Shown here: piece after piece, positions 1 to 64,000 of the stretch
How positions within the stretch are numbered: the stretch's first letter is position 1
Layout: each line of letters begins with the position of its first letter
Origin: Eubacteriales bacterium SKADARSKE-1
Lineage (GTDB): Bacteria > Bacillota > Clostridia > Oscillospirales > Acutalibacteraceae
DNA: 64,000 nucleotides
Reading direction: 5' to 3'
Assembly (NCBI GenBank): GCA_030920305.1
Contig: JARLUB010000004.1
Span: 43,558 to 107,557, forward strand
Program-made: the position numbers and the translations under genes
The notes under the pieces: generated by a model
The model's input: the letters and a program-made list of their open reading frames with translations, nothing else
What the model was told of the DNA's origin: nothing
The model's database searches: none

Positions 1-8439: not shown

Positions 8440-8468
8440 ATTATACATAAATTCACGTTTAATGTCAA
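8440..8468 (-). promoter_or_regulatory. Consensus sigmaA-type promoter of the GG-leader mini-protein gene
   Basis: On the minus strand: TTGACA (8468-8463), 17-nt spacer, TATAAT (8445-8440). Confidence 0.7.
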
Positions 8469-8593
8469 GATTTTATGCTAAAACACATAAATTTTTAAAT
8501 ATACTTAAAAATAAGCCTCATAGTAATTTTTGTAATGATTTCTAAAGTACTATTTAAAAACTTTTATTTAAGATTTTAAACAAAAAGCTGAGG

Positions 8594-10198
8594 TTATTTT
8601 TGTTTTTTAGCTAGCATAAAATCAATACCTCTTTTATACTTATGAAAAATTATTCCAGATAAATTTTTAGCAGAGGCAAAGTATCTGCTTTCAACATACA
8701 AAGGATAGATCATAGCATTATTGTGCAGGTATCTTTCGGCCTCAACCAACAATTTTATGGATTCCTCTGGTTCAGCAAAACTAGCCTTTTCAAGCATTTT
8801 ATCATATTCTACACTTTTAAGCTTTAAAATATTTTTTTCATTATTTGATCTAAACATACTTAAAAATTCAAGAGCAGAATCGCTTTGAGCAGTCATTGGC
8901 GCAACTGCCACTTGATAATCAGAATTATTTATTTTTGAATTGAGTTCTGATAAAGAAATAGGGTTCATATTAAAATGATAATTTAATTTATTGTTTAAAT
9001 TTTCAATAATATTGCTTACCATGGCTTTAACTTCAGGGGTGTTAAGACAAATAATAGTAACTTTTGGCAAAGATTTTAATTTTAGTTCTTTAAGGCCTCG
9101 ATCAAGATAGGTGTTTGAGCTTCGGTCCTCTTTAAGGTACATATCTTTTTGAGAAACTTCTTCAAAAGTTTTACTGCCTATTAATAATTTTTTCAAAACA
9201 ATATTTTCAGTTATTGAACAGTTATCAGGAATATTTGAAAGTATATATGTCCTGTTAAGTGAGGTTATTATGCTTTTTCTAAGTGATAGATTAGAAAAAA
9301 GAGAATCAGAAATATTGAAAGTAAGTCCCCAAATAGTATCATCAAAAGAAACCATATTAAAGTTTTCATTTTGCGCCTTTTTAAATTGACCTATGGGTAA
9401 AAGTGCAGCATCTAAAACTTCATCTTTTATTAAGTCAACCGCATTGCTAATATCTTTTCCTATGGAAAAACTTATGCCCGCTGGGATTGGTTTTTGAGCG
9501 CCAACATAATTTTCATTTTTAAATAATTGGATACTGTTAAAATGATCCCAACCGTACCTGCTTTTTATTTTAAATGGACCATTACCCAATACAGTTTTAT
9601 TTTCTAATCCATATTGTCCGGTACAAGATTCAAAAAATTCTTTATTGCATGGCATAGTTGGAGAAGTTGAAACTAATTTTGGGAAGTCCTTATTTGAATA
9701 TTCAAGATCAATTTTAAGAGTATTATTATCCACTGAATGAACACCAAGTTCATAAGAGGCGCCTGATGATAAATTAACCTTTTTTGCATTTTTTATGCAA
9801 TAAAGCGAAACAGCAAGAGGTGAATTTGTTTTTTTATCAAGGGCTCTTTGAAATCCAAACACAAAATCTTCGGCAGTTACTGGCGTTTTATTTTTGTTTG
9901 CCCAAGTGGCGTCATTTCTTAAATGAAAAGTATAAGAAGTAAAATCAGAATTTGCATCCCAAGAGTAAGCAACTCCGGGCAATGCGTTACCTTCAGAATC
10001 AGCTCGTGTTAAACCCTCAAATAAATTCATGATTACTATGTTTGAAGAGTAATCATTTGCAATTTGGGGATCTAGTGATTTAGGTTCGCTTTCTAAATTA
10101 TATTTAATAATTTGGGCGTCGGGGCTCTTTTTATTTTTGCATGAGCATAAAGAAAAGCTAAAAGTAAATATTAGTAAAATTGACAAAATTTTTTTCAT
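8594..10198 (-). CDS. ABC transporter substrate-binding protein, family 5 (oligopeptide-binding-like) probable lipoprotein; orphan with no permease or ATPase nearby
   Basis: Signal plus Cys is MKKILSILLIFTFSFSLCSC. The N-terminal ...YNLESEPKSLDPQIANDYSSNIVIMNLFEGLTR is typical of SBP_bac_5. Confidence 0.85.
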   Translation of the reverse strand: MKKILSILLIFTFSFSLCSCKNKKSPDAQIIKYNLESEPKSLDPQIANDYSSNIVIMNLFEGLTRADSEGNALPGVAYSWDANSDFTSYTFHLRNDATWANKNKTPVTAEDFVFGFQRALDKKTNSPLAVSLYCIKNAKKVNLSSGASYELGVHSVDNNTLKIDLEYSNKDFPKLVSTSPTMPCNKEFFESCTGQYGLENKTVLGNGPFKIKSRYGWDHFNSIQLFKNENYVGAQKPIPAGISFSIGKDISNAVDLIKDEVLDAALLPIGQFKKAQNENFNMVSFDDTIWGLTFNISDSLFSNLSLRKSIITSLNRTYILSNIPDNCSITENIVLKKLLIGSKTFEEVSQKDMYLKEDRSSNTYLDRGLKELKLKSLPKVTIICLNTPEVKAMVSNIIENLNNKLNYHFNMNPISLSELNSKINNSDYQVAVAPMTAQSDSALEFLSMFRSNNEKNILKLKSVEYDKMLEKASFAEPEESIKLLVEAERYLHNNAMIYPLYVESRYFASAKNLSGIIFHKYKRGIDFMLAKKQK

Positions 10199-10383
10199 AT
10201 TAATTAATCCCCTAGTTATATGTAAGTTTATAAGGAAAATTTTTATTTATAATTATACTATAGTGTATTTTATCATATTTTACGAATTAAAAGAATTATT
10301 AAAATTGAGAAGGAGACAGAAAGGGGGGTGCATTGTATATAATTCTCTGTCTCCTAATAATAAAATTTTGAAAAAACATAAAA

Positions 10384-10563
10384 TTATCTTAGAATAGATG
10401 GAACTTGCTCTATAAAATCTCCTACAGCGTGAACAGCTTTGCTGGCTTTTCTTTTTACCCTTCTGTTTTCTTTTATCATACAACTAAATACTGAACCAAG
10501 AATTACTCCTGATATCATGCCAATAAAAACTCCCCGTATTGTGTTTGCACTATTTCTAAACAT
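10384..10563 (-). CDS. Possible small membrane protein (59 aa, below the ORF-track cutoff)
   Basis: My own translation is MFRNSANTIRGVFIGMISGVILGSVFSCMIKENRRVKRKASKAVHAVGDFIEQVPSILR. It has one TM helix followed by a basic stretch. Confidence 0.35.
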   Translation of the reverse strand: MFRNSANTIRGVFIGMISGVILGSVFSCMIKENRRVKRKASKAVHAVGDFIEQVPSILR

Positions 10564-10881
10564 ATTAAATCACCATAATCTTTTTATATGCAAGGGTTTA
10601 ATAAATAATTTGCAATAAAAAGAGCTCCTTTCTTTTTATTTTTAAAAGCATTGTGTTTGGACCAAAATTATTTTATCCATATTTTTAAACTTTTATTTTT
10701 TGAAAGTATTTCCTAATGGTTTATTGTTTAGCTTTTGTATAAAGAAGAGGTTTTTAGCAAATAGTATAATTAAAACGTTTAAAAAACTTAATTGGAAATT
10801 TAAATCAATTGAATATTATCTAAACAAGAGCTAAAACTATTAATGCGGACTTGTCCGCAATGTAAAGGGGTGAAAATAAGA

Positions 10882-11091
10882 ATGGATAAATTGGCGTTGA
10901 TTTTAGTTATAATAGGCGGTCTTAACTGGGGCTCAATAGGTATATTTAGGTTTGACATTGTTTCATGGATATTTGGAGGGCAGATAAGCATGGGTAGTCG
11001 TATAGTTTATACAATTGTAGCATTAGCTGCAATTTGGTGTATATCTCTCTTATTTAGAGATTCCGAAGAGGTTGTCCATGAAGTCTCGTAA
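10882..11091 (+). CDS. DUF378 family small membrane protein
   Basis: MDKLALILVIIGGLNWGSIGIFRFDIVSWIFGG matches the DUF378 signature. The internal ATG at 10882 is preceded by 'aagggg'. Confidence 0.8.
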   Translation: MDKLALILVIIGGLNWGSIGIFRFDIVSWIFGGQISMGSRIVYTIVALAAIWCISLLFRDSEEVVHEVS

Positions 11092-11127
11092 AATTGCTTT
11101 GTTTCACTCAGTTAAAACTTTGAGCTC

Positions 11128-11161
11128 AAAAACCTCTAGTTATAAAAACTAGAGGTTTTTG
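11128..11161 (+). terminator. Rho-independent terminator
   Basis: The stem aaaaacctctagt / actagaggttttt is perfect and has a T-run. Confidence 0.85.
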
Positions 11162-11393
11162 TAATTTAGATATAAACAATAAAAATAAAGACATGGCTAT
11201 TATAAAACAAAGTGACAAATGCATAATGACCTTTTAGTATCACCAGAGTTTTTCACATTTTCCACCAGTTTTAAACATCAATGGTCAATAGAGTTAAATG
11301 TTATCAACTTTAGCAAAATAGTTTGGCGAAGTTTCACATAAAGGTTATTGGATATTGACAGCAAAGGGTCAAAAGCTAATTTAGATAAGTTTT

Positions 11394-11804
11394 TTAATTG
11401 TTAGAATGTTTTTTTAAAATAAATAAAGCTAAACTGCAAAGAGCAAAATTTATTAAAATAGATATTCCGGGCTTCCAAGTTGAAATTAAAAGACAAGAAC
11501 AATGGGGGTTATATTTGGTAAATAAAATGATTAGTAATAGTTTATTTAATGAGCAAATTATATTGTTTATGAGTAAAACAATAATAGCTATATATTTTTT
11601 ACCAATAACAGCTGCAACAAATAATAAGAAAAAGAATTTTGATAAAATAGCATTAAATAAAGAGCTGAAAGGAATAAGTTCACTTAAAAAAAATAAAATG
11701 ACAAATACATAGGTAATATATTCGCTAAAATCAATAAAAATTTTTAATATTTTATTTTGTGAAACGAAACTATATATTGTATCCATAAGTTTATTAAGTG
11801 TCAT
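11394..11804 (-). CDS. Hypothetical multi-pass membrane protein
   Basis: RBS 'ggaggt' lies upstream of the ATG at 11804. The protein is strongly hydrophobic with about 4 TM segments. Confidence 0.6.
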   Translation of the reverse strand: MTLNKLMDTIYSFVSQNKILKIFIDFSEYITYVFVILFFLSELIPFSSLFNAILSKFFFLLFVAAVIGKKYIAIIVLLINNIICSLNKLLLIILFTKYNPHCSCLLISTWKPGISILINFALCSLALFILKKHSNN

Positions 11805-12273
11805 TATTTACCTCCGGAAAATATAATTCAAAATATCTTACCATAAAAAGCTATTTTTTACAAGACAAAACAAGTTTAATTAAGTGTCAGAAAATAGAAT
11901 ATAAGAGTAGAGGAGAGTTTCAACTCAGGGAAAAGCAACTTTCTTTTTTTATGTTTTTCTACACTTTAGCTCACACAAAGACTATATTTTGCTCACTTCT
12001 AAATTCATTTACACTTTTTGTATATAACTTTATTTTTTGTGTAATTGTATTTTTAAATATGAAATTATTTAAATGGTCTCATTGTCAAAAATAAAAAATT
12101 AGTATAAAAAAAATTAAAAAGAACTATTGAATATTTTTTTAAAATATGCTAAAATAACTGGCGTATCTTAAATTGTGTGATTTGTTTTAAAGTTTGTGGC
12201 GTTTTATGTTTTACACACGTATAAGAAATATGTCTATTTTTGACACTAAAATAATTTTGGGAGTGACTTATTA

Positions 12274-12678
12274 ATGAATATAGCATTTATTGCACATGAT
12301 GCAAAAAAGGAATTAATGGTACAGTTCTGTATTGCCTATTCAGGCATATTAAGTAAGCATCACCTTTGTGCAACAGGAACCACAGGAAAAATGATTTCAG
12401 ACTCTACGGGCCTTAAAGTACAAAAATTTTTAGGTGGAGGTCAGGGTGGTTCTCAACAGGTAGCAGCAAGAATAGCTTGCAATGAAATTGATATGCTAAT
12501 GTTCTTTAGAGACCCAATGAGCCCAAAATCACAAAGTCCGTCAGATACTAATATTTTAAGACTCTGTGATATGCACAGTATTCCTTTAGCTACCAATATA
12601 GCAACTGCGGAAGTTTTAATTCATGGTCTTGACAGAGGCGACCTTGAATGGAGAAATATATTAAATCCACATATGTAA
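12274..12678 (+). CDS. mgsA: Methylglyoxal synthase
   Basis: MNIAFIAHDAKKELMVQF...LCATGTTGKMI...GGGQGGSQQVAARI is a typical MgsA sequence. Confidence 0.9.
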   Translation: MNIAFIAHDAKKELMVQFCIAYSGILSKHHLCATGTTGKMISDSTGLKVQKFLGGGQGGSQQVAARIACNEIDMLMFFRDPMSPKSQSPSDTNILRLCDMHSIPLATNIATAEVLIHGLDRGDLEWRNILNPHM

Positions 12679-12726
12679 AGTATAGGTTTTATATGATTAC
12701 ATAATTTATAATAGTAAATACCCAAC

Positions 12727-12763
12727 AAAAGGTCTTCTTCCTCGGGAGAGGACCTTTGTTTAT
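12727..12763 (+). terminator. Rho-independent terminator after mgsA
   Basis: The stem is aaaggtcttcttc / gggagaggaccttt (about 10-13 bp including G.U pairs), followed by tttgttt. Confidence 0.65.
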
Positions 12764-12855
12764 TAGATACAAGAAGGAAGAAGCAAGAGGCAAGAATTTG
12801 TAAAGGTAATTTAAAGTTTTAATTTATCATTTTCTAAGATAGGAGTAACAAGTTT

Positions 12856-14172
12856 ATGCAACTTTTAACTAAAGCCCCTAGGGGGACTCAAGACATTTTA
12901 CCAAAAGATAGCTATAAGTGGCAGTTTATTGAAAATATAATGCTAAATCAAGCGGAACTTTTTGGGTTTTCAGAAATTAGAACACCAGTATTTGAACATA
13001 CAGAACTTTTTAGTCGGTCTGTTGGAGAAGATACTGATGTTGTTCAAAAAGAAATGTACACTTTTAACGATAAAGGCGGAAGGTCTATCACTTTGCGGCC
13101 GGAAGGCACAGCAGGGGCTGTTCGTGCTATGCTAGAGCATGGCCTTTACAATGAAAGCTTGCCAGTTAAAATGAGTTATATAACCTTATGCTATCGCTAT
13201 GAAAAGCCACAGTCTGGCAGATGGCGCGAGTTTACCCAATTTGGCGTTGAAATGTTTGGTGCATCTTCCGCGGCAGCAGATGCTGAAGTAATATGTTTAG
13301 CTAAAACTTTATTTGATAGGTTGGGGTTATCAAATATATCGCTTGAAATTAATTCTATTGGTTGCCCTAAATGCCGCGCAAAATATTATGAAGCTTTAAA
13401 AAAATATTTTGAGGGGTATAAATCAGAGCTATGTGAAACCTGTCTTTCAAGATTAGATAGAAACCCTATGAGAATACTTGATTGTAAGAGCCTAATTTGC
13501 TCAAAAATCGCTGAGAATGCACCAGCAGTGCTTGATTTTATCTGCGCTGATTGCAAAGAGCACTTTGAAAAATTAAAAGAATATCTTGACGCTGTATCAA
13601 TTGAATATACAGTAAATCCTAAGATCGTTAGAGGACTTGACTATTATACAAGAACTGTGTTTGAATTTGTATCAAAGGACAAAAACACATTAGGATTGGT
13701 TTGCGGTGGTGGCGGTCGCTATGATGGTTTAGTAGAAGAGCTTGGAGGCAAACCAACACCGGCTTTAGGATTTGGACTTGGTATTGGCAGAATTCTTTTA
13801 GCTATGGAAAGCCAAGGTATAGAGATTCCTAAGACCAATGTTTGCGATGTATATATAGCTTCCATTGGCGATGCAGCATCTCTTTTCGCATTTAATTTAA
13901 CAAGACTTTTAAGAGAATCATCATTTATAGCAGAATATGATACAATTGGTAGAGGGCTTAAAGCTCAAATGAAATATGCCGACAAAATTGGTGCTAAATT
14001 TACACTTGTTTTAGGTGACGATGAAATAGCATCTAAAAAAGCTAAAATAAAAAACATGAAAACAGGAGACCTTTTAGAAATTAATTTAGATAAAAACTTT
14101 TTAACTGAGTTTTTTAAAATACATGCGGAAGCTGAAAACGAAAAGATTTTTAAAAATTTTAGTCAAAAATAA
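12856..14172 (+). CDS. hisS: Histidine--tRNA ligase
   Basis: Contains TLRPEGTAGAVRAM, CGGGGRYDGLVEELGG and class II motifs. Confidence 0.95.
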   Translation: MQLLTKAPRGTQDILPKDSYKWQFIENIMLNQAELFGFSEIRTPVFEHTELFSRSVGEDTDVVQKEMYTFNDKGGRSITLRPEGTAGAVRAMLEHGLYNESLPVKMSYITLCYRYEKPQSGRWREFTQFGVEMFGASSAAADAEVICLAKTLFDRLGLSNISLEINSIGCPKCRAKYYEALKKYFEGYKSELCETCLSRLDRNPMRILDCKSLICSKIAENAPAVLDFICADCKEHFEKLKEYLDAVSIEYTVNPKIVRGLDYYTRTVFEFVSKDKNTLGLVCGGGGRYDGLVEELGGKPTPALGFGLGIGRILLAMESQGIEIPKTNVCDVYIASIGDAASLFAFNLTRLLRESSFIAEYDTIGRGLKAQMKYADKIGAKFTLVLGDDEIASKKAKIKNMKTGDLLEINLDKNFLTEFFKIHAEAENEKIFKNFSQK

Positions 14173-14184
14173 GGGGATTTAAAT

Positions 14185-15966
14185 ATGTCTGAAAATATGG
14201 CGGGCCTTAAAAGAACAAATTATTGTGGTGAATTGGGCCTTAACGATGCTGGAAAAGAAGTTGTAGTTTGTGGTTGGGCACAAAGACAGCGAGACTTAGG
14301 ACAGCTTATATTTATAGATTTAAGAGACAGAACCGGGATTGTTCAATTAGCATTTTGTGAATCTTTAAATAAGGAAGTTTTTGATAAAGCGTTTAGTGTG
14401 CGTTCAGAGTTTGTCCTTTGTGCTAAAGGTATAGTTCGTGAGCGTTCTTCTAAAAACTTGCAAATAAAAACTGGTGAAATTGAAATTGAAGTATCGGATT
14501 TAAGAATCCTTTCAAAATCAGAGACACCGCCGTTTGAAATAGTGACTGATTCAAACGTTAACGAAGAGTTGCGTTTAAAATATAGATATCTTGATTTGCG
14601 CCGGCCAGACGTTCAAGATAAAATTATACAAAGACATAAAATAGTAAAAATCGCAAGAGATTATTTTGATGGAAATGGATTTATAGAAATAGAGACACCG
14701 ATACTTATAAAGTCAACGCCTGAAGGGGCCCGAGACTATTTGGTGCCTTCTAGAGTTTTCCCGGGAAATTTTTTCGCACTTCCTCAATCGCCGCAGCTTT
14801 ATAAGCAGATTTCAATGATATCTGGGTTCGACAAGTATTTTCAGGTAGCAAAGTGCTTTCGCGATGAAGATTTGAGAGCACAACGGCAGCCAGAATTTAC
14901 TCAGCTCGATATGGAGATGTCTTTTGTTGACTGCGAAGATGTGATGGGTGTGGCGGAAGGCTTTTTAAAAAAGGTCTATAGAGAGATTTTAAACATAGAA
15001 CTTACCACACCTTTTTTAAGAATGCCTTACAATGAAGCAATGGAGCGGTTTGGATCAGATAAACCTGATTTGAGGTTTGGTTTAGAATTGGTAGATTTAA
15101 CAGACAGTTTGAAAAATACTGAGTTCAAGGTTTTTTCGGGAGCTATTGCCAACGGCGGCTCAGTTAGAGCCATAAACGTTAAGAACGCTGCTTCAAAAGT
15201 TTCAAGAAAAGAAATAGATAAACTGACAGAATGGATAAAAGCATATGGCGCTAAGGGCTTGGCCTGGACTAAATTAAATGAAGACGGCAGTTCTAGCTCT
15301 TCGTATGAAAAGTTTTTATCAGAAAATGAGTGCAAAGCAATTAGAAATACAGTAGGCGCTCAAAATGGTGATGTAATTTTCATGGTAGCAGATTCTAAAA
15401 ACAAAGTGGTGTTTGACAGTTTAGGAGCATTGCGCTGTGAATTGGCAGAACGCCTTGATTTGATAGACAAGTCTAAACCAAACTTTTTGTGGGTTGTGGA
15501 TTTTCCTATGTTTGAGTATGATGAAGAGGAAGGTCGCTTTGTTGCGATGCACCATCCGTTTACTCACCCAAAAGATGAAGATATAGAAAAAATAGAAAAA
15601 GATCCAGCAGCGGTTAGGGCTAAAGCTTACGATATTGTTTTAAATGGCAATGAAATTGGCGGTGGGTCAATTAGAATAAATAGCTCAGAGCTACAAGAAA
15701 AAATGTTTAAAGCTTTAGGGTTTACTGAAGAAAGTGCAAGAGAGAAATTTGGCTTTTTAGTAGATGCATTTAAGTTTGGAGCACCGCCGCATGGGGGTCT
15801 TGCTTTTGGACTTGATAGGCTAGTTATGTTAATGCTAGATTGTTCTAGTATTCGTGATGTTATAGCTTTCCCGAAAGTTGCAACTTCAGCAGAACTTATG
15901 AGCCAAGCTCCGGGAGCTGTTGACAAAAAGCAATTAGATGAACTAAAATTAAAAATTAGTGAATAA
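14185..15966 (+). CDS. aspS: Aspartate--tRNA ligase
   Basis: Contains FRDEDLRAQRQPEFTQLDMEMSF, GNEIGGGSIRI and GLAFGLDRLVML. It starts 12 nt after hisS. Confidence 0.95.
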   Translation: MSENMAGLKRTNYCGELGLNDAGKEVVVCGWAQRQRDLGQLIFIDLRDRTGIVQLAFCESLNKEVFDKAFSVRSEFVLCAKGIVRERSSKNLQIKTGEIEIEVSDLRILSKSETPPFEIVTDSNVNEELRLKYRYLDLRRPDVQDKIIQRHKIVKIARDYFDGNGFIEIETPILIKSTPEGARDYLVPSRVFPGNFFALPQSPQLYKQISMISGFDKYFQVAKCFRDEDLRAQRQPEFTQLDMEMSFVDCEDVMGVAEGFLKKVYREILNIELTTPFLRMPYNEAMERFGSDKPDLRFGLELVDLTDSLKNTEFKVFSGAIANGGSVRAINVKNAASKVSRKEIDKLTEWIKAYGAKGLAWTKLNEDGSSSSSYEKFLSENECKAIRNTVGAQNGDVIFMVADSKNKVVFDSLGALRCELAERLDLIDKSKPNFLWVVDFPMFEYDEEEGRFVAMHHPFTHPKDEDIEKIEKDPAAVRAKAYDIVLNGNEIGGGSIRINSSELQEKMFKALGFTEESAREKFGFLVDAFKFGAPPHGGLAFGLDRLVMLMLDCSSIRDVIAFPKVATSAELMSQAPGAVDKKQLDELKLKISE

Positions 15967-16030
15967 TATTCAAAATCTAAATTCATATTTCTAGTCTAAG
16001 ACTAACTTATAATCTATGAGAAAATTGTGA

Positions 16031-16073
16031 GGCGCCGCGAAAGTGCGAACAAAGTGAGCGCGAAAGTGGCGCC
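16031..16073 (+). repeat. GC-rich intergenic element, copy A (outer palindromic arms enclosing GCGAAAGTGC ... GCGAAAGT)
   Basis: Sequence is ggcgcc gcgaaagtgc gaacaaagtgagc gcgaaagt ggcgcc, followed by attatt. Confidence 0.8.
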
Positions 16074-16169
16074 ATTATTAAAAAGCAAGCTTTTAGCTGG
16101 TATGAAACTTAGAAATACAGTTAAATGGGGTTGCTACCAGCTTATTATTTTTTCAGTATAGAGGTTTTT

Positions 16170-16505
16170 ATGAAAGTTGCTGTTGTTGGCTCAAGAGGGC
16201 TCAATTTAGATATTGGCAAGCACATTCCCAAAATCACAACACTAATTATTACCGGTGGAGCGAAGGGAATTGATGAATTAGCAGAAAATTATGCAGATGA
16301 AAAACATATTCCTAAGCTTATAATAAGGCCAGAATACAACAAATATGGCAAAGCTGCACCACTTATAAGAACCAAAGCAATAATAGAAAAATCGGATCTT
16401 ATTATTGTATTTTGGGACGGAGAATCAAAAGGAACTCAATATGCAATAAAATACGCGACCTCATTAGGCAAAAAAATAATATTACATAAAATATTAAATG
16501 TTTAA
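16170..16505 (+). CDS. SLOG/DUF2493-like small Rossmann-fold protein
   Basis: MKVAVVGSRG...IITGGAKGIDELAENYA...IVFWDGESKGTQYAIKYA fits the family. The internal ATG at 16170 is preceded by 'gaggt'. Confidence 0.65.
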   Translation: MKVAVVGSRGLNLDIGKHIPKITTLIITGGAKGIDELAENYADEKHIPKLIIRPEYNKYGKAAPLIRTKAIIEKSDLIIVFWDGESKGTQYAIKYATSLGKKIILHKILNV

Positions 16506-16541
16506 AATATTTATAAATTAGGGTTATGTAAGGAGCAAAAA

Positions 16542-18698
16542 ATGGATTTTATTTCAGAGCTATCGGAACAATTTAAATTAAAACCATGGCAAGTTGAAAA
16601 TGTTATAAAACTAATAGATGAGGGCAACACCATACCGTTTATAGCTCGGTATAGAAAAGAAGCACACGGTTCACTTGATGACCAAGTTTTGCGTGAAATT
16701 AGCGAGAGACTTTCTTATTTAAGAGGTCTTGAAAGCCGTCGAGAAGAAGTAAAGGCATTAATAATTGGGCTGGACGCTATGACTGATGAAATAAATGCTG
16801 CACTAGATTCAGCTAAAACTTTAGCGGAAATAGAGGATATATACAGACCATTTAGACCAAAAAGAAAAACTAGAGCGAGCATTGCTAAAGAAAAGGGCCT
16901 TGAACCGTTAGCTATTGAAATATTTGAGCAAAAGAAGGATTCAAAAGAGCCTTTAGTTTTAGCAGAACAATATATAGACAGTGAAAAAAGTGTAGAAACT
17001 GCAGACGACGCATTAGCGGGAGCTATGGATATAATTGCTGAAAATATATCTGATGATGCTGGAATTAGAAAGCGCTTGAGAGTAGTTGCTATGGCACAAT
17101 CTATTTTGTGTTCTAAGGCAACAGACCCTGAAAAAGATTCTGTGTATGCACAATATTATGATTTTAAAGAGCCGGTTTCGAAAATTGCAGATCATAGAGT
17201 TTTGGCAGTAGATAGGGGAGAAAAGGAAGATTTTCTTAAGGTTACAATTGATTTTGATATAGATAAAGCTAAAAATATAGTATATTCTGTTAGCGTGAAA
17301 GAAGGTTCACCATGCACTGAGACGGTTAGAGCTGCAGCAGATGATGCATATTCAAGGCTGATTTTTCCATCTATTGAGCGTGAAATTAGAAATGAACTTA
17401 CTCAAAAAGCTTGCGATAGTGCTATGAAAGTTTTTTCTGTGAACCTTCGCCAGCTATTAATGCAGCCACCGGTTAAAGGCAAAGTTGCATTGGGGCTAGA
17501 TCCTGGTTATAGAACAGGATGTAAAGTTGCGGTTGTTGATGAGACAGGCCTAGTTTTAGCTACAAATGTGATTTACCCAACCCATTCTGGCACTAAAGTA
17601 GAAGAAGCTAAAAAAATAATATCTTCACTTATTAAAAAGTATGGTGTGGAGATTATTTCTATTGGAAACGGAACCGCTTCTAAAGAAACAGAAATGTTTG
17701 CGTCTAATCTTATAAAACAAGAGAATTTGCGTGTCTCTTATATGGTGGTAAGCGAGGCGGGGGCATCTGTTTATTCAGCGTCGAAGCTAGCAGCGCAAGA
17801 GTTTCCAGAATTTGATGTAACTTTGCGAAGTGCTGTGTCTATTGCAAGAAGGCTTCAAGACCCGCTAGCAGAATTAGTAAAAATTGATCCAAAAGCTATT
17901 GGTGTTGGCCAGTATCAGCACGATATGCCAAAAAAACAGCTTGACGAAGCTTTGGGCGGAGTAGTTGAAGACTGCGTAAATACTGTTGGCGTTGATTTAA
18001 ATACAGCTTCGCCGTCTCTTTTATCAAGGGTTTCGGGTGTTAGTGGGGCTGTGTCTAAAAACATTGTTTCTTACCGTGAAGAAAATGGTGCATTTAAATC
18101 TCGTGCTGAATTAAAAAAAGTATCAAAACTAGGACCTAAAGCGTTTGAGCAGTGTGCGGGGTTCTTAAGAGTAGCTGAAAGCCGGAATGTTTTAGATAAT
18201 ACTGCGGTTCACCCGGAATCATATAGTGCAGCTAAAGAACTTTTAGAACTGTGCGGCTACAGTTTAAATGATGTAAAAACGGGAGATATTAGAGAAAAAT
18301 TAAAAGCACGTATTGAAGAAATAGGTGAAGAAAACGCTGCCCAAAAAATTGGTGTTGGTGTTCCGACCCTGCAAGATATAGTTACAGAACTATTACGCCC
18401 GGGCCGTGACCCTAGAGATGAATTGCCACCACCTCTTTTAAGAGCAGACATTTTAGACATGAAAGATTTAAAACCCGGCATGGAGCTTGATGGAACGGTT
18501 AGGAACGTTATAGACTTTGGTGCGTTTGTTGACATTGGTGTGCATCAAGATGGGTTAGTGCATGTGTCTCAAATTTGTGATAAATATATAAAGCATCCAT
18601 CAGAAGTATTAAAGGTTGGTGATATTGTAAAGGTTAGAGTTTTGTCAGTTGACCCGGATAAAAAACGTATTTCATTAACAATGAGAGATGAAAAATAA
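16542..18698 (+). CDS. tex: Tex-like transcription accessory protein (S1 RNA-binding domain protein)
   Basis: The N-terminus is IPFIARYRKEAHGSLDD. The C-terminal S1 domain is GMELDGTVRNVIDFGAFVDIGVHQDGLVHVSQ. Confidence 0.95.
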   Translation: MDFISELSEQFKLKPWQVENVIKLIDEGNTIPFIARYRKEAHGSLDDQVLREISERLSYLRGLESRREEVKALIIGLDAMTDEINAALDSAKTLAEIEDIYRPFRPKRKTRASIAKEKGLEPLAIEIFEQKKDSKEPLVLAEQYIDSEKSVETADDALAGAMDIIAENISDDAGIRKRLRVVAMAQSILCSKATDPEKDSVYAQYYDFKEPVSKIADHRVLAVDRGEKEDFLKVTIDFDIDKAKNIVYSVSVKEGSPCTETVRAAADDAYSRLIFPSIEREIRNELTQKACDSAMKVFSVNLRQLLMQPPVKGKVALGLDPGYRTGCKVAVVDETGLVLATNVIYPTHSGTKVEEAKKIISSLIKKYGVEIISIGNGTASKETEMFASNLIKQENLRVSYMVVSEAGASVYSASKLAAQEFPEFDVTLRSAVSIARRLQDPLAELVKIDPKAIGVGQYQHDMPKKQLDEALGGVVEDCVNTVGVDLNTASPSLLSRVSGVSGAVSKNIVSYREENGAFKSRAELKKVSKLGPKAFEQCAGFLRVAESRNVLDNTAVHPESYSAAKELLELCGYSLNDVKTGDIREKLKARIEEIGEENAAQKIGVGVPTLQDIVTELLRPGRDPRDELPPPLLRADILDMKDLKPGMELDGTVRNVIDFGAFVDIGVHQDGLVHVSQICDKYIKHPSEVLKVGDIVKVRVLSVDPDKKRISLTMRDEK

Positions 18699-18722
18699 AA
18701 CTTTTAATAAGGGGAAAATAAA

Positions 18723-19748
18723 ATGGACAATTCTTCACAGTTTAAAGACAATAATGTACCAAGTTCTGATTTTGTGAAAACCAAAAAAATTTCTAAAAAG
18801 TTTTTAGTTATAATAATATCTGTATTTTTAGTTATTGGGTCTTTAATTTGTTTGCGAATGTTTATTGATAAAACTAATAGCCAACAAATAACAATACCAA
18901 TAGCTATGGCAGCTGATGATAACTATACATATCCAACAATCGTTGCAATGACGTCAATTTTAGAAAACGCAAAACCTACAACTAAATATGAATTTTATGT
19001 AATGGTTCCTGGAAACTTTAATGAAGAGAATAAAAACAAGATTTTAAGCGCTAAGGATAAATATAAAAATGCTACTATAGACTTAATTAATATGGAAGAC
19101 AAATTTAAAAGTGCAAATACGCATGGACATATTACAACACCAGGTTATTATCGGCTTTCATTGTCAAGTTTATTTCCAAACTTTGATAAAATTATTTGGC
19201 TCGATGGGGATACCATAACACTTGGAGACTTAACTGGTATGTTTAATATTGATATGGAAGATGACTATTATAAAGGTTTCTTAGACGATAATATTAATGG
19301 TGCAGAGTCACTTGGAGTAGATGATGATCATTACATATGTAGTGGGGTTATGTTAGTTAACTTAAAAAAATTAAGACAAGATAACATAGAACAAAAATTT
19401 GCTGAGTTTATAGAAGAAAACAATGAAAAGCTTATTCAGCACGATCAAACTGTTATTAATGTATTGTGCTATAAAAATATAGGGGTTTTGCCACCACAAT
19501 ATGGCATTTTTAATTATTATTTAGAAAATATTGATTCGGCAGTATCATATAATAATAATTTAAAACCTAATAGTCGTTATAGTTTAAACGATATAACAAA
19601 AGCTTATGAAAATCCTGTTATTGTTCACTGTGTAAACAAACCATGGAAAGACAAAACAGTACCATACTTTGATAAATGGTGGGATTATGCTAAAAAGACA
19701 GCTTTTTATGATGAAATGAAAAGTAAGTATACAGAAGTCTTTAATTAA
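18723..19748 (+). CDS. Glycosyltransferase family 8 protein with an N-terminal TM anchor
   Basis: Contains IAMAADDNYTYPTIVAMTSILENA, the DxD motif WLDGDTI and the Q-H-D motif LIQHDQTVINV. Confidence 0.85.
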   Translation: MDNSSQFKDNNVPSSDFVKTKKISKKFLVIIISVFLVIGSLICLRMFIDKTNSQQITIPIAMAADDNYTYPTIVAMTSILENAKPTTKYEFYVMVPGNFNEENKNKILSAKDKYKNATIDLINMEDKFKSANTHGHITTPGYYRLSLSSLFPNFDKIIWLDGDTITLGDLTGMFNIDMEDDYYKGFLDDNINGAESLGVDDDHYICSGVMLVNLKKLRQDNIEQKFAEFIEENNEKLIQHDQTVINVLCYKNIGVLPPQYGIFNYYLENIDSAVSYNNNLKPNSRYSLNDITKAYENPVIVHCVNKPWKDKTVPYFDKWWDYAKKTAFYDEMKSKYTEVFN

Positions 19749-19771
19749 AAAGTTAGGAGACAAAAGCTTTT

Positions 19772-20866
19772 ATGAAATTGGGAATAGTGGGACTGCCAAA
19801 TGTCGGGAAAAGTACACTTTTTAATGCAATAACTAACGCAGGAGCAGGCGCTGAAAATTATCCTTTTTGTACGATTGAACCTAATGTTGGAGTTGTTGCA
19901 GTACCTGATAAGCGCCTTGATGAGCTAAAAAAGATGTACAACCCTGATAAGTTTACACCAGCAGTTATTGAATTTGTTGATATAGCAGGCTTGGTTAAGG
20001 GCGCTTCAAAAGGTGAGGGGCTTGGTAATAAATTTTTATCAAATATTCGAGAAGTAGATGCAATAGTGCATGTTGTAAGGTGTTTTTCAAATGATGATAT
20101 TGTACATGTGCACGGGAATATTGACCCTAAACTCGATATAGAAACAATTAATATTGAACTTATTTTATCTGATCTTGAAATTATTGAAAGGCGTCTTAAT
20201 AAAACTCAAAAAATGATTAAAGCTGATAAAAAATACAAGAGTGAATATGATTTTTTTGAAAGGGTAAATGATGTTTTAGAATCTGGTAAACCGGCAAGAT
20301 CTCTTGAATGTACAGAGGCGGAAAAAGAGCTTTTAAACTCTGTTTCGCTGCTTACAAATAAACCAATAATTTATGCTGCAAATGTAAACGAAAATGATTT
20401 TCAAAATGGAATAGAGAACAATGAGTATATTAAAGTGGTAAAAGAGATTGCAGCCGAAGAAAATGCAAAAGTTTTGCCAATTTGTGCACAACTTGAAGCA
20501 GAAATATCAGAGCTTTCACCCGATGAAAAAAAGATGTTCTTACAAGATCTGGGGCTTAGTGAATCTGGGCTTGATAGATTAATTCGGGCCTGTTATGATT
20601 TGCTTGGGCTAATTTCATTTTTAACAGCAGGCAAACCAGAAGTAAGGGCTTGGACGATAACTCGGGGCATGAAAGCACCTGCAGCTGCCGGTAAAATTCA
20701 TTCAGATTTTGAACGAGGATTTATTAGAGCAGAAGTGGTATCTTTTGATGATTTAATGAAGTGTGGGTCTTTGGTAGCAGCTAAAGAAAAGGGTTTTGTA
20801 CGATCTGAAGGTAAAGAATATTTAATGAAAGATGGAGATGTTGTCTTATTTAGATTTAATGTCTGA
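19772..20866 (+). CDS. ychF: Redox-regulated ATPase YchF
   Basis: The G1 motif is GIVGLPNVGKSTLFNA. The C-terminus is HSDFERGFIRAEV. Confidence 0.95.
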   Translation: MKLGIVGLPNVGKSTLFNAITNAGAGAENYPFCTIEPNVGVVAVPDKRLDELKKMYNPDKFTPAVIEFVDIAGLVKGASKGEGLGNKFLSNIREVDAIVHVVRCFSNDDIVHVHGNIDPKLDIETINIELILSDLEIIERRLNKTQKMIKADKKYKSEYDFFERVNDVLESGKPARSLECTEAEKELLNSVSLLTNKPIIYAANVNENDFQNGIENNEYIKVVKEIAAEENAKVLPICAQLEAEISELSPDEKKMFLQDLGLSESGLDRLIRACYDLLGLISFLTAGKPEVRAWTITRGMKAPAAAGKIHSDFERGFIRAEVVSFDDLMKCGSLVAAKEKGFVRSEGKEYLMKDGDVVLFRFNV

Positions 20867-20905
20867 TTTAATATTTGATGGGTTTTATATTTTTTTTATG
20901 AAACC

Positions 20906-21607
20906 ATGAAGTATAAAAAGATAGCATTGGGAGGCCTTAATTTGATTAATATTAAGAGAATTCTATCTTTTATTTTTCCAACAAGGTGCCAGTATTGCAA
21001 AAAAGTAATTCCTTTTGGCACTTTGATTTGCAATGAATGCTTAGAAAAAGTAAAGCCACAAAAACATATTACAAATATAATGATGGAAAGTGGCAAAGAA
21101 TTGACGGTCGTTTCTCCATTTATATATGAACAGGAAGTTAAAAGAGCAATTTGTGATTTTAAATTTAACGGTAAAGTTGAATTTTCAGGGCATTTGGCTA
21201 AAAGCATGGCTTGGGTAGCTAATGATGGTTATAATTTAAAGGATTTTGATTTTGTAACAGCAGTACCGCTTTCTACTAAAAGTAAAAAAGTTAGAGGTTA
21301 TAATCAAGCAGAAATTTTGGCAAGAAGTGTTGCTAAAGATTTTTCCATGCAGTACATTGAAACACTTAACAAAGTAAAGGAAAATAAAAAACAACATACT
21401 CTTTCAAAAAAAGAACGCCAAGAAAATGTTAAGGGAGCTTATACAGGACTTGAAGCAAAAACAGTTTCAGGAAAACAAATTCTTTTGTGTGACGATATAG
21501 TAACCACCGGAAGCACCCTTAGTGAGTGTGCTAAAGTGCTGTATTTATCAGGAGCAAAAGTTGTGTGCTGTTTAACAGCTGCAAAGGCAGTTTATTGTAA
21601 ACAATAA
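20906..21607 (+). CDS. comFC: ComF family protein (ComFC-type phosphoribosyltransferase)
   Basis: The N-terminal Cys pairs are PTRCQYCKK...LICNEC. The PRTase motif is ILLCDDIVTTGSTL. Confidence 0.85.
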   Translation: MKYKKIALGGLNLINIKRILSFIFPTRCQYCKKVIPFGTLICNECLEKVKPQKHITNIMMESGKELTVVSPFIYEQEVKRAICDFKFNGKVEFSGHLAKSMAWVANDGYNLKDFDFVTAVPLSTKSKKVRGYNQAEILARSVAKDFSMQYIETLNKVKENKKQHTLSKKERQENVKGAYTGLEAKTVSGKQILLCDDIVTTGSTLSECAKVLYLSGAKVVCCLTAAKAVYCKQ

Positions 21608-21622
21608 ACAAAATATTCTTAA

Positions 21623-21666
21623 AAAACCTCTGTGTTTTACTAAATACAGAGGTTTTTGTTTTTTTC
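21623..21666 (+). terminator. Rho-independent terminator after comFC
   Basis: The stem is aaaacctctgt / acagaggtttt with a long T-run. Confidence 0.85.
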
Positions 21667-21757
21667 TTCTTTAGAATAATGTTTTTTTATTTTTATGATA
21701 AAATAAAAGAGTATCAAAAATAAAAAGTAAGGAATATTTGTTGCAAGGAGAAGAAAA

Positions 21758-22282
21758 ATGAAAAAATTTTTATCAGTTTTTTTAGTATGTTTGTTGCTAA
21801 TTGTTCCTGCTATCTCACTTAATTGTTTAGCGACTGGAGAGACTCAGGATATTTATGGAGCTGTTTATGTTGTGAATGATCAAGCTGGAAATGCTCAAAA
21901 CAAACTTGAGGTTAGCCCTCAAGCTGAAATGAAACCAAAATCCAAATTTATTTCCTGGAATACAATAAAGTTTATTTTAAAAATGGGAATGAGGATTGTT
22001 GTACCTGGAGTAGGTTTCGTGCTTTTGTTAGATCATTTTTCAAATGATGGGCATGTAGCTAAACTTGTAGGTAGCACTTTTGGAGAAGCTATTGGTAGTT
22101 TTAAAGTGGAGCATCCTGAAGTATTAAATTATTTACAAGCAATTCCATCAAAAGTAGAAAAATTTAATACATTTTCTAAAGGTTTTTATAATGCAGTTTA
22201 CAATTTAATTGCTAAAAATGTTAATGCATTTAAAATTGGGTTAGATGAAGGCCTGCAAGCAGGCAAAGCCTCTGAAAATTAG
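21758..22282 (+). CDS. Hypothetical secreted/membrane protein
   Basis: RBS is 'aaggag'. The signal peptide is MKKFLSVFLVCLLLIVPAISLNCLA and there is an internal hydrophobic segment. Confidence 0.65.
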   Translation: MKKFLSVFLVCLLLIVPAISLNCLATGETQDIYGAVYVVNDQAGNAQNKLEVSPQAEMKPKSKFISWNTIKFILKMGMRIVVPGVGFVLLLDHFSNDGHVAKLVGSTFGEAIGSFKVEHPEVLNYLQAIPSKVEKFNTFSKGFYNAVYNLIAKNVNAFKIGLDEGLQAGKASEN

Positions 22283-22411
22283 AAAGTTAAAGCAAAGTAT
22301 CTTTTTTCTCGAACAAATTTTTAGGAAAATAATTACAAGGCTTTTATGGTATCTTTAATTTGTGCATATTTGAATTTATATAAGTAACGCTTTATAAAAA
22401 GGGAGAAAAAA

Positions 22412-23593
22412 ATGAAAAAGGTATTATCAAGTATTTTAATTGGAGTTATGTTGTGTAGCTCCATTAATTCAACTTTTATTTTTGCTGAAGAGCACAGGTC
22501 TAAAGGCCCCATGGTTTCTACAGAAGAAGTCCTTAAAAATCCTCAGGAAATTAATTTAGACAAAACTGTATCCGAAGGTGAAAGAGAGCATGTTGTGGCT
22601 GATACTGAAAAAGCTATAACTAAGCTTAAAGAAAATATTGCTAATTTAAAAGTAACATCTTTTTGGGAAAGAAATAAGGGTAGGGTTTTAAAAGTAGCAG
22701 GTGGTGTTTTAGCTGCAGCAACAATCGGGGCTGCTGCGTATTTTGGGTATAAATATGCAAACCAAACAAATGCAGTTAATCCTTTAGATTTTAGTACCCC
22801 AACAGATACCGAAACACTTCAAGAACCAAAAAAATTAGATTTAAACTTAGATGTAAAAGAAGCCCCTGTAGAGGTTGCCACTAATATTGACCCTAAAACT
22901 GATTTACCTAATTGCTCAACCCAGAGCGAAGGCCAGATTAGTTCTTTGCCAAGTAGTGGGGATTCTTTAGAAGAGCAAAAAAGCTATCCATTGGCTTTAT
23001 TTACTACTGAAAGTTTATTTGAAGCCAGAAACGCTAGCAATGATGCAAAAAGTTCTGCCACCCAAGCAACGGCATGTACAGAAAACGGAACTTTAGTTGT
23101 AGCCGAAAACCCTGTAGGGCTTGCCAACAAAATTCGTTTAAGTTGGGTTATAGGTGGTGTGGGATTAGCTGGCGTAATCACTCTACCTTTTTCTCCTCTT
23201 TTGACTTTGGTTATTGTTGGTACTGCTGATATTATTGGATGTGTCAGGTTAGGTGCCTACGTATACGCTGACAATGCAAAAGTACGACAATGGTACAATG
23301 ATTGTGAATCTAAAATACAAGAAAGCATATACAAAAATGCTACAGTTTGTGAACAAGCAAGGCAGGCTTTTGATGAAAGAAATGACTGTAGAGTACAAGC
23401 TAGAAGTAAGATGAAGACTAGACCACTTGCTTGGTTTTTAGATTGGTGGGAGCCAAATTGGACATGGGAAGGTCTTTTAGAGAAACAATCAAAAAAATAC
23501 AATGTTTCTGGTGAGGCTGCCTGTGAAAATATTATTGAGAGTGCTCAAAGATCAAGAGCATCTGTAAATAATTTCTTTGGAGTTTCCCATTAA
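22412..23593 (+). CDS. Hypothetical exported membrane protein with a Trp/Cys-containing C-terminal domain
   Basis: RBS is 'agggag'. Signal peptide is MKKVLSSILIGVMLCSSINSTFIFA. There are TM segments at about residues 95-115 and 255-295. The C-terminus is ...WFLDWWEPNWTWEGLLEK.... Confidence 0.65.
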   Translation: MKKVLSSILIGVMLCSSINSTFIFAEEHRSKGPMVSTEEVLKNPQEINLDKTVSEGEREHVVADTEKAITKLKENIANLKVTSFWERNKGRVLKVAGGVLAAATIGAAAYFGYKYANQTNAVNPLDFSTPTDTETLQEPKKLDLNLDVKEAPVEVATNIDPKTDLPNCSTQSEGQISSLPSSGDSLEEQKSYPLALFTTESLFEARNASNDAKSSATQATACTENGTLVVAENPVGLANKIRLSWVIGGVGLAGVITLPFSPLLTLVIVGTADIIGCVRLGAYVYADNAKVRQWYNDCESKIQESIYKNATVCEQARQAFDERNDCRVQARSKMKTRPLAWFLDWWEPNWTWEGLLEKQSKKYNVSGEAACENIIESAQRSRASVNNFFGVSH

Positions 23594-23617
23594 GGTTATA
23601 AAAGTAATTGAAACAGG

Positions 23618-23669
23618 GTTGCGCCCCGCGAAAGTGCTGCTGAAAGTCAGCGCGGAAGTGGGGCGCAAC
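23618..23669 (+). repeat. GC-rich intergenic element, copy B
   Basis: Sequence is gttgcgcccc gcgaaagtgc tgctgaaagtcagc gcggaagt ggggcgcaac, followed by tttatt. Confidence 0.8.
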
Positions 23670-23693
23670 TTTATTATTGTGGAAAATTAATAT

Positions 23694-24629
23694 TTATCCA
23701 ATGCTATCTAAGAAATTATCAATTTGCTCTTCGCTTTTTAGTTGTTCATGAATATCTGTTTTAAAGATAGACCAATTTTCAACATGCCTTGCCACTTCGT
23801 TTTTATTTATTTTGAAAATAGGACTTAAAGTTTCAACGGTCAAAATGTTTTCATTTGCAAAAAATTCAAGAGATGATTCTCCGTTTAAATATTTAGCTTT
23901 ACTGTTGTGAACAAACCTTTTGAATATAGCGGTTTTGTTACGTGCAAAGGTTACCCAACCAAGATGATTATTGGTACCTAGTCGAAATGGATTTTTGTTT
24001 TTTTGACTAGAAGTAAAAGTTATATATTTATCAAAAAAAGTTAGTTGACTATCATTAATCTTAGAATATGGCCATAGAGATATAATTCTATTTGGAGAAA
24101 TATTTAGGTTTTTTTCATTTTGCGGAACTATAAGTATTCCGTTTTTCTTAGGAAAAGAAGTTGATGCACAAATTACAAGATTTCTTTTATCATGAGATAA
24201 ATTTTTAACACTGTGCAGCACCATAAGATTATTTGTATTTTCACTTAATATTATTTCAATAGATGTTTGCAAGTCTTTATAGGGGGGAATAAACCTTATG
24301 CCCTTTGGCAATATAGAATAAATAACAGGCTGGTTATCGATGATAGGAACATTTTTTTTTGTTGGATAATCTTTTAGCAAAAGATTATGGCCGCTATACT
24401 TATCTAAGTTCTTCGCACTGCTCATTGAAGCATTAAATTTTAAATTTGAATTAATATCTATTGTATTTTTAGAAAAAAGTACATTTTTTTCGTTAATAAA
24501 CCCAAAATGAATTATTCTTGGCCCTTTATCAACGGTAACACAAACTTCTATCACTGAATTGCTTATAAGTACACACTTTCCAAAAGGTTCACAGATAATA
24601 TCTTTAATATCAATAGGCAAAATAGTCAC
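23694..24629 (-). CDS. Hypothetical cytoplasmic protein (family not recognised)
   Basis: The ORF is long and uninterrupted with typical codon composition. No motif was recognised. Confidence 0.55.
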   Translation of the reverse strand: MTILPIDIKDIICEPFGKCVLISNSVIEVCVTVDKGPRIIHFGFINEKNVLFSKNTIDINSNLKFNASMSSAKNLDKYSGHNLLLKDYPTKKNVPIIDNQPVIYSILPKGIRFIPPYKDLQTSIEIILSENTNNLMVLHSVKNLSHDKRNLVICASTSFPKKNGILIVPQNEKNLNISPNRIISLWPYSKINDSQLTFFDKYITFTSSQKNKNPFRLGTNNHLGWVTFARNKTAIFKRFVHNSKAKYLNGESSLEFFANENILTVETLSPIFKINKNEVARHVENWSIFKTDIHEQLKSEEQIDNFLDSIG

Positions 24630-24666
24630 TCCTTTTGTGTAGAACGGGCTGTAGAGATGATTTTTG

Positions 24667-25866
24667 TTACCTTACTGTTATTATTCCGGTAGTTTTTTCA
24701 AGATCGCATTTATTCGCCTTTGGTTGAATTAAAGCGTAAAGATCAGTTGTTTTATTTTCAAGTTCAAATAAGTTTTTTACGTGTTGATCGGAACTTTTTA
24801 AAATATCGGAATATTTTGTTATAATGGGTAGGCTAGCAGTTTTTTTCATTTTACGCAAAAGCTCGGCTCCGGCAGAATCAAATCCAAGAACCTTTATGTA
24901 AGCTGGAGGTTCAATTGTATCAGTTTTATTAATTCCTAAAAAGGCAGCTAAAATAATACGTCTGATTCTAGCACTAGTATAACGCTTAGATTTGATGTTG
25001 TTACATAAAGCATCCAACGATTTGGCGTTTTTTATTTCTTTATATATTTTGTTGTCTAAACCTTCGCTAATATCTGGTAGATTAGCAAGTTGTTCTTTTG
25101 ATAGTGTTCTAAGTGTTGCTAAAATTGCTAATTCTATTTTTTCAATATTACTAGGAGCATTTTTATTTTTTATTTCCTCTATTAATACTTCATATGCAGA
25201 TTTTGGAATAAAGTTCGAATAATCGTACTGTTTATTTAAAATCATTTCTCGAATTAATGATGCTGAAGCAAAATTTTCAGTAGTTGTTTTACTATTGTGT
25301 AAAGGGCCTTTTCTTAAAATAGCTACAGGGGATATGTTAGATTTAAGCGAATTTAATGCTTTGATATATTCGATTGCCAAGATATTATTAGGGTAAGAAA
25401 AAATATCAGATAATTCTTTGCCATAAACTGAACAAATAGCTTTTTCTCTAGCCTTTGCAAATGTTATTCCTTGTTTTAAATTTTCCTTTAAATTATGTTT
25501 AATTTCTGTGGAAATAACAGCAGCAGATGCTTGTTTAAGTTTTTCTATATCAGAGCATTCGCTGCCAAAAATCAAAGTATCAACACAGCCGAACGCGTTA
25601 GCTAAAAATATAGAACCGAATGCAAATTTTTCAGCAGGAGCTATAGAAAAAGGCACCGGCAATTCAATAACTAAGTTAGCACCATTTAAAATAGCGGTTT
25701 TTGCCCTTGCCCATTTAGAAATAATTGCAGGTTCTCCCCTTTGAGTAAAATTTCCGCTCATTACAGCCACTGTATGACTAAAACCTAATTTTTTTGATTC
25801 CGATATTAAGTATTTATGACCATTATGAAATGGATTAAATTCGCAAACTGTTGCACAGACTTTCAT
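24667..25866 (-). CDS. tmcAL: tRNA(Met) cytidine acetate ligase (UPF0348/YlbM nucleotidyltransferase family)
   Basis: Contains CEFNPFHNGHKYL and is ~400 aa, which is typical of the family. Confidence 0.8.
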   Translation of the reverse strand: MKVCATVCEFNPFHNGHKYLISESKKLGFSHTVAVMSGNFTQRGEPAIISKWARAKTAILNGANLVIELPVPFSIAPAEKFAFGSIFLANAFGCVDTLIFGSECSDIEKLKQASAAVISTEIKHNLKENLKQGITFAKAREKAICSVYGKELSDIFSYPNNILAIEYIKALNSLKSNISPVAILRKGPLHNSKTTTENFASASLIREMILNKQYDYSNFIPKSAYEVLIEEIKNKNAPSNIEKIELAILATLRTLSKEQLANLPDISEGLDNKIYKEIKNAKSLDALCNNIKSKRYTSARIRRIILAAFLGINKTDTIEPPAYIKVLGFDSAGAELLRKMKKTASLPIITKYSDILKSSDQHVKNLFELENKTTDLYALIQPKANKCDLEKTTGIITVR

Positions 25867-26010
25867 AGTTTTATTCTCCTTAAATAATTTTAATTCTTTT
25901 TATATTTTAGCATATATTTAATAAGATCTTCAGGCAATAAAGATGTCATTGACTTTTCTCATTAAATATGGTAAAATTAACAAAAATATTAGTCTATAGG
26001 AGGAGTTTAT

Positions 26011-26874
26011 ATGGATTTAGGCAATTATAAATTTAATGGAGAAAAAGTTTTTAAATACAAGGCATTTGATCCAGCAGCTGAGTATTTAACTATGGATAAA
26101 GAGGTTGTTTTATCAACTGGCGAATTAAATATAAAAAAAATGGAGCTCTTGCAAGATCGATTCTATGCTCAAGGGAAAGAGTCAATTCTAATAATTTTGC
26201 AGGCTATGGATGCTGCAGGTAAAGATGGAGCAATAAAACATGTTATGACAGGGCTTAACCCTCAAGGTGTGGAGGTTACTAACTTTAAAAAGCCTTCTAG
26301 TGAAGATTTGTCTCATGATTATTTATGGAGATGTATTAAAAACTTACCGGCAAGAGGAAAAATAGGAATATTTAACAGGTCTTATTATGAAGATGTTTTA
26401 ATTGCTAGGGTGCATGAGCTTTATAAAACTCAAAATTTACCTGATAGATGTAAATCGTCTGGTATTTTTGAAAAGAGATATGAGCAGATAATAAATTTTG
26501 AAAAGTATCTCTGGGAAAATGGTACGCGTGTTATAAAATTCTTTTTCTGTATATCTAAAGATGAGCAGAAGAGACGTTTTTTAAAGAGAATTGATGATAA
26601 AAACAAAAATTGGAAACTTTCTGACGCCGATGTTCAAGAGAGAAAGTATTGGGACGATTATATGAAGGCCTATGAATTGGCAATTAATAGTACAGCTACG
26701 CAGCATTCACCATGGTATGTAGTACCATCAGATAAAAAATGGTTTGCAAGGTCTTTTGTATCGCAAGTGTTAACCGAAGTTATGGAGAAAATAGATCCAC
26801 ATTATCCAAAGGTTACTAAAGAAAAAGAAAAAATGGTACAAAAATGCAAAGGGTTATTGCTTAACGAAAAATAA
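26011..26874 (+). CDS. ppk2: Polyphosphate kinase 2 family protein (polyphosphate:nucleotide phosphotransferase)
   Basis: Contains LQAMDAAGKDGAIKHV, FNRSYYEDVL and SPWYVVPSDKKW. Confidence 0.9.
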   Translation: MDLGNYKFNGEKVFKYKAFDPAAEYLTMDKEVVLSTGELNIKKMELLQDRFYAQGKESILIILQAMDAAGKDGAIKHVMTGLNPQGVEVTNFKKPSSEDLSHDYLWRCIKNLPARGKIGIFNRSYYEDVLIARVHELYKTQNLPDRCKSSGIFEKRYEQIINFEKYLWENGTRVIKFFFCISKDEQKRRFLKRIDDKNKNWKLSDADVQERKYWDDYMKAYELAINSTATQHSPWYVVPSDKKWFARSFVSQVLTEVMEKIDPHYPKVTKEKEKMVQKCKGLLLNEK

Positions 26875-26884
26875 ATAAAATTAT

Positions 26885-26932
26885 AAAAAAAGAGCTAGCA
26901 TACAATTTTATATGTATGCTAGCTCTTTTTTT
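26885..26932 (+). terminator. Rho-independent terminator after ppk2
   Basis: The 13-bp stem agagctagcatac / gtatgctagctct is followed by a T-run. Confidence 0.85.
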
Positions 26933-27093
26933 ACGGCTTGCTTTTGCATGCGGCAGATTGCCGCTGATAATACACGATCTAAGTTTTTTCGAGAGGTTGA
27001 GTTATTTTGCTCACGATACAACTTGAACCAAGAAGCGGAAAGAAAAAAGTTTCATATTAAGATTAGTGTGCAGGTTGATTGCGGTGTCACACT

Positions 27094-27136
27094 GCCGCCG
27101 CGGAAGTACTCGCGTAGTGAGTGCGGAAGTGGCGCT
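27094..27136 (+). repeat. GC-rich intergenic element, degenerate copy C
   Basis: Sequence is gccgcc gcggaagtac tcgcgtagtgagt gcggaagt ggcgc, followed by taaactttttt. Confidence 0.6.
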
Positions 27137-27144
27137 AAACTTTT

Positions 27145-27750
27145 TTATGCAGAAGGAGGCTTACATCCGCAATAGTTTTGACGGTATAAGTTATATTTTT
27201 TTGATAATTCGATAGACTGTTTATATCCAGCTTTTTTCTTAAAATCAGAAACTAAATAGTTAACACCATACTCAGCGGCTAATTTTTGGCCAATATTATT
27301 TAGTTTTTGGGCGTTTTTATAAGGGCTAACCGATAATGTCGTACAAAAATAATCAACACCTAATTTTTTTGCAAGTTCTGCAGTTCTTTGAAGTCTTAGT
27401 TCATAACAAATTGAGCATCGGTGCCCGCCTTCTTTTTCATTAATAAAGTCTTTAGTGGCCCGGTTAAAAGTTTCATGATCATATTCTGAACAGATCAATT
27501 TAACAGATTTTTCTACCCCCATAAGAGATAAAAGTTTTTCAAGCTCAAATTTTCGTTTATTATATTCTTCTTCAGGAAATGTGTTGGGGTTATAATAAAA
27601 AACAGTTATATTAAAAAATGAAAGTAAATATTTTAAAACATAGCTGCTGCAAGGTGCGCAGCAGCTGTGTAACAATAATGCGGGTTTCATCTTATTTTCT
27701 TTTATTTTTTCAATTAATAAATCAAGTTCTTTTTGATAGTCCCGTTGCAC
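27145..27750 (-). CDS. queH: Epoxyqueuosine reductase QueH (DUF208)
   Basis: Contains LLLHSCCAPCSSYVL and C-terminal YRQNYCGC. Confidence 0.9.
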   Translation of the reverse strand: MQRDYQKELDLLIEKIKENKMKPALLLHSCCAPCSSYVLKYLLSFFNITVFYYNPNTFPEEEYNKRKFELEKLLSLMGVEKSVKLICSEYDHETFNRATKDFINEKEGGHRCSICYELRLQRTAELAKKLGVDYFCTTLSVSPYKNAQKLNNIGQKLAAEYGVNYLVSDFKKKAGYKQSIELSKKYNLYRQNYCGCKPPSA

Positions 27751-27752
27751 TT

Positions 27753-28883
<1,131 letters not shown>

Positions 28884-28907
28884 TTAACTTCCTCATCTGT
28901 TTTTTTG

Positions 28908-28937
28908 ATTATAATATGGGTACGCAAATAGTATCAA
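28908..28937 (-). promoter_or_regulatory. Putative sigmaA promoter for tgt-queH
   Basis: On the minus strand: TTGATA (28937-28932), 18-nt spacer, TATAAT (28913-28908). Confidence 0.5.
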
Positions 28938-29002
28938 CTGTAAATGGTGTTTTGATGAACCCCTGACGCTTGAATTTATTTCGCGGGCAAGGGGATGTTG
29001 GC

Positions 29003-29662
29003 TCAGTCGAATGTATTTGTAGAGCGAATTGGATGCAATGTTACGCTGCCACAAAAACTTTTCATACAGCATTGGTCACACCTAGGAGATATTGCACGGC
29101 ATACTGCTCTGCCATGTAAAACTAAGCGATGGCAAAAGTCATTTGACTCATTAGGCGGCAAAACCTCTCTTAAAATTTTCTCTATTTTAACAGCATTTTT
29201 AGTGTCGTGAAAACCTAGTCGCCTGGTTATTCTAATGCAGTGAGTGTCTACAACTACAGCTGGTTTATTATACACATCGCCAATAATTAAGTTTGCAGTT
29301 TTTCTGCCAACACCCGGCAATTTAATTAGTTCTTCTATTGTGTCAGGCACTATAGAAAAATATTTTTCTTTAAGCATTTTGCACATGGCAACTATATCGT
29401 GTGCCTTTACATGGTAAAATCCGCAAGATTTAATATACTTTTCTATTTCATTAACATCAGCTTTAGCAAAATCATCAACTGATTTAAACTTTTTAAAAAG
29501 TTCTGGCGTAACTAAATTAACTCGAGCATCAGTGCATTGAGCGGCTAGCCTAGTTGCAATTAAAAGCTGAACTGGATCTTTATAATCAAGCGAACATTTA
29601 GCGTTTGGGTACTCTTTTTTAAAAGCGTTTACTGCTAAATTTGCTAATTGCTTTTTATCCAT
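29003..29662 (-). CDS. nth: Endonuclease III
   Basis: The HhH motif is LPGVGRKTANLI. The 4Fe-4S cluster is CRAISPRCDQCCMKSFC. Confidence 0.95.
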   Translation of the reverse strand: MDKKQLANLAVNAFKKEYPNAKCSLDYKDPVQLLIATRLAAQCTDARVNLVTPELFKKFKSVDDFAKADVNEIEKYIKSCGFYHVKAHDIVAMCKMLKEKYFSIVPDTIEELIKLPGVGRKTANLIIGDVYNKPAVVVDTHCIRITRRLGFHDTKNAVKIEKILREVLPPNESNDFCHRLVLHGRAVCRAISPRCDQCCMKSFCGSVTLHPIRSTNTFD

Positions 29663-29818
29663 TTTATCTCCTTCCTTTACCTATATTTTTATTTTACCTT
29701 AAATTTTATATGTGGTAAAGTAGGGAGCTTTAACTTTGAAGCTGGATACTACGCTACAAAGGCAAAAGATAAATTCTGGCATAAATAGTGTAGACATGTT
29801 TGTTTTTATGTATTCTTT

Positions 29819-32440
29819 TTAATTTTGTTTGGCAAACCTTTTCTCGATTTCTACGAGTATTAAAGGGGAAAGGGAAAGCCCTGCTACAATTAGCCACTGA
29901 GTTAAATCTAAACATACAGTTTTAAATACTGTAGTTAAAAAAGGAAGCGAAATTACCGAAACTTGTAAAATTACGCAAAGCATAAATGAATATATTAAAC
30001 TCATATTGCCTAATATTCCCGTTTTAAATATAGATTCTTCACTTCTAATATTAAAAGCATGGATAATCTGAGATAAACTCATAACCGCAAATGTCATGGT
30101 TCTTCCTATTACTGGTGTACTACCCACATCAAAAAAAATTCGACCTATTGTAAATGCTAAAAGAGATATAGACCCAATAAAACAGCCTTCGGTTATTATG
30201 TTGTGCCATCTTGAATGAGAAAAAAGTCCGCTCTCAGGTTTAATTGGTGGTTTATTCATAATATCACTTCCAACCGGGTCAACACCAAGAGCTAAAGCTG
30301 GGAGTGAATCGGTGACTAAGTTTATCCATAAAAGCTGAATAGCTAAAAGTGGTGATGGTAATTTTAAAAGAAATGCTGTTAAAACGGCAACTATTTCACC
30401 AATATTGGTTGAAAGTAAAAAATGTATGGCTTTTTTTATATTTTGAAATATTCCACGTCCTTGCTTAACGGCTTCAACAATAGTAGAAAAATTGTCATCT
30501 GTTAAAATCATATCTGCTGCACTTTTTGCAACATCGGTTCCGCTTTTTCCCATAGCACAGCCAATGTCAGCTGCTTTAAGGGCAGGAGCATCATTTACAC
30601 CGTCACCGGTCATAGCTACAACAGCACCATTTTTTTGAAATGCTTTTACAATTTTTACTTTATGTTCTGGTGAAACTCTTGCAAAAACAGAATACTTAAA
30701 AACATTTTTTTGAAAAGTCTTTTCATCTAAGCTATCAAGTTCGGTTCCAGTTATGGCTAAATCATTTTTATTATAAATTCCAAGCTCTTTGGCAATTGCT
30801 GTGGCTGTAGCAATGTGATCACCTGTGATCATAACTGGGCGAATTCCTGCTTTTTTGCAGTCAGCCACGGCAAGCTTTGCTTCAGGTCTTGGAGGGTCAA
30901 TCATGCCAATAAGGCCACAAAAAACTAAATCTTTTTCAGCTTCACTCTGTGATTTTGGTAGGCTAGATACGTCCTTATAACCAACAGCTAAAACTCTAAG
31001 CGCTTCTTTTGCCATGTTTTCATTTTGAAATTTTATTTTTTGCCGAATACTATTTGCCAGTGGACCTTCTTCTAATCTATTAGAAATGCTTAATAAAACC
31101 TCAGGTGCACCTTTAGTTATTACACGAAATTTTCCACTTGGCAACTTGTGTACAGTAGTCATCAGTTTTCTGCTTGAGCTAAATGGAAACTCGTAAACCC
31201 GGGGAAAACTTTTATCTAATGTTCTTTTAGAATGCCCAAAAGTATTATAAGCCTCCAGTAATGATATTTCAGTTGGTTCGCCAGAAACTTTAAAGTTTTC
31301 TTTTTCGCCTGATACAATTGAATTGTTACAAAGAGCACCAAGTGATAAAATATTTTCACCGGATTTGCTAGTGAAGTTAATAATACCATCATGGTTAAAC
31401 AGCTTTTTTACAGTCATTTTATTTTGGGTTAAGGTTCCTGTTTTATCTGAACAAATAACAGTTGCGCTACCTAGAGTTTCAACAGCACTAAGTTTTCTTA
31501 TAATAGCTTTATTGGCAGCCATTCTACGAAGCCCTAAAGCCAAAACAATAGTGACAACAGCTGGCAAACCTTCAGGAATAGCGGCTACAGCTAAACTAAT
31601 AGCTATCATGAACATATCTATTGTATTGACTTTTTGAATTACACCTAAAATAAAAATGAAAAAACAAATAGCAGTGATTCCAATTCCTAAAATTTTTCCA
31701 GTTTTCTCTAGCTTTTTTTGAAGTGGTGTTTGGGGAGATTCTTCTTTGTTTATTAAACCAGCAATTTTGCCAACCTCTGTGTTCATTCCAGTTTTCACTG
31801 CAATAGCTAAAGCGTGCCCCGCTGTTATTATGCTTCCTGAAAATACCATGTTTTTACGATCAGCAACCGGCAAGTTTTTTGGTAAAACTAAATTAGCTTC
31901 TTTTAAAATTGGCAAAGATTCGCCAGTTAATGATGATTCTTCAGTATATAGCCCATAACTTTCTATAATTCTAGAATCAGCTGGCACTAAGTCTCCAGAA
32001 TTTAAAACTAAAATATCTCCTGGAACGATTTCTTCTGATAAAATTGATACTTCTTTACCGCTTCTAATTACCTTTGTTTTAGGTGAAGATAATTTTTTCA
32101 AAGCTTCAATGGCTTTTTCTGCTTTGTTTTCTTGCACAACACCAATTATTGCATTCATTACAACAATAAAAAGTATAATTATTGGGTCTATAAAATCATT
32201 GCTGTCTTTTATAATATCAGTAATAAAAGAGACAACTGCTGCAATTAGTAAAATGATTATCATAAAATCAGAAAACTGTGCTATGAATTTTGAAAATAAA
32301 CTTTTAGACTTTTTTTCTTTTAGTCTATTTTTGCCATACTTTTCTTGAAGTTGAGCTACCAACATGTTATTTAGTCCAACGTCCTTTTTTACATTAAACT
32401 TTTTAAGTATCTCATCACAAGATAAATTATGCCAATCCAT
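29819..32440 (-). CDS. Calcium-translocating P-type ATPase (P2-type)
   Basis: Contains CSDKTGTLTQN, TGDGVNDAPALK, IPEGLPAV and TGES. Confidence 0.9.
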   Translation of the reverse strand: MDWHNLSCDEILKKFNVKKDVGLNNMLVAQLQEKYGKNRLKEKKSKSLFSKFIAQFSDFMIIILLIAAVVSFITDIIKDSNDFIDPIIILFIVVMNAIIGVVQENKAEKAIEALKKLSSPKTKVIRSGKEVSILSEEIVPGDILVLNSGDLVPADSRIIESYGLYTEESSLTGESLPILKEANLVLPKNLPVADRKNMVFSGSIITAGHALAIAVKTGMNTEVGKIAGLINKEESPQTPLQKKLEKTGKILGIGITAICFFIFILGVIQKVNTIDMFMIAISLAVAAIPEGLPAVVTIVLALGLRRMAANKAIIRKLSAVETLGSATVICSDKTGTLTQNKMTVKKLFNHDGIINFTSKSGENILSLGALCNNSIVSGEKENFKVSGEPTEISLLEAYNTFGHSKRTLDKSFPRVYEFPFSSSRKLMTTVHKLPSGKFRVITKGAPEVLLSISNRLEEGPLANSIRQKIKFQNENMAKEALRVLAVGYKDVSSLPKSQSEAEKDLVFCGLIGMIDPPRPEAKLAVADCKKAGIRPVMITGDHIATATAIAKELGIYNKNDLAITGTELDSLDEKTFQKNVFKYSVFARVSPEHKVKIVKAFQKNGAVVAMTGDGVNDAPALKAADIGCAMGKSGTDVAKSAADMILTDDNFSTIVEAVKQGRGIFQNIKKAIHFLLSTNIGEIVAVLTAFLLKLPSPLLAIQLLWINLVTDSLPALALGVDPVGSDIMNKPPIKPESGLFSHSRWHNIITEGCFIGSISLLAFTIGRIFFDVGSTPVIGRTMTFAVMSLSQIIHAFNIRSEESIFKTGILGNMSLIYSFMLCVILQVSVISLPFLTTVFKTVCLDLTQWLIVAGLSLSPLILVEIEKRFAKQN

Positions 32441-32671
32441 AATATCAGTTCCCCTCTAGCTTTAACTTCTCATATTGTCCATAAGTAATATATTCAAAGA
32501 TAGACAGGTTATATTACATAAATAAAGAAAAAAGAAAAAGCCCACTGCATTGTAGCAGCAGACTAATATTTTGAATATTGTGGAATACCGAATAAAGGTA
32601 ATGGCTATTTTGAAAATTCAAAGAGCCTTGGCCGTTTGCGTTTAATTATAACCTCTAAAAGGAGTAATTTT

Positions 32672-33313
32672 ATGGGATTTTTAGGAATAATTCTTTTATC
32701 GATATCATTAAGTATGGATGCACTTGGTATTGGTATTTCATATTCGATTAGAAAAATAAAAATACCGTTTTTAGCAAAAATTATAGTAAGCGTAATTTCA
32801 GTCATTTTTACAGCAGCAGCAATTTTTTTAGGAAGTATGATACTATTAGTTGTAGATCCAACCGTAGCAAAATTTATAGGCTGTGTTATGCTAATTTTGC
32901 TTGGTGCATTTACAATATATCAGGGTTTTAAAAATGATGATAATAAGAAGAAAAATCCTAAGGTTAAAAGAGTTTGGCATTTTGCTATAAATTTTCTGGG
33001 CCTTACAGTAAAAATAATAAAAAAACCAATTGATTTTGACTTTGATAAGTCAAAACATATTGATTTAATTGAAGCTATTTATTTAGGAGTTGCATTATCT
33101 ATTGACTCAATTGCCGCAGGAACTAGTTTAGCGGTATCGGGACTTAACTCACTTTTTATTCCTATATCCGTTGGTATTAGTCAATTTGTATTTTTAAGTT
33201 TAGGCAATATTATAGGCAAAAAGATCTCATCAATAAAGTTTATAGACCCTCGAATTTTTGTGTTTATTTCAGGTGCAATTCTTATTGTATTATCAATTGT
33301 TCGCTTATTTTAG
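32672..33313 (+). CDS. MntP/YtaF family membrane protein (Mn efflux pump or sporulation protein YtaF-like)
   Basis: Contains MGFLGIILLSISLSMDALGIGISY and a second half LGVALSIDSIAAG. The ATG at 32672 follows 'aaaaggag'. Confidence 0.75.
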   Translation: MGFLGIILLSISLSMDALGIGISYSIRKIKIPFLAKIIVSVISVIFTAAAIFLGSMILLVVDPTVAKFIGCVMLILLGAFTIYQGFKNDDNKKKNPKVKRVWHFAINFLGLTVKIIKKPIDFDFDKSKHIDLIEAIYLGVALSIDSIAAGTSLAVSGLNSLFIPISVGISQFVFLSLGNIIGKKISSIKFIDPRIFVFISGAILIVLSIVRLF

Positions 33314-33356
33314 ATAGTTTACTTAAATAACTTTTTAAAAAATTTAAATTAAATAT

Positions 33357-33387
33357 AAAAAAGCTTCCAGTAAAAAGGAAGCTTTTT
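33357..33387. terminator. Bidirectional terminator between mntP-like gene and GG-leader gene
   Basis: The stem is aaaaaagcttcc / ggaagcttttt. Confidence 0.8.
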
Positions 33388-33402
33388 ATATTTGTATGTA
33401 TT

Positions 33403-33657
33403 TTATAATATTGAGTAGTCAATAGCATCTAAGCGATTAGCTTCTATAGCTGCTGCCGGTTTTGTTAGTTGTCCAGTTCCGCCATAGCGAACTATTGATT
33501 GAACAACTCCCATACCACTTGTATTTAAGACGAGAAAGTAAGTTCCTCTGTCAACTACAATACCACCGGAAACGTTGCTAATATCCTCATGAGAAAGTTT
33601 CGTAATTGGTTCATTTTCCTTATTTGTATAATTTACTACTTTATTTTTTCTAAACAT
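33403..33657 (-). CDS. Double-glycine-leader mini-protein, paralog A (84 aa)
   Basis: The leader is MFRKNKVVNYTNKENEPITKLSHEDISNVSGG. The core is IVVDRGTYFLVLNTSGMGVVQSIVRYGGTGQLTKPAAAIEANRLDAIDYSIL. RBS is 'aaggag'. Confidence 0.8.
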   Translation of the reverse strand: MFRKNKVVNYTNKENEPITKLSHEDISNVSGGIVVDRGTYFLVLNTSGMGVVQSIVRYGGTGQLTKPAAAIEANRLDAIDYSIL

Positions 33658-33708
33658 TTTAAACCAACTCCTTTTAATTTTTAGGCAGAGATCTCAAAGC
33701 CTGTATAT

Positions 33709-33737
33709 ATAATACAACAAAAAGAATATTTTGTCAA
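33709..33737 (-). promoter_or_regulatory. SigmaA-type promoter of GG-leader paralog A
   Basis: On the minus strand: TTGACA (33737-33732), 17-nt spacer, TATTAT (33714-33709). Confidence 0.65.
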
Positions 33738-33789
33738 GAATTTTATAAAAATTTTAGAAAATTATTGGAATATAGGCAGTAGGATTAAT

Positions 33790-33836
33790 AAAAAAAACAG
33801 GCTACAATAGTTTACAAACTATTGTAGCCTGTTTTT
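33790..33836 (-). terminator. Rho-independent terminator after GG-leader paralog B
   Basis: The long perfect stem is acaggctacaatagt / actattgtagcctgt, with flanking A- and T-runs. Confidence 0.85.
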
Positions 33837-33846
33837 CTATAAAAAA

Positions 33847-34101
33847 TTAAGGTTGCTTAGAATAATCAATAGCATCAAGTTTTATCGCTTCCGCATAAGC
33901 TTCTTGTTTAGTCATTCCAGAGTTTCCGCCATAAGATACTTTTGATTTTACAGCGCCCATACCACTTGTATTTATGACTAGGTAGAAAGACCCTGTATCT
34001 TTAATAAAGCCACCTGTAACCATACTAATGTCATCCTTACTAAGTTTTAAAAATTCTTCTGGTTTACTAATGTAGTCGGAAACTTTATTTCTTTTAAACA
34101 T
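33847..34101 (-). CDS. Double-glycine-leader mini-protein, paralog B (84 aa)
   Basis: The leader is MFKRNKVSDYISKPEEFLKLSKDDISMVTGG. The core is FIKDTGSFYLVINTSGMGAVKSKVSYGGNSGMTKQEAYAEAIKLDAIDYSKQP. RBS is 'aaggag'. Confidence 0.8.
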   Translation of the reverse strand: MFKRNKVSDYISKPEEFLKLSKDDISMVTGGFIKDTGSFYLVINTSGMGAVKSKVSYGGNSGMTKQEAYAEAIKLDAIDYSKQP

Positions 34102-34236
34102 TTAAACCACTCCTTAAAAAGATTATGTAAGTATGCTATATATATTTTTATATAAAAGATAATAGTTGTCAATCTTTTTTAGAAATAAAAAATACCCGAC
34201 TGAAACTTTTACAATCGGGCAATTTTTATTTATTTT

Positions 34237-34572
34237 TTAGAAACCTAAAAAGCTCATAATATAAGGATTTATAAGCATCATAATTAAAGTTGCAGCAGTA
34301 GAACTTGCAAGAACTATGATTAAGCTTTTATTCATATAAGAGATAACTACAGCAACCACAAAACCAACTATAGCAGGGATTAAACCCATGCCAGTGATTT
34401 CAAAAACTTCTGGGAATATCATAGATGTAAGTACGGCATAAGGCAAGTATGCTAGTAAAGATCTAACAAACTTATTTTTTATGTCACCTTTACAAAGTAG
34501 GAACGGTAACATTCTTGTAAAATATGTTGTTATAAATAACAACAATACACAAATTAAAATGTATGTACTCAT
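34237..34572 (-). CDS. azlD: Branched-chain amino acid transport protein AzlD
   Basis: It is a small 4-TM protein overlapping azlC by 4 nt. Contains TRMLPFLL. Confidence 0.8.
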   Translation of the reverse strand: MSTYILICVLLLFITTYFTRMLPFLLCKGDIKNKFVRSLLAYLPYAVLTSMIFPEVFEITGMGLIPAIVGFVVAVVISYMNKSLIIVLASSTAATLIMMLINPYIMSFLGF

Positions 34573-35327
34573 TCTTGTTCCTCCTTGCCTCTACTAATTA
34601 CCGGGAACAGAGCACCAATTATTCCAGCACTTACAAGCGAACCTATAATTAAAACGCCACTAGGTGATAGAAGTCCAGAAACTACTTTTTCAAAACCAGA
34701 CTCACCGGTAAATAATGGCCGTAACCATTTAAGAACACAGCTTAAAAGACCGGAAATTACTGCAACGTATAAAATTGGTCTAGATTCTTTAATAGCTGGA
34801 ACAACTGAAGCTATAAGCATTGCATAAAGAGCCATTTTCATTGCAATAGTAATTTGGGGTGGTAAGACATCTCCGGCAACACTACCAACAAATGCACCAA
34901 CAAACCACGCGGCATAAGGTAATGTCATTACACCAAGAAGATAATTTGCAGGGAGTTTACCCTCTCTTCTAATTGTTAATGCAAAGATTTCGTCGGTATT
35001 TCCCATTGCAAGAACAAGTTTTTTACCCAGACTTGTTTTTGGCTCTAACTTTTGAGCCATTGAAAGCGAAAGAACAATATTACGTAAGTTAATGACTAAA
35101 AGAGCTAAAAAGAATCCAACATAAGATTCTCCCCTTGAAATCAAGTCCATAGCGGTCAATTGTCCAACACCGGTAAAGCTAAGCATAGACATGGCGATCG
35201 AAACGGGAAGTTTAAGACCCATATTAGAGGCGCCAATACCCAATGTAAAGGCAAGAGGTAAATAGCCGAAACCAATTGGGTATCCGTCTTTTAACCCGGT
35301 TTTAAATAAAGATAATTTTTTGCCCAC
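34569..35327 (-). CDS. azlC: AzlC family branched-chain amino acid permease component
   Basis: Contains GLKDGYPIGFGYLPLAFTLG... and is paired with azlD. Confidence 0.85.
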   Translation of the reverse strand: MGKKLSLFKTGLKDGYPIGFGYLPLAFTLGIGASNMGLKLPVSIAMSMLSFTGVGQLTAMDLISRGESYVGFFLALLVINLRNIVLSLSMAQKLEPKTSLGKKLVLAMGNTDEIFALTIRREGKLPANYLLGVMTLPYAAWFVGAFVGSVAGDVLPPQITIAMKMALYAMLIASVVPAIKESRPILYVAVISGLLSCVLKWLRPLFTGESGFEKVVSGLLSPSGVLIIGSLVSAGIIGALFPVISRGKEEQE

Positions 35328-35427
35328 AAGCGTCCCTCCTAAAAAAATATTATGTTCAACATGTATTTAAAATAAATAAAATACAAAATCTTTGAACAAT
35401 TACGAATTCATTATATCATAATTACGT

Positions 35428-35469
35428 AAAAAAGGGAACAAATAAGTAAAAAAATTGCTTATTTGTTCC
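35428..35469 (-). terminator. Rho-independent terminator after the DUF1540 gene
   Basis: The stem is ggaacaaataag / cttatttgttcc, with a T-run on the minus strand. Confidence 0.75.
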
Positions 35470-35500
35470 GATACACATTTTTTATGTGAGTTTTGACTTT

Positions 35501-35677
35501 TTATTGTTGCTTTTTAGCAACAAAAGATTCACAGTCAACACATTGGGGGACAGTTGGGTTACTTTCGTGGGTGTTAACATTTATTGCGTCAAGTCCGCAA
35601 TAGTTTTCGCTACCACAATGGTTTTCGCACTGTTCAACTTTACATTGTATGCTGGGATTGGCACTTTTAGTATTCAT
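35501..35677 (-). CDS. DUF1540 domain protein (Cys-rich small protein common in spore formers)
   Basis: MNTKSANPSIQCKVEQCENHCGSENYCGLDAINVNTHE...VPQCVDCESF fits the domain. The internal ATG at 35677 follows 'gaggtg'. The upstream part of the ORF-track frame overlaps a terminator. Confidence 0.8.
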   Translation of the reverse strand: MNTKSANPSIQCKVEQCENHCGSENYCGLDAINVNTHESNPTVPQCVDCESFVAKKQQ

Positions 35678-35695
35678 ATTTGTCACCTCACAAGA

Positions 35696-35731
35696 AATAA
35701 TAACAGGCAAAAAGTTTTGCCTGTTATTATT
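35696..35731 (-). terminator. Rho-independent terminator after the serine protease gene
   Basis: The stem is aataataacaggcaaaa / ttttgcctgttattatt. Confidence 0.8.
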
Positions 35732-35778
35732 GTTTCCTAATGAAGTTTTGTTATTCAAATTAAAATTTTTTAAAATCA

Positions 35779-36708
35779 CTATTTTTTTAAACTTTCAACA
35801 ACCGTTTTTACAGTGTTTGCAGGAATAGCAAAGCCAAGTCCTTCAATGTCATCACCAGATGATTTAGCTATAACCATTCCAATTAACTCGCCCGTTAGGC
35901 GAAACACTCCGCCACCGGAATTGCCCGAATTAATTTCTGCGCTAGTTTGCAGTAAAGACATTTCATGGCCTTCTACAGTGACTTCTCTGTTAATAGCACT
36001 AACAACTCCTTCTGTAACAGTACCACTAAGTTCACCCAAAGGATTTCCAATTACAATAGTTGATTCGCCAACTTCTAAATTATCCGAGTTACCAAAGGTC
36101 ACTGTAGAAAGGCCACTTGCATTAATCTTTAAAAGGGCAATATCTTTATTAGAATCAGAACCAATTAAAGTTGCTGAGTATTTAGTGCCATTTTTTAAAG
36201 TTACAATTATTTTGTTAGTATCCTTAATTATATGTTCATTAGTAACTATATAACCATCTGAAGAATAGACTATGCCACTTCCTGCACTGATGCTTACGTA
36301 AGATTTATTGTCAGAACTTTTCGTTGTAGTTTCAGTTGAAACATCAACAACAGAGTCGGCAACAAGTTTTACCACTTCAGCAGATGAAAGCATAGTGGAG
36401 CTATTAATTTGTGCTGATGTATTATCGGAGTTACCAGATGATAAAGTTTTTTCTGAAGACTTGGTTGAAGATATATAGCCATACAAACTGCCGCCTATAA
36501 TTCCACCAAAAAGACTAATAATAAGACAAAGGACTAAAATTAAAGGACTTTTTTTAGATTTACGATTATGCAATGGTTCATTGTAAGAATATTCATTAGG
36601 GTAGTCAAGACTGTCCATATTTTCATTTTCAGGTTCCGGTTCAAAACTTGTCTCTAAAGGTTCAGTTTCCGGCTCATTTTCTAATTGTTCATTTATACTC
36701 ATAAGCAT
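35779..36708 (-). CDS. Membrane-anchored trypsin-like (S1C/HtrA-like) serine protease with no PDZ domain seen
   Basis: His is in IVTNEHII, Asp in DIALLKI and Ser in GNSGGGVF. There is an N-terminal TM segment. Confidence 0.85.
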   Translation of the reverse strand: MLMSINEQLENEPETEPLETSFEPEPENENMDSLDYPNEYSYNEPLHNRKSKKSPLILVLCLIISLFGGIIGGSLYGYISSTKSSEKTLSSGNSDNTSAQINSSTMLSSAEVVKLVADSVVDVSTETTTKSSDNKSYVSISAGSGIVYSSDGYIVTNEHIIKDTNKIIVTLKNGTKYSATLIGSDSNKDIALLKINASGLSTVTFGNSDNLEVGESTIVIGNPLGELSGTVTEGVVSAINREVTVEGHEMSLLQTSAEINSGNSGGGVFRLTGELIGMVIAKSSGDDIEGLGFAIPANTVKTVVESLKK

Positions 36709-36811
36709 TTCCTCCTTAAAATAAAAAATAATCGTTTTACATTTTTACTAGAATTATTATACCGCATATTATGATCAATAGCAAATATTCACTAACGAAA
36801 ATAAAGTCCTT

Positions 36812-38668
36812 TTAAACCTTGTGAACTTTATATTTAAAGGTTGGAATCATTTGAATAAGAACTTTTTGAATGTCTTTTTTGCTATTTGTTTGAGTAGCCA
36901 GTTGTAAAAGCTCAAGACTTTTTTCAAAAGTTACAGGATCAAATTCAATTGGTTTACCAATATAAATTTTTTTGTTAGAAGTTTTAGTTATACCTTCTTC
37001 ACTCATTAAAAGCTCTTCATAAAGCTTTTCCCCAGGGCGAAGCCCGGTATATTTTATTTCAATGTCTTTATCAGGAATGAATCCTGAGAGTCGTATAAGA
37101 TTTTCAGCTAAATCTTTTATTTTTACAGGTTCACCCATATCTAAAACAAAAATCTCGCCACCTTCAGCAAGACCTCCAGCTGTAAGGACTAAAGAAACCG
37201 CTTCGGGAATAGTCATAAAATATCTTATTATGTCTGGGTGGGTGACGGTAATAGGGCCACCTTCTTTTATTTGTTCTTTAAACAAAGGAATTACAGAACC
37301 ATTGGAACCTAAAACATTTCCAAATCTAACGGCAACAAATTTAGTGCTGCTATGCTTGTCCATATTTTGAACAATCATTTCACAAATACGTTTAGTAGCA
37401 CCCATAACATTAGTTGGGTTAACAGCCTTATCTGTTGAAATTTGAACAAATTTTTTAACCTTATATTTATCAGCTAAAGTGACAAGATTTAATGTGCCAA
37501 AAACATTATTTTTTACAGCTTCTTCTGGGTTAGTTTCCATAAGTGGTACATGTTTGTGTGCAGCAGCATGAAAAATTACATCTATACTTTTTTCTAAAAA
37601 CAAGGTTTCCAACTTTTTAAAATCTCTTATAGATGCTATTTGAACTTCAAATGTCAAATTTTTTCCATGCTCTCTAATAAGCTCTTGCTGTATTTCATAT
37701 GCATTATTTTCATATATATCTAAAATTATTAAGTTTTTAGGCTTTAAAAGCGCTATTTGTCGGCAAAGTTCAGATCCAATAGAACCACCGCCACCGGTTA
37801 CCATTACGACTTGGTCTTTTATATAAGTTCCGTATTTGTCTGTCTCAAATATAATGGGTTCTCGGCCTAAGAGATCTTCCACTTCAACTTGTCTAATGCC
37901 TTCAGAAAGTGATCCATTAGATGACGCTACCAATTCGCAAATATTTGGAACTATTTTAACTTCAAGGGTAGTTCTTGCGCAAATATCTAAAATTCTTTTT
38001 TTATCTTTTACCGATATTGCTGATATTGCAAATAAAATAACTTCTATTTGATGGTCTTCGCAAATATGGGGAATTTCATAAGTTGAACCAACTACTTTAA
38101 CACCAGCAATTCGTCTTCCTATTTTTTCTCTATCGTCATCAACTATACAAATGGGTACATATTTATTGCTTTGTGATTTTGAAAATTCACTAAGCATTAA
38201 AACGGCTGCTTCACCACCGCCAACGATCAACATTCTTTTTTTTGGTTCACCCTCGTGGTTTTGCCGTCCAATCATTTTATCGAGCCTGTATACAAATCTT
38301 AGCATAAACATGATAAAAGTTGAAAGCATGGAGAGCAAAACGAATGTCCGAACGCCAAGGTGAAGATCTAAAGTTAAAGTACCAACGCAAAAAAGAAAGT
38401 TAGCACTAACAGAAGCAATACCTGCATAGAAAAAATCCTCGATGTTGGCATAGCGCCAAACTCGGTCATACAATCGAAATAAAGTAAAAACCAGGCTAAA
38501 ACATATATTTAGTATAACCAAACTTTTTAAAAAATCTAATTCATAACCAATTAAAGAAAAACTGTTGTGGTTTACAGCAAAAGAAAAATAAAAAGAAAGG
38601 TTCCAAATGATAAAATCACAGAAAAAAAGCATATATTTTCTGTATTTTTTTAAATTGTCATATAACAT
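36812..38668 (-). CDS. Polysaccharide biosynthesis protein CapD/PglF/WbpM family (membrane NDP-sugar 4,6-dehydratase)
   Basis: There are 4 N-terminal TM segments. The Rossmann motif is VTGGGGSIGSEL and HAAAHKHVP is present. Confidence 0.9.
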   Translation of the reverse strand: MLYDNLKKYRKYMLFFCDFIIWNLSFYFSFAVNHNSFSLIGYELDFLKSLVILNICFSLVFTLFRLYDRVWRYANIEDFFYAGIASVSANFLFCVGTLTLDLHLGVRTFVLLSMLSTFIMFMLRFVYRLDKMIGRQNHEGEPKKRMLIVGGGEAAVLMLSEFSKSQSNKYVPICIVDDDREKIGRRIAGVKVVGSTYEIPHICEDHQIEVILFAISAISVKDKKRILDICARTTLEVKIVPNICELVASSNGSLSEGIRQVEVEDLLGREPIIFETDKYGTYIKDQVVMVTGGGGSIGSELCRQIALLKPKNLIILDIYENNAYEIQQELIREHGKNLTFEVQIASIRDFKKLETLFLEKSIDVIFHAAAHKHVPLMETNPEEAVKNNVFGTLNLVTLADKYKVKKFVQISTDKAVNPTNVMGATKRICEMIVQNMDKHSSTKFVAVRFGNVLGSNGSVIPLFKEQIKEGGPITVTHPDIIRYFMTIPEAVSLVLTAGGLAEGGEIFVLDMGEPVKIKDLAENLIRLSGFIPDKDIEIKYTGLRPGEKLYEELLMSEEGITKTSNKKIYIGKPIEFDPVTFEKSLELLQLATQTNSKKDIQKVLIQMIPTFKYKVHKV

Positions 38669-38782
38669 ATTTATCTACACTTTCATAAGTAATGAACAAA
38701 CGGGATTTATCTTTAAAGTAACAAAGAAAGTATATAACAAATACCCTAACTTTTCAAGTTTTTCTGAAATTTCTAAATTTAA

Positions 38783-38817
38783 AAGAAACGCAAATCTAAT
38801 AATGATTTGCGTTTCTT
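38783..38817 (-). terminator. Rho-independent terminator after the giant adhesin gene
   Basis: The 14-bp stem is aagaaacgcaaatc / gatttgcgtttctt. Confidence 0.8.
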
Positions 38818-38831
38818 AAAAAAAGCCTAAC

Positions 38832-41800
38832 TTAAAAATCTCTCTTTTTGTGATATATAAGGATAATTACAAGTGCAATAGTAGAAAGGATTGACATACT
38901 AAACCATGACCAAGGCTTAGAACTGTCTCCTGACTGTATCCAGTAAGGTAATGGGTTGGCTGAGTAAATATTTTTAAATACAAGAGAAGTTTTAACAGGT
39001 GTTCCATCGCTGTTATAGAAGCTTGTGTTGATTGAAAATGTTTTTGAATCAAAGTCAGCAGGAATATCTACGCGAACGGTATAAAATTGATTACTGTATA
39101 AATAATGTGATGGATCACTACCGGTTTTTTCACTAATGCGGTAGTAATAGGTTTTCCCACCGTCATAGTCTTCCGTATAATTGATTGGGAATTTAACCGG
39201 ACCGGAGCTAGTAAGTTTACCATCTGCATCAGTACTAGTGTTAGTTGATCCCATATTAGTTATTGTTTCTTTGAAGTAACCTTCGTCAGTAGCACCCAAT
39301 TCATTACCATTTTCATCTATAGCTGTTAGTGTAAAATCAAATTTATTTTTATTTAAAGTTCGGCCTGTTAAAATTTTTGTAGTATTAATAGTAATTGTTG
39401 CAGTGTCGTCCACGTAAATGTTTATAAAGTTTGGTTCAACGCCGGCAGGGAGTTCAGAACCAAGTGCCAGAGTTGTATCTCCCGTGGTATCTTTGTCATC
39501 AGTTGGCTTAAATATATTCAGATTACCAGAAATTGAGAAACTTGGTATAGTGACATTTTTAGTGTCAAAAGTTGTTTGACTTTGATATAATGTGTCGCCA
39601 TTTTTTATAACGTTGTAATAAATTGGCCCAACGGCGCTTAGGTTACCAGTGTCGAGGTTTTGAGTAACTGTAACTTTTGCAGCATAAACAGCATTAGAGT
39701 AAGTCATGTCATCAAGACTTCCACCTTCTTCTTTGAGCAGGTAGTAGTGATCGCCAATATCACTCAAATTATAACTAATTTTAGAAAAGTCGACATCACC
39801 GACGTTGTCAGTACCAGTTGGATTAATTTCCGCTGAATTTGCCGCGTCTGAGGTGGCTGGGTCACCTTGAATTAGCGTCGTGCCATCAAACGTTGCATTA
39901 TATGCGTTAAACTCAAACTCGCTTGCGTTTAAATCCCGGCCGATCAAGGTTGTTGTGGCATCGATCTCGGCGGAAACAGCGTCTGGCGTGTACGTGTTTT
40001 CAAAAATGAAGCTGTCGATGCTGCTAAGCGTTGTGCCGCTTGTGCCGATCCCTTCGTAGAAAGTCGGCGCGGCAGAAAGCTTGCCGCTATTGAGGTCGGA
40101 AGCGACGTCGACTTTCACGGTGTAAACTGCAGAACTGCTAGTGTAGTGGGCATCGGCGCTTGGAACCTCGCGCAGCACGTAGTAATACGGGCTAGAATTT
40201 TGCGCGCCCTCTTGGTAAATGATCGGGTCAAACGTGACGCTGCCGGTGCTTAGCTGGCCCGAGCCCACGGCATTTTGCTTGGTTTGCGAGTAGGCGCTGC
40301 CGCCAGAAAGCGGTGTGCCACTAGCATCGGTTCTGGTGAGCGTGAACGAAAATTCACCCGCTGCAAGATTCTTGTTTTTCAAAATTTTTGTCGCAACGAC
40401 CGAAACTTCGGCATTTTGGCCGGTATAGTTGTTGGTAAAGGTTGGCAAATTGCTGCCTGAAAGTTGCGAATTATTTTTGTCTAAATATTTTTTGTTAGTG
40501 GCACTAAGCGCACCGGTGCTGTAATCGTAATTTATGGTAACTTCGGCAAAGAAGTAGTCGCTGCTGTAAGAGACGTACTCGTCGCCCGGAACCGGCACGG
40601 TTTCTTCAATTTTGTACCGGTGAGTTTTTTGGTAAACCGTGCCGCTTGGCGTGGTGCCTGGGTAGCCAGCAGCTGCGCTCGAGAGCGCAATCGGGTCAAA
40701 CGACACTGAACCAGAACTTCCACTCGTGCTAGGGTCGCCCGAACCCACGGCGTTTTGCTTGGTTTGCGAGTAGGCGCTGTCGCCCGAAAGCGGTGTGCCG
40801 CTAGAATCAACCTCGGTGAGCGTGAACGAAAATTCGCCAGCTGCCAAGTTTTTATCGAGCAAAATTTTGGTTGCTTCAAACGCAGCGGCTGTACTGTCGC
40901 TAACGGTCGCCGCGGAATATGTGTTTGTGAAATTTGGAACCTGGCCGTCGTTGAGCGCGGCGTCAAGCATCAGCGCGCCGTCATTTTCGGCGATGCTAAA
41001 GTAAGTCGTGGCAACGCTCAAAGTGCCGTCGCCGTTGTCGCTTACCGTGACTTTGGCGGCAAAAACGCCGGGCGTTGGCGATTTTGCAACGACATTGGCA
41101 GGAAGATTTGAGGTATCTTCGAAGATCAGGTAGTAGTGCTCGCCAACGTCGGACAAGGTGTAATTTACCGTGCCAAACGCTACGCCGCCGGTGCTGGTGA
41201 CTCCGGTTGAAGCGCCAACACTTGTTGTGCCGCTAGCGTTTTGCGAAATACTCAGCGGTGAATCGCTAGGCGTTAAAATGTCTGTTTCGCTGTAGGTTGC
41301 GCCAAAAATGTTGAACGAAAACTCGCTGGCGCCAAGCGCGCGATTTTCTAGTGTGGTTTGCGCGGCCAAGGCCGCAGAACCGGTCGCCGCGTAGCTGTTT
41401 GCAAAATCTGGCAGCGTGCCACTTGAAAGCTGCGATTCCACATTATTATCAATTTTATAATAAGTTGTAACAGGCTCAAGCAAACCGGTAACAGTATTTG
41501 CAGTAACATAAACCCTGCATTTATAGTAAATAGGTGTATATGTTACACCTCCTAATTTATTTGTAGGTATGTTCTCAGTGATTTTAAAATAGCGAGTACC
41601 TTCAGTTGAGAAATGTAGACTTGAAAAAGGTATACTGCTTGTACTAGTTGTGCCAGTTGGGGGGTTTACAGGAGATAAGTTGCTTACAGTTTCACTATAA
41701 GCGTTTGCTCCGGTAAGGGTATTACCGGAAGCATCTGTTTCAGTAAGAGTGAAAGAAAATTCACCTGCACTTAAAGTTCTTCCGGAAAGTTTTTTTGTAG

Positions 41801-44800
41801 CTTCAATTGGAACTGTAATAGATCCAGGAGTATAGTTATTTATAAAAACAGGGTTATCTGTAGTTATTTCAGTTAAACTGTCAGTTTTATGAGTTTTTTG
41901 GCCAGAATAATAAGTAACATTTGCAGCAAGATCAATGTTTGTTGTTTCTGACACTGTAACTATAGCAGTAAAAACTTGATTACTATATGTGAATTTAGTG
42001 TTAGTACCAGCAATTTCACGTATTACATATTCATATTCTCCAACAGCTGCAAGTTCTAAATTTGGGGTAAAAGTAACTGCGCCAGGTGTAGCGCCATTAG
42101 GATTGTTAGAACCCGTTGCAATTGGTTGAGTAGCAACAGTACGTGTACCATCTGTACTATAGCTTACAGGATAAGCTGCAAAATTAAATGATTCTGAATT
42201 AGAAAGTGATATGCCGTTTGTTGCTTTAGTTGCTTCTAATGTTACAGAAGCTGGTGCAATTTGAGATAGAACAATTCGGCCATTATTTCCAAGATAGGCA
42301 GTTATATTTTTTTGTCCCCCTGAGGTTAGTGGTTCAAATTTAGTAGCATAATAAGTTTCTGCGGTGTTGGTAACATCAGCTACATCAATACCAGTTGATT
42401 GAGAGATATCGGATTTTAATAAAGCTATAGGGGTGTAATCACCGCTGTACTTCCAATTGTGATTGGCAGTTAAATAATTTATTGTAGCAGTGAGACGCTG
42501 GGCATCTGTAGAGTAATTAGTGGTTACATTTGATTTTTCAGAAGTAGTAAGTTCATTCAAAAGGTCAGCATATGTGGAATAAATTGCAACCCTTCCGTCA
42601 GCATTTAATAATCGGTTATAGTAACATGGGTTTTGCGTATCTGGTTCATATATGGCCGTACAGTTACCACAAGTGTGTGTTGTACCGTTAATAGTGACAT
42701 GGTTTGCTCCATCATAGCCATTTATATAGTATGTTTTCCCACTTGTAGTAGAAGAGGGGTCAGTAAAACCAGCAGCGAAAATCAATCTAATTGGTTGATT
42801 TTCAGAATAGGAACCTTGGTTATTTGTGAAAACTGGTAATAAGGCTTCTGGAATAGTCCAGTTTAAAGTTTGAATGGATGTATCAGAATTTTCAGGCCAT
42901 GTAGTTACAACCGATAAATTTATAGCGTTAAGGTTTCGGGTGCCTTCACCTGAGATAATTTCATTTATTATTACATTGAAGCTCCAAGAAGCATTTAGAT
43001 CTATATCAAATGTACGAGTGAGAGTATATCCATAACTAAATGTTGTATTTGAATATGTTGTATTACCGTGAACTAACGTACCTGTCTTAGTTCCACCGTT
43101 TGAGCTACTAAAAGAACCATTTGGGTCATCAGTAGAAGTTGGTGCTCGGTAATAGTAGGTTCTGATACGGGGCGGATTATTATTTGTTCCCCAAAGTTCG
43201 TTCCACGTTATTCCATATTCTGTAAGGTCGCTTCCCCCGGAATCAATATATCCAATAAAGTTTCCACCTCCACTGCCTACACTAGCATTATAACCGCCAG
43301 AACCGTTAGAGCTAAAAGTTACATTTGCCATTGAGCTTCCACCAAAACGACAACCATTATACATAACATTTGGTAGACCCATAAGTGTAAGGTCTTGGCC
43401 GACAGTATCAGTAAAAGTTACAGTAGAACCGGTGCCAGAGCCTTGTACCGGCCTTTCTAACTTTACATTTATATCATATAAAATTTCATTAAATGATTTT
43501 TCAAGAGCTGCATTATCGATAATATTAGAAAAAGATAAATTGGTATAGTTTGTACTAGTAGATGCAATGCCGTAGCCAATATTATTATTTACGTTATGAT
43601 TGGACTGATTGGTAACAGCATTGTTTACTCCAGTGTAGTTCCAAGATGTAGATCCGCTTCCTCCAGTCATATTTACTCCATACTTTGGGTCAAGCAAAGC
43701 TGAACTTAAACTGTTACTTGCTATAGCTACACCAACAGTATAGAAAAGTGCGTCGTGGATATATCGACTTGCCCAAAGTTGTTTTGCAGTAATTGCAGTT
43801 GCAATAGTGGAACTACCTGCATTATTCCGCCCTACGGCAGTAAGTTGTTCAGGTGAACCATTGCCATATAAGGTCCCTAAAGCTCTTACTGAAGATGGCG
43901 TGCAGGTTGGTTTGTAGTATCCAGGTGCTCCATCAGTAAAAAGTACCATTACTGGTACACGTGCGGCTTTACCATTTACTGTAGGGTTAGTTGAATTTTC
44001 AAGCAAGTATGAGCCGGTAGCGATACCACCTTGAGTATACGTACCACCAACTACTTGAACGCTGTTGACAGCAACAGATGCACCGTTTTTTATTGCAAGC
44101 CCAGTAGAGGTTTTAACATAGCTGCTTGAAACAGATCCGCCAGAAAAAGAATTTACAACATGCAAATATTTTCCATCTGTGGCGGTAACAGCACTAGCAT
44201 CATATGAATTTAAAGTTAAAAGTGTAGTAGCTCTTGGTTTTCTATTTGCTTGAGTCATTACAGTAGCATAGCCATTAAACTCACCGTCATTAGTTCCATC
44301 AATACTGGATCCACTATATGTTACCACACCGATTCTATTATTTGGGTTAGAAGCCATTAATGCTGCAATAGAAACATTTATGGAGTTCACGGCCTGTAAT
44401 ACTCGCATATTGCCATTATTAACATCAGTTTGTGTAGCAGTAGTTCCACTGCTGTTGAAAACCATACTACCCGAAACATCTAAAACAAATACAACATCAA
44501 CAGGTAGAACAGGATAGTTTACGGTTTCATAACTTTGAGCTAATGCTGAGAGCATAATGTTATAAACTCCACCTTCAGTTGAAGGTGAAGGTGCAACAAC
44601 CCTATCACCAAGTTTCATTTCATTTAAAGAAACAGATTTGTCTACCCAGATTTTCCCATTATCATCTGCCCCGCTGCCAAAATAGGCTGCAAGGTTATAT
44701 GTGTCTTCATTTGATGACATCTCAGCTTTAAGATTATTTATTATATTATATTGTTTAACAGCTGTACCAGATATGCCGCCATCTTCTGCTTTAACCGAGA

Positions 44801-44876
44801 ATATAAATATCACAGACAATATGATTACTGATAAAAAGAGGCGAAAATATTTTTTTATTTGTTTTTTTATTTTCAT
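38832..44876 (-). CDS. Giant surface adhesin: signal peptide, vWA domain (MIDAS DVSGS), many Spy0128/FctA-like pilin-isopeptide repeats and a C-terminal TM plus basic tail
   Basis: The signal is MKIKKQIKKYFRLFLSVIILSVIFIFSVKA and the vWA motif is VVFVLDVSGSM. The recurring unit is 'L.(A/S)GEFSF.LT..D..G....' + '.Y.Y.I.E' + 'Y....Y...V.V'. The tail is ...WIQSGDSSKPWSWFSMSILSTIALVIILIYHKKRDF. Confidence 0.9.
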   Translation of the reverse strand: MKIKKQIKKYFRLFLSVIILSVIFIFSVKAEDGGISGTAVKQYNIINNLKAEMSSNEDTYNLAAYFGSGADDNGKIWVDKSVSLNEMKLGDRVVAPSPSTEGGVYNIMLSALAQSYETVNYPVLPVDVVFVLDVSGSMVFNSSGTTATQTDVNNGNMRVLQAVNSINVSIAALMASNPNNRIGVVTYSGSSIDGTNDGEFNGYATVMTQANRKPRATTLLTLNSYDASAVTATDGKYLHVVNSFSGGSVSSSYVKTSTGLAIKNGASVAVNSVQVVGGTYTQGGIATGSYLLENSTNPTVNGKAARVPVMVLFTDGAPGYYKPTCTPSSVRALGTLYGNGSPEQLTAVGRNNAGSSTIATAITAKQLWASRYIHDALFYTVGVAIASNSLSSALLDPKYGVNMTGGSGSTSWNYTGVNNAVTNQSNHNVNNNIGYGIASTSTNYTNLSFSNIIDNAALEKSFNEILYDINVKLERPVQGSGTGSTVTFTDTVGQDLTLMGLPNVMYNGCRFGGSSMANVTFSSNGSGGYNASVGSGGGNFIGYIDSGGSDLTEYGITWNELWGTNNNPPRIRTYYYRAPTSTDDPNGSFSSSNGGTKTGTLVHGNTTYSNTTFSYGYTLTRTFDIDLNASWSFNVIINEIISGEGTRNLNAINLSVVTTWPENSDTSIQTLNWTIPEALLPVFTNNQGSYSENQPIRLIFAAGFTDPSSTTSGKTYYINGYDGANHVTINGTTHTCGNCTAIYEPDTQNPCYYNRLLNADGRVAIYSTYADLLNELTTSEKSNVTTNYSTDAQRLTATINYLTANHNWKYSGDYTPIALLKSDISQSTGIDVADVTNTAETYYATKFEPLTSGGQKNITAYLGNNGRIVLSQIAPASVTLEATKATNGISLSNSESFNFAAYPVSYSTDGTRTVATQPIATGSNNPNGATPGAVTFTPNLELAAVGEYEYVIREIAGTNTKFTYSNQVFTAIVTVSETTNIDLAANVTYYSGQKTHKTDSLTEITTDNPVFINNYTPGSITVPIEATKKLSGRTLSAGEFSFTLTETDASGNTLTGANAYSETVSNLSPVNPPTGTTSTSSIPFSSLHFSTEGTRYFKITENIPTNKLGGVTYTPIYYKCRVYVTANTVTGLLEPVTTYYKIDNNVESQLSSGTLPDFANSYAATGSAALAAQTTLENRALGASEFSFNIFGATYSETDILTPSDSPLSISQNASGTTSVGASTGVTSTGGVAFGTVNYTLSDVGEHYYLIFEDTSNLPANVVAKSPTPGVFAAKVTVSDNGDGTLSVATTYFSIAENDGALMLDAALNDGQVPNFTNTYSAATVSDSTAAAFEATKILLDKNLAAGEFSFTLTEVDSSGTPLSGDSAYSQTKQNAVGSGDPSTSGSSGSVSFDPIALSSAAAGYPGTTPSGTVYQKTHRYKIEETVPVPGDEYVSYSSDYFFAEVTINYDYSTGALSATNKKYLDKNNSQLSGSNLPTFTNNYTGQNAEVSVVATKILKNKNLAAGEFSFTLTRTDASGTPLSGGSAYSQTKQNAVGSGQLSTGSVTFDPIIYQEGAQNSSPYYYVLREVPSADAHYTSSSAVYTVKVDVASDLNSGKLSAAPTFYEGIGTSGTTLSSIDSFIFENTYTPDAVSAEIDATTTLIGRDLNASEFEFNAYNATFDGTTLIQGDPATSDAANSAEINPTGTDNVGDVDFSKISYNLSDIGDHYYLLKEEGGSLDDMTYSNAVYAAKVTVTQNLDTGNLSAVGPIYYNVIKNGDTLYQSQTTFDTKNVTIPSFSISGNLNIFKPTDDKDTTGDTTLALGSELPAGVEPNFINIYVDDTATITINTTKILTGRTLNKNKFDFTLTAIDENGNELGATDEGYFKETITNMGSTNTSTDADGKLTSSGPVKFPINYTEDYDGGKTYYYRISEKTGSDPSHYLYSNQFYTVRVDIPADFDSKTFSINTSFYNSDGTPVKTSLVFKNIYSANPLPYWIQSGDSSKPWSWFSMSILSTIALVIILIYHKKRDF

Positions 44877-45307
44877 TATTGCCTCCCCTTTTCAAATAAG
44901 TTGTTAAACAGAAATAAATAAACAAATAATATCAATAATACATAAGATTGTTTTATTTTACTAATTATAAAAATTGTACCATATTACTAGTTAAAAAATC
45001 AAGCGTTTTTAAAAAAATATTGTGAACTTTTTATATTTAAATATAGCTTTGATTAATAACAAATAGCAAAAAATAAAAATCGACAAAAGTTTTATATAAT
45101 AATTTTACTGTAAGAGTATTATTTTAAGGTGATATTGTGAGATAAGACAAGCATGCTAAGTATATGTATAGAAAAGTGAATTGCAAAAAAGGTTTTGGAA
45201 TTCCAGCCGGTGTCTATCTGAGAAAATAATTTTGCCCCTGATAATAAAAAGGTAAGGAAGGTTATAAGGTAGCATTAAATCATTTAATGGTGTGTATTTA
45301 AGAAATC

Positions 45308-45344
45308 AAAAGATGAAAGTGCTAAATTAGCACTTTCATCTTTT
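45308..45344. terminator. Hairpin terminator abutting the ylmC stop codon
   Basis: The stem is aaaagatgaaagtgc / agcactttcatctttt. It is made of inverted GAAAGTGC units. Confidence 0.8.
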
Positions 45345-45635
45345 TTATTTGATAAAATTATTTAACAGAGGAAAAAAATTTCGTTTCTTTTTATAATTTA
45401 CATCGCAGCTTACAAGTATGGTGTCATCTCCAATAACTTTTATTTCTTCCCATCTAATAAATATGTCTTCTTCACGGCCAAAAATTCCAAAACACTTTAG
45501 CCTTCCAAAAATGACGATTCCAATTAGTCTTGCATCAATAGTATCTATTTCAACATCACTTACACAACCAAGGCGTCTACCGGTTTTTACATGAATAACT
45601 TCCTTATTTCTCATATCTACAATTCTACAACGCAT
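45345..45635 (-). CDS. ylmC: YlmC/YmxH family sporulation protein (PRC-barrel)
   Basis: Contains DMRNKEVIHVKTGRRLGCVSDVEIDTIDARLIGIVI. Confidence 0.85.
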   Translation of the reverse strand: MRCRIVDMRNKEVIHVKTGRRLGCVSDVEIDTIDARLIGIVIFGRLKCFGIFGREEDIFIRWEEIKVIGDDTILVSCDVNYKKKRNFFPLLNNFIK

Positions 45636-45729
45636 ACTATCACCTCAAAGTAATATTGAAAACACATTAATTGACATTAAAATTATATGTCTATATAATT
45701 AAGTAAAATGCAGAGCTGGGGAGTTTTTT

Positions 45730-48111
45730 ATGGCAAACGTATGTAATAATATAAAAAGATATATGCCAGACCCTAAGGTAGGGCTTTCTTTAAATCAAGT
45801 TCAATCAAGAATTTGCGACAATTTAGTAAATACTGATTCGTCAATTCCAACAAAGACAATTCCAACTATTATTAAAAATCATTTATTTACACTATTTAAT
45901 TTAATAAACTTTATTTTAGCAGCAGCTATTATTTATGTTGGATCTTATAAGAATTTATTATTTATGGGAGTTGTGGTTTCAAACTTAATTATAGGGGTTT
46001 ATCAAGAAATTCGAGCAAAAAGAACAGTTGATAAACTTTCTATAGTTTCATCAACAAAAATTATAGCCAAAAGGGCTGGGAAGGAAGTTCCTATTGGTAT
46101 AAATGATATAGTTCTCGATGACATAATTTTGCTAAAATCAGGAGATCAAGTCCCCTCAGATTGTAAGGTAATGAGTGGAGAATGTGAAGCAAATGAATCT
46201 TTGCTAACTGGTGAATCGGACGCGGTTTGTAAAAAAAATGGAGACATGCTTTTATCGGGGAGCTTTTTAGTTAGTGGTTATTGTGGTGCAAAAGTAGAAC
46301 ATATAGGCGATGATAATTATGCTTTTACAATATCTAAAGATGCTAAATACTTAAAAAAAGTAAACTCAGAAATTTTAAAAACATTCCAAAGAATTATTTT
46401 GATACTTTCAATCTTAATAATACCAATAGGAACCCTTTTGTTTATGAAGCAATTTGATAATAATAGAACTTTTGAAGATGCAGTAATAAATACTACGGCA
46501 GCAATTATTGGTATGATACCAGAGGGCTTAGTTTTGCTTACTAGTACGGTTTTAGCAGTGAGTGTTGTAAGACTTGCAAGGCAAAAGGTTTTGGTCCAGG
46601 AATTGCATTGCATTGAAACTTTAGCAAGAGTAGACACTCTTTGCCTTGATAAAACAGGAACCTTAACAGAAGGTATTATGGAAGTTAGTAAAATTGTACC
46701 CATGAACCAATTTAACAAAGAGGATATGCAAGGGGCCATTTCCGCTCTTTCAGGGGTTTTATCTGATGATAATCCAACAATTAGTGCACTAAAACAAGGA
46801 TTTTTAAAAAAAGCAAAAAAGGAAAAGTTAGTAGCGCAAACGACTGTCCCTTTTTCGTCAGAAAAAAAATGGTCTGGAGCTTATTTTGAAAATCAAGGTA
46901 GTTATTTATTGGGAGCAGCTGAATTTATATTAAAGGATAATATTAACGAAATTGAAGAGGATTTAAATAAATATAACCGTGAAAATCGTGTAGTTGTTTT
47001 AGCGCATTCAAAAAACAACTTTAAAGACTGCAACTTACCTGATAATATTGAAGTTATGGGTTTTATTTTGCTTAAAGATAAAATTCGAAAAGAAGCCAAG
47101 GAAACACTTAAATATTTTAAAGAACAAGATGTTGATATTAAAGTTATTTCAGGAGATAATGTTTTAACAGTTTCAAATGTGGCAAAAAGAGCTGGGCTTG
47201 AATCTTTTGATAGTTATATTGATTTTTCAAAAATTAAAACGGTTGAAGAGTTAAAACAAGCTGCAAATAAGTATTCCATTTTTGGAAGGGTCACGCCGGC
47301 TCAGAAGAAAGAATTAATTTGTGCACTTAAAGAGAATGGACATACTGTTGCTATGACAGGTGATGGAGTAAATGATGTTTTAGCCTTGAAAGAAGCCGAC
47401 TGCAGTGTAGCAATGGCATCTGGTAGTAGTGCTGCGAAAAATGTTTCGCAACTTGTGCTGTTAGATTCAAATTTTGATGCAATGCCAAAAGTGGTAGCTG
47501 AAGGCAGACGTTCTATAAATAATATTCAAAGATCATCCTCTTTATTTTTAGTGAAAACAATTTATTCGACCTTATTAGCACTTGTTTTTTTGTTTTTGCA
47601 TATGTCATACCCATTTAGACCAGTGCAAATGACATTGACTAGCGTGTTTACAATAGGAATTCCGGCGTTTATTTTGGCGCTAGGCCCAAATAAAGAACGG
47701 ATTCATGGAAATTTGTTTGCCAATATTATAAGCCGCGCAATGCCCTGTGCACTAACTATTGTTACTAGCATTTTATTAATTATGGCGGCAACAAACTTTT
47801 TTAATTCAAATCACAGCCAAATTTCAACGTTATGTGTTATATCGGCTGGATTTAGCGAATTTTTATTACTTTTTAAAATATGTCAGCCCTTTAATATTTT
47901 AAAAAAGATTTTATTTGCACTTATGTGTTTAGGTTTTATTATAGGAATTACACATTTTAAAAGCTTTTTCTCTCTTTCAGATCCGTCTTTCCATATGGCT
48001 TTAGCAGCAGCAGCAGTTATATTATTAGATGTAATTTTATTTTATGGTCAGTTAAATGTATCTAGAAGGGTAATTCGTTTTATGCGTAATCTAAAAGCTA
48101 AAAGAATGTAA
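45730..48111 (+). CDS. Cation-translocating P-type ATPase (HAD-IC family, substrate unknown)
   Basis: Contains CLDKTGTLTEG, MTGDGVNDVLALKEAD, IPEGLVLL and TGESD. Confidence 0.9.
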   Translation: MANVCNNIKRYMPDPKVGLSLNQVQSRICDNLVNTDSSIPTKTIPTIIKNHLFTLFNLINFILAAAIIYVGSYKNLLFMGVVVSNLIIGVYQEIRAKRTVDKLSIVSSTKIIAKRAGKEVPIGINDIVLDDIILLKSGDQVPSDCKVMSGECEANESLLTGESDAVCKKNGDMLLSGSFLVSGYCGAKVEHIGDDNYAFTISKDAKYLKKVNSEILKTFQRIILILSILIIPIGTLLFMKQFDNNRTFEDAVINTTAAIIGMIPEGLVLLTSTVLAVSVVRLARQKVLVQELHCIETLARVDTLCLDKTGTLTEGIMEVSKIVPMNQFNKEDMQGAISALSGVLSDDNPTISALKQGFLKKAKKEKLVAQTTVPFSSEKKWSGAYFENQGSYLLGAAEFILKDNINEIEEDLNKYNRENRVVVLAHSKNNFKDCNLPDNIEVMGFILLKDKIRKEAKETLKYFKEQDVDIKVISGDNVLTVSNVAKRAGLESFDSYIDFSKIKTVEELKQAANKYSIFGRVTPAQKKELICALKENGHTVAMTGDGVNDVLALKEADCSVAMASGSSAAKNVSQLVLLDSNFDAMPKVVAEGRRSINNIQRSSSLFLVKTIYSTLLALVFLFLHMSYPFRPVQMTLTSVFTIGIPAFILALGPNKERIHGNLFANIISRAMPCALTIVTSILLIMAATNFFNSNHSQISTLCVISAGFSEFLLLFKICQPFNILKKILFALMCLGFIIGITHFKSFFSLSDPSFHMALAAAAVILLDVILFYGQLNVSRRVIRFMRNLKAKRM

Positions 48112-48167
48112 CTTATAAAAGGATAGGAAAGTTATTTGCTTATTTTATAAATAGTATTTTCAATTTT

Positions 48168-48232
48168 AAAAACTCGAGTGGTCCACTTTCGTGCCATTTT
48201 ATTAGCACTTTCGTGGGGCGCTCGAGTTTTTT
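48168..48232 (-). repeat. GC-rich intergenic element, copy D (reverse orientation); a probable bidirectional terminator between convergent genes
   Basis: Sequence is aaaaactcgag tggtccactttcgtgcc attttatt agcactttcgtggggcg ctcgagtttttt. Confidence 0.75.
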
Positions 48233-48284
48233 AAAATTAGCAACAAAAAAGCAAAGCTATGTTTATATGTAAAAATTTTTGTAC

Positions 48285-50651
48285 TTAGCAGCTGAGTTTT
48301 TTTAATTTTTTAAATTTAAAATAATAGGATAATAGCAAATAAGTTATACATACAAAAAAACTTATAGCGCTTATTATAACACCTAAAATTAGACCGGGAG
48401 CGATGTAATAAAACTTAATAGTACTGTCTTTTTTAGCAGGAACCTTTACTGCCATAAATCCTATATTTACCTTTTCTATTTTCTCGGATTCATCGTTTAC
48501 AAAAGCTTTCCACCCTTTTTCATAGGGAATACTAAAAAATACTAATTTGTCTTTTTTACTTTTGTTTTCTATTTTTGCAGTAAACCCGAATTTATCATAA
48601 TTAAAAAAATAACAACTGTTGTTTTTTCTATTGATACAGTCTTCAAAATAAGAATCATTTGAATATTCAAGCTTATCTATATTTTCAATGTGTTTCATCA
48701 TGTAGGAATATTTTTGTTCTTGGCTTTTATCTAAAACGATAGCCTTTAATAATAATAGATGTCGATTTTCTATATTTGTATTTTTATATTGCTCTTTTGT
48801 AATATAGTTTTCATAAGTAAACCCATATGGAATAAAATATTCATTTTGCCATATATCAAAATTATTTTGTGTATCAAAGTATTTCCATCCCGGCATAAGA
48901 GTTTTATCAAAATGATTATCTTTATCTTTATAATCAAACAGCCACCTGCAAGAAGTTAAACCACGAACTCCAAAAACGTTAGTGTCTGGGTTTGACTTTA
49001 CATATCTATCAACACCAATGCTTGGATAAAACTCCATTATTGATCCCGGAACAATAGTGTGAAATGCCTGAATTGATGGGATGCCCAAAAACATAGCTTG
49101 ATTGTCCATGCCATTAAATATATCTGTACGACAGTTTTGGGTATCTTCTAAACATATATCTTTTTTGCCATTTAAACAATATGGAACCATAAACCCATTT
49201 ACATCATAAGACATTTTTTTCCCAAGATAAATAATAAACAGTGAAGATAGTATTATAGTTACAGATGTAAGACAAATTAAATTTTTAACAAATCCTTTTT
49301 TATTTTGTAGAAAAATAATTATAAATCCTAAACAAAACAAACAAAAAAGAGATATGGCAACGTAAATCCAAAACCTATCAGGGTAATCCATCAGCCCAAA
49401 CTTTATGGACTTGTTATCTTCATCTTCTATAAATTTTGGCATAAACCCTATAAAAAGTGCAACTGCAAGAGTGATTGTAGCTGTTACTTTTATGGCGTTA
49501 AGCCAATTGGTTTCGCTGTTTTCAAGTGCAATTATTGTGGCAAGAGATAACATTAGAGTTAACATATAAAACCATCGGGTATAAAACGCCTGATTAAACG
49601 CTTGAAATGAACTATTTAATATGGGCACAAAGGCCATAAAGATTAATATTAAAATTAAAGTTTTAAGCCAGCTTTTCTTTTTAGTGTTAATATAGGCAAA
49701 TAGCCCAGTTGTACTAAAGAACGGTAGCCAAGCACTAATTGATGACCATTTAGCTTCTGAATGCGGTGTAAAGTTTGATAATGCGGGCAAATCCGGAGGG
49801 AAAAAGAAACTTTCTAAAAGGTGTATGTATCTTTCTTCAAAGGGATATAAAATAGCAGAAAAGCCTAACGGGAAGTCTTTCACTCTAGTGTTTTGCATAG
49901 CGGCTAAAAGTGAAGGAATTAGTAAAATTGAGCTACCTAAAATTCCAAGTATAAATTCAAATAAGATTTTTAATATTTGTTTTTTAGATAGAATAAAGCT
50001 TTTTGTAATTAATCTTACACCTATATATATTATTAAAAACACAGCTTGCCCTACAAAAAAGTAATAGTTCATAATGCAACTTAAAAAAATTGTAAAGCAA
50101 AAAAAACCTTGCCGCTTGTTATGTATTAGTTCGTCAAGAGAATAAAGAATAAGTGGAAAAATTACAATAGCTTCATGGAAATGATTGAAAAATATATTAT
50201 AAATTGAAAATCCGGAAAAGGCATATAAGAGCCCGCCCAATACCGCAAAATCTTTATTTTTTACATATCTTTTTAAATACATATAACTAAAAAGCGAAGA
50301 AAATGAAAACTTCAGCATTAAAAGTGGGCCCATAAGGTAGGGAACCGCTTCATTTTTAAATGGAAGTGTTAACCAAAAGAATGGACTGCCAAGCATATAA
50401 AAGGAATATGAGCCAATAAAGTTTGCACCAAGGTCAGTATTAAAGTCCCAAAATATATTGCCAGATTTAACAGCTCTATGGGCCAGCTGATAAAATGGGA
50501 TTTCCTGAACATTATAATCGCCATAATAAATAAAGTAACCTTTGTTGTATATTATGAATGGAATAAAAAATAAAAAAGAAATTACAAGTCCCAGTGTAAA
50601 AGCTTTTAGAGCATATTTTTTATAAAAAAATTTATATAACTTTTTATACAT
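48285..50651 (-). CDS. YfhO family membrane protein (putative glycosyl-transfer/glycopolymer modification)
   Basis: It is a 788-aa polytopic protein. The N-terminus FIPFIIYNKGYFIYYGDYNVQEIPFY resembles YfhO. Confidence 0.75.
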   Translation of the reverse strand: MYKKLYKFFYKKYALKAFTLGLVISFLFFIPFIIYNKGYFIYYGDYNVQEIPFYQLAHRAVKSGNIFWDFNTDLGANFIGSYSFYMLGSPFFWLTLPFKNEAVPYLMGPLLMLKFSFSSLFSYMYLKRYVKNKDFAVLGGLLYAFSGFSIYNIFFNHFHEAIVIFPLILYSLDELIHNKRQGFFCFTIFLSCIMNYYFFVGQAVFLIIYIGVRLITKSFILSKKQILKILFEFILGILGSSILLIPSLLAAMQNTRVKDFPLGFSAILYPFEERYIHLLESFFFPPDLPALSNFTPHSEAKWSSISAWLPFFSTTGLFAYINTKKKSWLKTLILILIFMAFVPILNSSFQAFNQAFYTRWFYMLTLMLSLATIIALENSETNWLNAIKVTATITLAVALFIGFMPKFIEDEDNKSIKFGLMDYPDRFWIYVAISLFCLFCLGFIIIFLQNKKGFVKNLICLTSVTIILSSLFIIYLGKKMSYDVNGFMVPYCLNGKKDICLEDTQNCRTDIFNGMDNQAMFLGIPSIQAFHTIVPGSIMEFYPSIGVDRYVKSNPDTNVFGVRGLTSCRWLFDYKDKDNHFDKTLMPGWKYFDTQNNFDIWQNEYFIPYGFTYENYITKEQYKNTNIENRHLLLLKAIVLDKSQEQKYSYMMKHIENIDKLEYSNDSYFEDCINRKNNSCYFFNYDKFGFTAKIENKSKKDKLVFFSIPYEKGWKAFVNDESEKIEKVNIGFMAVKVPAKKDSTIKFYYIAPGLILGVIISAISFFVCITYLLLSYYFKFKKLKKLSC

Positions 50652-50757
50652 AAGAAACCCTCTGTTTTTATTTACATTATATTAAACAAAAACAGAAGGT
50701 TTTGTCAGGTTATGTGAGTTTTGTGTCAACTGCACTTTCGAGCATTATTATACATAG

Positions 50758-50788
50758 AAAACCGTACCAAGATAGATGGTACGGTTTT
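50758..50788 (-). terminator. Rho-independent terminator
   Basis: The stem is aaaaccgtacc / ggtacggtttt. Confidence 0.75.
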
Positions 50789-50811
50789 AATTTTAAGTAT
50801 TCTGATGATAA

Positions 50812-51708
50812 TTATACTTTTTTCCATTCTTGATTTTCATATTTAACGGTCATTTCTGAACTCTCTGTTAAATCTAATTCTATAGACTTGCTTCTTGAAT
50901 CACTAAACATTGTACTTGTTTCGATATGTTGTTCAAACCATACAAGAACTTTATCTACCGGCTTTAAAGATGTTTTTCCTAAAACAATAGATTCCTTAGC
51001 AACATAAATTGGAGATGCAATAGGTTTATTGTCACCGCCAGTGCTTATTTGATATAAACCGGGATGAATGCTTCCAAATTCATTGTTTAATGTGATAGAT
51101 GTTTTATCAGGTGAAGTAGATGCAGTTGTAAAAAGACCATTTGCTGTGAGTGTGGTTTGTTCACCTATTCCAATATTTAAAAGATCAGTACTTACTTCTA
51201 CTTTTACAGCATTCTCAAATGTGTTGGAACCAAAGATTTTATATTGTGGGGTCCAAGAAATTTTATTATTTTGTAGGAATGCCTTATCAGCACGCCAGAC
51301 AACATTGTAATCTTCATCTCCAACTTTTTTAGCAAAACAAAGAGAATATTTATTATTTTTTAAATTATTTAGATCATCAGGGTTTATACTTACACGAACC
51401 ATTTTTTCAACAGCCTTTAGGTTATTATAAATAATTGTATCAATTTCATTTTGAAAATTTAAACTGTCGACATCCATATTTGCAAAGGTTCTAACAAATC
51501 TTGATATATTATTTTCTGCATATAGGAAATCATACTTAAATCTGCCTACAAGGGTCCCATTATTGTTGAAAATATTGAACATATCACCAGGTTTATTATT
51601 TTCTCTATTTTCCTCTCCAATATCTACTCTTATGTTATCAAGAAACAACTCTGCCTCCTTTTCAAATTGTATCCCCTTTGTAATGTTTTTAAAAATCATA
51701 AAATCCAC
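50812..51708 (-). CDS. Hypothetical cytoplasmic protein (no signal peptide, family not recognised)
   Basis: It is a long clean ORF with RBS 'aaagggtgg' upstream. Confidence 0.6.
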   Translation of the reverse strand: MDFMIFKNITKGIQFEKEAELFLDNIRVDIGEENRENNKPGDMFNIFNNNGTLVGRFKYDFLYAENNISRFVRTFANMDVDSLNFQNEIDTIIYNNLKAVEKMVRVSINPDDLNNLKNNKYSLCFAKKVGDEDYNVVWRADKAFLQNNKISWTPQYKIFGSNTFENAVKVEVSTDLLNIGIGEQTTLTANGLFTTASTSPDKTSITLNNEFGSIHPGLYQISTGGDNKPIASPIYVAKESIVLGKTSLKPVDKVLVWFEQHIETSTMFSDSRSKSIELDLTESSEMTVKYENQEWKKV

Positions 51709-51941
51709 CCTTTAAATTTTTTATTATAATTCTTGTTGTTCATAAAATTTTCTTATTGCAAGAATTACATTTTCTATTTTATTTACTTTTTTTAAGGATT
51801 ATTACCGATCTTTATAAAATATATTTTAATTTTGTTTCTATTTTACGTTGCCGTATGTTCATACTAATAATGACGATTACAGGTTATAGTAAAAGTATGA
51901 TTACAGAGATTTAATGTAGATGCTATGACCTAAAAGGCAAA

Positions 51942-51986
51942 GTGCACCGCGCAAGTGCTAGCAAAGCTAGCGCGAAAGTGGTGCAC
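51942..51986 (+). repeat. GC-rich intergenic element, copy F
   Basis: Sequence is gtgcacc gcgcaagtgc tagcaaagctagc gcgaaagt ggtgcac. Confidence 0.8.
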
Positions 51987-51993
51987 AATAAAA

Positions 51994-52025
51994 ATGGTTA
52001 AAACAAATCAAGTTGTTTTAACCAT
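51994..52025 (-). terminator. Rho-independent terminator of the acc/fab-like operon
   Basis: The stem atggttaaaacaa / ttgttttaaccat abuts the accA stop codon, with a T-run on the minus strand. Confidence 0.8.
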
Positions 52026-52026
52026 T

Positions 52027-52809
52027 TTAAAATTTTCTAAATTTCTCATATCGCCTATTTAGCATTTCAGAAACAGGCATATTTTTATATTTATTAAGTT
52101 TTTCTAAAATAAGCTTTTTTATATTTTGAGCTACAGATTTTGGGTTTTCATTCATATTTTGTGGCTCTTTAATTATATTGTCAATAATTCCATATTCCAT
52201 TAAGTTGTGAGCTGTGTTTTTAAGTAAAGCAGCGGCTTCTTTTTCGCGGCTGGAATCTTTCCATAAGATATTAGCGCAAGCTTTTGGAGAAATCACTCCA
52301 AAAGTTGAGTTTTCTAGCATGATCATTTCATCTGCTACAGAAATAGCAAGAGCGCCGCCACTTCCTCCAGACCCAATAAATATACTGATTATCGGAACTT
52401 TAAGATACATCATTTCCATTAAATTATTAGCAATGGCAGAGTTTTGCCCGCGCTCTTCCGCAGAATCACCAGGAAATGCACCAATTGTATCAACAAAAGT
52501 GATAATCGGCCTATTAAATTTTTCTGCTTGTTTCATAGCACGAAGAGCTTTTCGGTAGCCCTCAGGGCAATTCATAGAATGATGATAAATTGCATCGTCA
52601 CGAATAGTTTTTCCACGCATTTGCCCAATAATAGTAACCGGAATATTGTTTAGCATACCTATTCCAGTTAAAATTGATTCGTCGTCCCCAAAAAATCTAT
52701 CGCCATGCATTTCTATAAAATTAGAAAATATTAAATTAATATAATCAAGAGCGTTTGGGCGAGTGAAAATAATAGGATTATCTAATGGTTGCTCAACTAT
52801 CTTTTCCAT
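52027..52809 (-). CDS. accA: Acetyl-CoA carboxylase carboxyltransferase alpha subunit
   Basis: Contains ITFVDTIGAFPGDSAEERGQ and IGSGGSGGALAI. Confidence 0.9.
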   Translation of the reverse strand: MEKIVEQPLDNPIIFTRPNALDYINLIFSNFIEMHGDRFFGDDESILTGIGMLNNIPVTIIGQMRGKTIRDDAIYHHSMNCPEGYRKALRAMKQAEKFNRPIITFVDTIGAFPGDSAEERGQNSAIANNLMEMMYLKVPIISIFIGSGGSGGALAISVADEMIMLENSTFGVISPKACANILWKDSSREKEAAALLKNTAHNLMEYGIIDNIIKEPQNMNENPKSVAQNIKKLILEKLNKYKNMPVSEMLNRRYEKFRKF

Positions 52810-54817
52810 AAAATCTCCTCTCGTGAATTTTTAAGATTTTGCTAATTATACCTTTTAACTCATTTTTATCAGCTACAATATCTACCATGCCATGCTTTTG
52901 TGCATATTCTGCCGTTTGAAAAGTATCGGGAAGTTTTTTATTTAACGTTTCTTCAATGATTCTTCTGCCGGAAAACCCAAAAACAGAGCCACTTTCTGCA
53001 ATTATTATGTCCGACAGAGAAGCAAAACTAGCAGATACTCCACCAAGGGTAGGGTTAGTTATAATTGATATATAAAGTAAGCCACAATCACTATGCTTTT
53101 TTACTATTGCGGCGGTTTTAGCCATTTGCAAAAGTGAAAAAATGCCTTCTTGCATACGGGCGCCACCTGAAATGCAAACACCTATAACGGGTAATTGTTT
53201 GTCAATAGCTAATTCAAAAGCTTTTGTAACTTTTTCACCTACAACCCGGCCCATAGACCCCATCATGAAATTGCCATCCATGGCAAAAAACACAACATCT
53301 ACACCCAAAATTTTTGCAGTTCCATATATAACAGCTTCATTTTCAGATGTTGAATTCATAGCGTGATTAAGTTTTTCACTGTATCTTTCAAAATCTATGA
53401 TATCGTGTGAAATCATATCTTTATCATATTCAATAAAACTGTTTTTATCTGTTAGCAAAGCTACTCGTTCTCTTGCTGATATATATTTCTTATTATAAGG
53501 TTTAAATAAATTCATAAAATTTGTATTGTGAGAATGATTTTTAAAAGTTTCGTTGTTTAAAATTTGTTTGTGAGTTTCTATATTTGTGCCAATACCGTCT
53601 ATTTCAAGTTGATTAAGTGCAGATAACATTTTTTTGAAAGCTAATTTTCTTGTGTTGCCATGAACAATTAATTTACCCAATAGTGAATCATAAAACACAG
53701 GGACATTATAGCCTTCATATAAGAAGGTATCGAATCTAGTGCTTTCAGTTTTTGGAATGATTAGCTTTTTTATAATGTTTTCAAAATTAGCATTTTGAAA
53801 ATTGATTCTACATTCAATTGCAAACCCAGAAAATTTTATTTGAGGCTGAGTTATAGGCAAAGGGTTTCCAGCAGCAATTAAAATTTGTAATTTTATTAAA
53901 TTAAGGTTAGTTACCATTTCTGTTATGGCATATTCAACCTGCAGCCGGCAATTCATTTCCATAAAATAAAAAGAGCCGGTACTATCCATTAAAAATTCTA
54001 AAGTGCCAGCACCAACATATCCGGTTTTTTGAATAGCATTTATACACATGCTGAAAAGTTCTTGACGTTTGATATTGTTTATCTTAGCGCAGGGGGTCTC
54101 TTCGATTATTTTTTGATTGTTAACTTGAACAGAGCAATCTCGCTCACCAAGGCACAAAACGTTGCCTTGTTTATCTGCTAACATTTGTACTTCTACGTGG
54201 CTAACCTCTGTCAAATATTTTTCAATATATATTTTATTGCTATTAAAAAAATTTTTTCCTTCATCAACTGCAAAAATAATAGCTTTTTCTAAATCTTCTT
54301 CTGCGTGTACAATTTTAATACCTTTTCCGCCGCCACCGCAGCGAAGCTTTATAATTATTGGATAGCCTATTTTTTTAGCAATGCTCTTTATTTTAGATAT
54401 ATCATTTTCTGCGAATTCACCCGGTATAACTGGAACCCCTAAATTTTTCATAGTTTCTTTTGCAATGATTTTATCGCCCATATTTTTTAATATTTCAGGT
54501 GGTGGGCCAATAAAACAAATATCGTTTTCTTGGCATAAAGCGGCAAATTCATAATTTTCAGATAAAAAGCCGTAACCTGGGTGAATGGCTTGAGCACCAC
54601 AAGCTACAGCTATTGAAACAATGGCTTTCATATTAAGGTAGCTTTCTTTAGCGGGTGATGCGCCAATGCAATAGCTTTCGTCAGCCAACTTTGTATGTAG
54701 CGAATTTTTATCAGCTTCTGAATATACAGCAACGGTTTTGATGCCTAGGGAATGGCAGACTTCTATTATTTTTACTGCAATTTCGCCTCTATTTGCAATA
54801 AGTATTTTAGAAAACAT
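52793..54817 (-). CDS. accC/accD: Fusion protein: biotin carboxylase (AccC) plus carboxyltransferase beta (AccD-like, no N-terminal Zn-ribbon)
   Basis: The N-terminal ~440 aa are MFSKILIANRGEIAVKIIE...GGGGKGIKIV...EMNCRLQVEY. The C-terminal ~230 aa are ARERVALLTD...MGSMGRVVGEKVT...GGARMQEG...GGVSASFA. Confidence 0.85.
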   Translation of the reverse strand: MFSKILIANRGEIAVKIIEVCHSLGIKTVAVYSEADKNSLHTKLADESYCIGASPAKESYLNMKAIVSIAVACGAQAIHPGYGFLSENYEFAALCQENDICFIGPPPEILKNMGDKIIAKETMKNLGVPVIPGEFAENDISKIKSIAKKIGYPIIIKLRCGGGGKGIKIVHAEEDLEKAIIFAVDEGKNFFNSNKIYIEKYLTEVSHVEVQMLADKQGNVLCLGERDCSVQVNNQKIIEETPCAKINNIKRQELFSMCINAIQKTGYVGAGTLEFLMDSTGSFYFMEMNCRLQVEYAITEMVTNLNLIKLQILIAAGNPLPITQPQIKFSGFAIECRINFQNANFENIIKKLIIPKTESTRFDTFLYEGYNVPVFYDSLLGKLIVHGNTRKLAFKKMLSALNQLEIDGIGTNIETHKQILNNETFKNHSHNTNFMNLFKPYNKKYISARERVALLTDKNSFIEYDKDMISHDIIDFERYSEKLNHAMNSTSENEAVIYGTAKILGVDVVFFAMDGNFMMGSMGRVVGEKVTKAFELAIDKQLPVIGVCISGGARMQEGIFSLLQMAKTAAIVKKHSDCGLLYISIITNPTLGGVSASFASLSDIIIAESGSVFGFSGRRIIEETLNKKLPDTFQTAEYAQKHGMVDIVADKNELKGIISKILKIHERRFYGKDS

Positions 54818-54864
54818 TTTGGTTTCACCACCTATACATTGAATATTTAAAAGTCAAATACAGA

Positions 54865-54903
54865 GCCGCTTTCACGCAAACTCTATTTGCACTTTCGCGG
54901 CGC
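54865..54903 (-). repeat. GC-rich element, copy G, lying inside the operon between accB and accC/D
   Basis: The minus-strand reading is gcgcc gcgaaagtgc aaatagagtttgc gtgaaagc ggc. Confidence 0.7.
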
Positions 54904-54910
54904 ATTAATT

Positions 54911-55336
54911 TTAAATTTTACTATATTTAAATAAAGGCTGAGAATATTCAATAATATCACCATTTTTTGCACAAACTTCAGTGATTTCTCCGTCTTCTTT
55001 GGCCTGGATTTCCGTAAAAGTTTTCATAGCTTCTAAAACGCACAGCGTATCGCCTTTTTTAAACTTCTGCCCTTCTTTTACAATGTTTCCTTTATTCATA
55101 TATTCAGTATCATAAAACACCCCAACCATAGGGGACATTATAGTACATAATTCTTTTTGTTCCAAAGTAGTGTTATCAGAACCATTATTTTTATTGGCCC
55201 CTTTTTCTACTCGATATTTTTTAGTATCATCTAATAGCTCAACAGCACTTAAATTATATTTATTTAATACATCAGCTAACTGTTTTAATTTTTTTACATC
55301 TTCTGATATTTTTGCATCCTTTTCAGCTTTATTCAC
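54911..55336 (-). CDS. accB: Biotin carboxyl carrier protein
   Basis: The biotinyl-Lys motif is CVLEAMKTFTEIQA in a C-terminal lipoyl-like domain. Confidence 0.85.
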   Translation of the reverse strand: MNKAEKDAKISEDVKKLKQLADVLNKYNLSAVELLDDTKKYRVEKGANKNNGSDNTTLEQKELCTIMSPMVGVFYDTEYMNKGNIVKEGQKFKKGDTLCVLEAMKTFTEIQAKEDGEITEVCAKNGDIIEYSQPLFKYSKI

Positions 55337-55374
55337 TTTAAATCACTTCCCAACTAAAGATACATAATTTAAAA

Positions 55375-56004
55375 TTATACTTTTAGATATGATTTATATT
55401 TACTAGCTAAAAGATAATGATTTTCATTTAATAAAAGTTCAAATTGCTTTAATATATTACAACAAAGCATATTTTTACTAATATCTTTTCCAGTTTCCAG
55501 TTTTATAGAAGTTGCAATTTTTTTAATGCTATCATCAAATTCGGTTTTATCATTATTTACATTTACTCCAATGCCGACTATTACGTAATTAAGATTTTCG
55601 CTTATACAATTAGTTGCAGCTTCAATTAATGTGCCGCAAACCTTTTTATTATTTATTAATATATCGTTTGGCCATTTTATAAAAGCGTTAATATTAGCAG
55701 TTTCTTTTATTGCCTGGGCAACTGCCAAAGGTGTAATCATAGAAAGAAATTTTAAATCTAAATTAGTATTTTTTAAAACAATTGAAATGTAAATGCCAAC
55801 ATCTTTTGGCGAATAAAAAACACTTGAACCTTTTCCTCGGCCGTGGGTTTGATGCTCTGCAATTATGATAGTATTATTATCGCACATATTATTTGAAATA
55901 AGATCTTTTGCAGCGTTGTTAGTAGAGTCAGTTTCTTTTAAATATATTATTTTCTTAAAACTACTTGTTGCTGATTGCAGCAGAGGAATATTGTAACCAT
56001 TCAT
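55375..56004 (-). CDS. birA: Short biotin--protein ligase-like protein (catalytic domain only)
   Basis: Contains IIIAEHQTHGRGKGSSVF and KWPNDILINNKKVCGTLIE. It overlaps the fabD 3' end by 44 nt. Confidence 0.7.
   Translation of the reverse strand: MNGYNIPLLQSATSSFKKIIYLKETDSTNNAAKDLISNNMCDNNTIIIAEHQTHGRGKGSSVFYSPKDVGIYISIVLKNTNLDLKFLSMITPLAVAQAIKETANINAFIKWPNDILINNKKVCGTLIEAATNCISENLNYVIVGIGVNVNNDKTEFDDSIKKIATSIKLETGKDISKNMLCCNILKQFELLLNENHYLLASKYKSYLKV

Positions 56005-64000: not shown

Follow-up and report, generated by a model that had tools for sequence, protein, structure and literature searches.

A lineage-restricted family of GC-rich extragenic palindromes with covarying stems and a conserved internal-loop module

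The stretch of DNA analysed here (64,000 nt, in the following the window) corresponds to C18:43558-107557 of a 1.38-Mb genome which is assembled in 23 contigs and 98% complete. It contains six copies of a family of GC-rich palindromes with further copies elsewhere in the genome. The copies lie between genes and are biased towards gene 3' ends, they occur in either orientation, their stems covary, and the family is restricted to one lineage. It is best filed as a new extragenic palindromic repeat outside every named family, and it probably represents a new repeat of the REP type and not a new RNA gene. We give about even odds to the more specific reading that it is a REP-like dispersed palindrome which is kept as a terminator hairpin or as a hairpin stabilising transcript 3' ends. 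We infer from the features described below that the element has been mobile, that it has terminator or stabiliser activity and that its loop module has a role in recognition.

The family had been proposed by an initial annotation of the window as a multi-copy group of GC-rich intergenic elements. All six main copies are present when the window is read directly, and their sequences read as described. A strict pattern requiring two units matched four times in the window compared with 0.00 matches expected from 100 shuffles. With a loose regular expression 17 clear copies were found in the whole genome, and the alignment of these copies (A1) was used to build a covariance model (R1). The model gives 26 matches at E<1e-3 and 28 matches at E<1 in the 1.38-Mb genome. 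All 28 are intergenic, and degenerate copies occur among them. The proposed family is therefore real, and it extends well beyond the six copies first listed (17 by pattern, 26–28 by model). The GC content of the copies is 45–67% compared with 33% for the window, which confirms the GC excess that had been noted. The hairpins are about 43–68 nt long. All copies are solitary, the tightest spacing being about 3 kb (C1:397956 and C1:400935).

Two further sequences in the window had been regarded as relatives of the family. The first is the terminator at 45308-45344, whose stem had been described as two inverted units. There, GAAAGTGC pairs with its own complement. This sequence has no R1 match, and it was rejected as a member, being an ordinary perfect AT-rich bidirectional terminator. 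The second, a presumed single-unit remnant at about position 50728, consists of one lone 9-mer. It was rejected as a degenerate copy; the heptamer CGAAAGT occurs at about chance frequency outside the family. The ordinary terminators of the window (26885-26932, 21622-21657, 45308-45344, 50758-50788, and 51991-52028) are long perfect AT-rich hairpins with A- and T-tracts on both sides, and they clearly differ from the GC-rich family.

The six window copies are flanked by housekeeping genes that have no relation to one another (aspS, PPK2, queH, a P-type ATPase gene, yfhO, and accB/accC). Copy A (16026..16079, core 16031-16073, plus strand; R1 67.2 bits; dG -25.2, z -4.7) is situated between aspS (14185-15966, plus strand) and a gene of the SLOG family (16125-16505, plus strand) and is sense to both. 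Copy B (23617..23671, core 23618-23669, plus strand; R1 63.3 bits; dG -38.7, z -6.6) has an outer stem of 15 bp. It is the sole hairpin between two convergent genes, the ends of which flank it at 23–24 nt on each side. Copy C (27089..27142, core 27094-27136, plus strand; R1 56.3 bits; z -2.3) is somewhat degenerate and abuts the stop of queH (27145-27750, minus strand), with a separate canonical AT-rich bidirectional terminator nearby at 26885-26932.

Copy D (48168..48232, model match 48173-48225, minus strand; R1 50.1 bits; dG -30.2, z -8.4) lies between the convergent P-type ATPase gene and yfhO. Both of its units read ACGAAAGTG, and its outer CTCGAG arms together with an A6/T5 flank give it the shape of a bidirectional terminator. 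Copy E (51938..51991, core 51942-51986, plus strand; R1 69.9 bits; dG -31.2, z -6.8) is located just past a separate canonical terminator hairpin (51991-52028) and is antisense to both of its minus-strand neighbour genes. Copy F (54856..54909, core 54865-54903, minus strand; R1 57.6 bits; dG -15.9, z -1.8) is intercistronic and occupies the 93-nt gap leading from accB (54911-55336, minus strand) to an accC-accD fusion (52793-54817, minus strand). It has no T-run. Copy F had been annotated as the one with an orientation different from its flanking genes; it is in fact sense to both acc genes, and the antisense copy is E (51942).

Single-sequence folding and also RNAalifold (22 copies) predict one long hairpin. 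The outer stem comprises 8–19 bp, of which the inner five pairs are usually GCGCC/GGCGC and the outer part is copy-specific. It is followed by a near-invariant module, 5'-CCGC-GNAA-GUGC...GCGC-GNAA-GUGG-3', whose two GNAA tetrads are opposed as a symmetric 4x4 purine internal loop; on each side, this loop is bordered by a C-G pair, next to which comes a G.U pair. The tetrads read GAAA, GGAA, or GCAA, rarely AAAA or AGAA. The inner stem of about 8 bp is variable in its apical half and ends in a purine-rich apical loop of 3–5 nt (AAA, GAA, GCAA, GCGA, or GAAA). The module has a pseudo-two-fold symmetry with GCGNAAGU opposite GCGNAAGU (G.U, C-G, 4x4 purine loop, G-C, U.G), and its 24 nt are 90–100% conserved while the stems drift. 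Hairpin energies across the copies range from -15 to -42 kcal/mol. In the window, four of the six copies are far more stable than shuffled sequences (z -4.7 to -8.4), copies C and F being weaker (-2.3 and -1.8).

The compensatory covariation that had been claimed for the arms is statistically supported. The proportion of paired cells in the alignment is 85.7–88.9% compared with 22–46% in slid controls, and 12–13 of 18–19 pairs have changed on both sides. There are 53 double-change cells as against about 15 in shuffles, and not one of 500 shuffles matched the observed covariation score. We also considered that the element was inserted into the loops of pre-existing host terminators. We rejected it as the sole explanation, since compensated changes are also found in the conserved arm (columns 7–9 with 46–48) and in the inner stem.

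The initial annotation had described the conserved units as C-GNRA-G tetraloops. The units are indeed conserved in sequence, but the tetraloop fold is not established, as folding opposes the two units in the 4x4 loop. A four-way junction consisting of two C-GNAA-G mini-hairpins and a central hairpin is an equally good fit, pairing 88.6% of the cells compared with 88.9% for the long hairpin, and it uses the same bases because the module is symmetric. One double change (A18-U37) favours the long hairpin over the four-way junction, and the energy model prefers it as well. GNRA tetraloops in the form of mini-hairpins are a possible fold beside the long hairpin.

A structured RNA that functions from one strand could be a reason for such a conserved fold. 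The GNAA/GNAA loop and the G.U pairs would then form a module for RNA–protein or RNA–RNA recognition, for instance a signal for RNase III-type processing or a site that is bound in 3' UTRs. In 22 of 26 copies the GAAA strand is about 7 kcal/mol more stable as RNA than its complement, mainly because the conserved G.U pairs turn into C-A mismatches on the other strand. The conserved G.U pairs and the classical covariation also fit an RNA motif, as does copy F, which is sense in its operon and has no T-run. Nevertheless, in tandem-gene contexts eight copies are sense and nine are antisense, so that transcription would yield the UUUC strand at 9 of 17 copies. An orientation that is random in this way speaks against an RNA function bound to one strand. 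Moreover, no promoter for independent transcription is evident, and the motif has no match in Rfam even at E<=10 and is absent from all relatives searched. Taken together, we regard a strand-specific RNA as improbable, the least likely of the readings considered here.

The preferred reading is that of a REP-like palindrome kept at transcript ends. By hand count, 23 of the 28 copies are found at most about 60 nt away from a stop codon, so the placement of the elements between genes and usually just after stop codons stands as first described. Convergent intergenic regions contain 10 copies compared with 4.4 expected (p=0.008), the promoter-bearing divergent regions contain 1 copy compared with 6.3 expected (p=0.007), and regions between tandem genes contain 17 copies with about 17–19 expected. 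Genes were called by a simple longest-ORF procedure and single assignments may err; those for the six window copies were inspected visually.

The flanking sequences are enriched in A and T. In the element's own frame, A amounts to about 52% at positions -21 to -16 of the 5' flank and T to about 50% at positions +8 to +16 of the 3' flank, each compared with about 35% in the intergenic background and each exceeding it by more than 4 standard errors (hand calculation). The textbook shape of a bidirectional terminator is displayed by the copies at C1:457618 (A6-stem-T6), C1:178251, and C12:123903 and by copy D, and in tight convergent pairs such as that of copy B the family element is the sole hairpin. 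Every copy has the hairpin. A strict test demanding at least five T among the 9 nt that follow the stem was passed by 8 of 25 copies in sense and 6 of 25 in antisense direction compared with a background of 22%, which is not significant, and about half of the copies are missing a convincing T-run. Of the terminator or stabiliser role that had been suggested, the position (convergent excess) and the A/T flanks thus fit, but there is no significant excess of strict T-runs.

Like bidirectional intrinsic terminators, the copies are GC-rich hairpins which are found tens of nucleotides from stop codons and often between convergent genes, and several of them have a 5' A-tract and a 3' T-tract. In contrast to these copies, intrinsic terminators do not normally belong to one sequence family that shares an invariant 24-nt module.

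According to the preferred reading, the element would have spread through the genome as DNA, and copies would persist only where they cause little harm, that is directly behind genes, whichever way the copy is oriented. The GC-rich hairpin, which could form from either transcribed strand, would there serve as a transcript-end structure. Copies flanked by A- and T-tracts, notably those between convergent genes, could act as bidirectional factor-independent terminators. Elsewhere, for example in the acc operon (copy F), the hairpin might be a barrier to 3' exonucleases or a processing site. The invariant loop module would most likely be a recognition feature for whatever copies or maintains the element. 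The random orientation is expected of a DNA repeat or of a bidirectional hairpin. The reading accounts for the stems. Against it, copies C and E lie beside canonical terminators and are therefore dispensable as terminators at these sites, and neither the near-invariant module nor the G.U pairs on one strand find an explanation in a terminator role.

The family was searched for in other sequences. With the covariance model no copy was found in 40 genomes, of which 24 represent other genera of the same family and 16 represent further families of the order. In 400 genomes across the order the model gave one weak match only, which is not credible. This match, in a genome of a different family of the order (G136), was rejected as an unrelated 48-nt tandem repeat without hairpin architecture. 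The tandem repeat (L023 1504-1610) has 2.3 copies, lies downstream of a gene and contains GCACTTTCGCGG, the reverse complement of the 5' unit CCGCGAAAGTGC; this likeness is probably coincidental. Pattern scans yielded two chance matches in 185,579 species genomes, eight chance matches in JGI metagenomes, which lie in high-GC coding DNA without complementary arms, and zero matches in IMG/VR viral contigs. BLAST searches of phage and plasmid collections gave zero matches.

In Rfam searches nothing overlapped any copy, neither at the gathering score nor at E<=10, in line with the initial view that this is not a named repeat or Rfam family. The sole match at the gathering score is an L10 leader elsewhere in the window. 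Full-text literature searches with sequence strings led to unrelated papers alone, in which the sequences matched by chance. Because there is no credible match in any collection searched, the family is private to this genus-level lineage and undescribed. To judge from these searches, its restricted occurrence agrees with a recent expansion within the lineage and not with an RNA of ancient origin.

The source of the genome, which is small and AT-rich, is probably an amoeba endosymbiont. It seems to resemble Ca. Vesiculincola pelomyxae in GC content, family placement, and bacteriocin operons. Ca. Vesiculincola pelomyxae is a vesicle-enclosed, spore-forming Clostridium living inside the anaerobic amoeba Pelomyxa schiedti (PMC10579272), and repeats go unmentioned in its description (PMC10579272).

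No RAYT (Y1 HUH transposase, PF01797) was found in the 98%-complete genome; the control search matched 6 of 14 reference genomes. A TnpB-type nuclease was not found in the genome either. The only IS-type transposases are an rve on the small contig C6 and a DDE_Tnp_1 at C1:499 kb. In a self-BLAST of the genome no IS-like multi-copy genes were detected, the matches being rRNA operons, assembly overlaps, and paralogous surface/effector genes only. We rejected the possibility that the family is a MITE derived from a resident IS because the IS ends are AT-rich, unrelated and without GNAAGT units; the inverted repeats of a resident IS and the consistent target-site duplications of a MITE were not seen in the family.

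A consistent target-site duplication or flanking direct repeat was not seen at the copies examined, and no paralogous empty sites were found in the genome. In relatives the acc genes are arranged as accB, an ORF of about 140–170 aa, and accC. Because this order differs from the locus of copy F, the relatives are uninformative on an orthologous empty site. That no mobilising enzyme, target-site duplication, empty paralogous site or presence/absence polymorphism was found speaks against the preferred reading.

The self-BLAST also revealed redundancy of the assembly, as C1:491197-501211 is the same as C21:1-10015 and C2:4098-10103 the same as C1:318214-324219 (overlaps of 100%). The 7-kb contigs C3 and C4 are 86% identical, which suggests unresolved repeats or strain variants. 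Paralogs were found at C1:281154-283685, C17:113042-115130, and C12:285532-287613 and for C17:138539-140134 versus C17:152488-154581. They encode large secreted proline-rich or AAA-like proteins, which are not IS genes and possibly represent effector families.

Given the dispersed nature of the family, the copies could also be purely selfish or neutral, without any host function. The siting at 3' ends would then result from the purging of insertions elsewhere, and the complementarity of the stems would be kept by propagation or by a template-switch 'palindrome correction' and not by selection at each locus. A repeat private to one lineage with random orientation and decayed copies agrees with this explanation, as does the redundancy of some copies with neighbouring canonical terminators. 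In addition, the source is probably an intracellular symbiont (PMC10579272), where selfish repeats often build up. However, almost all copies possess a compensated stem variant of their own (53 versus about 15 double-change cells), and this would require many master lineages or a constraint at each locus. Template-switch correction should also close the GNAA/GNAA loop to Watson-Crick pairs, which is never seen, and the A/T-enriched flanks suggest use as terminators. Owing to the compensated variants, the unclosed loop and the A-/T-rich flanks, a neutral selfish repeat is disfavoured, and we consider it unlikely.

The genome harbours other GC-rich repeats. A second family of about 10 copies has the form (C)TTAG[TA]G[CT]GCGAATT[GA] followed by a GC hairpin, for example CCGGCGTCACGCCGG or GCAGCGGCGCTTCGCCGCTCGC. 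Its copies were found outside the window at C1:323943(-), C1:193316(-), C1:157258(-), C7:2305, C7:3204, C12:216652, C12:171644(-), C12:91646(-), C18:31702, and C18:39460(-). One of them directly follows the 3' end of a tRNA and one is situated just upstream of an RBS and a GTG start. A possible third small family, likewise outside the window, comprises C1:46436-46477 and C20:28004-28041 with GCCGCACTATACCGCG[CT]GGCGCC in common.

Among known elements, the REP/BIME repeats of enterobacteria and pseudomonads are most similar in kind. REPs act as stabilisers of mRNA 3' ends and as weak terminators, and REPINs are mobilised by RAYT transposases. Both REP/BIME and the present family are short GC-rich imperfect palindromes with tens of copies, are strictly extragenic and lineage-specific, and are concentrated downstream of genes and in the gaps of convergent gene pairs, with both orientations occurring. 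The family shares with REPs and REPINs the short, many-copy extragenic palindrome, but its genome holds no cognate RAYT gene, and the copies do not form inverted doublets or BIME clusters. Furthermore, REP stems are conserved in sequence, whereas in the family the stems covary and the internal-loop module is conserved, and the GTAG-type 5' tetranucleotide of REPs is lacking. The REP-type reading is suggested by the strictly extragenic location, the preference for 3' ends and convergent genes, the avoidance of promoters, the random orientation, the lineage restriction, the decay of copies, and the presence of other hairpin families.

The family can also be set beside the Correia elements of Neisseria, the pneumococcal BOX and RUP elements, and the enterobacterial ERIC sequences. 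These are lineage-restricted hairpin repeats which affect termination, processing, or stability, and like the family they are non-coding and fold as RNA hairpins. They are, however, longer (about 100–150 nt or more) and have terminal inverted repeats and target-site duplications, neither of which is found in the family, and they do not have the symmetric purine internal loop that characterises it.

The units of the module bear a further resemblance to structures formed by DNA. The sequence d(GCGNNAGC) is an extraordinarily stable DNA mini-hairpin which occurs at phage and plasmid priming sites (PMC13037366). Compared with d(GCGNNAGC) and d(GCGNAGC) (Hirao et al.; PMC13037366), the units GCGAAAGT, GCGGAAGT, and GCGCAAGT match GCGNNAG-. 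The positions of the sheared G...A pair are kept in the family units, the inner C-G pair is kept in GCGNAAGT, and the central loops C-GAA-G and C-GCAA-G of the family are of the same type. On the other hand, the outer closing pair is G.T in the family and G-C in d(GCGNNAGC), in the predicted minimum-energy fold one unit is paired with the other, and a role as a priming site is not indicated for the family.

It could also be asked whether the element functions at the DNA level. The GAAA strand, folded as single-stranded DNA or in a cruciform, would be bound by a putative host protein, possibly in dimeric form on the pseudo-two-fold module GCGAAAGT x GCGAAAGT, in the form of the long hairpin or of two GCGNAAGT mini-hairpins. 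The function would be chromosomal, candidates being the marking of domains, priming or pausing, and recombination. An orientation independent of transcription, a module that is 90–100% conserved while the stems drift, G.T wobbles conserved on one strand only, and units one base away from the d(GCGNNAGC) mini-hairpin of priming sites (PMC13037366) are consistent with such a site. The distribution over the contigs is uneven as well, with 18 copies on C1, 6 on C18, and 3 on C12 as against a single copy in the remaining 395 kb (chi-square p=3e-4), which lends weak support. Over these unordered contigs, however, the domain pattern is weak.

The gene dnaA is located on C1 at about 99 kb, and a terminus-type switch of the GC skew is found on C12 at about 180 kb. 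The GC skew is slightly positive at C1:0-60 kb though this region lies left of dnaA, which may reflect an inversion or a misjoin. The orientation of the genome-wide copies shows no bias with respect to the replication strand or local GC skew (12:16), which speaks against a DNA-level site. Nor was a partner protein identified, the G.T of the outer unit pair weakens the mini-hairpin, and the preference for 3' ends and the convergent excess are explained more simply. A function as a DNA-level site thus seems quite unlikely to us.

A related but more far-reaching proposal, which we judge very unlikely, is that the module is the dedicated site of a probably dimeric protein acting on folded single-stranded nucleic acid of one strand and that the roughly 26 copies are domain-biased landmarks maintained by the host. 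If this were true, the family would belong to a new nucleic-acid/protein system without a RAYT-type partner and would not be REP-like debris. It would mean that an intracellular, spore-forming Clostridium possesses structured DNA or RNA landmarks.

On the preferred reading, the family would provide a clean REP-like example in a reduced AT-rich Clostridia genome, with a conserved internal loop and covarying stems and without RAYT. For annotation the copies would be useful as marks of 3' ends which could otherwise be mistaken for small-RNA genes, and they may serve as a strain-typing or evolutionary marker for the lineage. The family also offers a small test case of how dispersed DNA repeats can come to covary although no RNA function is tied to one strand. 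Should the loop module turn out to be recognised by a protein, it would point to a new system of repeat maintenance or chromosome marking.

Follow-up and report, generated by a model that had tools for sequence, protein, structure and literature searches.

Two paralogous double-glycine-leader mini-proteins with an orphan core in a small clostridial genome: probable substrates of a remote PCAT

What do two adjacent genes for small proteins with double-glycine leaders do in the small genome of Eubacteriales bacterium SKADARSKE-1, by which route would their products leave the cell, and towards whom would they be directed? The question is raised by a stretch of 64,000 nucleotides, referred to here as the window, in which both genes lie on the minus strand and encode 84 aa each. 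Gene A (33847–34101) comprises a 31-aa leader and a 53-aa core, and gene B (33403–33657) a 32-aa leader and a 52-aa core. Over 82 residues, the two ORFs share 55% identity (E = 2e-30), a level of similarity that makes them paralogues and excludes chance pairing. The first-pass annotation, drawn from the letters of the window, had described exactly such a pair, with leaders ending in LSHEDISNVSGG and LSKDDISMVTGG; both ORFs are found where it placed them and both leader ends are present as quoted. The neighbours that it named, a mntP-like gene and azlCD, are likewise recognized by Pfam as MntP, AzlD and AzlC, beyond which come a DUF1540 protein and an HtrA-like protease. Among these neighbours, Pfam reveals no immunity-like or modifying gene.

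Each gene possesses its own expression signals. The ribosome-binding sites, both read from the sequence as AAGGAG, are located on the minus strand at 34110–34115 for gene A and at 33668–33673 for gene B, and both are conserved at the corresponding locus of a related species (contig L008, see below). Upstream of gene A stands a sigma-70-type promoter-like site, TTGACA-17-AAAAAT (34172–34144, minus strand, a 10/12 match), of which TTGACA and the A/T-rich −10 region are kept in the related species. The near-consensus sigmaA promoter that had been claimed is found upstream of the 33403–33657 copy, gene B, as TTGACA-17-TATTAT (33737–33709, minus strand, 11/12); there, the promoter, the 5′ UTR and the RBS are all kept in L008. 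The pair also has the hairpin terminators expected from the earlier reading. Gene A is followed on its own strand by an intrinsic-terminator-like hairpin with a 20-bp stem and a T run (33837–33792), which is missing at the L008 locus, and gene B by a bidirectional terminator-like hairpin with a T run (33387–33358), detected on both strands and common to B and the convergent mntP. An Rfam scan of the locus gives no RNA family.

The family to which A and B belong has six known members, three in the source genome and three from the sequencing run SRR8925790, the latter on two Logan contigs, L007 and L008. When 1.84 billion representatives are searched exhaustively with phmmer, four real matches emerge, namely A, B and P0003 from the source genome and P0002 from the other sample (P0001, also returned, is likewise from the source genome). 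Three large repeat proteins returned by the same search (P0004–P0006) are rejected as cases of summed weak β-hairpin similarity, with an hhalign probability of 0.4%. Word-indexed profile searches of a collection of 5.8 billion clusters bring the total to six members and no others, and no member is found in JGI metagenomes, in a set of one genome per GTDB species or in 60 relatives from the family or order of the source genome.

The genomic setting of these six genes is conserved between the two species. On L008, the order is the 3′ end of azlD, A′, B′ (P0002) and the 3′ end of mntP, which is the azlD–A–B–mntP order of the source genome, where A′ and B′ are the orthologues of A and B. The third paralogue of the source genome, P0003 at C1:81286–81537, has its counterpart on L007, where the C1 locus is reproduced between a penicillin-binding protein gene and malQ. 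The A/B duplication is older than the split of the two species. Amino acid identity is 57% for A and A′ (dN 0.32), 60% for B and B′ (dN 0.36) and 73% for C and C′ (dN 0.16), compared with 76% for the flanking penicillin-binding protein (dN 0.12) and 80% for the flanking malQ product (dN 0.11). The values of omega (dN/dS), rough because synonymous sites are near saturation, range from 0.16 to 0.39 and are clearly below 1. The genes of the family genuinely code for proteins and are subject to purifying selection. The non-synonymous rate of the A and B pairs is about three times that of the flanking genes (0.32–0.36 versus 0.11–0.12), and promoters, 5′ UTRs and RBSs are more conserved between the two species than the coding regions.

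The leaders display features expected for recognition by a C39 peptidase. In the leader of A, MFKRNKVSDYISKPEEFLKLSKDDISMVTGG (34009–34101, minus strand), position −4 is V, −7 is I, −12 is L and −15 is F, and GG occupies −2/−1; the leader of B, MFRKNKVVNYTNKENEPITKLSHEDISNVSGG (33562–33657, minus strand), agrees with it at −4, −7 and −12 (V, I, L) and has I at −15. According to the first-pass annotation, these are double-glycine leaders, a view against which a GG that varied among homologues would speak. None of the six family members departs from GG, and all of them also keep the hydrophobic residues at −4, −7 and −12, with leader identity between paralogues falling to 28%. The same arrangement, hydrophobic residues at −4, −7 and −12 followed by GG, is the pattern recognized by PCAT1 and LahT (PMC6959990), and the A and B leaders match it, so that their assignment as double-glycine leaders stands. 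In the cryo-EM structure of PCAT1 with its substrate CtA, the peptidase domain and the leader residues L(−7) and L(−12) together make up a hydrophobic knot, position −4 tunes specificity and a narrow cleft demands Gly-Gly, while specificity is carried by the leader alone (PMC6959990). In the full-length AlphaFold model, the leader is predicted to be disordered except for a short helix at residues 23–27.

Curated models are less informative. None of the GG-leader or bacteriocin HMMs of NCBIfam and Pfam reaches its cut-off for A or B. The best match, NF038167 (‘CTB family bacteriocin’), scores 15.4 bits for a cut-off of 32 bits, and throughout the genome this model picks up numerous GG-leader ORFs, in most cases by its leader portion; since the match is leader-driven across so many ORFs, it is not evidence of core homology, and the classification of A and B as CTB family bacteriocins is rejected. 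No Nif11 or nitrile-hydratase-like leader domain is found in A or B, the leader being only 31–32 aa long.

No C39 transporter is encoded in the window, as had been noted for PCATs near the pair. The suggested search for such genes elsewhere in the genome reveals two C39-ABC genes (PF03412), at C17:8661–10835 (E = 2e-38) and C19:75432–77609 (E = 4e-34), both on contigs other than that of the A/B pair, and no feature ties the pair to either one. Both genes sit in complete NHLP-type three-gene PCAT/ABC/HlyD systems, for which the C17 and C19 loci score, respectively, 912 and 919 bits with TIGR03796 (cut-off 853), 705 and 720 bits with TIGR03797 (cut-off 709) and 102 and 160 bits with TIGR03794 (cut-off 156). 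The motif ECGAA, which we take to include the catalytic Cys, is kept in both peptidase domains. After the C19 exporter locus come about 17 Nif11-leader precursors, and some of the cargos beside this PCAT are Gly/Ala/Ser-rich and bacteriocin-like in appearance; the C17 exporter locus has no adjacent substrate.

Leaders of this type are found well beyond the pair, with about 45–50 GG-leader ORFs scattered in the source genome. Scanning small ORFs with regexes and curating the matches gives 42 of them, which represent many unrelated core families and several of which occur as tandem paralogue pairs. The consensus of their leaders reads E(−13) L(−12) S(−11) D(−10) E/D(−9) D(−8) L(−7) x x V(−4) S/A(−3) G G, with acidic positions that were not imposed by the regex, and the A and B leaders fit it. 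With the loosest leader regex, 39 matches are obtained, whereas reversed or shuffled decoys give about 12, so that uncurated counts of GG-leader ORFs include false positives. A 13-position leader HMM gives 49 matches in the source genome, a number favoured by the training of the model on that very genome, 9 and 7 matches in the small-genome relatives G020 and G006, and 0–2 in each of seven relatives that lack the ATP/ADP translocase described below.

The window itself contributes further GG-leader ORFs, as had been reported. A mini-protein of 75 aa (8178–8405, minus strand), mentioned here for context, belongs to the same export class, and a Nif11-type GG-leader protein (3437–4960, minus strand; Pfam Nif11 at 25.2 bits for a cut-off of 23.8 bits) bears a long, acidic and proline-rich cargo, in which WH2 is not detected by Pfam at E ≤ 0.1. 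The core of the 8178–8405 protein has no detectable relation to the A/B family (hhalign probability 0.5%), and a distant relationship of A, B and C with other GG-cargo families is unsupported, hhalign remaining below 2% and BLAST returning nothing.

The cores are small and nearly neutral. The core of A (33850–34008, minus strand) has 53 aa, a mass of 5.68 kDa and a charge of +0.8, and that of B (33406–33561, minus strand) 52 aa, 5.53 kDa and a charge of −0.2. Neither contains Cys, and Gly accounts for about 11–12% of residues. Their difference from typical class II bacteriocins, already remarked upon in the first reading, is borne out by these values. Across the family, the cores range from 5.5 to 6.0 kDa, with a net charge of −1.2 to +0.8, a Gly content of 9–12%, a GRAVY of −0.56 to +0.42 and no Cys. 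The AlphaFold2 model of the core, computed from the six-sequence alignment, has a pLDDT of 85.3 and a pTM of 0.67, with all five models at 83–85. The predicted elements are β1 (residues 2–4), β2 (8–13), β3 (20–25) and a helix (34–45), in the order β1-β2-β3-α in A. An alignment of only six sequences thus predicts a three-stranded sheet with one helix (β3-α), which agrees with the β-hairpin-plus-helix mini-domain envisaged earlier. Invariant residues of the core are V11, N13, G16, G18, G27, A37, A41, L44, D45, D48, Y49 and S50. Of these, V11, A37, A41 and L44 appear to belong to the hydrophobic core. The loop NTSGMG between β2 and β3 and, at the C-terminus, L-D-x-I-D-Y-S appear to be exposed.

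Relatives of this core were sought by sequence and by structure, as had been recommended. No model of Pfam, NCBIfam, PHROG or PADLOC exceeds its cut-off for A or B, and nothing significant emerges from a PDB sequence-profile search with the core family (best E 0.087), from Foldseek against the PDB (best E 0.68 with the full-length model and 1.5 with the core only) or from Foldseek against BFVD (best E 0.55). No known intracellular family is matched in these searches, and the core fold is an orphan, with no identified relative by sequence or fold. Structures with an AP2/integrase-arm-like β3-α topology recur among the non-significant Foldseek matches, with TMq values of up to 0.71. A relationship with AP2 or integrase-arm domains is rejected; the resemblance is read as a shared simple topology, and the near-neutral charge argues against DNA binding.

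The organism in which this family occurs deserves attention. The window lies on contig C18 of an assembly of 1.38 Mb and 33% GC, in 23 contigs and 98% complete. Its AspS is 65–69% identical to those of Oscillospiraceae-type gut MAGs, e.g. Ca. Caccousia and Ca. Avimicrobium. The genome still encodes Spo0A, and it encodes an ATP/ADP translocase of the TLC family (440 bits), for which 14 control genomes give no match. This translocase is found in only four of 61 relatives, all with small genomes (G000, G006, G015 and G020), and the copies of these four are 48–56% identical to that of the source genome (50–56% for G006, G015 and G020). The source genome and G020 have their GTDB family in common. 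G020 is RsTa-C01, or ‘Ca. Paraimprobicoccus trichonymphae’, a symbiont microscopically confirmed inside cells of Trichonympha agilis, a protist of the termite gut, and a member of the ‘small genome clade’ of Acutalibacteraceae, a group of putative energy parasites (PMC10579323). Going by the family assignment, the small genome and the shared translocase, the source organism may belong to this parasitic clade. It looks like a protist-associated, apparently intracellular, energy parasite.

The pair probably encodes precursors of unmodified mini-proteins that are exported by a PCAT and act outside the cell; export by a PCAT, taken by itself, is likely. Cleavage, export, lack of modification and target are what we infer for the A and B cores, along the following lines. 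Each gene would be transcribed from its own sigma-A-type promoter. The 31–32-aa leader would adopt a short amphipathic helix, and a C39 peptidase domain would recognize its hydrophobic residues at −4, −7, −12 and −15. One of the two remote NHLP-type PCAT/ABC/HlyD exporters would then cut after Gly-Gly and pump the core of 52–53 aa across the single membrane. Once outside the cell, the core would fold, with its three-stranded sheet packing against the single helix. The predicted β1 starts two residues past the cleavage site, and with a strand so close to this site a pre-folded core could hinder processing.

A structural reference for such a process is CtA from Clostridium thermocellum, a substrate of PCAT1 with 90 residues, 24 of them in a GG leader and 66 in the cargo, which is unstructured inside the transporter and fits its cavity of 15,000 cubic ångströms (PMC6959990). 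By description, CtA and the A/B precursors are alike as small clostridial GG-leader proteins. The A and B core, at 5.5–5.7 kDa, is smaller than the 66-aa cargo of CtA and would fit the cavity; it differs in being predicted to fold, whereas the CtA cargo is unstructured in the PCAT1 complex.

With regard to the target, the conserved NTSGMG loop and the C-terminal LDxIDYS are likely to form a contact surface for a partner, which makes a binding ligand or effector more likely than a membrane-permeabilising bacteriocin. These two motifs, fast evolution and lineage restriction fit a secreted binder engaging another organism, and as that organism a host is slightly ahead of a competitor. Should the cores be exported, a host-directed target has somewhat less than an even chance, an antibacterial role appears doubtful and any other role rather unlikely. 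The target may be in a host cell because the bacterium looks like a protist-associated energy parasite and because about 45–50 of its proteins carry the leader; what may point to the host is context only, the core having no eukaryote-like homologue. As a tentative extension of this idea, the GG leader and the NHLP-type PCAT might constitute, in this lineage of Gram-positive parasites, a general secretion route for effectors into the protist host, in which case the 45–50 proteins would be the effector set, including the A/B family and the Nif11 protein at 3437–4960. A and B would then be mini-effectors that bind the host instead of bacteriocins.

Among the other explanations, the one that survives best is that A and B act as unmodified bacteriocins of narrow spectrum, resembling class IId or microcins, which are exported by a PCAT and kill relatives via a specific receptor and not by forming pores. 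The double-glycine leader is the classic export signal of bacteriocins, the genes are tandem paralogues and their non-synonymous evolution is about three times faster than that of flanking genes, as is often the case for competition factors, and some Nif11-leader cargos near the C19 PCAT have the Gly/Ala/Ser-rich composition of bacteriocins. Precursors of the lactococcin A, ComC and BlpC type, class II bacteriocins or pheromones, resemble A and B in their N-terminal leader, some 30 aa long with GG at its end, in the hydrophobic residues at −4, −7 and −12 with acidic residues between them and in the presence of C39-ABC transporters in the genome. In contrast to these precursors, A and B have a near-neutral, hydrophilic and predicted globular core, are monocistronic and far from a transporter, lack an immunity gene and reach no curated bacteriocin model. 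An immunity-like small membrane protein is found neither at any of the three loci of the family nor at their syntenic counterparts. Furthermore, some 45–50 antibacterial peptides would be hard to explain for an apparently intracellular energy parasite with a 1.38-Mb genome. A bacteriocin function is thus regarded as unlikely.

The possibility that A and B are small cytoplasmic proteins that are not exported, with a GG that is fortuitous or otherwise used, is very unlikely. The evidence for export is inferential, the loose leader regex also matches about 12 decoys per genome and β1 comes immediately after the GG; on the other side, the GG and the hydrophobic residues at −4, −7 and −12 persist in all six members despite a leader identity down to 28%, some 40 further small ORFs share the leader consensus in a genome that encodes two PCATs, and the structure prediction gives a disordered leader that stands apart from the fold.

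Precursors of the NHLP/Nif11-leader systems (Haft-type NHLM) are known to be scattered far from their exporter. The exporter type of these systems, defined by TIGR03796/03797/03794, is present twice in the source genome, and exporters of the TIGR03796 family usually serve RiPP systems; a SPASM radical-SAM gene adjoins another GG-leader precursor of this genome (C17:46182–47807), although the SPASM genes of the genome all lie away from the A/B family loci. Could A and B then be RiPP precursors whose core is modified by a remote enzyme, for instance a radical-SAM protein, before export by a PCAT? Their short and classical leader, free of any Nif11 or NHLP domain, and the absence of any sign of modification set them apart from the precursors of such systems. 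The lack of Cys rules out chemistry of the lanthionine, thiazole or sactionine type, no modifying enzyme is located beside the three family loci or the syntenic loci, and the core is long, conserved over its whole length and predicted to fold unaided. This origin is highly improbable. Least probable of all is a role as secreted signalling peptides, i.e. quorum-sensing pheromones processed like ComC or BlpC, with which A and B share leader type and transporter class, since no histidine kinase, response regulator or Rgg-type receptor adjoins the pair, the predicted folded cores of 52–53 aa are far bigger than known GG pheromones and the promoters look strong and constitutive.

If, as we favour, A and B are exported unmodified mini-proteins, they join other GG-leader cargos of unknown function, such as CtA and the Rtg peptides of pneumococcus. 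The RtgS GG peptides of Streptococcus pneumoniae are reported to be exported by RtgAB, a PCAT distinct from ComAB and BlpAB; their genes are described there as encoded with the transporter and Rgg-regulated, and the A and B sequences are unrelated to them (bioRxiv 10.1101/783472). The pair alone represents a new orphan cargo family of a well-known export pathway, and its value comes from the genome context. If it is true that PCATs deliver folded mini-proteins and larger cargos into a host, a transporter known for bacteriocins would have a new role, and a simple leader-based rule would become available for listing the effectors of these unculturable bacteria. Cores of this size are small enough for synthesis or expression, which makes processing, structure and binding partners directly testable.

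Comparison with the small genome clade, exemplified by Ca. Improbicoccus and Ca. Paraimprobicoccus (PMC10579323), brings out several common traits: the same GTDB family, a low-GC genome of 1.0–1.4 Mb and an ATP/ADP translocase. In the paper on this clade, the export of eukaryote-like proteins is considered via Sec only, and PCATs and GG leaders are unmentioned (PMC10579323). Neither RsTa-C01 nor any of the other 59 relatives searched has a member of the A/B mini-protein family. What RsTa-C01 does have, like the source genome, is an NHLP PCAT together with GG-leader ORFs. The PCAT is above the cut-off in RsTa-C01 and in G006, which also has GG-leader ORFs; one of the latter encodes a Nif11-leader protein with a cargo of 467 aa.

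Double-glycine leaders are a recurrent feature of the genome to which the window belongs: some 45–50 ORFs carry them across the whole assembly, a very high count for a genome of 1.38 Mb. The leaders share a common consensus (E-L-S-D-E-D-L-x-x-V-S/A-G-G), while the cores fall into many unrelated families, mostly orphan, with frequent tandem paralogues. Examples are found on contigs C1 (254696-255838 and 48813-50551), C12 (96833-97419 and 227525-228998) and C19 (67877-73205).

At C1:80944-81537 (positions 1153-1746 of the locus extract L005), the third paralogue of the mini-protein family is followed by a separate GG-leader ORF, whose 26-aa core is predicted to form a single helix (MAEEYAAKELITLAEKLKKNQFHIGD). 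Both are kept in a related species (contig L007, 489-1464), where an extra, third GG-leader ORF lies beside them; in both genomes the locus is flanked by a penicillin-binding protein gene on one side and malQ on the other. Within the window pair, a strong 20-bp hairpin separates genes A and B (window 33792-33837). Since this hairpin is deleted in the related species (contig L008) and promoter B is retained there, the two species may differ in read-through between the genes. Three large beta-propeller or repeat proteins (P0004-P0006) were recovered by phmmer with the mini-protein family (E values 1e-4 to 5e-4), the matches running through repeated ‘Y-F-I-K-T-x-N-T-G-S-G’-like hairpins; they were rejected as relatives, the similarity probably being due to chance and summed over repeats (hhalign 0.4%).

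Nif11-type GG leaders joined to long cargo occur at window 3437-4960, C2:15767-17281, C12:256097-257266 and in one relative (L093, contig C79 of genome G006). In these proteins, a hydrophobic, transmembrane-like segment directly follows the leader and precedes a hydrophilic cargo of ~70-450 aa (whole cores, 91-467 aa), an arrangement that suggests that leader cleavage would leave a surface-anchored product. The tail of the window protein is poly-Pro, WH2-like and acidic; Pfam reported no WH2 domain in it at E ≤ 0.1.

The sole true RiPP locus of the genome is probably C17:46182-47807, where a GG-leader precursor with Cys in its core (VSSLKIDPKELQRSVCAYGCYAPGF...) lies immediately upstream of a SPASM-domain radical-SAM gene. 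The PCAT (C39-peptidase ABC exporter) system of the same contig has no adjacent substrate gene. At C17:10839-12184, its HlyD-like partner is truncated to 199 aa (TIGR03794, 102 bits, below cut-off). Two small genes lie upstream; by eye only, one resembles a STAS anti-anti-sigma factor and the other a SpoIIAB-like kinase.

The genome also encodes a TLC-family ATP/ADP translocase (C12:50177-51643, 440 bits). Among 61 relatives, just four carry this family; each of the four has a small genome, and one of them is G020, taken as the published protist endosymbiont RsTa-C01.
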